Both the position numbers and the translations under genes were made by a program. The notes beneath the pieces are model-generated. The model ran no database searches, had not been told where the DNA came from, and saw nothing but the letters and a program-made list of their open reading frames with translations. This document shows, piece by piece, positions 1 to 64,000 of a DNA stretch of 64,000 nucleotides; the stretch's first letter is position 1; each line of letters opens with the position of its first letter. Origin of the DNA: Octopus vulgaris (Eukaryota); NCBI GenBank assembly GCA_951406725.2, contig OX597830.1:71052001-71116000 (forward strand), read 5' to 3'.

Positions 1-400
1 AGTTGTCGGCTGGTCATCTACTCCTCATTTCGAGCATTGAACGACAATATGTGTCTTCGAAGGCAGTTGCTCCCTCAAAAGCCAAAATAAAATTTGGGAT
101 TTAGGGAGGGTCAAAGTTGGTAGCAAAAACAGGAACGTGGAGACATACAACGAAACCGAACGAAAACAAATATGGAGGTCGCTAGACAGAGACGAAAGTA
201 AAATAGCGAACGCCGGAGAAATATTTTCTTTGACAAGAGAAAAGATAGAAGAGAGAGATAGGTAGGATACCTGCAGGCTTTACGACAACCGTGAAGTAAA
301 AGGAAGATGATCACGTGAAGAAAAGAAAGACATATGTGTGTGTGTGTGCGTGTGTGTGTGTGTGTGTGAGTGTGTGTGTATGTATGTTTGTGTGTGTGTA

Positions 401-806
401 GTCGCAGGAGTTGCTGTGTGGTAAGTAGCTTGCTTACCAACCACATGGTTTCAGGTTCAGTCCCACTGCGTGGCACGTTGGGCAAGTGTCTTCTACTATA
501 GCCCCGGGCCGACCAAAGCCTTGTGAGTGGATTTGGTAGACGCAAACTGAAAGAAGCCCGTCGTATATATGTATATATATATATGTGTGTGTGGTTGTGT
601 GTCTGTGTTTGTCACCCCAACATAACTTGACAACCGATGCTAGTGTGTTTACGTCCCCGTAACTTAGCGCTTCTGCAAAAAACCCGTGAGAATAAGTACT
701 AGGCTTACAAAGTATAAGTTCTGTGGTCGATTTGCTCGACTAAAAAAGGCGGTGCTCCAGCATGGCCGCAGTCAAATGACTGAAACAAGTAAAAGAGTAA
801 AAGAGA
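401..806 (+). mobile_element. tRNA-derived SINE family A (CORE-like centre, internal TA/TG tract, GTAAAAGA tail)
   Basis: A-box-like GCTGTGTGG, B-box GGTTCAGTCCC, TTGGGCAAGT motif; ~10 copies in the window. Confidence 0.85.
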
Positions 807-1060
807 GAATATATATATCTTCAGTCATAAATGACCATTGGTTTGCACCTAGAATGTTCCCTTCCGAGGCGCAAACAATTTTGGGGAGAACCAGCGGTCA
901 CCCATCGACACCAGTCTTCCCTTTCCACGTCACCGATGTTATCCAAGGGAAAGGCAAAGGGGCCGATACAGCTTGGCACCAATGTCCTCGCAACTCATTT
1001 CTACAGTTGAGTGAATTGGAGCAACGTGAAATAAAGTGTCTTGCTCAAGAACACCATACA

Positions 1061-1231
1061 GGCGCAGGAGTGGCTGTGTGGTAATTAGCTTGCTAACCAA
1101 CCACATGATTCCGGGTTCAGTCCCACTGAGTGGCACCTTGGGCAAGTGTCTTCTGCTATAGCCCCGGGCCGACCAATGCCTCGTGAGTGGATTTGGTAGA
1201 CGGAAACTTAAAGAAGCCCGTCGTATATATG

Positions 1232-1264
<33 letters not shown>

Positions 1265-1493
1265 ATGTGTGTTTGTGTGTCTGTTTGTCCCCCTAGCATT
1301 GCTTGACAACAGATGCTGGTGTATTTACGTCCCCGTCACTTAGCGGCTAGGCAAAAAGAGACCGATAGAATAAGTACTGGGCTTACAAGGAATATATCCA
1401 GGGATCGATTTGCTTGACTAAAGGCGGTGCTCCAGCATGGCCGCAGTCAAATGACTGAAACAAGTAAAAGAGTAAAAGAGAGAGAGTAAAGAG
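1061..1493 (+). mobile_element. SINE family A, inserted into an older minus-strand SINE (~920-1055, resuming ~1494)
   Basis: Full-length match to 401-806. Confidence 0.85.
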
Positions 1494-1640
1494 TCTGGTC
1501 CGTGAATTTCACTCAGTACATCACAATTCTGAGCCCGACGAGCAACTGAGCTATGTGCCTTCACCAACTAATTAGTAATACATAAAAAAATACGCACTCA
1601 TTTTCACACAATCTCACTCGCATAAACAGCTCTAAGAGAA

Positions 1641-1672
<32 letters not shown>

Positions 1673-2175
1673 AAATACATGGTCATAGACCTCAGAACAA
1701 GTCCACACACACACACACACACACACACGTACACAGTCAAACGGAGAATCGCACAAAACAACATAAAGATGCCTATAGCAGCATACCAAACGCAATTAAT
1801 CTTAACTAAAACACGAATAAAATCTTATATCTATATTGTGAAAGCGTATGAGAGTGCGTCTATGTTCTATGTATAGGTGTATGCAAATGTTAAGTTGATT
1901 GTTTTAACGCAAGTTTACGAATAAAACCGTGTTATTTATTGAGGTGTGAATTCAATATTGAAAGTAAAAAGAAATTTGTTGTAAAATACGTGAGATAGGG
2001 GATGAAGGCTAAAAGAATCTGTGGTTGGGAAGGGTTTTAGGGGAAGCATAAAACCACAGCCAAAATGTTATATAAGTGTATGCGTGTGTGTGTTAATGTG
2101 TGTGTACATGTGTGTGTCGTATATATGTGGTATATATGCGCATGAGTGAGTGTGCATATATATACACAACTGCAC

Positions 2176-2217
<42 letters not shown>

Positions 2218-2270
2218 CACGTTACACATACACATATATATGCCGGGCGAAATGCGTAGCCGTATATATA

Positions 2271-2598
2271 GGCGCAGGAGTGGCTGTATGGTAAGTAGCT
2301 TGTTTACCAACCCCATGGTTCCGGGTTCAGTCCCACTGCGTGGCACCTTGGGCAAGTGTCTTCTACTATAGCCTCGGGCCGACCAGAGCCTTGTGAGTGG
2401 ATTTGGTAGACGGAAACTGAAAGAAGCCCGTCGTATATATGTATATATATATGCGTGTGTGTGTTTGTGTGTGTGTGTTTGTCCACCTAGAATAAGTACT
2501 GGGCTTACAAAAGAATAAGTCCCGGGGTCGAGTTGCTCGATTAAAGGCGGTGCTCCAGCATGGCCGCAGTGACTGAAACAAGTAAAAGAGTAAAAGAG
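2271..2598 (+). mobile_element. SINE family A with internal deletion
   Basis: Match to family A; preceded by a family B head fragment at 2242-2264. Confidence 0.85.
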
Positions 2599-2660
2599 TA
2601 TATATATATATATATACGGAGAGTGTGACGCGGAAGTAGGACAAATAAGTAGTTAGTGTT

Positions 2661-2730
<70 letters not shown>

Positions 2731-2957
2731 TATAGATAGATAGATTACTACATTGCTGACGGGTTTACGGGGTTGACTCTGTTTCGATCGTAGGCGATTT
2801 GTTGAATATCCGTTTCAGAAGAGAGTCAGCTAGGATTCAATGAGAGATCCCTTAATGGTAGTAATGATACTTGTAGTTCTGGTAATAACATTGGAAAAAA
2901 AGGGATGTGATATTCATACCGCCATTTATATACCTATGTATTTATATATATGTATAT

Positions 2958-3048
2958 AAAATTAACAGAATGAGATAAAAATCCAAGTCTGTGAAAGATT
3001 TCAGAAATATTTCACAGACTTGGATTTTTATCTCATTCTGTTAATTTT
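2958..3048. repeat. Near-perfect ~91-bp palindrome embedded in TA-rich sequence
   Basis: Arms 2958-2996 and 3010-3048; pairing continues to centre 3003 with one mismatch. Confidence 0.9.
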
Positions 3049-3213
3049 TTATATATATGCATACTAATATATAACCTACGTTGGACTCCTCATTCGCATA
3101 ATCACCGAACCTGGAGCTTAATTATAGTCTGTCCATAGCACTTGATCAGCTTTACCTGACACATCTGGATCTTCTTGACACCACTACCTCTCATAACCTA
3201 CATATATATATAA

Positions 3214-3338
3214 TAATCAGCCGAAATTGCGAGGATGATCCGGTTCTTGACTGAAGATTGAAGACTTCGAATGTCCCGTCCGTGTTTTTTGTAGTGTCTT
3301 CTAAATATTTTACGTTCTTGTCCCAGTTTGTATTTTTC

Positions 3339-3345
<7 letters not shown>
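3214..3345 (+). mobile_element. TA-associated interspersed repeat family P1 (CGAAA...GACTGAAGA motif)
   Basis: Copies at 44862-44995(+), 45205-45328(-), 46845-47135(-) and a diverged copy at ~62970-63240(-); all end at TA tracts. Confidence 0.75.
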
Positions 3346-3377
<32 letters not shown>

Positions 3378-3419
3378 TACATACACATATATATATGCAT
3401 ATATATGTGTGTATTTACA

Positions 3420-3496
<77 letters not shown>

Positions 3497-3522
3497 GCAT
3501 ATATATATATTCATAAGTATGC

Positions 3523-3553
<31 letters not shown>

Positions 3554-3959
3554 TTATTTATATATACTCGCAGGTATATTATTGATATTTTAGTTGCAAT
3601 TGTTGTTCTTCTTATTATTATTGTTATTATAATTATCATTATCATTATCATCATCATCATCATCATTACCAATTTTAGTGATTCAGGGTCCTGCAATTTC
3701 ATGCATAGCTGTCGTGTAGCAATAGATATAATCCGTAATACTTTTTTTCTCTATTTAGTATTTCTTACACACTTCTACAAAATGAAAGCTACACACATGC
3801 GCGCGCGCATATACTCACCTCTCCCACACACACACACGCACACGCACACACACGCTCACACACGCACATATACACACACGTTCACTCTCTATCTCCTGCA
3901 CACCCTCTCTCTCCCTCCCAGACTAACTCTCTCTCGCACTCTCACTAAATGTATATATT

Positions 3960-4063
<104 letters not shown>

Positions 4064-4625
4064 CATACATATATACATATATACATACATATATGCACAC
4101 ATATGTGTGTACACATACACAGAATTATCTATCTATTTTTATATACATCCCTCTTGTCCTCTCTCTCTCTCTCTCTTTCAGACACACACACACACACGTA
4201 CTAACACACTCACACACATACACACATATATGTATGTTCGTGTGTGGGCACGTATGTAAGTGTATATATATATACATGCATACATGCCCCCACACAGATC
4301 TACACACATGATAACATGCATACATAAGTACATGCAAACACTGAAGCCTTCATGTATTTCAAGAAAAAAATTTAGATTTAGTCTAGGGAAGAACAGAATG
4401 TACACATTTTGATCGAACACACTGCAACAGAAGGTGATGTTAACGAATATAGTCGGCTACAATGAGTCGAAGCACTGCATTTCTTCAATCTTCTGCTGCT
4501 AGAAAATGGAGACTGTCAATAGCTGTTGCAGTCTTACTTTCATGTATAGAGTATATTCATGTATTATAGAATACAGTGTTGTTCCGCGGATATCTATCTA
4601 TGTATAAATGAATGCATGTATTATG

Positions 4626-5368
4626 AAGGCGGCGATCTGGCAGTATCGTTAGCACGCCGGGTGAAATGCCTAGCAGTATTTCGTCTGTCTTTATGTTCTG
4701 AGTTCAAATTCCGCCGAGGTAGGACTTTGCCTTTCATCCTTTCGGATTCGATTAAATATGTACCAGTTACGCACTGGGGTCGACTTAATCCGTTTGTCTG
4801 TCCTTGTTTGTTCCCTCTGTGTTTAGCCCCTTGTGGGTAGTAAAGAAATAGGTATTTCGTCTGTTCAAATTCCACCGAGGTCGACTTTGCCTTTCATCCT
4901 TTCGGGATCGATAAATTAAGTACCAGTTGCTTACTGGGGTCGATGTAATCGACTTAATCCGTTTATCTGTCCTTGTTTGTCCACTCTGTGTTTAGCCCCT
5001 TGTGGGTTGTAAAGAAATAGGTATTTCGTCTGTCTTTACGTTCAGAGTTCAAATTCCACCGAGGTCGACTTTGCCTTTCATCCTTTCGGGATCGATAAAT
5101 TAAGTACCAGTTGCTTACTGGGGTCGATGTAATCGACTTAATCCGTTTATCTGTCCTTGTTTGTCCACTCTGTGTTTAGCCCCTTGTGGGTAGTAAAGAA
5201 ATAGGTATTTCGTCTGCCGCTACGTTCTGAGTTCAAATTTCACCGAGGTCGACTTTACCTTTCATCCTTTCGGGGTCGATAAATTAAGTACCAGTTGCTT
5301 ACTGGGGTCGACTTAATCGACTGGCTCCCACCCCCACAAATGTTTGGCCTTGTGCCTAAATTAGAAAA
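4626..5368 (+). mobile_element. tRNA-derived SINE family B (Meta-domain-like centre), 4-unit multimer
   Basis: Head GGCGGCGATCTGGCAG, B-box GAGTTCAAATTCC, core GTCGACTTTGCCTTTCATCCTTTCGGGGTCGAT...AAGTACCAG; units restart at 4852, 5021, 5205; 16-bp TSD 4610-25/5369-84 (1 mismatch). Confidence 0.85.
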
Positions 5369-5379
5369 GAATGTATGTA

Positions 5380-5686
5380 TTATGTCATTATTTAATTTCA
5401 TTTCAAGATTTCTTGACAATAGGGAAGGAAACGGTTTCTATTCTAGATCCAAAGCTCCTTCATTGGAATTACATCAACACCAGGGTATTTTTGTTTGTAT
5501 CTATGTATGTATGCATGTATATATGTATACGTGTAGACTTAGACTTGTATGTTTTGTCTTCTCATGCATATACCTACAAATCTCATTTTGTTCATATATA
5601 TAGAAATGATAAACTTCCGGAAAGTTTCACAGATTTTTACAGTTCCAGTGATGGCTTGGCTCTGTAGTCTTCGAATCAGCTTTCTC
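5380..5686 (-). mobile_element. Third RLE retrotransposon 3' fragment
   Basis: [27 protein letters not shown]; both ends abut (ATAC)-type repeats. Confidence 0.7.
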
Positions 5687-6410
5687 ATGTATGTATGTAT
5701 GTATGTATGTATGTATGTATGTATGTATGTATGTATGTATGTATGCATGCATGTATGTATGTATGTATGCATGCATGCATGTATGTATATATATATATGT
5801 CGCTTCGTATATATCTGTATATGTATGTATATCCTCTTCATCACCACCATCAATACCATCACCAACATCATCATCAACAGCAGCACTATTATCATCAGCC
5901 AGACAAAACGACACTTGAGCAATCCATCAAAGTAGTATGTGCGTGCGCAGATGTGTAAGCGTGTGTGTATGCGTGAGTGAGTGCATACGTGTGTATGTAT
6001 GTATGTATGTATGTATGTATGTATGTATGTATGTATGTATGTATGTATGTATGTATGTATGTATGTATGTATGTATGTATGTATGTATGTATGTATGTAT
6101 GTACGTACGTACGTATGTATGTATGTATGTACGTACGTATGTATGTATGTATGTTTGTATGTATGTATGTATATATGTATGTATGTATGTACATATGTAT
6201 GTATGCATGTATGTATATATATATGTATCTATGAATGTACGTACGTATGTATGTATGTATGTTTGTATGTATGCATGTATGTATGTACGTACGTATGTAT
6301 GTCTGTCTGTATGTATGTATGTATGTACGTACGTACGTATGTATATATGTATGTAAGTATGTATGTTTGCATGTATGTATGTATGTATGTAAGTATGTAT
6401 GTATGCGTGT
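5687..6410. repeat. (TATG)n microsatellite field
   Basis: Direct reading. Confidence 0.95.
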
Positions 6411-6793
6411 ATGTGTGCGCTTGTGAGTGCGTGCGTGTGTGTGTATTTTAGTAAGTAAATACTCTTTTATATATATTGATGAATAAATGATGAAAACAGG
6501 ATATTAATCAGCAGATTTTCCAATAACCGACAAATCACCGATCAGTAACGTGTCAAAGATTACTGGTATCGACCAATCAGTTTTCAGAAAAGTCAGTCAA
6601 AACATTCATTCTGCTGCTTCACATTCTTCTACACAATAACTTTAATTTCTACAGTGAATTCTACATTCTAATTGATAGGAAGTTTACCGAAACACTATAA
6701 ATCATATTCCAGATGAATTTACATATATATTGCCTGCCAGTTACCATTGTGTTTGGTATTATTATTATCAATATCATTATTATGATTATTATG

Positions 6794-6843
<50 letters not shown>

Positions 6844-6949
6844 CATCATCATCATCATCATCATCATTATTATTATTATTATTATTATTATCATTATTAT
6901 TATTATTATTATTATCATCATCATCATCATCATTATTGTTATTGTTAAG

Positions 6950-8050
6950 GAAGGAGAGCAGGGTAATAGAATGGCAAAATCGTTAAAGCGTTGGTTGAAA
7001 TGCCGTGCGGTATAGGTTTTGGCATTTTATGTTCTCAGTTCAAATCCTGCCGAGGCCACCTTTGTCTTTCAGTGATAAAATAAAGTACTATTCAAGATCG
7101 TTGGCCGTGTTCTTAAACCAGAATCTATTATTAAAGAATGAGGTATAGTTGGTGGGTTGGCAGAATCGTTAGGGCGATGTACATTTGTTCTCGCTGGTTA
7201 CGTTCTGAGTTCAAATCTGGGCGAAATCGACTTTACGATTCGTACTTTTGGGGGTCAATGAAATAATGGTTTCAAATTTTGGCACAGGGCCAGCAATGTT
7301 TGAAGGAAGGTAGGTAGTCGATTACATCGACCAGTAATCATTTTATCTAACTCCGAAAGGATGAAAGGCAAAGTCGCCCTCTTCGGAATTTAAACTCAGA
7401 ACCTAAAGGCGATGTGCTGCTAAGAATTTTGTCCAGTGTGGTAACGGTTCTTCCAGCTTGCCGCCTGTAATCGATGAATTAAAATACCAATCAAGTACGG
7501 GAGGCGATAGTATCGATTAACAGTTACCCGTCAAAATTGCTGGCCTTGTTTCTAAATTAGAAACTAGTATTGAGGAGTAAGAGGTGTTTGATGGAGTGGC
7601 TGAACAGTTAACAACGCCGGACAATTGCTCCCACTGCATAGGTTCTAAGTTCAGATCCAGCCGAAGTAGTGGCAGAGTCGATAAAAATCAACCTATGCAC
7701 TCACCCTATGACTTTGCCTTTTACAAAATTTGAAAGAATTGATAAGAAAAGTGTGGAGGATGATAGAATGGTAAAATCGTAAGAGCGTCGGCTAAAAATA
7801 CCTTTGTTGTATATATTCCGGATTTTTATGTTCAAGTGTTGGGGTCGATATTTTCAACTATTCCCGTACTCCAAATTCCAATCCTCTTACCTATATTAGT
7901 TTCTGCTATAGGCGCAAGGCCTGAAATTTTGGGCGAGGGGAATAGTCACTTCGGTACTTATTTTATCGACCCCCGAAAGGCTGAAAAGCAAAGCCGAACT
8001 CAAATGTAAATTCTAACAAAATGTCGCAAAGCATTTTGTCCGGTATACTA
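6950..8050. mobile_element. Cluster of old, diverged family B SINE monomers on both strands
   Basis: Repeated degenerate head/core/tail motifs; similar clusters at 34180-34755, 37010-37680, 41690-41990 and single copies at 30700-30905, 39380-39590, 54910-55115, 58220-58420, 59595-59770. Confidence 0.7.
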
Positions 8051-8056
8051 TCAATT

Positions 8057-8452
8057 CTTATTTCGTTATTGCCCACAAGGGGCTAAAGATAGAGGGGACA
8101 AAGAAGAATTAAATCGACCCCAGTGCGTAACTGGTACTTAATTTATCGACCCCCTAAAGGATGAAAGGCAAAGTTGACCTCGGCGGAATTTGAACTCAGA
8201 ACGTAGCGGCAGACGAAATACCTATTTCTTTACTACCCACAAGGGGCTAAACACAGAGGGTCAAACAAGGACAGACAAACGGATTAAGTCGATTACATCG
8301 AACCCAGTACGTAACTGTTACTTAATTTATCGACCCCGAAAGGATGAAAGGCAAAATCGACCTCGGCGGAATTTGAACTCTGATCGAAACGGCAGACGAA
8401 ATACGGCTACACATTTCGCCATGCGTGCTAACGTTCTGCCAGCTCACCGCCT
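8057..8452 (-). mobile_element. SINE family B, 2-unit multimer
   Basis: Reverse complement of the 51351 copy; single-unit copy at 25870-26095(-). Confidence 0.85.
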
Positions 8453-8988
8453 TACACGCATCTATATATATGTATGTCCTCTCTCTCTCTTTTCCATTTA
8501 GAGTTTATTTTGACCGGCCACCTGCTTGATAGCTGCAAGTTTTTGAAGAAAATTATTTTGTTTTGTTCTTGGACGAAATACTTTAAAATTCCTTCCAGTA
8601 CTTGTTCCGGCTTATTACGCTTTGAATTCCAGTTTCGCAGAGGTTGTCTTGGCTTTTTCATCATACCAAGTCAGTAAAGTATTGTACCAATGGAATACTG
8701 ACGTCGATCTAATTTAAATGTCATTTAGGAGGGTGAGAATGTGGAGAATGAAGTTTTGCTCTTCAGTAAACCTGATGAAACCTGAGAGTAAGAAGATACT
8801 TCTAATCTCATTTTTGTTTTGTAATTTCGTAGCAGGAAGAGGGCGTTTACTTTCATGTTTACGAGTATTTAGGGATTTGTAGGGTGTGTATTATTTTTCT
8901 CTTTGCAATTTTTATGATGATTATTATGTCGACGAGCATAAGGTGTATGATGATAATATTGTTAATGATGATGGTAATGTTGATGATT

Positions 8989-9038
<50 letters not shown>

Positions 9039-9311
9039 CATTGCAATGACCACAACGATAATGACATCGACAATAACAGTGATGACGCTCATAATTTAAT
9101 ATTGATGATGACAGTGATGATAATAATGGTTGTGACTTTGATGACGATGATGAGGATGATGGTGTTGATTATCATTTTGATGTTGACGAGGAGGATGAAA
9201 TCTATAATGATAGCAATGTCATTGGCAACAACTACGATGATTGTGATGACGCTTAATCAATTGTGATGGTAACTTATGACTAAGCGTACTCCAGCTGTGA
9301 CCATCCCTTTT

Positions 9312-10111
9312 CTTGAGAAATTTGGCTTTTCAAATCCAAAATGGAGAAAGCTCACTCGAACTCTACAGATACAATTCATTACTGGAACTGTAAAAATCTG
9401 TAAAACTTTCCATAAGTTTATCATTCAAATATATATTAGCATGTCTACATATGCAACTATATGCATGAGAATACATACATAAAGCAAAATATATAAATCC
9501 GCACATATACATATATCCATCCATCCATCCATCCATCCATCCATCCATCCATCCATCCATCCATCCATCCATCCATACATACATACATACATACATACAT
9601 ACAAAAGTAACCTCTTGTTGATGTTGAAATTCTAATGAAGGAGACTTGAATCTTGGTTAGATACTGGATCTTTCTCTATTGGCAAGAAATCTTTATATAT
9701 AAAAGTGAGGTTGTGTGCTGTCTTTCTCCTACGATTTAGATTCCTAACTACTCCCACATTTTGCGGTGCAGTTTAACCAAAACCGGGTATCTTATAGTCG
9801 TGATTCATATCGAGCCCTTCTGGGTATTAGTGCGCGTCTACGATGAGTCTACGATTAAAAAAAAATTTCCCATCAATTTTTCCCATTTTTAATGCATTTT
9901 TGGCATATATAAGGGAAGTAACTCTCTAAAAAATTATTATTAATTCACAGAACGTAAAAAGCTACAGTAACACCCCCCCCCTTTGTGGTTAGCCATATTG
10001 AGATGGCTATTATACTTCACATCTCTATAAATGCTTATATAGTTATTTACCTTACAAACCCGAGCAACGCCGGGCGATACTGCGAGTCTTGAAATAAAAC
10101 TGAACAATGAC
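9312..10111 (+). mobile_element. Second RLE retrotransposon 3' fragment, interrupted by the Helitron
   Basis: [38 protein letters not shown] and the same 3' UTR. Confidence 0.7.
9690..10086 (+). mobile_element. Non-autonomous Helitron
   Basis: A|TC 5' end (TCTTTATATATAAAAG); 3' hairpin CCCGAGCAACGCCGGG 10059-74; ends CGAG|T; no TSD; splits host repeat ggcaagaaa|tcttgaaat exactly. Confidence 0.85.
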
Positions 10112-10698
10112 ATACAGACATACTACAACCTTTTTTTTTCAAATTCCGTCTACCAAAGCCACATATTGGCTGACCTGAATGCTATAATAGAAGACACTCG
10201 CTTTAAGTTGCCACGTAGTGGGAAGGGAAGGAATCTGGTACTACGTGGTTGGGATGCAAGCTTTTTGCCACATAGCCACACCTGCGACCAAAAGCCCAAA
10301 CAGAAATGCTAGCCATGGAAGAGCTGTTAAAACGGTATTACTGGTTCGTGATAAACTCGGAAGTAGTGAGATACAGTCATAAAGACAGCTTCATTATGCA
10401 CGCACGCGTACGTTGTCCGAGCATTGCTGGTATGTGGAGCTGCACAAATCAGCAATGTTCCAAAAGCTGTTATATTTGTAGGAATGAAACGGTTTATCGG
10501 CTGAATGCATCGTGATTATGCTCCATTACCTTTATTTGACCATAAAGGACAAGATCTTTCCGTCTATCTGGTCTATTTCTTGCCTCTAGCCAAAGAGCTT
10601 GCAGGGATGCGATTAAAACGACCTAAGACAAACGCTTTCTTTTCCGACTACGTTTGTATTAATTGATTCAAGTTGCACTTAAAAAGAAAAGTGAACGT

Positions 10699-11110
10699 GG
10701 GAGTGGCTGTGTGGTAAGTAGCTTGCTTACCAACCACATGGTTCCGGGTTCAGTCCCACTGCGTGGCACCTTGGGCAAGTGTCTTCTACTATAGCCTCGG
10801 GCTGACCAAAGCCTTGTGAGTGGATTTGGTAGACGGAAACTGAAAGAAGCCCGTCGTATATATGTATATATATATGTGTGTGTGCGTGCATGTTTGTGTG
10901 TCTGTGTTTGTCAACCCTAGCATTGCTTGACAACGAATGCTGGTGTGTTTACGTCACCGTCACTTAGCGGTTCGGCAAAACAGACCGATAGAATAAGTAC
11001 TGGGCTTATAAAGAATAAGTCCCGGGGTCGAGTTGCTCGACTAAAGTCGGTGCTCCAGCATGGCTGCAGTCAACTGACTGAAACAAGCAAAGGAGGAAAG
11101 GAGTAAGGAG
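10699..11110 (+). mobile_element. SINE family A
   Basis: Near full-length match. Confidence 0.85.
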
Positions 11111-11598
11111 TGGAGTATAAGTTTGTTGAAAGATAAGCGAGAGTGACAAGTATGGCTGAAGCAAATGAACATAATATCTATAAGCACCAGAATGCCAGGT
11201 GAAAACTGCAGGGAGAAAGTATTTGCCCTGAATCTGTACGGTTCCTTATTTAACCTCAGTTGGTTTGTCCCTCTATGAAAACAATTTCACTTCTATTGTC
11301 TGTTACTTTTCATGTCAGATTCTCATAATCAATTTTAAATAAGCCCTCATCGTTTTTGCTGTTCCTTGTCTTGCAATTTCACCACAAACGTCGTCCCTGT
11401 GGCAAATAGAGAAATGCTATTTTTGTTATTAATGTTTTTTTTGTATTTGCGGTTTTCACAATCTCCTTTAGCGGAAGTAATTTTTTCATTCCCGGAAACC
11501 GCAAAAAACACTTCTAACTCTGTACTCTGTATTCGAATTTCCCATACACATCACTTATAGCAAAGAACCAATTTATATTATTATTATCATCATCATCA

Positions 11599-11666
<68 letters not shown>

Positions 11667-11854
11667 TAAATTTATGCATGCAACATCGTGTTTCTTGTTG
11701 TTAATTTAATTTATTTATTTTTTCCTTTTTTAATTTCATTTTACTACTTCAAAAACCACACAACTATGCCAACATGCACAAGAAACTCACCGCCCACGAC
11801 ACAAGTACACATAAACACATGCAAATATACGCACATACATGCATATGGAAATAC

Positions 11855-11902
<48 letters not shown>

Positions 11903-12326
11903 GTGTGTGTGTGTGTCTATACAAATCTACCACTTAGTAAGATGACAGCAGCTTAAAATATTACGTTTCAAAAATACTAATTTTTATCTAAAGAAAAATT
12001 GTATAAAATTTTGAAAAACATGAAAGATAAAAAAATAGGAAAAACAAAAAAATGAAAGAGGGGGGGGGAATAGAAAGGAAGAAAGAAAGAGATAACAAAA
12101 AAGAAAACAAAATACAGAAAAAAATATTTTCTGGACAGAACAAAAAAGAAACCTCCAATAATAATAATAATAATCGTTGAGAAACAAGGAAACCGAAACT
12201 TAGAAATAAACCAGTCTTTTATAACAATATAAGCTGAAAGAAACTGGGAAGAGAAGATATACATTTACATATATACAAAGGCTGATATATATAGACATTC
12301 ATATACATGTATACATACATATACAT

Positions 12327-12371
<45 letters not shown>

Positions 12372-13523
12372 CATATATACATACATACATATATATTTAC
12401 ACACATACACACACATATAATATGGGAGTGAGAATGGGAACAGGAAGGAAAAATTATAGAAAAACGGAAAAGAAGAAGAATGAAAAAGTGAAATAAATAT
12501 ATATATATAAAGAAAGAAGTAAAAGGAAGATAGAAGGACTGACAGAAATGAAGAAAAAAGGAAGGCACGAAGGAAGGAAGATAGGAACGAAGGGAGAAAG
12601 GATGAAAGAAGGAAAGAAAGAAAGAAAGAAAGAAAGAAAGAAATGAAGAAAGAAAGAAAGAAAGGAAGAAAGAAAGAAAGAAAGAAAGAAATAAAGAAAT
12701 GAAGAAGAAAAGGAAGAAAGAAAGAAAGAAAGAGAGAAATAGACGAAGAAGCAAAAAAAGAAAAGAAGAAACAAGGCTTGAAAAAGAAAAAAACAAAAGA
12801 AAAATACATAGAAAGGGAGAAATATAGAAAGTAAACAGTAGAACGAAAACCGAAAGAGAAAGAAGACATGATAAAGAAAAAGATAACAAAGAGAAAAAAA
12901 TTCAGATTTATAAATATGGTAATACTATTCCTTGGAAAAAGATTCTTCCAATAATTTATTTATTTATTTATTTCTTGTAAGGATGCGATGCAAATAATGG
13001 TACTGTCTGCGATTTGGTTCCGGTTAACGGTAGAAGACGTCGCGCAAGGAATGAAGACACGGCGTATCAGGTTTAGTTCTTAAGAAAGTGAGGAGGCCTG
13101 TTCGGTGCATCGTTTAATGTGGCTGCATGATGTGTAGTGTAGAGGATGATGTGTTGTTTGTAGTGTGTGTGTGTGTGGTTTGTGGGGAGGTCGTGCCTGG
13201 AGAGGTGGATCGTGAGTGGGGTTTGGTATTATGCGGTTTTTACCATGTTGTATGTATGTATGTATGTATGAATGGTTGAGAGTGTGTCTCTTCAGTTTTC
13301 AAACCTCGTTAATGTTTCCTAGATTTATAGAATTTGATCGCTGGTGGGGGTTGGACGGAGGGAGTGAGGGTTCACATGATGGATGCCTTGTATGTTTTAA
13401 ACACACTAACACACACACACACGTTCAAACACGTTTACAAATAAATGTGAACTTACATACATATGAATGTATACATACATATATTTATTCGTTCATTTAT
13501 TCATACGTACATACACACATAAC

Positions 13524-13590
<67 letters not shown>

Positions 13591-13733
13591 AATACAAATA
13601 TATGTATACACATATAAAACGTATATATACTTAATATATATCTATAACTATATTATATATATATATATAATATATTTGTATTTGTTCCACGTCCTCGCGT
13701 TGTGTTTCTTTTTTGTGTTTTCGTGTTTGGATT

Positions 13734-13797
<64 letters not shown>

Positions 13798-14344
13798 CTA
13801 CATATATATGTATACATACAGACATATACATACATATATATGTGTGTATGTGTGTGTATGGTCCTGGTGTCGTGCATGTGCGTGTGCGCATATTTGGATG
13901 AATTGTAAATTAACGCCAAATGTGGAACATTATACGCTACTATTTGTAATTAAAATTTCTAAGATTTGTTCACACACACCCTCTCTTTCTTTTTCTCTTT
14001 CTCTCTCTCTCTGTCTCTGTCTCTCTCTCACATACACACATACATATAGACATGCCCCCGTACGCCAACATAAGTACATACAAGCATTCGCGTATCCACA
14101 AACAAACCTGTTTGATAAAAAAGAAAAAAATCTGAATGAACGCCCAACTTTTCAGATTACGCCGAACTTGTAAATTAAATAGAAAAATGCTAAACTATAC
14201 TATAGTGAATTACACACACACATGTAAATATTAATAGGTATTTATGTACATATCTGATATTGTATTATATATCTTATTAATTTGTCTGTACGGCTGATAA
14301 TTCGCTTGTCACTAGGGACTATATTTTAATAATATCCCTACACG

Positions 14345-14378
<34 letters not shown>

Positions 14379-14414
14379 CAGGTATATATGTACGTGTGTG
14401 TATGTATATATATG

Positions 14415-14475
<61 letters not shown>

Positions 14476-14529
14476 TATATACACATACATGTACATGCCT
14501 AAATATATATGTATATATACATGCACATA

Positions 14530-14975
14530 TGGGTACAGGACGTGAAAAAAATTGGGAACAAAATGAGAAACAAGAACATAATAAACAAAAGCATGGAAAA
14601 CGAACATTTTTCGAACAACGACAAAAAACAATAGAGAAACGAGACAGGCAACATAAAGAACATTCCCTTCATCATTTGTCCCCTGTTTTATCTACCCTGC
14701 GTTTCGAAAGTAGGGACAAGACTCGACTTCGTTAAAGCAATCCTTCCCGCAAAGCAAATTAAATAAAATTTGAGATTTTCTGCGGGGAGTTAAAGTGGTG
14801 TGAAAAACTTGACAGTAAGAACAAAACAGTAAAAACAAACGTTGAGGGCTGTTAAGCCAAGGCGATGTGAAATGGTGAACGCTGGAAAACGAGCTTTGAG
14901 AAGAAACAGGCAAAAGCACGTCACGTCTTTAGGAATGAAGAAGAAAGATAGCCGTTGGTCACGTGTAAGCAACGA
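14530..14975 (-). mobile_element. Interspersed repeat family P2 (~450 bp)
   Basis: Close copy at 19860-20066; diverged copies at 1-325 and 63290-63650. Confidence 0.7.
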
Positions 14976-15091
14976 GAGAGCCAAGGAGGAAGAGTGATGG
15001 GGAGAGAGAGGAACGGTGAAGGGGAGAGAAGAAGAATTTGAAAAAGTGTTGGAGAGAAAGAAAGAAAGGAAGAAGAATAAGAGAGAGAGAG

Positions 15092-15330
15092 TTTAATATT
15101 TATCGCCACACTAACATGGCAGTCCAGGAAATAGGACGAATACTACCGTTGATTAGCTCCAAGAGGCCATACCCTCTAGCTAGGTATGTGACACACAAAC
15201 CTTTGTCCATTTCAACCTTCGAACATGGGAGCTCAGCAGCTCCCCTTGCTGGTTCAACATCCACAGACTAGTTTCGGCGTGATTGCCTCTTATCAATATG
15301 GAGTAGCCGAACCCAGCAGGTGTCGCTGCT
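15092..15330 (-). mobile_element. HHR-bearing short retroelement, family H2 (copy 1)
   Basis: Reverse complement aligns along its length with 30411-30620; carries an HHR motif at its 5' end. Confidence 0.65.
15251..15313 (-). ncRNA. Type I minimal hammerhead ribozyme, U3-A8 variant core
   Basis: Minus strand: GGTTCGGC-tac-TCCATA TTGATAA ga GGC-aatcac-GCC GAAA CTAG TC TGTGGA-t-GTTGAACC; 6+8 bp stem I, palindromic stem III ACTAGT, GUC site between 15266 and 15265. Confidence 0.7.
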
Positions 15331-15660
15331 GACTGTCTGTTCCGAGGTTTATTTCATATATTCAATGGAATACATCCACTGGTTTTCAAACATAGAAATA
15401 TTAATAATTCTAAATCTCCCTAAATATTTCTCTTTCTCCCTCTCAGACGTAAAGAATTGTAGAACAGCTCAACTAGTTTCACTTGATCATGATGAACTCT
15501 CCGTGGCTGTGTATTACATGTGTTGTAGAGAGAGAGTAGAATACAACCACTTTAGTCAAAATAATGAATAACAGGCTCTGCTTCTGGACATTTCCATTTT
15601 AAGATTTCCTTGTGGATGCGTATTAACATAAGTGTTGTAACACAATATCTTTACATCTTT

Positions 15661-16059
15661 TACTCTTTTACCAGTTTCAGTCATTTGACTGCGGCCATGC
15701 TAGAGCACCGCCTTTAGTCGAGCAAATCGACCCCAGGACTTATTCTTTGTAAGCCTAGTACTTATTCTATCGGTCACTTTTACCGAAACGCTAAGTGACG
15801 GGGACATAAACACACCAGCATCGGTTGTCAAGCAATGCTAGGGGGACAAACACAGACACACAAACATACACGCACATACATATATATACATATATACGAC
15901 GGGCTTCTTTCAGTTTCCGTCTACCAAATCCACTCACAAGGCATTGGTCGGCCCGGGGCTATAGCAGAAGACACTTGCCCAAGATGCCACGCAGTGGGAC
16001 TGAACCCGGAACCATGTGGTTGGTTAGCAAGCTACTTACCACACAGCCACTCCTGCGCC
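15661..16059 (-). mobile_element. SINE family A
   Basis: Reverse-complement full-length match. Confidence 0.85.
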
Positions 16060-16308
16060 TATATAAATCTTTTATTATATACTTCTTTCATTTATTCAAT
16101 GGCAGCTTTGCTAGGGAACCGTCTTAAAGGGTTTATTCGATCAAGTCATCCCCAATATTTGTTTTCATTTAAACCGAGGTACTTGTATATGGTAAATTAA
16201 TATACATAGTTAATCTCGCGCTGCGAACATACCCTCTCAACCGTCACTCCACCTGCTAGACACAACAATCTGGCATTATAGAACTAAAATTCTACTATTC
16301 GGTAAACA

Positions 16309-16346
<38 letters not shown>

Positions 16347-16564
16347 TTTTATTTTATCTTTTATTTTATCTAGTTTAAGCTCACGAGCTGTGGCCATACT
16401 GGGGCACCGACATTTTATATATATATATATATATATATACAATGGTCTTCTGATCGCATACTACAATAAATATTATAAATCATACAATCTTCCGAGCAAG
16501 GCCGTTTGTGATCAGATGTCAAGTCGATCAGAGATTAAGCGAGACGTAAGAATTACAGACATTT

Positions 16565-16595
<31 letters not shown>

Positions 16596-17531
16596 CTGTG
16601 TGTGTGTGCGTGTGTGTATGTGTGTATGTGTGTGTGTGTATGTGTGCGAGCGCATGTGTATCTGTGTGAGTGTGAGTACGCGTGTCGTGTGTTTATATGT
16701 ATATCTGTATGCGTACGTTTAAGTGTGATTGTGTGTGTTAGTGACTTGTTCAACGTATGTCAAAAAAGTAACTTAACCTTTTGATAAATAGAACTCGATA
16801 AAATAAGAACTACGGCCAATATGATCGACTAAAATGCTTAAAGACGGCGCTCCAGCATAAGCTGCAATCCAAGGAGTAGAACAAATAACGAATAAAGGAA
16901 AAGCAGGACAAAGGAAGTAAAGAATTAAAAACCCGAAATAGATTATAGTAAAAAAAAAATGAGCCAATATGAGAAACACCAAAAACAAAAAAAAAAATGT
17001 TTAAAAAACATAACCTTATACAATGTACACTCTTGATGACTGGAACATGCATAATAAAGAACACAAAAGCCAGCAAAAAATAAGTTGTAGAAAATACGAT
17101 AATCTTAGCAATTAATATATTTTGCTCACAGGTCATTCGATTTGGCACCAAGATATCTAAGATGGTTGACACAAAGGATTTACCATCATTATAATCAAAG
17201 ATGTCTGTTCTAAGGCAGCTTTATTCGATCCGAAATATTATATAAAAAATATACGCATCTTCGTGTTTGCATGTGTTTGTGTGTGTTGGTGTGGGTTTGT
17301 CATATTTCTGCAGACGTATTTTTCAGTTATTCTATACACATACTATTTCTACATATATATGGAGGCATGTGTATATATATATATATATACATGCGTAGAT
17401 AAAAACATACAAATATAAATATATATACGCATGTGTATACATATATACACATTTATACATATACATATATGCATATATATATATGTATGTATATTTATAT
17501 ATTTATGTATCTGTAAGTATATATGTAAACC

Positions 17532-17564
<33 letters not shown>

Positions 17565-17617
17565 ATGTACATATATGTATATATATATGTATATATGTAA
17601 ATATATCTATCTATCCA

Positions 17618-17655
<38 letters not shown>

Positions 17656-17790
17656 AACACATTCAAATAAGTATGAAAGACCGATAACAATATTTCTAGC
17701 TAAATATATAATCATAAGGATCGTTATGTATATACGCATTTTGACTTCATTTTTTTATACTGTTTACGTTTACTTATATATGTATTATAG

Positions 17791-17885
<95 letters not shown>

Positions 17886-17957
17886 GTATATATATATAAA
17901 TGTATATATATATATAAATATATGTATGTATCTATCTATCTATCTATCTATCTATCG

Positions 17958-18000
<43 letters not shown>

Positions 18001-18015
18001 CCGGTCTCTCTCCCG

Positions 18016-18101
<86 letters not shown>

Positions 18102-18567
18102 TTATCTGTATGTGTGCATGTGAGGGCGTGTTTATGTGTATGCATGTCTATATACTTTATTATACATATATAAGCATATAGACGTACATTTGTGTGTGTA
18201 TGCATGCGAATGTGTAGGTACAATCGTGTATGCATATGTTTGCGTTCGTATGTCTATGGAAGAGCGTGTGTGTGTGTGAGTACTTGAGCGTGGTTGTACT
18301 TACGTACTTGGGTGTGTGAATGGGTGTATTTCAGAATGTGTACGACCAATATAAACAACGGTAATACCCATTAAGTCTTTAATACATAGCCATGTTGTTT
18401 CTCCAAAATTTCTCTTCGTAAACCTAGATTGATTGAACTGTTGATCGGAGGATTGGATTTTACGACCATCCATTTGTGGCAGACGTTTTCTTTTTTAGGC
18501 AAGATGGAGGAGAGGAACATTGGAGATTCTAGAGATGCATCACGTTAGCATTATATGAAACATTTTC

Positions 18568-18599
<32 letters not shown>

Positions 18600-18725
18600 A
18601 TGTGCGTATGTGTATGTGTATGTTTGTGCGCGTGCGTGTGTGCGTATGTGCTTGTGTGTATGTACTATATATATAATGTATATACCAACATATGTATATA
18701 CATATAGATATGTCTCTCTCTCTCC

Positions 18726-18775
<50 letters not shown>

Positions 18776-18786
18776 GTATATGTATG

Positions 18787-18843
<57 letters not shown>

Positions 18844-19069
18844 TATATATATGCATATATATATACATATGCTCAGATAGATACAGATATAACACGTATA
18901 ATTTTACATGTGTGTATACTTATACACAGTTATACAGACACATACAAGCACACACACGCACACACGGACACACACACACACATACACATGCATATTCACG
19001 GGGAATAGGAATTATTTCACCTTTAGCTTTGACTTTTTCTTTGTCATCATTTTGTATGATTATCACGTG

Positions 19070-19800
19070 AAAGCGAGATTGTTTCGCAACGTGGAGTGAC
19101 CAGAGGCGAGAGCAGGTCTCCAGACGGCTTCGGACAAATGGCTTGAAGCATAATTTCCTGATCTCTCGTTCGGAAAGTTCTCAAAACTCTTCCGGCCATT
19201 CACTTTACACATTGTTACCGTTTTGGTGTTATGTACATGAAACGAGGCATTGTTGCTCATATCAAACCTCAGATCATTTACTATACTTGACTATAGGATT
19301 ACTGATAGCGGAGGGATTGGACTTTGCCTGTGTTATATTGCATGCCATTTTCTTCCGCGATTTGTATTTGGTGCCTATGTCTTTCTGCAGAAGACTATTT
19401 TCGAAAGTTTTCTTGACTGCTTGTACTACTTTTGTGTCGTCGGCGTAGCTAGTAAATGTGGTTGTCCGTGTAACTGATGGCGCGTGTTTAGAAGAATTGC
19501 CAGGAAAGCATCAGTGACTGTGGTTGAGTTTTAAGTTCATTCCATCAATGGCTGATATTACATCAGTTTCCTCTATTACGATGTAATCAATAATTGCCAT
19601 CTCTTTGTCTAGATCGTTGGTGCTAATGAGCACATTTGGCATAACTCTTTGCTAGTGTCCAAACAGAGTTGTAAAAACATATTTCTAATGCACATTCATT
19701 ATTTCACACATCCTCTTTGGGGTATCTGCAGTCAGTTAACCATTTTCGTTGAACAATGATTCTATCTTGTCCTCTACTGAAGCGGACCCTTTTACAGATA
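19070..19800 (-). pseudogene. Degraded CR1-type LINE ORF2 (reverse transcriptase) fragment with internal deletion
   Basis: Minus-strand translation SYADDTKV (YADD 19436-19447), LLQKDI, VNDLRFDMSNNASFHVH, VLRTFRTRD, FVRSRLETCSRLWS, and pre-RT MCEIMN...VFT...IEETDVISAI; stops and frameshifts. Confidence 0.85.
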
Positions 19801-20638
19801 TATAGGAGGCTTTATATCCCCTCTCGTTTTCATGCGAGTGTTTGAGTTCATTTTCAGTCTCAACGAAAAAAGCAATAGAGAAACGACAGGGAACATAAAG
19901 AACATTCCCTTCATCATTTGTCCCCTGTTTTATCTACCCTGCGTTTCGAAGGTATGGACAAGACTCGACTTCGTTAAAACAGTCCTTCCCGCAACGCAAA
20001 TTAAATAAAATTTGAGATTTTTTGCGGAGAGTTAAAGTGGTGTGGAAAACTTGATAGTAAGAACAAGCTAATTTAGACGGCTTGAGATCTTTCCTCATCG
20101 TCTTATTTGAATCTTCTGACCCCAAGCAAATTATGTTTTCTATCGGTTTGACGTTCTCTCAGGAGGAAACTTTCTGCATATGTCATGGATAAGTGTCATA
20201 AATTTCTATAGATTTATGCTAGTATCTAACTGGATTTCTCTTATTGCCAATCCTGAAATGCAGGGCCTTGACTTCACCGAGGGATTCGGAGTATAAGTTT
20301 AAATCCTTTTGAGCACTTATATATTTTATATACTGAACATACTCAGGTCTTAACTATGTCCGTAATTATATATACAAATATGCACATATATGTCTTCATG
20401 TGCTTGTGTGTTTGAGAAAAACGTCTTAAAAAATATAACCCGTCTTCATCATATACACAAACACATGCAACCATAAACATATATCCAGAGACTCGCTCTT
20501 TCGTCCTATAACATACACGTTAACGGAATTTGCAGTATATGTTATGAGTTAGCCTCTTTTCATCTTCCTCTTTTTATCGGTAGGGTCAATTACTTTTGAA
20601 AGTACTTTCTTGTGCGCGGTTTAAATATATGTCTATGC

Positions 20639-21845
<1,207 letters not shown>

Positions 21846-22837
21846 GAGAGGGAGAGAGAGCGAATGAAAGGTAGAGTGAGTGAGTGAGTGAGTGGGAAAT
21901 AAATGCCTACATACATGTGCACACGCGACAAAAATCTGTTTTCAAAGAGTTGCCTTGTGGCGCCATCTACTCTCTTTAAGCCGAACCAAAACAACAACAT
22001 TAACAACAATGTACACAACAACTACAGCTAATACATTAAGAAATAAAAGCAAAAAGCCAAAAAAAAAAATGTAGAGCTAAAAAAGCTGGATAAAGGAAGG
22101 TAACTTGTAAGCTTTTAGCTTGTTTATTACAAAGATCTGTGCTTTATGGACCGTTTTGTCTTTCTGCTTGCAACTAAAGCCAGCTTTATTTAGAGTCTCT
22201 TTCAATTAATTTCTAATTAGTTTTTACTATTTCCTGCCTAACTCTTTAATATCAAACCACTTTCTGCTCTCAGACTTTATTACGTGGCAATGGAATAATT
22301 TACCGTTCTCATATCGCCACAGACTATTTCGTGATATTGATTTCTCTTGCTTTTTGTCTGAAGGCCGCAAATGCTGATGATGAAAATTGGAATGTATAAG
22401 CGATTTATGTCAAAATAGAGCATTAAAGCAGTACTGTAATTTGCTTGAAGCATTGCAATGTATAAATATTTTTTAAGAAAACTTTTAAGCCATGCAGGTG
22501 AGAAGTCAGGTGATATATGCTATGATGACAATAAATAAAAACAAAGTCATTGGATCACTCTACCTATTTTGCTTAATAATTCTATAATATGTCGGGGAAG
22601 ATTCCCTTTATTAAATACAAGCTATAATGTAATCTAAGAGTTTGGTGACTGCCGATGATACTTTTCTCCGAACTTTAGGCTTATATTTTTTCGCATATTT
22701 GATAATGAGTCTTACTCGAAATACAATTGAAGCATTAGATAAATTATATTGAGCCTGACAATATTTTGTCTTTGTCTTTATTGGCATCACTGTACATATT
22801 TTGCTTAGATTTTCACCTGCATTGCTTAGAGACATTC

Positions 22838-22910
<73 letters not shown>

Positions 22911-23758
22911 GGAGTCTTATATTTAATACATTATTGTTTATCAGGTATGAATGACTAAAATCCAAAGTCGACCTCCTTAAGTTTTGAACATAATATTTAA
23001 TATATATACTTAAATATAACAATGTAGATTTGTTTCAAACCTTTCGTCATCTTTTTTCTTTATGTATGTACACCTCTTTGTTTTAGTGCCACAGCGCAAT
23101 CATGACGAACGGTTGAGAATTTTTTTTTATTATTAGTTTCTAATTATGAACCCGTCGCATGCAACTATGCGCAAGTATCTTCTGCCACGAAATCGGAGAG
23201 AACAAAAGCCTGGACAGACGATAGTACTGCCTTCTCACGCTGATTCTTCTTGAGTTTTCTTATTTTCAGGCTTAATGTACCAGAGAAAGTTTTATCCGGT
23301 AGGTTCCCAAGTCTGTCTTTTATTTACAAAAACAACTGTGGGTTGTGCTATGCACCGCGACTTGCTCACCCGGGTAGCTAGATATAATAGCTAAGAGACA
23401 ACAATGAGGCCCCGCTGTAGTATAGAGGTAGCAAAATTATTCGACGTGGTACCAACAAAGATGAAAACATGGGTTTTAAAACAAACGATTCTTCGAATTG
23501 ATTATCTAGTATATTTATTTGATTAAATCAATTGCACTTTACACTAACTTGAATCCTCATATTAAAAATTTGTATGAAATAATTCATGTTTATTTAGAAC
23601 TATTAGTAGAGCTATCATCAATGGGTTTCAATAATTCATCATTTTTGTTTACGTACTGTTATTATTTGGTGTCACGATATTTTTTGTGTTCCGCTTTTAC
23701 AAAATTCCTGATGTGAAATCGCGATTGTATTGGCCATGGTCATTATGCCAACGGAATG

Positions 23759-24106
23759 GTCGTTATGCCAACAATAAAGGCACGCATTGGTTCTATTTCA
23801 CTTCTCTTATTACTATTACTCAAGTAATTTCTCATTTAACCAATTAAATACTAGAATTTTTGATTAATTAATCGTTCGATCAGTTAGTCAATCAGCTAGG
23901 TTGTGGAGTAGCGAGGGCTCGTCCTTGAGGAAGACACGAATAGCAACGAAAAGACTTTCACAAGACTTGTTTGACTCACTGTACGATTAATCAAAAAATC
24001 AATTAGTTCCTTAGTTAAACAGTTAATGAATTGTTGACAAATAAAAAATAAATAAATAAAGAAGTGAAATAGACCCAGTGCATGTGTTTATGATTGGCAT
24101 AATGAC
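23759..24106. mobile_element. Old fold-back MITE-like element
   Basis: Diverged inverted arms 23759-23805/24060-24106, plus inner pairing ~23857-23893/23967-23997. Confidence 0.55.
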
Positions 24107-24133
24107 TCTGAATTTACAAAATATACCCTATTG

Positions 24134-24382
24134 TTCTGTTGTGTCTGGGGAGAGTCATTTTCTTTTAGTGCCTTATAATGTAACACACTCACCGGTAAAA
24201 TTTCCACTTATTTCTTATTTTTAATAAAGATAAAAAAAAAGAAGAGAGAAGTGGAAATTTTACCGGCGAGTGTGTTACATTATAAGGCACAAAAAGAAAA
24301 TGACTCTCCCCAGACACAACAGAATATGCTTCAACACACGAACTCATATAAAGAATCTTGCAAACCAAATCCCAAAACGAAA
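24134..24382. mobile_element. Fold-back element (arms 24134-24209 / 24249-24324) with asymmetric tail; same family as 43011-43330
   Basis: Direct inverted-repeat pairing; arms and ~60-bp tail nearly identical to the 43 kb copy. Confidence 0.8.
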
Positions 24383-26382
24383 TATCCTATTGTTATTTTC
24401 GAATTCCTACCTGTTTATGTTGTATGCTATGACGCTCTTCTTAATTTTTCCTTTTCTCTTCGACTTCTACGCTGACGTGTGTCTTTTTTGAATCAATCAC
24501 AATTAGTGCCCGTTTATATACAAATTTTTCTGGACATATTGAGAATCTTCTGATTGTATTGCTACTTCTTTGCTATTTAGTATCACTGGGAAACTATGGC
24601 AACTTTGGTCGGGTAGATTTACGTGTCCAGTCCCTCTGAATCATATCTATTATCCAAAATAACGACAATTTCTCTGTTTCTCCAATCTCATTTATTTTGA
24701 TATATTTTGGTGCAAAGTAAAGCATTTTTCAATAATTTGCTATATTTTTCAATTACGAAAACATTTCTTTATTATTTTAACACGTATTTTGGTTTATGTT
24801 CTTAATAAAATTATTGTTGTCTTATGAATATTTTGTCATGTTCTTGTCATATTCTTGTTGCTTTTGACATTTGAGGGGTGTGACACGTTCATCTTTCTTA
24901 CTCGTTTCATTTTGTTCTCTCCTTGAAACAAACATTGTATCTCAGTTTATTTAATCAAACCCCAAAACACCAAAAATTTTGGACTTGAAGTCAAACGTGA
25001 AAAATAAAAACACAATATAAAACTTAAGAATATGAATAAGTATATACAAAATTTTGTCGAGACTTACACATGACTTTTGTTATATACTACAAACTAAAGT
25101 AAATTGATAGTCTCAAAATTAGAGAGACAAACATAAATTAAAAATACATAAAAAAAAAATGTGTTGACTTTAACTGAAATAGTTTCTCTTCTATGTTCAA
25201 ACTTGTACAACATTACTTTATAATTATAATACTGACAAAAATATAACAAAAATATTTTGATTCAGAGGTCGCGACAGAGAGATTAACTTTCTTTTATAAA
25301 TATAGATAACAATTCACATGATTTTATCTTTAGAAAAGTATCTAAGTGCTCCAAGGAACATAATGTAATTTTGATAACATCAGTTTTTAAGAAAATTTGG
25401 TTAAAAATATCTTGAATAGAAATTACCAAATAACAGCAAATCTCATTATTCCTCAGAAAAAAATAAGTTGGAAATAATAAGAATTATCTCAACGTTTCCA
25501 TTTTCCTGAGTGGTGACATCGTCCACAGACATCTGACTCTGAAGAACGCGGAGAGAGATGGCGAAGTTAGAAAAACATGACACCAATTAGCAAACTAGGT
25601 TGTGGAGTAGCGAGGGCTCGTCCTTGAGAAACTCTTGTCATAGCATTGCGATGCAAAGCACCGACGCAAAGTACAGAGGAATGAACTCGACATTGCCCAC
25701 ATTTGCTCAAGTCTCCTGGCATTCCTTGAGCTACCAGTGGAATGATACCAGTTGAGATAGAGAAAGAAAGGAGATAGAGAGAAGGAGAGATAGATAGAAA
25801 GTGAGTGTGTGCGTGCGTGTATGTATACTTATGTACATGCACATATATTTGTATGTATATATATATATATTTCTTTACTACCCACAAGGGGCTAAACATA
25901 GAGAGGACAAACAAGGACGAACAAAGGAATTAAGTCGATTACATCGTCCCCATTGCGTAACTGGTACTTAATTTATCGACCCCGAAAGGATGAAAGGTAA
26001 AGTCGACTTCGGCGGAATTTGAACTCAGAACGTAACGGCAGACGAAATACGGCTATGCATTTCGCCCGGCGTGCTAACGTTTCTGCCAGCTCGCAGGTTT
26101 CAGAATTTGTATCTGTATGTATATGTAGGTGAGTCGTTAGTGCGTTCACAGCCAAATTGCGTCTGCAGGACGCATGCGTTGTATGGGACGCTCAAAATAG
26201 AACGATAAGGAAAAATTCAGCTGAAATTTATTGTAGTGTGGTTCGCCTGAAGATGAACAATGTCGCATGCAGCTTGGTTCAAGAAAAAGTTTGCTTGTTC
26301 ATACATACGCTAGAGCGACGAACACAATGACTCGCAGATTATGTATATACTTATATATTGTGATGTATTTTATTCCTGCTCA

Positions 26383-26580
26383 TGACCTCGTGTGTACCGT
26401 TGGCGATTTTTTTCCTCTGTCTTCTCTTCTCTGGATCTTTCCTTCTATGTTTCCGACGAAGAGCTCCGCTCGAAACGTTAAACCCTCCTTCTTTCCTTCT
26501 TTCCTGAGCGTCCAATAATACTATATTTGTTCCACGTCCTCGCGTTGTTGGCTTTTTTTTGTTTTCTTGTTTGGATTAAC
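26383..26580 (+). mobile_element. Penelope pLTR-like element, family H4, with minimal HHR variant (CCGACGA core) at 26449-26483
   Basis: GTTT CCGACGA a GAGC-tcc-GCTC GAAA CG TT AAAC; ends in (TA)n; close copy at 58727-58925 (minus) and fragment at 13669-13735. Confidence 0.6.
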
Positions 26581-26592
26581 TATATATATATA

Positions 26593-27101
<509 letters not shown>

Positions 27102-27319
27102 ATTATATATATATATATATATATTTATGGCACCAGTAATGAACACTAAAATGCACATCATAATGGTAAGTTTGCAGTGTGCACTACCTTGCTGCAGAAA
27201 CACGTATAGCTACTGACGCGAAAAGATACGATGTACTTATAATAAAAGCATACGATAAAACCTGGATATATGATAAAACCTGGCTAAATCTCTGTTCACC
27301 TAATTTTTATTAATGTATG

Positions 27320-27387
<68 letters not shown>

Positions 27388-27567
27388 TGTATGTGTGTAT
27401 ATATTTGAGCCTTTATCTATGTATTACTGTGTATTTGTTGTATATGAATCTAAATATAATTAACTTGTTGGTCTACTGTTGACGTTTATGTCACTAATAT
27501 ATGCATTTACAATCTAGGATTCCATTTATAACCTAGGATTCTGTGCAACAATATATATATATATATT

Positions 27568-27607
<40 letters not shown>

Positions 27608-27970
27608 TATATATTCTCGTGTATAGGTATGTATGTATATATTAATGTAAATACGCGTGTGTGTTTGAGCGCGTGCGAGCGTGTGTGGTGTGTGTGTATG
27701 TGGCATCTATAGAATCACAGCATGTAATATCAGGACCACCCATCTCACACTCTAAATAGGTCACCGTTCCAATGGAGTGCAGTAGTGACAGAATATAGTC
27801 AAATATGATACTAATTTCTTTTACTTAATAAACTTCATCTCTAAACACAAAATATTATAAGTATCCCGGGGATGTAGACACGGGCGGTAGTTTCTATCAG
27901 TTTGCGAAAGAGAGTCTTATACACAGATTACATATATACGTGTGTGTATACATACACATGCATCTCTCAC

Positions 27971-28018
<48 letters not shown>

Positions 28019-28070
28019 GATATGTGTGTGTGTGTGTGTGAATGTATGTATGTATGTGTATATATATATG

Positions 28071-28126
<56 letters not shown>

Positions 28127-28969
28127 CATACATATATATTTATTTATATATACACACACATACATACATATGTATACATATATGTGTGGGTGTGTGAGTA
28201 CATATATATACATATATATATGAAAATGTACTGTTTGCGATGGTTAAATTGACGTCATTTTGTATTTTTTATTTCGCGCATGCGCATTGTTTGTTTTTGA
28301 TTTTTCGTCAAACGGGCGCCGTCTGTGAGATAAACAGTACCATGACGCAATTCATTTTGCCAGAATGATGACTTTATTATATAAATTTACTCCTTAGTAT
28401 TTCAAGATATTTTTTATGTAATTTGGTGAATATAAATTGTTAAAATGAGATGTCGGTGTTATTTTCATCTTTGTGTAATTTAGACGACAATATATTCACA
28501 GCATCCTAAATATATACATGCATATACATACATATATAGATACACATATATACTACATGCTATATTTAATACATAAACAACAATTTCTCTCGGTCTGTCT
28601 GTTACCATCTTAGTGCCTTAGCCAGAAGACCAATATTCACGAAATTTTGCATACATGTTACACTAACATACATTTCGATAATAAGGTAATTGCCTTTCAA
28701 TAAAAATCTATAGTATCCACCTAAGGGCGTTAGGAGGATTATATGGTAAAATGAGAAGGCTGCAAAAACGTATTAGTCCGAGGGAAAGCTGGAAGCAGAG
28801 AGAGGGTGACTTATATCAGTGAAGGCGAGAACATCGGTGGCAATGAGGTTTAACGTTAATACAGCTGTCATATATACGCGACGTTGCCTACATACTTTCG
28901 TAAATACGTAGATAAAACACACACAGATACATACACACACAGTCATACACAAACACACACACACGCAAG

Positions 28970-29001
<32 letters not shown>

Positions 29002-29369
29002 TAGGGGTGAGGAATACGTAGTTTTGAGGAGAGAGGGAGTAGGTGGCTTTTCTGCTGTCCATAGCAAAGAAAACTCACACACAGACACACACATAATTTT
29101 ATATACATGCATACGCATTCTACTATACACCATTTTAAACTCGAAATTACCTGCGTGTACGTTTGTAAATGTCTGACTATGTGTGAGTGTGTGTGTGTGT
29201 GTTTATGTGTGTCTGTGTGTGACATCCTATAACTGCCTTTCGCTCTACTTCTGTAGGATCTTCCCTGTTGTTGTTACATATGGAGTGATTTTAAAATTAC
29301 GTCAAAATTTTCAGATTTGGTATATTGAAATAATTTTCAACGTTACATCTGATTTTGTTATTTATTTGT

Positions 29370-29680
29370 TTCAGAAAAAACGGTTAAGCGAGTCGAAGAC
29401 CTGCGTTTCGCTCTTGATCTCGACAATATTGTTAAAACGGAAACTTTTGAGATGTATTTTCATCTTGTGGAACAGATAGAAATCTGCAGGTCCTAAATCT
29501 GGTGAGTAGGACGGGTGCAGAATTGATACCATGTTGTTTTGGACGGGAAACTCACGCGTGAAGAGAGCTTGTTGTTAGGGAGCATTGTCGTTTTGAAGAC
29601 TGCAGTTCCTCATGCTCCACAGAGCTGGTCACTTTCGCTGAATATCCTACCTGGAATGCTTCAAAACGTCGCTGATTGTC
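29370..29680 (-). pseudogene. Mariner transposase relic (D34D region)
   Basis: LQNDNAP*QQALFTREFPVQNNMVSILHPSYSPDLGPADFYLFHKMK; 34 residues between the catalytic Ds; in-frame stops. Confidence 0.85.
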
Positions 29681-30410
29681 CTCATGTACGAGCTGAGGAC
29701 ATGGCATCATACATACATACATACATACATACATACATACATACATACATACATACATACGTACATACATACATACATACATACGTACGTATGTATGTAT
29801 GTATGTATGTATGTATTTACGTATGTATTTGTGTGCGCACGTGTGGGCGTGGAAGTGTGCTGGTACATTTTCTGCAAATGGTTAAACAGTTCATTTCGCA
29901 ATCACGAAGTCCCAGCCAATTCCCTCTTAATAGCGACCATCAATGAAATGAGAAACTAATTTTTAGTCATAAACAATTATATCACAACATTGGATTGGAT
30001 TGGATTTCCTATGTTCAGTACACTGTATGATAATGGCCTTAGCGTATTCTCTCCACCAACTGCGGTCTGATGTGAAGACCATGAATTAGAGTTCCTGACC
30101 ACACTGGTTTGGTGAGCCTACTCTTCCACACCGACACTTCTCGGCTAAGAGGTGCCATTTTTATGCTCATACCCGGGAGTAGTTAAGTCGATTACGTTCA
30201 ACCTGAGTATCTGATATTTGCTCGACTTGAAGAACTTTTTAAAAATACTTTCGATTTGTTTGAGCAAAACTGGTAGAATTAAATATAAATAAATGTGAAA
30301 TACGGAGCAGTCTTACAAAGATAACATCCTTTTTCTCGTAACATCTAAATAAATGACGTTTCTTATTTTTTTACAATCCTTCAAATTATGTCCCCTTTCT
30401 TGAAATTTAC

Positions 30411-30620
30411 CAGCGATTAGCAGAGGCAAATACCCTGAAACTAGTCTAGGTGCCAGATGAGCAAGGGGAAGCGGCTGACCTCCACTGTTCGAAGGTTATA
30501 ATGGACACAGGTTCGTGTGTCACATAACTAGCTAGAGGCGATGGCCTCTTGGAGCTAATCAACGGCAGCATTCGTCCTATTTTTCTGGACTGCCATGTTA
30601 GCTTGGCGATAACTATTAAT
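30411..30620 (+). mobile_element. HHR-bearing short retroelement, family H2 (copy 2, core decayed)
   Basis: Homologous to 15092-15330 (minus); retains GAAACTAGTC at 30437-46 but lacks a recognisable CUGANGA box. Confidence 0.6.
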
Positions 30621-30959
30621 TTCTATCTCATAGAGGGCAAATCTAAATTAAATGAGAAATGCACACACACATATACATGCATATTTATACATGTAGTTTG
30701 GTTTCAAAATTTTGGCACGAGGCCAGCATGTTTGGGCCAAGAGGAATGTCGATTGCATCGACCACAATGCTCAACTGATACTCGTTTTATCGACCTTGAA
30801 AGGTAGAGTCGACTTCCTCGGAATCTGAACTCAGAACGTAAAAACACAAGAAATGCTCCAAAGAATTTTACCCCGACGCGCTAACGATTCTGCCAGCTCG
30901 CCACCCTAATATACGCATATATATATAAGAAATAAATGACTTTCATCCGGGTATAAATG

Positions 30960-31234
30960 AGAAAATTATTTCTATGCCAATATGCTGATAACAGACTTTT
31001 AAATCGTCAATTTCGATTTATTATTATATACCCACTACGGAAATACGTTGTGCTGAAATCGAGGAAAGCTAGCCAACAGAATGTTTTAAAAAAAGTTCGT
31101 TATTTCTAGAAAAATTCTGTTGGCTAGCTTTCCTTGATTTCAGCTCAACGTATTTCTGTAGTGGATACATAAATATGTGGAAATTGACGATTTAAAAATC
31201 TGTTTTCAGCATATTGGCATAGAAATAATTTTCT
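30960..31234. mobile_element. Fold-back / MITE-like element with ~120-bp inverted arms
   Basis: 30960-31082 pairs with 31114-31234, with some mismatches and indels. Confidence 0.75.
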
Positions 31235-31370
31235 TTTGCCCTTGTTTATAAGTTGTTTATAATTTTAACCTTTAAAGGTATCTTAATATGCTGTCACTTT
31301 TTCTTAATGAAATTTTTTCTGTAAAAAAACTTCATCCTATATTAATAGTATATGTATATATATATATATA

Positions 31371-31590
31371 TTTATTTAAAAGCAGCAAAAATTCAACAAA
31401 ACCTGTATATTTCATATTTTTCGGACAGTTTTTGCTAGATTCTAGCAAAAACTGTCAACGAAAACCTGTGAAACTCAGAGTAACAGGTTTTCGTTGAATT
31501 TTCTGCTGCTTTTAAATAAAGCATATTACTCTACCACTGGTATTTGAGTACTCTTTTTCCACCTTGTTTCACATTTATGTGTTTACTCCG
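31371..31590. mobile_element. Nested palindromic element between (TA)n tracts with HHR stem III remnant
   Basis: Outer arms 31371-31406/31483-31520; inner palindrome 31425-31456; GAAACTCAGAGTA-ACAG at 31470-86. Confidence 0.65.
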
Positions 31591-31630
<40 letters not shown>

Positions 31631-31631
31631 T

Positions 31632-31822
31632 ATTTATTATATAGAAGGAGTTTACAGGACTAGAACTGTTTCATTCAAGAGAAATCTTCAGGTAGCTTCC
31701 TGAAGATTTCTCTTGAATGAAACAGTTCTAGTCCTGTGTCCTTCTATATAATAAATTAATTTTACTCTGCTATGTATTGAGTACCTTATTTACTTTGGTT
31801 AACCCCGAATCAACCCGGGACC
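31632..31822. mobile_element. Fold-back element between (TA)n tracts with CTGAAGA...GAAAC next to the centre
   Basis: Arms ~31632-31692/31699-31756; CTGAAGA 31700-06, GAAA 31719-22; ~65-bp asymmetric tail. Confidence 0.65.
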
Positions 31823-31902
31823 TATATATATATATGTATATATATATAAATATGTACGCGTCATCACACGTATATATGTGTTTATGTAAGATCCTATGTG
31901 GG

Positions 31903-32311
31903 TTGCAGGAGTGGATGTGTTGTAAAAAGCTTGCTTTCCAATCACATAATTCCGGGTTCAGTCCCTCTGCGTGGCACCTTGGGCAAGTTTCTTCTACTAT
32001 AGCCCCGGGCCGACTAAAGCCTTGTGAGTGGATTTGGTAGACGGAAACTGAAAGAAGCCAGTCGTGAGTGTGTGTGTGTATTTATGTGTGTGTCTTTGTG
32101 TCTGTGTTTGTCCTTCCACCAAAACTTGACCGATGTTGGTGTGTTTACGTCCCCGTAACCCCACGGCTCGACAAAAAAAGACTCATACAATAAATACTAG
32201 ATTTGCAAAGAATAAATTCTGTGGTCGATTTCTTCAACTAAAAAAAAAATCCTTTATGGCTTTGCTCCAGCATGGCCGCAGTCAAATGTCTGACAAGTGA
32301 AAGAACAAAAG
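31903..32311 (+). mobile_element. SINE family A, diverged
   Basis: Full-length colinear match with many substitutions. Confidence 0.8.
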
Positions 32312-32341
32312 TACATATATATGCATATCAGTTTGTCTGTT

Positions 32342-32397
<56 letters not shown>

Positions 32398-32453
32398 TAC
32401 CATTATATTTTGTGCTTATGTGTGTGTATGTTTGAGTGTGTGTGTGTGTGTTT

Positions 32454-32487
<34 letters not shown>

Positions 32488-33121
32488 CTGTCAGTCTGTC
32501 TGTCTGTCTGTCTGTGTGGATGCGTGCATGTGTCTGTATGCGTTGATCACGTAGGCTGATTGTCGCCAGTTACAACTGCGCGAAGGGAGACAAGTACAAC
32601 TACGCTACCCCATTTCTCGCAATTATTTTCCATTTACCCTTCCTTCCTTCCTTCCTTGCTTCTTCATAACTTCTGCGTATATCTGGATTAAATTCTGTCA
32701 AGTTATAGAGCTGCTTGGCAAACGCTAGACAAGACACCCGTGATATTCAGCTGGAAGCTACAGACTCTGTGGTATGTAGATAGATATAGACTTCCAAGTA
32801 GCGAAAACCGTTCTTCGGCGTTATCACGGCGCCTTTTACTTGCATAATCTAAAACCACTTATACTTTGTGCACTACCTGAACCAAAGATTCACTCCAACT
32901 GAGCGCAGATGAAAGAATGGGGTCGCTTCGGCAGAATGAATAGTTTGGTTTATTAATGCAATTATACAAATAGGCGTCAACGTTGTTCTGTAGCTAATAA
33001 GTACGCTTTGTCGTCTCCTGATTTTGGGTTCGATTTCTCAGCAGGGCATCATTTTGTGTACGTCAATTGCCTTTTTCTGCGGAGTGAACAAAATTAGGTA
33101 AAGCATAAGTATGTGATAGGC

Positions 33122-33196
33122 CACGACACACACACATGTACGCACACCCACGACGCACACACATGTACGCACACCCACGACACACACACATGTACG
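33122..33196. repeat. 27-bp minisatellite, about 3 units
   Basis: CACGACACACACACATGTACGCACACC repeated. Confidence 0.85.
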
Positions 33197-33723
33197 TATA
33201 TGTGTGTATGTGCTAAAAATCTGTTATACTGAGTCGTTTTTCAGTTCAGTTGCTATTCGTTTTTACTTTAAAGAACGCATACGGACTCACGCTTGTACAC
33301 TTCTGCGCATTCATATAAACGAATTACATCAATATACATACACACATACATGCATACATACATATACTTGCGCTCGCTCACTAACAGGCACATACCGGAA
33401 ATTTTGGTACCTAAGTCGAAAAAGCGTGGTGGACCTGACCAAAAGGAGAGAGGGCACACATTTCTTTTCGGTAAGGACATCATAGACATTTTAGGTTTCA
33501 CTCAGAGAGAAAGGTGAAGGTAAATTTATTGAAAAGTGGTTGAAAATAGAGTGCGGGGCCCTTGTAAATCGTCCTGGTCTTTTTAGCAGATGCCAGACGA
33601 CTGGAAATTTAGGGCTGAGAAAATCTATTTGCCGTTAGCGGCTGGGTTCATCTTTGAATGTAAGGAGTTTCTTCATCGTTACTATGTAATCATTCCAATT
33701 TTCGTTTCTTTTTTTCTTTTGTA

Positions 33724-34098
33724 CTCGCTGTATCGCCCGGCGTTGCTCGGGTTTGTAAGGGAAATAACTATATAAGCAATTTTAGAGAGTTATAGCCAAA
33801 AAATAGCAAAAAAATGATGGTAAATTTTTTTTTAAATCGTTGACTCATCGTAGACATTTTTAGAGAGTTACTTTCCTTATATAATAGCGAAAAAATGCAT
33901 TAAAATGGAAAAAAATTAGGGTAATTTTTTTTTTAATCGTAGACTCATCGTAGACGCGCGCTAATACCCAGAAGGGCTCGATATGAATCACGACTATAAG
34001 ATACCCGATTTTGGTTAAACTGTACCGCAAAATGTGGGAGTAGTTAGGAATCTAAATCGTAGGAGACGGACACACAATTTCACTTTTATATATAAAGA
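33724..34098 (-). mobile_element. Non-autonomous Helitron, second copy
   Basis: Same termini (A|TC...hairpin...CGAG|T) on the minus strand; internal duplication. Confidence 0.85.
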
Positions 34099-34753
34099 TA
34101 TCCTTTTGGCAAATATTGTAGTTCTGTTTTTTTTTGTTGCTATCTTATTTTTTTAATCTATGTTATTCTTTGTATTCTCAAGCTCAGTGCATCGGATAAA
34201 ATGCCTTGCAGCATTCCTTCCGGCTCTTTACACTTTAAGTTCCATTCGTGCCGAAGACAAATTTGCTTTCATACTTCCAGGGTCAATAAAGTAAATGCTA
34301 CTCAGATACTGGGTCATTGGTATCAACTATTCCCCAACCTCTACAACTTGTAGCTTTGTATCAAAATTTGAAACAAGAAGCAGGGAGCAGACAGAATCAT
34401 TGGATTGTCTGAAAAGAATGCTTAGAGACATTTCTTCAAGCTCTATGCGTTCCATGTTCCAATGCCACCAAGTCGATTTTATCCTTTCGATGTTGATAAA
34501 ATAAGTACCAGTCAAATACTAGGACCGTTGTAATTGGCATTTCTTTTCCCTCAACAGTGATGGCCTTGTTCCAAAATTTGAGGTTGCGGCATTTCGTCCG
34601 TCTTTACGTTATGAGTTCAAATTCCGGCGAGGACGATTTTGCCTTTTATCCTTTCAGAGTCGATAAAATATGCACCAGTTACGCACTGAGGTCGATGTAA
34701 TCGATTAGCACGCCTCCCCTAAAATTTCAGGCCTTGAGTCTTTAGTAGATAGG

Positions 34754-34818
<65 letters not shown>

Positions 34819-34826
34819 CATTATTA

Positions 34827-34878
<52 letters not shown>

Positions 34879-34888
34879 CATCATTATT

Positions 34889-35156
34889 TTCAACGAAAAC
34901 CGGTGATTGCCGTACGCTGATGACAGGTCAAAACCTAGAAACTGCAGTCCGTGCGTATCACTTAGGTTGACGAGGAAGGGTGACCTCCCTTTTGCAAATA
35001 CCATAAGGGCACAGAAAGTGTGCCTTAAGCCATCTGGAGACGATGTTCTCCTGGGGCTACAAGCTACAGTAACACCCACCCTTAGTGGTTAGCCATATTG
35101 TGATGGCAACCATATGTCACATTGTCGTGCAGTTACTGTTTATGCCTCGTTCAGAG

Positions 35157-35157
<1 letters not shown>
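34889..35157 (+). mobile_element. Short HHR-bearing non-autonomous retroelement (retrozyme / Penelope pLTR-like), family H1, between (ATT)n tracts
   Basis: ~270-bp unique block flanked on both sides by (ATT)n, with an HHR at the 5' end followed by a hairpin series colinear with the elements at 15.1-15.3 kb and 30.4-30.6 kb. Confidence 0.65.
34902..34962 (+). ncRNA. Type I minimal hammerhead ribozyme, canonical core
   Basis: Stem I CGTACG(34911-16)/CGTGCG(34950-55), extended by GGTGAT/ATCACT; CTGATGA 34917-23; stem II AGGT-caaa-ACCT with a C.A mismatch at its base; GAAA 34938-41; palindromic stem III ACTGCAGT; GUC triplet, predicted cut after 34949. Confidence 0.8.
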
Positions 35158-35228
<71 letters not shown>

Positions 35229-35239
35229 CATTATTATTA

Positions 35240-35303
<64 letters not shown>

Positions 35304-35332
35304 TTATTATTATCATCATCATTATTATTATT

Positions 35333-35847
35333 GAGTGAGAGAGCAGTGCATGCCATCAAAGTGACACTGGGGTAAAATATACGAAGCTCAATATACCCAT
35401 CATGACTACCCGTCTGATAAAGGTACACCAGGCACATGCATCACAACCATATGTGCGCGACATGGTGATCTCATATCAAGATAAACAGCACATGACCTTG
35501 CAGGTGGGGCCCAGTTAGAATTTTCTTCAGGTTGAGTAGCCCATCCCGTTCAAAAGGTCCCTGAATAAGGGTTGTTTAAGGATGTTGAAAGAACCACCCA
35601 TGTTTCCAGAGGTGAATTATTCAAACCCCAAAGAATCCCTCTCAACACATGGCTATGATGCTCCCCCACTACTTCTGCTCGTGATCAGAGATGCATATAT
35701 CGTCAGCCACTAAGGGACATGCTCAACTGGTTAAGGTCAAACCACTGACAAGCAAATCTGTGGTATTGAGCAGAATATTTGCTGTAGCCCATCTTTTATA
35801 CCAAGGGTTAAGGTCAAACAACTGACAAGCAAATCTGTGGTATGGTT
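35333..35847 (-). mobile_element. Unclassified retroposon-like segment ending in an (AAT)n tail
   Basis: Unique block between (ATT)n tracts; internal 38-bp duplication 35729-66/35806-43. Confidence 0.4.
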
Positions 35848-36156
<309 letters not shown>

Positions 36157-36322
36157 CCCTTGTCTTCTAATGCCGATTCAGGAATGTAGTAATAATAAGA
36201 CAGTCGGTTCGTTATATCAAATATCATCTGTCTACAAACTAATTATATATGCCAAGACCAGTTGAGCTTTCTGGAAAAAATTGCATCGTAAGCAACGGAT
36301 ATGGGCGAGGTGGCAGGCAAAA

Positions 36323-36373
<51 letters not shown>

Positions 36374-37703
36374 AAAGAAAAATGAATAAAAAAAAGTACA
36401 AAGAAAGACATTGAAGCTATTCTGTTTTATTATCTTTAGTTTTTGGATATTTTTTCATTTCCTTCGTCTCTGTCTCTCGTTTTTAAAATGACAACGGAAT
36501 CGGTTACAACGTCCATGAATGGTTCGAAAATAACCAGACACAGAAGCGTCGTTTCCTCAAAAAAAAAAAAAAAAAAAACAAAAAGCAAGCAATGACAAAT
36601 TCAACGACTGCGCAGTAACTTAACAACAGAAAGCTTTTAAAAAAAAAAACACGCTCAAAAAGAAAGCCCACCCCACCAAAAAAAAGGAAAAAGAAAAAAA
36701 CCCCAGATGCAGTAAGGAAGTCGTCAATGGACATCAAAGGAGGTTTCGGTAATCTCGTCGTACCGTTTGATCTCAGTCTTCTTTACAAATATATTATTTG
36801 GGTTTTATTTCTCTGACCTGCACCACCTTAGTAGTTTTCTTCGTTTTCCTTCCCTTTTTTCCTTCGTTCCTTCTTTCGTGTTACCTTCTTCATCTTTTTT
36901 TTCTTTCGTTTATGTATTTATTTTGTCACGCCTTCCTGTTTTAGCATTTTAAACGTCTTTAAATTTTGTTACCTTACGTCTTTTGCAGTTATTATTAGTG
37001 TTATTGATAAGGCGGCGAGCTAGCAGAATCGTTAGCACCCTGGCCAAAATGTTTAGCGGTCTTTCGTTCATTTTAACGCCCTAACTTCAGATTCCGCCGC
37101 GGTTGAATTTGCCTTTCATCTTCTCGGGGGAGGGGTCAATAAAATAAGTACCAGTTACATACTGAGGCCGATATAATCGATTACCCAACTCACCAAAATT
37201 TCAGGCCTTGTGCCTTAAGTAGAAAGGGTTATTAGTGTTATTGCTTAAAGGTGGTGAGTTAGCGGTGTGGATTTTCTTCAGGCTATTTGCGTTCTGAGTT
37301 CGAATCCCGCTGAGTTGACCATTGTCTTTCACTCTTTCTGAATTATAACGAAAAAAGAAAAAAAAAATCAGTCAAGTACTGGAGGCTATGTAACCGATAT
37401 ACCTTCCCTTCAAAAGCTACTGATTCTGTGCCAAAATTTGAAACCATTATATACAACAGTGTGCAGCCAGGATCACTGCGGTGCCAGACAAAAACGATCA
37501 ACAGCATTACTTCCGGCTATACGTTCTCAATTCAAATTCCACCCGGGAGGATTTTGCCTTTTTCCTTTCGGGGTCGACAAAATAGGTACTAGTCGGGTAC
37601 GTCTGAGGGGGTTTGGATATAAACTGCTAACCCACTTCCCTGAAATCGCTGGCTTTGCACCACAATTTCAAACCATTGTTACTGTGAGAGATAAGACGGC
37701 GTA

Positions 37704-38282
37704 TGACGGCGAGCTGGAACAAATGTTAGCACGCCGTGCGAAATGCGTAGCGGTAATTCGTCTGTCTCTACGTTCTGAGTTCAAATTCAGCCGAGGTCGA
37801 CTTTGCCTTTCATACTTTCGGGGTCGATTAAATAAGTACCAGTTATGCACTGGGATCGATGTAATTGACTTAATCCGTTTGTCTGTCCTTGTTTGTCCTC
37901 TCTGTGTTTAGCCCCCTTGTGGATAGTAAAGAAATAGGTATTTCGTCTGTCTTTACGTTCTGAGTTCAAATTCTGCCGTGGTCGACTTTGCCTTTCATCC
38001 TTGCGGGGTCGATTAAATAAGTACCAGTTACGCACTGGGGTCGATATAATCGACTTAATCCGTTTGCCTGTCCTTGTTTGTCCTCTCTGTGTTAGCCCCT
38101 TGTGGGTAGTAAAGAAATAGGTATTTCATCTGTCTTTACGTTCTGAGTTCAAGTTCTGCTGAGGTCAACTTTGCTTTTCAACATTCCGGGGTCAATAAAT
38201 TAAGTAACAGTTGCGTAATGTGGTCGATCTAATCAACTGGTCCCCTCCCCCAAAAATTTGGGCCCTATGCCTAGAGAAGAAA
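37704..38282 (+). mobile_element. SINE family B, 3-unit multimer
   Basis: Units restart at 37938 and 38121; 17-bp TSD AGAGATAAGACGGCGTA 37687-703/38283-99. Confidence 0.9.
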
Positions 38283-38622
38283 AGAGATAAGACGGCGTAC
38301 TAGCATGTCACAAAATGTGCTTAACGATGTTTCCTCCAACTCTTTACATTGAGAGTTCAAAAATCATACTGAATTTAAATATCACTCAAGGCGGCATGAC
38401 ATTTCACCATAAGTACTTGTGGAACACTGTGTTGTTGTTGTTGTTGTTGTTGTTTGTTCCTTCTCGAGCCACGACTGGTTTATAAGGGCCGATTTTCCGG
38501 TTTTATTGGCGTATAGGTTCCCAATCTGGACAGGACGCCGGTCCGTCGTAAGTGAGCTGCTAGATGCAGGAAGAAAGAGTAAGAGAAAGCTGTGGTGAAT
38601 GAGTCAGAAGAAACTCGCCATA

Positions 38623-38793
38623 GGCGCAGGAGTGGCTGTGTGGTAAGTAGCTTGCTAACCAACCACATGGTTCCGGGTTCAGTCCCACTGCGTGGCATCT
38701 TGGACAAGTGTCTTCTGCTATAGCCTCGGGCCGACCAAAGCCTTGTGAGTGAATTTAGTAGACGGAAACTGAAAGAAGCCTGTCGTATATATG

Positions 38794-38824
<31 letters not shown>

Positions 38825-39005
38825 ATATGTTTGTGTATCTGTATCTGTATTTGTCCCTCTAGCATTGCTTGACAACCGATGCTGGTGTGTTTACGTCCCC
38901 GTCACTTAGCGGTTCGGCAAAAGAGACCGATAGAATAAGTAGACTAAAGGCGGTGCTCCAGCATGGACGCAGTCAAATGACTGAAACAAGTAAAAAAAAA
39001 AAAAA
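38623..39005 (+). mobile_element. SINE family A nested in a family C SINE
   Basis: Host reads through as ctcgcca|ttaccttctgc. Confidence 0.85.
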
Positions 39006-39611
39006 ATTACCTTCTGCTAGAGCCGCGTGGAGCTTTTAGGTGCTTCGTTCATAAACACGCACACATCACCCAGTCTGAGATTCGAACCCGCGATCCCTCG
39101 ACCGCGACTCCGCTTCTCTAACCACTAGGCCATGTACCTCCACAGTGGAACACTGGGGTCAATGCAATCGATAATCGACTTACCTCTCCGCATGAAAATT
39201 ACTGAACTAGTGCTAAAATTAGAAATGGTTATTAATGTTATTGATGTGTTTACACAGCGGTGAGTAATTGCAATCGTTAAACCGACTGTTGGATAAAAAT
39301 CTATTGTGGTATTTAATTTAGATTTTTATGCTGCAAGTTAAGACGAAATTGATGACGATTTTGCATCCAGAGTAGAAATGTTGGTTTCAAATTTTTGGCA
39401 AAAGACCAGCAATTTCAAGGAAGCGGGTTAATTCAATTACATCAACTCAAATACGCAACTAGTTCTTATTTTATTGACCTCCGAGAGGATGAAATGTAAA
39501 ATCGACTTCGACGGTATTTGAACTCAGAACACGAAGATAGACAAAATCCCGCTTAACATTTTGCCCGCCTTGCTAAGGATTCTCCGAACTCACTGGAGAA
39601 CAGATATTACA

Positions 39612-39681
<70 letters not shown>

Positions 39682-40010
39682 GTCTGTGTGCTTGTCTGTA
39701 TGTATGTATGTATGTATGTATGTATGTATGTATGTATGCATGTATGTATATGTCTGCGTGTCTGAGTTTGTCCCCCCAACATCGCTTGACAACCGATGCT
39801 GGTGTGTTTACGTACCCGTAACTAGCGGTTAGGTAAAAGAGACCTACAGAATAAGTACTAGGCTTCCAAAGAATAAGTCCTGGGGTCGATTTGCTCGACT
39901 AAAGGTGGTGCTCCAGCATGGCCACAGTCAAATGACTGAAACAAGTAAAAGAATAAAAGATTATGTATATATATATATATATACATTGTGTGTGTGTGTG
40001 TCTGTATACA

Positions 40011-40227
40011 CGAGAGGATACTGAAAAGTTCTTGGCTGTAAGGGTATCACGAAAGGCCTGGTTGGATGCACAACCTTCCGAGTTCTTCTACAGGGCATAG
40101 AAAAACTGAAGGACCGCTGCAATAAGTGTGTGAATCTGAGAGAAGAATATGTTGAATAAAAGTTCAATTAACTGATCCTCCTGTATTTTCTTTTACCCAA
40201 AAGCAAAGAACTTTTCATCCCTCATCG
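40011..40227 (+). mobile_element. Mariner-derived MITE
   Basis: TIRs CGAGAGGATACTGAAAAGTTCTTGGCT / AGCAAAGAACTTTTCATCCCTCATCG-TA; residual LQGIEKLKDRCNKCVNLREEYVE*. Confidence 0.8.
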
Positions 40228-40249
40228 TATGTGTGTGCGTATATATATA

Positions 40250-40456
40250 TAACGGGAAGCTTTATGAAAATAGACAAAAGACGAAGGCAGGTGGGAAACA
40301 AACAAACAATTGTATTAGTATGGCGCTCAGGAAATATAAATAAAACAAGTCTTTAACGCTTCGAGCCTACGCTCTTCAACAGAAAGATACACAGAGAGAA
40401 AAAAAACACAGAAAGAAGGAGAGAAAAAAATGCGTGCAGTAACTAACGAATCAACA
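40250..40456 (-). mobile_element. H4-related element with degenerate HHR at 40350-40387
   Basis: Minus: TCTTT CTGTTGA a GAGC-gtag-GCTC GAAG CG TT AAAGA; shares the downstream TTTCCTGAGCG motif with H4; flanked by TA tracts. Confidence 0.5.
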
Positions 40457-40509
40457 TATATATATATATATACATACATTCATTCATACCCACACATCTA
40501 TACACTTTC

Positions 40510-40560
<51 letters not shown>

Positions 40561-40635
40561 TGTGTATATATATAAAAAATATATATATACATACATACAT
40601 TCATACCCACACATCTATACACACTCATGTATATA

Positions 40636-40750
<115 letters not shown>

Positions 40751-42035
40751 TATACACACGTAAAATGATATTGTTAATATACGCCATTTTCCATGTCATA
40801 GCAATGTCCAACATTGAAGTGACAGCTAATGCCAATTGTCTGTCTAACGACACATCTAAACTTAGCACGATATTATGTAACAGAAATTTTACTGCAGTTA
40901 GTGTTCCGTTAATGTTATTTTTGCAAACTAACATTGTAACGACGATAGCCGTAGTTGTAATCAATTCCAGCATTGTCATGAGGACTTGAGTTTTATAAAG
41001 GAATCGTATAAGTTCACTGACAGGGTTAACTTCGTTTTCGTTTTCCCTGCCATAATGGAAATGCAGATCAGAAAGGGAGGTAACAAAATATGTTAAAAAC
41101 CATCCGTTTAAAGATTTCTACTTGTCTGCAGTTCATAGGGCTATGTAAATGATAAGGATATCTTACGCTAGTACAAGGCCGTACATTTGTACAGAACGGA
41201 ATTCGGTGATTTATTTTTGTATCATATCACTCGATATGCACGGTATTTATTTTTATTTTATCAACTTGGGAGAAGAAAGTAAAGGACAAAGTTCACTATG
41301 GTGACATAGGAACTGAGCTTTTAAACGGACGTAATATTATATTTTAATGTCTTCAGTCCGAATTTTTTTTCTCTGTCAGCAGCTGTAAGGTATTCAGCGT
41401 TTTAAGAATTATTTCTAATTAAACACCAGGCGGATGTAGTCGATATCAGCGACTCCAGTACTCGACTGGTTTATCTATCATCGCTTACCCCGGATTCGCT
41501 CTTCACTGATCCAGGACAACACGAGTGGGCGTTGAGTCAGTGATTTTGCTTGGACCATCAAAGTGCGCCCCATCGATCATTCACAATGTCCAGGACAATT
41601 TGAGGTTTCGGAACGAAACCTATTTTTGACGGATACATTTAACTGTATTTTAATTTAATTTTATTTATTGCTTTTGTTTCTGGACTCAAACATTTGCAGA
41701 AAGCGATGATACATGTACTTTATTTTATAGGCCTCGGAAGGCTGAAAGTCAATGTCGAACTCAGCGAGATTTGAACACAGAATTTGAAGAGCCGGGACAA
41801 TTGACGTAAAAATAATGGTTTCAACTTTTGGCATAAAGCCATCAAGTTTCAAAGGATGAATAGTTCATATCACCGATTCCAGTATTTCTTTGTCGATATC
41901 GAGGGTATGGAAAATAAATTTATCCGAATTTAAACTCAAACGCAAGGTGCGAGATTAACAAGGTGCGCGTTAATAATTCTGCCAATCCAACGCACTCTTT
42001 CAGGCTTTTGGTTATATATTTCAAGCTACCCGGTT

Positions 42036-42083
<48 letters not shown>

Positions 42084-43010
42084 GATGGATTGAACCTTTA
42101 ATTCCAGAGTCCAGTCTTGTCAAACTTAATATCACGCTGATTGATTTTACATGAGCATCATACTAGGTGTAGTGGAATCGCATGGCTTAGTGGTTAGGGC
42201 GTTGTATTCATGATCGTAAGATTGTAATTTCAATTCCTGAACGGGGTGAAGCGTTGTATTCTTGATCAAATTACTTCATTTCCTGTTGCTTCACTCCATT
42301 CAGCAGGTAAAAATGAATTACCCTGTGATGGACTTGCGTCTCGTCCAGAGAGGAATATACACGGCAGAGAAACTGGGAAACTGGTTCTTTGCTCCTTATG
42401 GAGTAATATCTACTAACCATTATGTTAGGACTACACGAGTCTGCGGAATATTCTGCCAATCCCACTAATACAATGACTAGGTAGCTGAGTTACTCGAGTA
42501 AATGGAATGGTCACTATTGAACTCGATGGTGGAATTTTTAAAACTTTTCACATGTGTGTGAGACAAGGAAGATGAAGAGAAGGAAAGGGGGTGGAAGAGG
42601 TACAGATATTTAAAGAAGTAGAGAGAGAGAGGAAGAGAGAGAGAAAACACAGAAAGAGAGGGGGAAAGAGAGAGAGTGAGAAAAAGGAAGGAGAGTAAGA
42701 GGGAATGTAAGAGGAGAAGGAACAGAGAGTATAAGAAAGAGAGAGGGGAAGAAAGTGTGTAAGAGAGAGTGTGTGTGTGTGTGTAAGAGGGAATGTGGAA
42801 GTAAGAGAGGAGAGAGAGGAACAGAGAGTGTAAGAGAGGGAGAGGAGAGAGATAGAGAAGAAAGAGAGGAAAGAGATAAGAAGGGAGAGAGACTTTGATA
42901 CGAAGCCTAAGTTTCAACAAGTTTTCAACAAGTTTCAACATAGTTTTACTAATAAAAATATTCGCGAAGTATTATAGATCTGAAGACATTAAATTTTCTA
43001 AGTTCAACCT

Positions 43011-43623
43011 TGTTGTGTCTGGGGAGAGTCATTTTCTTTTTGTGCCTTATAATGTAACACACTCACCGGTAAAATTTCCACTTCTTTCTTATTTTTATTT
43101 TCCTAAAATTTTCGTTGCGTTGAGAGTCAAGACTATTGAAAAGGTTGGAAGACGCAACGAAAATTTTAGGAAAATAAAAATAAGAAAAAAGTGGAAATTT
43201 TACCGGTGGGTGTGTTAAATTATAAGGCACAAAAAGAAAATGACTCTCCCCAGACACAACAGAATATGCTTCAACACACGAACTCACATAAAGAATCTTG
43301 CAAACCAAATCCCAAAACGAAACCAAATCTCCAAACTCGGAGTAACAATTTGCGATATTTCCCAGCTGAAATAGAATAGTGTATGTGTGTGTGGGGAGGT
43401 AGGCATGCAATATTTTGAAGAGAGAGAGAGGGAGGCTACGGCTGTGCTTCATAGAAATACTTAATAAGGTAAATAAGGTAAACATTTACCTTATTAAGTA
43501 TTTCTATGAAGCACAGCCGTAGCCCCACCTCTCTCTCTTCAAAATATTGCATGCCCCCCACCACCACACACATACACTATTCTATTTCAGCTGGGAAATA
43601 TCGCAAATTGTTACTCCGAGTTT
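43011..43623. mobile_element. Double fold-back element: palindrome 43011-43261 (HHR-like motif at centre) and palindrome 43333-43623
   Basis: Arms 43011-43120/43152-43261 and 43333-43474/43484-43623 pair almost fully. Confidence 0.8.
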
Positions 43624-44174
43624 CTCGTCTTTTCTTCTTCATTGTACTGTGTCATGGGTTCCTTTTAAGTTTGCACAAAGGAAGTTAGCCCCACCGTTGG
43701 CAGAGACGTCAATAACGGACAAGATGACGCGCTAAGTGGCCTGAACTCTTTACATGAACACCACTCTGTACATAACTCCATGTCCCCCTACATGGCCTTG
43801 TTTTTTGCTTTTTGAGCCAAAAAATTAACTAACTAACTAACTAAAGTCAAGCTAAAAAAATACCAGCGCACGAAGATTCTGATATGCTGGCTCGAAGTTT
43901 TAAAACCATCTTTTTTTTTTTTTTGCGAATTCAATGATCAGAAGTTAACAGTAAATGCTAAAAAGAAATTGATGATGAAAACAAAAACATATGATTGAAC
44001 ACTCGTTGTAAAGTGGAACTAGATTGCAGACACGTAATGGTTGATTTGAATGGTTTCATATCGACAAAAACACAGACCATAATTTGGTAAAACATCAGCT
44101 TACCATGATTTTACTTCTGACATGCGGTAATAGCAAATCAGTGCATCGTACATACATACATACATACATACATG

Positions 44175-44208
<34 letters not shown>

Positions 44209-44861
44209 TACATGCATACATACATACATACATACATACATACATACATACATACATACACACACACATACATACATACATACATACATACATACATACA
44301 TACATACATCAAAATAAGTAGCAAGGATATCCAGAGGTAATGAAGTACGATCGTTTCATGCAACTCCATTTAATTGATCAATGCAATCATTACATCAATT
44401 ATAATACTGATAATACCGTACTAAATTTTGGTGCCTCAACTTAAGTACCATATTCATCTGAATCTAAATTTTTGCTGAAATCATCTACCATACCCAAAGA
44501 ATATATAGGTATGTATGTATATATATTGAGAGAGAGAGAATCTATTCTCTTCTTCTGTGTGTGTGTGTTTGTGTATGTCAGCTACGATAATTCAATCGCA
44601 CATTATACACAAATAAATAGGATAGACAAACATATACATGGGTATATAATGTGTATATCCATATATGTACATTTAGATACATTTATAGGAATATATGTGA
44701 GTGTGTGTGTGTGTATTTATGCATTTTATACAGACACACATATCAATATATGTGTAGTGATTGTATGGAGAATTGTAGGACTAGATGTAGATAGGGAAGA
44801 AATAACTCCATTAATAGCTGTATCCATGTATGTGTGTGTGTATGTATGTATATATATATAA

Positions 44862-45328
44862 GATTAATCAGCCGAAATTGCGAGGATGATTCGGTTCTTG
44901 ACTGAAGATTGAAGGCTTCGAATGTCCCGTCCGTGTTTTTTGTAGTGTCTTCTAAATGTTTTACGTTCTTGTCCCAGTTTGTATTTTTCTACATATAATA
45001 TATATATATATATACTCACACGAAAAAATGAGAATATATGTATGTATGTATATAAATTTGCAAACGTTTATATTCATATAGGTTTGTGGAATGATAAACA
45101 CAAACACGCACATACATATATCTACACATCTATACGAATATGTACTTAAACACACACATATACGTACACAAATATTCAAACATGTATTATATATATATAT
45201 ATATATTATTATATGTAGAAAAATACAAACTGGGACAAGAACGTAAAACATTTAGAAGACGATACAAAAAACACGGAAGCCTTCAATCTTCAGTGAAGAA
45301 CCGGATCATCCTCGCAATTTCGGCTGAT
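44862..45328. mobile_element. Inverted pair of family P1 copies
   Basis: 44862-44995(+) and 45205-45328(-) are reverse complements separated by ~210 bp. Confidence 0.75.
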
Positions 45329-45660
45329 ATATTTATATATATACATGTGTGTGTGTGTATATACACACACATGTATGCTCATCTATAGTTGAATCTGTTT
45401 GTGTGCATAATCGTGTGTGTGTGTATTTATTTATTTGCTTATTTACATATATATATATATATGCATGCACAAACAACACGTGTACACTCATACAAACACA
45501 CATTTATACATACATATGATAATATATACATATGTAGATATATACGTATGTATGCATGTGTGTATGTATGTATGTATTCTATACAGACCAACATATCAAT
45601 ATGCGTAGTGATTGTGTTTGTATTGGGAATTGTAGGAATAGGTGTAGATAGCGAAGAAAT

Positions 45661-45741
<81 letters not shown>

Positions 45742-45743
45742 GC

Positions 45744-45776
<33 letters not shown>

Positions 45777-46844
45777 CACGAATGTATGTGTATATATGTA
45801 TGCATGCATTTAAGGGGCGTGTTTTTTACGATAACGTTTTTACACTTTTGTTTATCAAGCAGAGAATGCCAACAACATTTTCTTTCTGTCACCTCTACTC
45901 TCTCTCTCTCTCTGTTTCTTTACATTTGTCTCTCACTCTCTTTCCCACACACTCACTCTCTCCATCCCCTCTCTCTCTGTCTCTCCTCGTCCCTCTCTGT
46001 CTGTCTGTCTGTCTCTCTCTCTTTCTTTCTCTTTTGGTTGGAAGTTAGTAACACCTCCAGCTGATTTTTATACTCTCGCACCCTGATGAAAGAAAGGTCT
46101 CTTGTTTGGCTTTTGTAAAATAGCGGAATTTCTTTGTTCGTTTCTTTCTCTCTTTCTATTTTACGTTCTTCTATTTATTTATTCATTTATATATTTGGTG
46201 TGTGTCTGTATTGGAGAGGTCAGTGGTCATGACAACAGCGTTTTGTAGTGGGCAGTACCAAAAAGATTTATAGCAATCTAGCCAGAATAGTAAATACTGA
46301 TTTACCAAGTGTCGACCTTAAACGAAAGAAGCATATCTTCGTTGTTTTATCACAGGTTTTGCTAAAAACGAATAGAAAAAAAAAAAGATGGAGATTTTGA
46401 AGGACTTGGACGTAAGACTAAATGTTTTAAATAAATATAAATACATATATAAATAAATATAAATAAATGAAAGAAAATATATACGTAAATTCTCGAAATA
46501 ACGAACAAGTAAAATTACTAAACGGAAAAGTTATAAAGATTAAATAAGTAAATATATATTCTTGTTCAAGAATAAATTTGTACTCTACGAAAGTAGAGAG
46601 TACACTCTCAGATTAATGGAGGATTGTGTTTATCATAACTAAACGTGAAGACAAACGTTAACATAATAGCACAGTTCTGCGGTGAGTACTTTAAGAACGT
46701 TAACTGAAAGACAGGGAATAATGCCACAACAGTGTGTATGTATGTATGTATGTATGTATGTATGTATGTATGTATGTATGTATGTATGTATGTATGTATG
46801 TATGTATGTATGTATGTATGTATGTGTATATATATATATATGTA

Positions 46845-47135
46845 TAAAAAATATATATAAAAATACAAAATGGGACAAGAACGCAAAACATTCAAATAGA
46901 CGATAGAAAAACGGACGGGTCATTCGAAGCCTCTAATCTTCAGTCAAGAACCGGATCATCCTCGCAATTTCGGCTGATTAATCTTGAGATTACTCCAATC
47001 TGGCCAGCCCCAAGGAAAAACTAAGCTAAGCGCATTAGATTCTCTAGAAGAAAGCTTCGAATGTATAAAAAACAAGGACAGAAAAACGGACGATGTTACA
47101 TGAATATGAATACAAAAGTAATACGTATATATACC
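46845..47135 (-). mobile_element. Longest family P1 copy
   Basis: Matches 3214-3345 and extends ~150 bp further 5'. Confidence 0.7.
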
Positions 47136-47206
47136 CACATATATGAATAAATTAATAATGATATAAAAAGTGCACAACAACAAAGAAATTCTAAGATTGT
47201 ATATAA

Positions 47207-47577
47207 TACTCTTTTACTTGTTTCAGTCATTTGACTGCGGCCATGCTGGAGCACCGCCTTTAGTCGAGCAAATCGACCCCAGGACTTATTCTTTGGAAGC
47301 CTAGTACTTATTCTATTTGTCCCTTTTGCCGAACCGCTAAGTTACGGGGCATAAGCACACCAGCATCGGTTGTCAAGCGATGTTGGGGGGACAAACACAG
47401 ACAGAAACACACACATATATACGACAGGCTTCTTTCAGTTTCCGTCTACCAAATCCACGCGCAAGGCTTTGGTCGACCCGAGGCTATAGTAGAAGACACT
47501 TGCCCAAGGTGCCACGCATTGAGACCGAACCCGGAACCATGTGGTTGGTAAGCAAGCTACTTACCACACAGCCACTT
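47207..47577 (-). mobile_element. SINE family A
   Basis: Reverse-complement match; other partial copies at 39760-39960(+), 59902-60021(-) and 10135-10290(-). Confidence 0.85.
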
Positions 47578-47908
47578 CTATCCATCCGTCCGTCCGTCCA
47601 TCCATCCATCCATCCATCCATCCACCCATCCATCCATCCATCCATCCATACATACATACATACACACATGCATAATACACGCTTACATGCATAAATACAA
47701 GTCATGGTTAGGTCAGTATTCATACGCATGTAATTAACGCATACATTAAGGCAACACGCGCATTATTACGGCAAAGCTATACAATGACGCCGAGATTAAA
47801 TGTCAATTGTTCTACATATCTAAATGACTATATATTCCATAACACTAACACACACGCACATGTTTGTATAAATGAATATATATGTGTGTGTATATATATA
47901 TATGTATG

Positions 47909-47994
<86 letters not shown>

Positions 47995-48068
47995 TGTATA
48001 TGTATATATATATATGTATATGTATATATATATATATGTATATATATATATGTATATATATATATATG

Positions 48069-48119
<51 letters not shown>

Positions 48120-48566
48120 CATGTATATATATATATATAAACAAATAAACCAAATAATTAATGAGATACACTCTCCACGTGTTGCACAGTAACTAAATAT
48201 GCTCGTCTGAAATCTTGAATTGAAGCAATTTTGAAGAAAATCTCAAGCTGTGAGTAACTACGTAATCGTATGAAATTTAACCTGGCTTCACCTTATTGAA
48301 AAAAAAATAATAAAGTAAAAAATGCTATTGTGAAACCTTTTATGCTTTGTTAAGTTGAGTAGGACTAGGAGAGAAGCCTTCTTTGTCTCATCATCGTAAA
48401 TGTACATTTAAATTCATTAAATTTCATGTCAACGTCTTTAGAATAGTAATGAGTGAGACCTAAGTGGTTTTTTGATGTGGCGAATAACTGCTTGTTTGTG
48501 CTGCAAGTCATGAAATTAACAATATATATATATATATATTATACATACATACATACATACATATAC

Positions 48567-48626
<60 letters not shown>

Positions 48627-49143
48627 CATTACATATATATTACATATATATAAACATAGATATAAGTAAAATAAAATAAATAAATATGTAATTAAAATTT
48701 GAGAAATGATTCAAGATTTAGGGTATCCATTTCTATAAACACAATGATTTGTAAGCAAGTATGATAACCAAATTAACGTGAGGACAAAGAGCAGTAGAGA
48801 CAAGCTGTTGCCCTGCATGATATACTTATGCTGTATCGAATTTGATTTGTTTTAATCACTGACAAGAAGTAAAAAAAATGCTGTACCAAATCTAGTTTTG
48901 GCGTTCAGAAGCTGCTCTCAGCAGCTGTGGAACTCTAATTCGAAAGTTTTGATAATCCACCCCTGTTGTATAGTATTAAGGGCCTCTCTGATAGTCCAGC
49001 CACACTACGGTCAATTTCCTGCAGTTCTTTACTATGTCCTCCCGTGACATTTTGTTAATTATCAGCTGCTCTGTATAGCTTCATGCTTCTCTCTTTCCTC
49101 CAGCTTGTTCATGCTTTGTTAGGGGCACAATGACCCCATCGAA

Positions 49144-49198
<55 letters not shown>

Positions 49199-49538
49199 AA
49201 AGAAAGATAAAGTGAGGGAAGAGAGTGGCCAGTGTATATCATACACATGATGTCTCAAAAAGCTGTTGAGAGATAATTTTTATCTTTGTGAGGTTAATTT
49301 TTGTGGGAAATTAGCAGAATAAAATCAACTGGAAACCGTTTGTGCACAAACGTACGCTTGATTCTCTTTCCGTTACCAAATCTCAGCAATATTAGTTTAG
49401 ATTCTTGTGCCAATATTCTGTAGCAAAATCTAGACCTGAAGATTTTCTGTTTGTGATTATTTTTATGCGTGTTTCCAGTAGTTATTCTCATATCGTTATT
49501 AATATGTTTGCTGTTGCCCCATTCTTCATTATATAGCT

Positions 49539-49797
49539 CAGTGGTTCGTAACAAATTTTAAGTACAGCCCCTTTCGATTCCTATTTTACTCGGAGGTTGG
49601 GATGGATAACTTCATTGCCAGTTGACGTTTAAAAAATCCTATTATATTTTTATAATTAAATATTTTTAGGAATTATATAAAATTGGTTAAATATTTTGAG
49701 CATTGCAGAAGTATAACCAGTTCATTGTATATAATTTTAATAACAAAATCTCATGTGGACCCACAAGGGACATATGGCCGCCATTTAAGAACTACTG
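49539..49797. mobile_element. hAT MITE
   Basis: CAGTGGTTCGTAA / TTAAGAACTACTG termini; 8-bp TSD ATATAGCT/ATATAGAT. Confidence 0.75.
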
Positions 49798-49965
49798 ATA
49801 TAGATTTAGTAGCCTTCAATTTGTCCCTCTGTTAGTATGTATTTTTGCAGATATAGAATTGTTAGCGTTGAAACTACAACAGGCTATTTTGGGATCCTTG
49901 GCAAAGAATCTATTTTATATTGACATTTATGATACGTATATTAATATTTTAGTTTAATTGTTGTA

Positions 49966-50529
49966 CTGGATTGTCCGTAAATTTCGTGCTGATTTTTAAA
50001 GGAAAGAAAAAGGTCAATAAATACTTGCCATTACATTTTTAATCAACCAAATATGAACCATTTTATTGCACAATGCGTCTCCATCTTTCCTTTAACATGA
50101 AAATACCTTCTTCCCAAAATTGAGGTGGTTTCATGGCAAATAATTCATTAAGGTATCTTTTTACGTCATCCAAGGAATTGAAATTTTTACCATTAATTCT
50201 ATCCTGCAGAGACCTAAATAAGTGGAAATCCGAAGGAGCAACATCTGGTGAATATGGAGGGTGGGGTAGCACATCCCAGCCAAGCTACAGCAATTTTTGT
50301 CTGGTTCCCAAAGCATCAAGTGCCGAAAATGAACTTTCTTATTCTTCCATTTTAAAGGGTTACAAAATTAACACAGGTTATAGGAACATAAACCTTCCAT
50401 GAAAAGATAGCTTAAGCTGTGCTCTAAATGGAGGTGTAGTCAAATCCTATTTTATGAACTCAACCATGTTCTAAAAGAAGTCGAAATGTAAGCTATTATA
50501 AATCGGCACGAATTTTCCGGACAACATAA
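49966..50529 (-). mobile_element. Internally deleted mariner element
   Basis: TA-flanked ~30-bp imperfect TIRs; N-terminal KKVHFRHLMLWE joined to C-terminal LGWDVLPHPPYSPDVAPSDFHLFRSL...FWEEGIFMLKERW. Confidence 0.9.
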
Positions 50530-51350
50530 TAGATTCCTTTTTAGCTGAAATAGTTTGAATTGTTTCTTTGATATATTTCTAATGTTTTGTGAAAGCATTG
50601 TGTGTATTATATTCTATAAAGAGAAAAGTCCTGTTGTCTCTGCCAACGTTCATTATTTGGGTTTTGGTGTACTCTGAGTACTAGGTGAACCCTTAACACA
50701 GTACACATTTCTATTGCATAATATAACTTGTAACTACACACACGTGATGTGTTGGGGACTTGTAGTCAATTGAACTGAATACAGTAAAACATTTCCTACA
50801 GATCAACACCGGGATATAATCCAATGTCAAAGGTGACCTGAAAGTTTTGAACCCGGCCATTAATCAACAAAATTAATTACTGTTTATCACGCTACTCTCT
50901 GTGCCACCCTTACTGTCTTCATAATAAAATCACAGTAAATCATATAAACATAATTGAATCAAGAATTTTTTTATGGCCCAAGACCAGTAATTTTAGGGTG
51001 TGAGAGTTCGTTGCATGATTGTATATTTTATGATCTGAGTTTGCATGTTTCTAATTGAAGTCAAAGTTTCGTATTTGAAATAATTAATAAAGTTCGTTGA
51101 TTAGTTATCATTAGTCGTATTCATGCAGACTTTTGCAAGAATCAAATCAAATCTGTGCATGTTTTTCCCAGCGCAGCATGGCAAACGAACTTGCTAGTTT
51201 TATGATCATAGGAATGTGAGAAACGTTCCTTAAAGAAATAATGTTTTATTTTTAAAGATTGAAGCACCTGACTCAAAAGTTAGTCGGTCTTTTGAGTGTA
51301 TATTTCCATATTTCCAGCTCATTAGGATAAGGCAAGAATGGGATGACTGA

Positions 51351-51764
51351 GGCGGCGAGCTGGCAGAAACGTTAGCACGCCGGGCGAAATGCGTAGCCGT
51401 ATTTCGTCTGCCGTTACGTTCCGAGTTCAAACTCCGCCGAGGTCGACTTTGCCTTTCATCCTTTCGGGGTCGATGAATTAAGTACCAGTTACGCACTGGG
51501 GTCGATGTAATCGACTTAATCCGTTTGCCTGTCCTTGTTTGTCCCTTCTGTGTTTAGCCCCTTGTGGGTAGTAGAGAGATAGGTATTTCGTCTGCCGTTA
51601 CGTTCTAAGTTCAAATTCCGCCGAGGTCGACTTTGCCTTTTATCCTTTCGGGGGCGATAAATTAAGTACCAGTTACGCATTGGAGTCAATGTAATCGACT
51701 TAACCCCTTTGTCTGTCCTTGTTTGTCCCCTCTATGTTTAGCCCCTTATGGGCAGTAAAGAAAT
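51351..51764 (+). mobile_element. SINE family B, 2-unit multimer
   Basis: Unit restarts at 51583; 17-bp TSD AAGAATGGGATGACTGA 51334-50/51765-81. Confidence 0.9.
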
Positions 51765-52960
51765 AAGAATGGGATGACTGACACATACAGAGGTAGACTT
51801 AGGGTCACGTATGCTGTTTCTAACCCTCTTGACTGGGTAACTGTTAGGTGATTTCTTGCTATATCACTGACTATATCTAGCATCAGTTGTGAAGACTCTC
51901 ATATTATAATACCTCCGAATGGCCTGTTCTTCAAATTCCGCTTGCAACTTATCCTAAAGCACATGTAGAGTGTTAAACAGATTTTGTCTACTGCGTCAGT
52001 TCATTTGGTTAAGTTTGGAATTTCATATGAATTACCGCTGACCATGGAACTTGTCTGTTGTCTGTTACAAGTTTTAATTATATTATTGTGTGACTATATG
52101 TTGCAGAGGGATTGAAATTGCCAGTGAAGAGTGTTTTACTATTTAATGTTGTATTTAGAGTAAAATAAATCTGCACTGATTTGGGCGAAGGTAACGAGTC
52201 GTTAGACAGTTGACTAGAATGTCTCACGGCATTTGTCCCGAATCTATACATTCTGAATTCAAATCTCGACAAAGTTAAGTTTACCATTAATCATTTAGGG
52301 ATCCTTAAAAAAAACAAGATATCAATGGGGAACGGTGGATTGGCGGAACGGTTTGAGGGTTGGGCGAGATGTTTATAGCATGTGTTCCCAGCTCTTTGTT
52401 TTCTGACAACAGCCTTTGATATATTTAATGCCATGTTCTATCGGTCCATGTCGGCAGATTTTTTTCCTTTCGGTAAATATCGGTAGCGTAAAGAGGAGAG
52501 ACATTCATGCACGGGTTCCAGTCTTTCTCAAAAATTCTTGCTATGGCCCTATACAAACACGTGTAGATAGATGACCAACTTTGACTTACGGAAAACCTAA
52601 AGTTTTTCCGTAAACCTTTAGGTCTTTTATATGGACGTCTCATTTATATGACCAATTTATATTTGTTAAATCCTTTTGCTTGTTCATTAAGATGTGTTAA
52701 GTAAAGTAAAGTGCTGGATATTTGATGTTCTATATATGTTTCAGTGAGGGCGCATAGCTCACTGGTTAGAGCGTCTCACTAACAATCATGTTTTAGTGAA
52801 TTCGATTCCCAGACCTAGCTGTGTATTGTGTTCATCAGTTTCATACATGCTTACATACATACATACTCCTATGACGGGGCTTTGTATCTTTGTTAGAAAC
52901 CATATTCTTGTTCAGAAGAAGAATTTAAATGATTAAAAATAGAAGAGAAACATACATATA

Positions 52961-53291
52961 TGCTCAGCGGATGTTAGCATAAAGCTGAAGATCAGTGAAA
53001 AAGAGAACACCTACGTTGAACTATTGAGAAATCTGCAGTTACTCTATCTCCATTACAAGTTCTTGCTTATACCTGTAATTACTGGGGTACTGGAAAACGT
53101 AACGTACTGCCTAAATATCAGCCTGGAGAAATTAGGGTTCTCAAAACCAGGAAGGAGAATGTTGATTCGAAGACTACAGTTCCAATCCATCACTGGAATG
53201 TAAGAATCTATAAGTATATATTAGCATGTCTAGACATGCAATATATGCATGAGAAGACACGCATAAAGCAAAACGTACAAATCTGCACGTA

Positions 53292-53323
<32 letters not shown>

Positions 53324-53460
53324 CATACATACATACATACATACATACATACATACCCTGATGATGTTGTTGAAATTCCAGTGAAGGTACCTTGGACCTA
53401 GGTTAGAAAGCGGGTCTTTTTCTATTTGCAAGAAACCTTGAAATTAAACTGAATAATGAC
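52961..53460 (+). mobile_element. 3' end of an RLE-type non-LTR retrotransposon (R4/Dong-like), 5'-truncated
   Basis: Open frame 52961-53203 CSADVSIKLKISEKENTYVELLRNLQLLY..YKFLLIPVITGVL...LEKLGFSK...RRLQFQSITG fits the EK..(K/T)Y..L / P.i.G.lG restriction-like endonuclease C-terminus; 3' UTR ends AATAATGAC next to (TACA)-type repeat. Confidence 0.7.
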
Positions 53461-53489
53461 ATGCATACATACACACATATAGACACACA

Positions 53490-53541
<52 letters not shown>

Positions 53542-54120
53542 CATACATACACATATACACACATGCATGCACACATACTTACACACATATACATACATAC
53601 ATACATGCATACATACATACAAACATATGTCCTTAAATATGCAAATATCTCCCCTCTCCACATACAGACATATTTTCGTAGTGATTTCACTAAATAATCA
53701 TTGTTGAAAGGCTCAAGGACCCGTAGCCAACCTAGCATTATACCCTGGCCAAAATACACACTGCAGAAAGCAAAACCACAATTTAGTAATTTCCTTTACT
53801 GAAAGAGACGAAGAGAGATATTTCTCGACTTCTGCTGCGATTCAAGCATCCTCATAACTTTTGAGGAATTTTATTCGAAATGTTAAGTGTCAATTAACCT
53901 ATTTGACTTTTCTCCCACATTTTTATATCCGAAACAATGCCGGAGAGTCCTTATAATGAATCACCTTAATATGTCCATCACCTCTTTCATTGTATTTGCT
54001 TGGTTTCTCTGCTGTTTAGTTAATCCAGGATGTCTTAAGCTTCCGTCAAAATCTGCGTTAGTTTAAGGGTTTTCTGTACTCTAGCTGACGTTTCAAGCTA
54101 TATGTGTGTGTGTTTGTGTG

Positions 54121-54173
<53 letters not shown>

Positions 54174-55140
54174 GTGTGTGTGTGTCTGTGTGTGTGCTCA
54201 CATACTAACACATATAAAATATTTACATACGCGCGGGCGTGCGCACATACACTCGCACACACACACATACACACATATGTATGTGTGTGCGTATATATAT
54301 ATATACACATATGCATATACATACATATATATATATGTGAATATATACACACATATATATATATAATATACGGACATATATATATAAATGTACATATATA
54401 TACATATATGTATATATATATACATACATATATATATATATATTTGTATGTATATTTATATATATATAGGTCCGTATATTATATATATATATAGATGTAT
54501 GTGTTTATAAATGCACCCTCACACACACACACACTCATATCTATCCGTTACAAAGACATAGCTGTGTCTTTAATCCCAATGTTTATTGTTCTACGTATTC
54601 TGATTCATTTTCTCATATTTTGATGGATGGAATCCAAGAATATTTTCTGTCAAATTAATTCTTCGCTGTTTCTGTTTCCAGTATTATATCAAAAATGGTT
54701 TCTCTCTTTCATTCTACTTATCTTTCTCTCTCTCTCTCTCCCTCGCTGTCTGTCTGTCTGTCGCTCATTCAGTCAGTCAGTCACTCACTCACGATACACA
54801 CGCACACATACATACACACACACATTCTCTGTTTCTCTGTTTCCTTTATATTTCTTGTCCCCTTCACCTGAAACTATTTTCTGTTAACCAATATTAAGGT
54901 ATACCAAAAGTCGGTGAGCTGGCAGAACCGTTAGCATGCCAGGCAAAATGCTTATCGGCGTTTCGTCCGTTTTCACGTTCAAATTCCGCCGGAGTCGACT
55001 TTGACTTTCATACTTTCGTGGTCGATAAATTAAGTACCAGCTGAGTACTGGAGTTAATGTAATCGACGGACTCCCTCCCAGAAATCACTTGGCTTGTCCC
55101 AAATTTGAAATCAATATGAATATATACTACAGTCACTGAA

Positions 55141-55445
55141 GTGGAGGCACGTAGCCTAGTGGTTAGAGCAGCGAACTCGCAATCGAGGGATCGTAGGCTC
55201 GAATCTCAGACCGGATGATGTGTGTATTTATGAGCGAAACACCTAAGCTCTACGCGGCTCCGGCAGAAGGTAATGGTGAGCTTGTGCTGACTTTTCGCCA
55301 CAACTTTCTCACACTCGTTTCTCTTGCATCCAGCAACTTATTTGCGATGGACCGACGTCCCGACCTGGTGGGGAAAATGTACAGAATGAAACCAGGAAAT
55401 CGACCCTTATGAGCCAGGCATGGCTCAACAAGGTAACAACAACAT
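55141..55445 (+). mobile_element. tRNA-derived SINE family C with (AAC)n tail
   Basis: A box TAGCCTAGTGG, B box GGCTCGAATCT, V-domain-like GCGATGGACCGACGTCCCG; homolog at 38430-39143(-) split by SINE A; related heads at 42172 and 52746. Confidence 0.8.
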
Positions 55446-55680
55446 TCTCTGAAACAATTCATTTTATACAAAAACATACAAAATGAACATTAACCAGAAT
55501 TATGATCAGACGTTTTCTAGTCATAACTGCTTCGTCTCTTTTACTTAATGTGCCTAGGACTACATTTTCTTTACGTAAGATTTGCATTGAGGAAGATTCC
55601 GCTATTGTAATAGCACGTCTGAGAGGTCATGAAAGGGTTGCCTTTTTGGCTCTAAAGCAACCCATGTCAAAAGATGACTA

Positions 55681-56495
55681 TCATTGATGGAAGTATTATT
55701 TCGTTTGGTTTTTTCTTCTATTTCTTCCTGCAACAGTTTCAATAAATCAGTCAATGATATATACCTCTTCATGTTACACGAGTTTTTGCCAACGTTCCAC
55801 AAGCTTTTCTACACTTTGATCTTAGTCAAAAGGCCGAGAAGCTTTTCGATGTCTTGAAAGTAGAAACCGCAGGGGCTTGACTCTCAGTTCCACTTCATTA
55901 TATTCAGGAGGCTCTCTATCAGAAGAATATGGTAAACCACAACAAACCAAATTCTTACATACCATATTTTTGTCAAATTAGTGAGTGTTGTCCTGTTGAA
56001 GAAAATAGCGTACCGTATGTTGAAAGACTGGTAAATTTTAATTAAATTTGAAAATCAAAATTTGAAGAGAAAAAGTGAATTATAAAAGGAGACCATAAAC
56101 TATTATAATACAAATGATGTCTTGCAAACAACTTGCACATGCAAGTGCTACCAGTTAAAAGCTCCGTATACCGGAAGCTAGCAAGTGTATGGGGTCATCA
56201 GGAGAGAATGCGCGCCGTTTCGGGGCCTACCTCTCGACGGCATCAATGCGCACCGGCCCCCTCACTGATATGAGGCCCCGCTTGCTAGATCAGCTGGTTA
56301 TGAAGAACTCAATATACTTCTAGCCATCGCTCATCGTCTCTTTTTAACCAAATCCAGTGGCTAGCCTTCTCCACTGTAGATTGAATATCGGTCATGGTGG
56401 TATTGACTTTACGATGAGTTAGGCCTAGCGATAACAACAGTCGTATTAATTCAAATGATATTGAAAAGAAACGAACGAATTTATCTGAGAGCCCC
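55681..56495 (-). mobile_element. Highly degraded mariner relic with later insertions
   Basis: Minus-strand FLQQDNT, PYSSDREPPE, GFYFQDIEKL|VERWQKLV*HEEVYIID*; TIR-like ends ~55681-55712 and 56465-56495 (boundaries approximate). Confidence 0.6.
55809..55842 (-). pseudogene. U2: 3'-truncated U2 snRNA retrofragment
   Basis: Minus strand GCTTCTCGGCCTTTTGACTAAGATCAAAGTGTAG matches the U2 5' stem-loop I region; 9-bp direct repeat AAGCTTTTC at 55801-09 and 55839-47. Confidence 0.9.
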
Positions 56496-56755
56496 ATAAG
56501 ATGAAAATATCCAGATATATAGTCAGCATTCTCAAATCTTTATTTATCTATTGCTAAACCGGATCAAAATGCCTGTGGATTCAGTCCTTCACATGCAGTA
56601 AATTGGAGTGTGTGTGTTTGTGAGTTCCTGCGTGTTTGTGAGTGTGTGTGTGTGTGTGTAAACAAACATGCATAGATACATAAATACATATAATACATGT
56701 ATAAGCATTTATGTGAATGTGCATGTGTATGTATATGTGGATATATATATATGTA

Positions 56756-56788
<33 letters not shown>

Positions 56789-56800
56789 GCATATATGTAA

Positions 56801-56846
<46 letters not shown>

Positions 56847-57126
56847 ATATATATGTGTGTGTGTATATATATGTATATATGTATATATGTATATATATAT
56901 ATATGTATATTCGTATACATTTATATATGCATACATATACATATGTGTGAGCTTGTCTGTCTAGTGATTTAAAACTCATTTTAATGACTAAACATATTTC
57001 GGGCACCGTAGTTATCCTAATAAAAACCAAGAAACAGCAGGAAATAATGAGGTATTTATTGATTTATGAACCTATGGATACAAGAATAGCAACAAAGTAT
57101 ACATACATACATATACATATACATAC

Positions 57127-57197
<71 letters not shown>

Positions 57198-57224
57198 TAT
57201 ATGTATATATGGATGTATGTACAT

Positions 57225-57308
<84 letters not shown>

Positions 57309-58613
57309 GTATATATCTTCAGACACACAAACATATACGTGCACCTGTGTGCGAAACATGCTTTGTTCCACATACGTATTCACCCATAATACAAGCATTA
57401 CACACGCGCACTGTTAATATTGCTAACTGTGTCTCTTTTGTAAGCAATCCCCCATTAACAACATTTAGTTATGTCATTCTCTCGTTAAAACATTGTAACA
57501 AAGTAATGCACATTGTTATATCTATATTTGAGTACGATTTTATATACAAATTTACACATAAACACGTATACCTTCTTGGATGTATGTATATATATATGTG
57601 TGTTTTTATGTGTTTCTTTAAGTGAGTTTTTATGTATCTTTGTGTGTGTGTATTATATTCAAAATGCGTCTTTATTTTAAATTTAACTTACCTTAGTTTC
57701 TTTTTCTCCTCATATTTTGGGTATGAACCCCTTACAAATTGTTTGGGCAATAAAATCCCTACAACTATCAACTTCAAAATTTCCAAAATTTTACAATTTC
57801 ACCAGTGGGATGCAAATCATTCTTAATGCGTTTACGTGGGTCATTCGTATGTCTTAATTTAAACAAACACAAAATCCTAGCATCATAAATGGACACTGAC
57901 AACGTATGAATTTGCTACACGCATCGAACTATCTTATTAGAGCCTACACAGATCCACCTCTTACAATTCCCTACATATTTTCTCAAGCTAACCTAAACCC
58001 CTACCTCCATACTGCACAATAGATATATAAAATGGCATTCCATTTAGTCATTAAAACTATTGCCAATGTAAACCTTTTATATACGACTCGTCTCAGATTT
58101 TAAAAAAATATTCTCAGTCGGAATTGCAGCTCTGTATCAATGATTAAAAGTCTAGCTTCTGTAATTAGAAATAACCAAGCCTTTGTTGTTGAATAGTTTT
58201 TATCACTAAAGCAAACTTTGGTTTCAAATTTTGATACAAGGCTATTAAATTCGAGGGAGGGGTAAGTTGATTACATCGACTCAAGCGCTCAGCGGTAAAT
58301 ATTTTATCGACTCCAAAACGGTGAAAGTTAAAGTCGACCTCCAGTGGCATTTGAACTTAGAACTTGGAAGGAATGCCACTAAGCATTTTGTCTATCAGAG
58401 TAATGATTCTGCCAGCCCACTGTCTTTAACCAAATATATATTTTAATTCCTCACCAAAGGCATAAGGCACAGGTGATTTAATAATTTTAAGTACAAGGTT
58501 GGCTCTTTATTTTGTGGATAACCAGAAAAATTTAATAGCAATGTTGTCCTCAGATGGATTTGAATTCACAATGTGCATATATATAGATATATATATATGT
58601 ATGTTTATGTATG

Positions 58614-58691
<78 letters not shown>

Positions 58692-58726
58692 TGTATGTAT
58701 GTATGTATGTATGTATGTATGTATAT

Positions 58727-58925
58727 AAAGTTAATCCAAACAAGAAACAAAAAAACACAACAACGCGAGGACGTGGAACAAATATAGTATTATTGGACGC
58801 TCAGGAAAGAAGTAAAGAAGGAGGGTTTAACGTTTCGAGCTCTTCGTCGGAAACATAGGAGAAGGAAAGATCCAGAGAAGGGAAGACAGAGGAAAAAAAT
58901 CGCCAACGGTACACACGAGGTCACA
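58727..58925 (-). mobile_element. Family H4 copy; HHR variant with collapsed stem II at 58825-58854
   Basis: Reverse complement matches 26383-26580 and abuts a TA/TATG tract. Confidence 0.6.
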
Positions 58926-59194
58926 TTTTCAAACCTATGTCTGGAATCATGTAAATGGATTCGAATGACACGGTCGTTATTGAAATGTTTTTGCAGTTGG
59001 GACAGTGTATACTTTCTCTCAGGCAATGAACAATTTCTATCTTCGTCTGCGCTTTTACTTAACCCATTTGTGTATACACCGTGTGGATAATTTTTCCCAT
59101 TCATCTCTGCATACAAACTTTGCAACCGTCTCATGTTAACTCGTTTATATATGAATAAAGTACTTGTAATTTTATCTGTTTGCTTTGGTCTACT
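58926..59194 (-). pseudogene. Possible degraded Penelope-like RT thumb/linker fragment
   Basis: Open frame ...RRLQSLYAEMNGKNYPHGVYTNGLSKSADEDR... resembles the RL..L...L...(N/G)YP.....G...A pattern of PLE ORFs; lies directly upstream of an H4 element on the same strand. Judged by eye only. Confidence 0.35.
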
Positions 59195-59563
59195 TTAAAA
59201 ATAGTCTATTTAGGAATAAAACTAATTATCCAGTTCATGTGATCTATTTTATGCTTCCATCTCGTCCTCGAAACCAAACGTGCTTAGGGATATATAAGAA
59301 TATCGTTCAAGAAATGATGATACGACTATACCAATCGCATAGACGAAAAATTTAAGGTTTTATGCTGGATATTGCTTTCTGGGTCTCCTACGACAGGAAG
59401 AGCCTTATAACTGATGTTTCAGTCCTTAAAAAATGGAAAAATAAAAAATTCCAAGATCCTGGCTTGAGAATAATAAGGACTGTTTTCGGTCCTTATACTT
59501 TATTAGACAGCTTCGTCCCAATTCAATCTTGATATAGAATATTTTCCAACTGTTACCGTTCTT

Positions 59564-59598
<35 letters not shown>

Positions 59599-59867
59599 GG
59601 CGGGCTGACAGAACAGTTAGCACGCCGGACAAAATGCTTCGCAGCTCTTCGTTCGTCTTTGCGTTCTAGTTTCAATTTCCGGCCCGCTAATAGAATAAAT
59701 ACCAGTCCGGCACTGGAGTCGGTGTTATCGATTTACCACTTCGCCTAAAATTAATGGCCTTGTGCCAAACATTGTGTGTGCGTTTGTATACATACATACA
59801 TACATACATACATACATACATACATACATACATACATACAGGCATACATACATAGATACATACACAT

Positions 59868-59898
<31 letters not shown>

Positions 59899-60031
59899 AT
59901 TTACTTTTTACTCTTTTACTTGTTTCAGTCATTTGACTGTGGCCATGCTGGAGCACCGCCTTTAATCGAGCAAATCGACACCAGGACTTATTCTTTGTAA
60001 GCCTAGTACTTATTCTATCGGAATATTTTTT

Positions 60032-60072
<41 letters not shown>

Positions 60073-60076
<4 letters not shown>

Positions 60077-60274
60077 CGTTTATATATTTGTTTCGCAAGA
60101 TTCTTGATATGAAATCGTGTGTTGAAACAGATGTTCTTGTATTTAGGAATGGTCATTTTGCCAGTTTAGCCAATAAAAACACACACACTATACATAAATC
60201 TGAAGCAAATTAACACCAAATATATAGTGCGTGTGTTTTTGTTGGCTAAACTGGCAAAATGATCATTCCTAAAT

Positions 60275-60278
<4 letters not shown>
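60073..60278. mobile_element. Fold-back element between (TA)n tracts
   Basis: Arms 60137-60192 and 60223-60278. Confidence 0.7.
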
Positions 60279-60311
<33 letters not shown>

Positions 60312-60404
60312 AGAGAGATAAATAGAGAGAAAGATAGAGAGAGTGTGTGTGTGTGAGAGATAAATAGATAGATACATGCATCCATATGGACAGATAAATA
60401 TTTA

Positions 60405-60435
<31 letters not shown>

Positions 60436-60998
60436 GTATGTATATATAAATAACTATATGTATATATATATATATGAATGAATACACACACACACATAAT
60501 AACACATCTAAAACATAAGCAAGAACATAGATACTACACATACACACACGCTTAGATACACCATTTTTGAATAACAACAACAACAACATCAGACCAATAT
60601 CAACGACACAACTGGGGATTCTTTAATTCTGGTTTATTGTCAAGTTAAAGAACGGAGCAAAACAATGTGCCAAAGACTTATTTGAAATCTTGGCACACAT
60701 CTTTTGGAAAGTCTATAGAGATGGTTTTCAAAGATAGGAACCATTGAATGAAGAGGCCAAGCAAAGCAATATCTTGTGTCTAGATTAATTATAATCGAAG
60801 AGTTTATTCGTATCCGAAATTTACAAGAACTTTTGTTTCCAGGGGTGGAGGTGGTGGGGTGGGGGAAATAGGAAGGGGAGAGAGAGAGAACGCGAGTGTG
60901 AGCCAAAAAGAGATAATGAGAGAGAGAGAGAGAGAGAGAAAGGGAGAGAGAGTGTGTGTGAGAGAAAGTGAGAGAGAGAGAGTAAGAGTGAATGAGAG

Positions 60999-61036
<38 letters not shown>

Positions 61037-61114
61037 GTGCTTGTGTATGAGTGTGTGTGTGAGTGTGTGTGTGTGCGTGTGTTTCAGAGAGAGTATGTGG
61101 GTGAATATGTATGC

Positions 61115-61159
<45 letters not shown>

Positions 61160-61501
61160 TATATGTTTATAATCGTGTGTGTATGTGTGTTTGTGTGCAC
61201 GCACGTATGCCTGTATATCAACGGAATATACACTCAGACCTCATTATTTACACACATGCACACACCTGTTTGCGTTATATTACGTGTTTACGTGCGTAAG
61301 TACCGTATGTGCCAAACTACAATTAGGTTTACGATTAAGAAATAAATACACGCACACACAAAAATACACACACATATGCACATTGACATACATGCACACA
61401 CATACATACACGATATAGAGACGTTACAGAATAAGGATTGTGTATGCTTGTTTGTATGCTTACCTCTATATACGTTGGTATATATGTTTGTATACATGTG
61501 T

Positions 61502-61538
<37 letters not shown>

Positions 61539-61928
61539 CAAATTTGCCACCCGCCCTCCGTTTTGCGTTGAACATAGTTCTTGGTCTACAGAATAAATCA
61601 AAATATTATTATTTAATTCAAATTTCTTCGAGACGAGATTTTATTCCTGCCCCCAAAGAGATGACAAACGGCTCTTGGTAGATGGGTGGACTGAATAGAT
61701 GAGGAGGGTGATGGTTCTGGTATTTCAAACGTTGGCAAAATATACCAAACTGCAATCGAATCCTTCGCGTATGCGCACAACCACACACCACACAGAGCAT
61801 AGTCAAGTGGCCACGCCCTACAGTAGTCTCTTAAGAGATTTAGACTAAGTCTTCTCCAACGTTCAATATAATGGTTTCTGCAATAGACAAAAGCCAGCAA
61901 TTTTGAATTGAGGATGGCTAGTCTATAT

Positions 61929-62239
61929 CAATGGGTCTCAAAGCGGGAAGAATTCTCCATCCCGGGAGCGATGGGGGAGTTCCAAGGGGCGTTGAAGAAA
62001 AGTGGGGCGATAATGGGGCAGCGATTCATATAAAAAGTGGGGTGATAATGGAGAGGCGATTCATGTAAAAACAACAAAATAATGGATTCATTAGATTATG
62101 TTTTATTTGTGAAATACCGTTGTTTTGAATTTACTTCAGAAAGAGGTCTATGTTTGTGGTGGTTAGTTGGGGTGAGGGCGCTAGGTATGTGGCCTGAGTG
62201 TCAAGGGGGCGGCAGTCCGAAAAAGTTTGGGACCCAGTA
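61929..62239. mobile_element. hAT (Charlie-like) MITE
   Basis: TIRs CAATGGGTCTCAAA / TTTGGGACCCAGTA; 8-bp TSD GTCTATAT (61921-28, 62240-47); internal ~35-bp tandem duplication. Confidence 0.8.
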
Positions 62240-62812
62240 GTCTATATCATTAACCTCAGTAATTGACTGGTAATTTGTTTTATGGTCCCGAAAGGGAAGA
62301 AAGCAGAATTAACCTACGCGTGAACTGAAATACAATGTGCCTGGATACAAAGTGCCAGAAGGAATACGCATGGCCATTTTTTAAACCCCGATGCTTTGAA
62401 ATCTTGAAGGAGTCGTAAGAACACTGTTGTGACAAACGACGTGTCATTGACATTTTAAATCTGGCGACGCCCATTCTTTCTGCAGTTCGGATCACAGCCG
62501 AGGGTGGGGAAAAGGTAGATAGAAAGAGAATGAGAGAGAGAGAGAGAGAAAAATAGGGAGAGACAGAGAGAAAGAGAATGTGAGAGAGTGATAGGGAGAG
62601 AGAAAAAGAAAGAGAAAGAGAATAAGAATGGACCTTAGTAGTGGGCTAACTATTTTATCATTCCAGAAAGAATGAAAGGTAAGGTTAACCTCGTTGGGAT
62701 TTGAACCCAGACTTGGATGTATACGGTAAATACACTGTCCAATATTCAAATCTTATATATACGTGTGTATGAGTATGTGTGTGTGTATGTGTATGTGAGT
62801 GTAAGTGCGTGA

Positions 62813-62844
<32 letters not shown>

Positions 62845-64000
62845 CCAGCGGGGTGGCGTCATTTGAAGGCTAAAACAATGCGAAACGCATTGTGACCAGC
62901 GATGTGAAACAACATCTGATAGCCTGGTCGGTCACGGTGATATATATATATGTATATATATATGTATGGAATAAAAACGCAACAGAGGGCAGTAAAACGT
63001 TCAGACAGATAGATGATACAGAGGCGGACAAGAAAAACAAATATTAGAAGGACAGGCAAAAAAAGATGGGTCATTCTTGGCTTTCTTTCATCAGTCGCGA
63101 CCATTTCGGACAGTTGCACTTGAGATTCTTCGATCTGGTTATCCCCCAAAAAGTCTAAGATAAGAGCATTAGACCCCTTTTATAAAATGCATCAAGTACA
63201 AGGCATCACCAACGAGTGAAAATTATGTAGACACACGAGTGTTATGTACAGAACGACTTACCAAAAAATATACAGTAAGAACAGGACATCTCCAGCGAGT
63301 GAAAAACACGTAAAACACAATGAGAGACAAGTACGGGACAAAATACCAAAAGAAGTTTTACCACTCCTCAGTTGTCGACTCCCTATTTCGAGCTTTTAAC
63401 GACAAGACAGCAAAACTTCATAAAAAAAAAAGCAGCATCCAAAAATTCTAAAAATATAAAATTTCTGCAGATTTAGAGTTTCAAACAAGCAAACAACGAC
63501 GGAGTGGATGTACATGGTAAACAGTCGAAGAAGACAAACATTAAGGGCCGCGTTGTAATGGGTAACGCTTGGGAGAATTTTGAAAGGATATAGAATAAAT
63601 ATAAGAGAAGAAAAATAGTAGAATGTCTGGAGGAGAGAAAAAATTACGCGTGTGTGTGTGTATGTGTATATCTATATACACACACACATATACAAATAAG
63701 TGTGTGTACGTATGTATGTATATACATGTCTAGACATGTATATGCATACGTATGTGTTTTGTAGAATTTTAAAATGTACCCCAATCTTCACCATCACCAC
63801 CACCACCAACGCCACCACAGCCACCACCAACGCCACCACAGCCACCACCACCACCACTACCACCGCTATCACCACAACCACAACCACTGCCGCCTCCTCC
63901 GCCACTACTATTACTCTTAATTGCAAAGACTTCCATTTGTATTCCTAATGGCAGATAATAGATTAGTAACTTGCACACATACACTCACACACACGCACAC

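Follow-up and report, generated by a model that had tools for sequence, protein, structure and literature searches.

A short non-coding block inside an (ATT)n array of the octopus genome is likely a shortened copy of a retrozyme, a tandem-repeat element without an open reading frame (ORF), which is moved by the protein of a Penelope-like element (PLE). It belongs to at least five related families, here called A, A2, B, C and C2. The comparisons below show that these are homologous, and that compensatory change has preserved in all five both the canonical type I hammerhead and a single predicted circular fold. Five is a lower bound: the covariance model was run on fetched loci, and more families are possible genome-wide.

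The first-pass annotation had proposed a non-coding, retrozyme-like family of retro-RNA, predicted to be self-cleaving and mobilised in trans. That proposal gains support from thousands of candidates in the genome, and from units arranged head to tail. It is further backed by the lack of a linked ORF, by covariation in further families and by a PLE-type insertion anatomy. Its novelty stands in part. The common scaffold was not found in the literature searched, but the kind of element has already been published as non-LTR retrozymes, including mussel ones with repeats of 350-390 bp (PMC7229834).

The copies in the window

The window, meaning the whole 64-kb stretch of DNA that was analysed, holds four related pieces, two of family A and two of family B. 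Their features are as follows.

34889..35166 (+): family A copy, a 5'-truncated monomer that ends at the distal internal 3' end; ~95% to the family majority
34902..34962 (+): whole canonical type I hammerhead (sequence, A versus B covariation, five-family helix table)
34902-07/34957-62 (+): hammerhead outer stem I
34911-16/34950-55 (+): hammerhead inner stem I
34917-34923 (+): hammerhead core CTGATGA (sequence)
34925-28/34933-36 (+): hammerhead stem II
34938-34941 (+): hammerhead GAAA (sequence)
up to 34949 (+): palindromic stem III ACTGCAGT, then GUC, of which 34949 is the last base
after 34949 (+): predicted ribozyme cut
34963..35001 (+): 3' strand of the long rod, which has the hammerhead at its tip
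35007..35025 (+): hairpin 2, GGGCACA/TGTGCCT, core pairing GGCACA 35008-13 with TGTGCC 35019-24
35028..35058 (+): hairpin 3, two helices with compensatory changes
35066..35139 (+): multibranch domain, with an 8-bp closing helix (35066-73/35132-39), two inner hairpins and an unpaired segment
35092-35107 (+): inner hairpin GCCA-N8-TGGC, inside the multibranch domain; GTCA/TGAC in family C
~35122 (+): proximal internal 3' end, in the unpaired segment of the multibranch domain
35123..35166 (+): PLE-type tail, bounded by the proximal (~35122) and the distal (~35166) 3' end (3'-end data; PMC11167929)
34755..34888 (no strand): (ATT)n target array, left part
35159..35332 (no strand): (ATT)n target array, right part
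15093..15424 (-): almost a full unit of family B, with its 3' end at the proximal site
15296-15290 (-): UUGAUAA (U3-A8) core of that B copy, with a predicted cut after 15266
30422..30623 (+): family B copy, missing its core through truncation within the hammerhead, with its 3' end at the proximal site
9959..10022 (+): short piece of family A, with its 3' end at the proximal site

The motifs first noticed in the A copy are all present in the sequence: the canonical type I elements (CTGATGA, GAAA, palindromic stem III and GUC), the hairpins GGCACA/TGTGCC, GGAGA/TCTCC and GCCA-N8-TGGC, and the flanking (ATT)n. Other parts of the initial description had to be revised. The block had been taken for a whole element, but it spans only unit positions ~87-364 of a circularly permuted 355-bp family A unit. 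Through this truncation the 5' partner of the rod is mostly missing. The segment TGACCTCC, described as a shared motif of its own, is the 3' strand of the rod. The GCCA/TGGC hairpin had looked terminal because both B copies in the window stop at the proximal internal end; it lies inside the multibranch domain instead, and a tail of ~45 nt follows. The description of B as headed by a ribozyme fits 15093-15424(-), which keeps its head (UUGAUAA), but not 30422-30623, where 5' truncation has removed the CUGANGA core.

In the other four families hairpin 2 reads GGACACA/TGTGTC. The predicted folding of the A copy is better than that of 199 of 200 shuffles (z -2.8). Having one hammerhead and a truncated rod, this copy is in all likelihood spent, at most able to cut a passing transcript.

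Families and units

First-look candidates in the genome number 2,790 for A, 2,375 for B, 2,915 for C, 2,205 for A2 and 2,079 for C2; these are not copy numbers, and the best 40 were scored per family. The best 40 of the 2,790 A candidates have 91-100% identity. Family A2 is very young, its best 40 matches being 99-100% identical. Loci retrieved for unrelated purposes, 0.49 Mb in sum, contained three insertions; together with the four window pieces this suggests, as a rough estimate, ~10^4 pieces in total.

Upstream of the A copies in 30 fetched loci, the sequence goes on with the end of the unit itself, which makes this a circularly permuted unit of 355 bp. B loci behave alike, with a unit of 361 bp. 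Over the five families the unit measures 352-368 bp and its GC content is 0.43-0.46. A search for tandem copies had been proposed, and it found head-to-tail units in all five families: dimers in A, B, C and C2, and arms of up to 4.8 units in A2. One A2 insertion, flanked by (TA)n, is a 7.6-unit array in which one arm has 4.8 units and the inverted arm 2.8. Its units differ by no more than one mismatch each, plus a single short gap.

The majority lines of the five families are 51-76% identical in pairs. The homology of the block to the divergent B family, as originally claimed, holds: the A and B majority lines agree at 70% over 92 nt (E 1.4e-7). Plain blastn with the window copies as input gave no A-B link. 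A covariance model, R1, was built from 7 A and 7 B copies, and with these two families only it found family C in an unrelated locus fetched for another purpose (E 3.5e-7). A2 and C2 were revealed by BLAST of locus flanks. R1 had no match in any of 31 loci from a pattern scan of metagenome (7) and viral (24) contigs.

The suggested linked PLE ORF did not turn up. No ORF collinear with the unit runs into it in the fetched loci of the five families; unit joins unit. An ORF next to an A copy at locus L022 was rejected as linked: it belongs to an older PLE family with an unrelated terminal repeat, and the A copy is inserted with a target duplication.

Rfam had no hammerhead or other relevant match on the family A block, where it gave 3 chance matches (E 0.8-4.6), and nothing at gathering level on 4 unit-bearing loci. 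A genome search with Rfam Hammerhead_1 brought up other hammerhead families; none of its 30 fetched matches held an A or B hammerhead.

The hammerhead

The hammerhead in the units is a canonical type I one, with a 6-bp stem I and a further outer helix, a 4-bp stem II and a short palindromic stem III. This also applies to the window copy. The minimal hammerhead of PLEs is defined by a 7-8-bp helix II and a 4-5-bp helix I (PMC4209133), and the unit hammerheads fall outside this definition.

By pattern, the core is intact in 42 of 51 distinct copies of A, 14 of 14 of A2, 18 of 26 of B, 31 of 34 of C and 14 of 14 of C2, where the pattern allows CCGA and U3-A8 variants and the A2 set includes some A copies. 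In family A, variation in the hammerhead is concentrated at the free N7 position. Family B has U3-A8 in place of C3-G8, a variant known from PLE hammerheads (PMC4209133).

Stem III is palindromic yet different in each of the five families (ACTGCAGT, ACTCGAGT, ACTAGT, ACATGCATGT and ACACGTGT), and two further single copies have different palindromes again. A palindrome that is retained while its sequence differs points to cleavage as a dimer, as was proposed in PMC4209133. A C-A mismatch at the base of stem II in A and C, and the CCGA core in C2, may count against activity. Judging from the conservation of the hammerhead, the unit RNAs likely cut themselves by means of it.

Other hammerhead repeats were met in the fetched loci. 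Further B-type subfamilies, 80-87% to B and with other palindromic stems III, are at L163:2069-2326, L122:990-1178 and L265:5-290. A type I hammerhead repeat family with stem II extended by ~65 nt occurs in L122, L123, L126, L135 and L141, with no ORF seen nearby, and is related to a family with a shorter stem (L127-L149). A lone strong Rfam Hammerhead_1 match (45.5 bits, L121:1501-1547) is unrelated to the families studied here.

The shared fold

An alignment of the five majority lines, made without regard to structure, leads to one predicted circular fold. It consists of a small hairpin, a rod of ~50 bp with the hammerhead at its tip, two hairpins and the multibranch domain with its 8-bp closing helix. 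B, C and C2 have an additional hairpin, of which A and A2 show only a weak form. For the bases around TGACC, a GNRA hairpin was considered and dropped, as the long rod is preferred.

The compensatory changes between A and B that had first been noticed are real, and they extend to C, C2 and A2. Between A and B, 10 of 19 pairs in the hammerhead region and 7 of 26 in the body are doubly changed, against 0-2 in slid controls. A and B are two lineages, so these cell counts overstate the evidence. In the consensus fold of all five, both sides have changed in 48 of 98 pairs, and pairing is kept in 416 of 479 cells, for a structure that was fitted to the same five rows. Six of the 8 pairs in the closing helix of the multibranch domain are doubly changed across the families.

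When the families are folded independently, 56-75% of pairs are common, versus 1-11% (at most 47%) after equal random substitution in 40 trials each. As a held-out comparison, pairs derived from A and B were followed into the other families. Among those that had changed, 21 of 33 still pair in C (16 of them by double change), 24 of 34 in C2 and 11 of 17 in A2, versus 41-44% for random pairs. This gives moderate support for covariation; five lineages are few.

Folded as circles, natural units reach MFE z-scores of -3.2 to -11.7 with 60-68% of bases paired (40 shuffles each). The reverse strand also folds, with a consensus energy of -70 versus -86 kcal/mol.

A YY1-like reading of GCCATNTT at the DNA level was rejected, as family C has GTCA/TGAC there; the swap from GCCA/TGGC argues against a DNA-protein motif at that hairpin.

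Insertion anatomy

Copies come as truncated monomers, as head-to-tail runs or as inverted two-arm insertions, and their targets are AT-rich. An inverted arm is found in 17 of 30 A loci and 13 of 30 B loci, and head-to-tail pieces in 14 and 5 of these respectively. Non-simple target duplications of 8-14 bp occur in 13 of the 30 A loci, where 500 shuffled pairings gave a mean of 0.8 and a maximum of 5.

The 3' ends of the copies pile up at two fixed internal sites, 43-56 nt apart. In unit positions these are ~320 and ~365 for A, ~309-311 and ~352-354 for A2, ~289 and ~345 for B, and ~314 and ~369 for C2. The distal and proximal bins hold 48 and 25 of 89 ends in A, 18 and 17 of 43 in B, and 5 and 11 of 17 in A2. 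Family C ends are mostly distal (29 of 44, with 3 proximal) because of how the C loci were chosen. In all five families the two sites fall at homologous places of the predicted fold. The proximal one is the unpaired segment inside the multibranch domain, and the distal one lies 43-56 nt beyond it.

In PLEs, the tail is the stretch between two internal start sites of reverse transcription (PMC11167929). We infer that the ends at ~35122 and ~35166, which bound the tail of the window copy, are two such start sites. In an A sample anchored on the 3' end, 18 of 20 distal-ended loci with an inverted partner, a count that includes duplicated loci, have an inverted arm that starts at unit position 319-322, the proximal site. 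The PLE protein studied in PMC11167929 makes its nicks at ATT, and both strands are extended by it.

Pieces within a single insertion have 27-57% of their variants in common, versus 7-16% between insertions, as is expected from one template. The 5' ends are not enriched at the predicted ribozyme cut (1 of 30), and forward arms cross it in 14 of 30. A cut linear monomer would therefore not be the template, which leaves a circle or an uncut multimer. These two explain the insertion data equally well.

Some loci have identical insertion junctions at nearby positions (L092, L093 and L099; L102/L103; L179/L180). These are local segmental duplications with retrozyme copies in them.

Local Penelope-like elements

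Three PLE families of this genome were examined: an older one, one with a 717-aa protein and one with a 781-aa protein. The 717-aa PLE (loci L241-L246 and L216-L240, for example G000:C17:48.476-48.479 Mb) has an intact ORF with a CxCX5C linker and, at its C-terminus, a GIY-YIG domain, and sits in (TA)n targets. It is currently expanding: 141 of 150 scored matches are identical over 177 aa, and first-look candidates number 20,093. It has two 3' ends (23 and 22 copies), a tail of ~65 nt and a hammerhead with a CCGAAGA core. The 781-aa PLE (L277-L282) likewise has an intact ORF and (TA)n targets. Its hammerhead is a minimal one with U3-A8, its long 3' UTR is made up of short tandem repeats, and an ORF-like region lies upstream. 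By the motifs given in PMC8557442, the 717-aa PLE resembles the Hydra clade and the 781-aa PLE the Neptune clade.

Identity to the terminal repeat of an annotated PLE would have taken away the novelty of the block, and none was seen in the three families compared. Their terminal repeats have minimal hammerheads and are unrelated to the units, and no homology to body or tail of the units was found among them. R1 had no match in 25 loci of the 717-aa family (best E 0.21), none in 8 full-length PLE loci and none in 30 GIY-YIG loci except for one inserted B-type copy. Ten out of ten local alignments of tails to PLEs were not significant (p 0.12-0.90), and a likeness between the two in a CTC-GAG hairpin was rejected on this ground.

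We infer that the helper of the units is a PLE protein, and none of the three families examined matches body or tail. Two active PLE families with intact ORFs coexist in this genome with the very young A2.

Some copies lie close to these PLEs. At L022:871-2016 an A copy has inserted into an older PLE, at its 3' end, and is accompanied by a target duplication. A family C copy lies beside the same older family at L066/L151, and at L191 an A2 copy and the 717-aa family are in a common (TA)n.

Comparison with known systems

The metazoan non-LTR retrozymes of PMC7229834 (Cervera and de la Pena 2020) also have a canonical type I hammerhead per unit, short tandem units and no ORF. They share GC below 50%, target duplications above 4 bp, a highly paired predicted circle and coexisting PLEs. 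At the sequence level, all features of a retrozyme are found in the octopus: canonical hammerhead, tandem units within ~170-400 nt, no ORF, GC, duplications and paired circle. The units are additional members of the known non-LTR retrozymes. In the literature searched, neither their common scaffold nor their tail signature turned up.

There are differences as well. As described in PMC7229834, retrozyme sequences are specific to species (similar among stony corals), whereas here five families have a common scaffold. PLEs are only a candidate helper there; a PLE tail and inverted arms are seen here. The octopus elements are mostly dispersed copies of 1-2 units.

A 2026 preprint (bioRxiv 10.64898/2026.07.22.740005) also has PLEs as helper, and monomers, dimers and multimers. 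It covers 31 vertebrates, 3 insects and one coral, and is based on co-occurrence and homology to PLE pseudo-LTRs (pLTRs). For the octopus families the link to the helper is the insertion anatomy, with no homology to the three local PLE terminal repeats.

PLEs themselves (Poseidon of Anolis, PMC11167929; Hydra and Neptune clades, PMC8557442; pLTR hammerheads, PMC4209133) resemble the units in several ways. They too form partial tandems with an inverted 5' arm, bear a tail on one of their ends, have two internal start sites of reverse transcription and AT-rich or (TA)n targets, and carry a type I hammerhead, including U3-A8. The units differ in having no reverse transcriptase (RT)/GIY-YIG ORF, a canonical instead of a minimal hammerhead and a tail of 43-56 nt versus 30-40 in PLEs.

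An octopus repeat annotation (PMC13282606) lists 30 recently active Penelope families, and the word 'ribozyme' is absent from its main text. The five families may already be catalogued as unclassified repeats. In the literature searched, where subscription papers are thinly covered, nothing was found on cephalopod retrozymes, a covarying retrozyme body or PLE tails in retrozymes.

Mechanism and alternatives

The proposed course of events is as follows. Read-through or multimeric transcripts would be cut once per unit, probably by two hammerheads paired through the palindromic stem III. Ligation would then turn the monomers into circles, which is what measurements on retrozymes of coral, mussel and axolotl have shown. 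A PLE RT/GIY-YIG protein would then bind the structured body and nick both strands of AT-rich DNA. cDNA would begin at two internal sites, one per strand, yielding an arm with a tail and an inverted arm without one. Copies longer than one unit would arise when the RT, working on a circle or an uncut multimer, continues past the ribozyme site.

It is possible, though on balance unlikely, that these same elements, with the same PLE helper, use an uncut multimer as template, with circles rare or irrelevant and the hammerhead only trimming or freeing transcripts. The lack of 5' ends at the cut, and arms that read across it, would suit this. For the sole PLE reconstituted in vitro, ribozyme cleavage was dispensable and insertion worked from unprocessed RNA, although cleavage there needed the protein (PMC11167929). 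Most frog retrozyme dimers tested (8 of 9) showed no cleavage in vitro (bioRxiv 10.64898/2026.07.22.740005). However, five families maintain the hammerhead core and the palindromic stem III by compensatory change, the predicted fold closes over the whole unit, and related animal retrozymes accumulate as circles (PMC7229834). The arrays of identical units in single insertions suit a circle without requiring one. Considerably less probable is that the units are solo pLTRs of autonomous PLE families that were not sampled. PLEs do share the insertion anatomy, only three of this genome's PLE families were examined, and in Xenopus 24 of 57 retrozyme families matched annotated transposable elements, 21 of these 22 elements being PLEs (bioRxiv 10.64898/2026.07.22.740005). 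Yet in 150 loci (1.5-kb flanks, some duplicates) the upstream sequence is unit, inverted arm or unique flank. PLE-type ORFs do lie at L022, L151 and L191, and a short RT-like motif at L116, but the unit is not their 3' UTR. The terminal repeats of the three PLE families are unrelated, with minimal hammerheads and no R1 match, and the unit hammerhead is canonical, not the PLE minimal kind (PMC4209133). Least credible of all is that the units are a SINE mobilised by a LINE, or a satellite that DNA recombination has spread, and that their hairpins arose by chance. 5' truncation, target duplication and microsatellite flanks are also known with LINE-driven elements, but two fixed internal 3' ends, inverted arms with one fixed start, a circularly permuted unit, the conservation of the ribozyme core and the strong covariation all speak against it.

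Returning to the PLE-moved retrozyme, the role of its body invites a tentative proposal. The multibranch body might be an RNA docking platform for the telomerase-related PLE RT, which would place the two template starts as telomerase RNA does, and it would not be derived from any local pLTR. Instead of RT docking, the conserved body could also serve to stabilise the circle, to signal transcription or to fold the cDNA strand, a reading that is itself doubtful. As a rule, retrozyme RNAs show a high degree of self-pairing (PMC7229834), the reverse strand folds too, and the body has no similarity to the local PLE repeats, which the same RT must recognise. Against this, both 3' ends are at homologous fold positions in five families, individual helices and some sequence motifs are conserved beyond overall pairing, and the GCCA/TGGC hairpin has changed in a way that does not suit a DNA-protein motif.

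Animal retrozymes raise the question of which RT moves them and what it recognises. The 2020 description proposed PLEs as candidate helper (PMC7229834), and the 2026 preprint added co-occurrence and pLTR homology in frogs (bioRxiv 10.64898/2026.07.22.740005). Here a PLE-specific tail and two-arm signature are carried by an element without an ORF. Five diverged versions of one fold can pin down which helices matter, and A2, at 99-100% identity, is young enough to be active beside intact PLE ORFs. This makes the identity of the helper, templating by circles and the role of the ribozyme directly testable. If the body does act in docking, these elements would be an independent lineage of circular RNA parasites whose structure evolved to hijack PLE proteins. 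A2 and the two active PLE families would then be a ready in vitro pair for rolling-circle twin priming.

Other repeats in the window

An abundant SINE-like repeat, presumably of MetaSINE type, is present at 34560-34755, 4695-5322, 37752-38238 and 51399-51765, and some of it forms tandem units of 184 bp. The window A copy has the (ATT)n tail of this repeat as its target. Among the 150 of 341 Rfam matches listed for the whole window, microsatellite-driven miRNA matches dominate. Long inverted-repeat (MITE-like) elements with a common terminal sequence are found at 24133-24325 and 43060-43212; the Rfam miRNA matches at these two places score below the gathering level.
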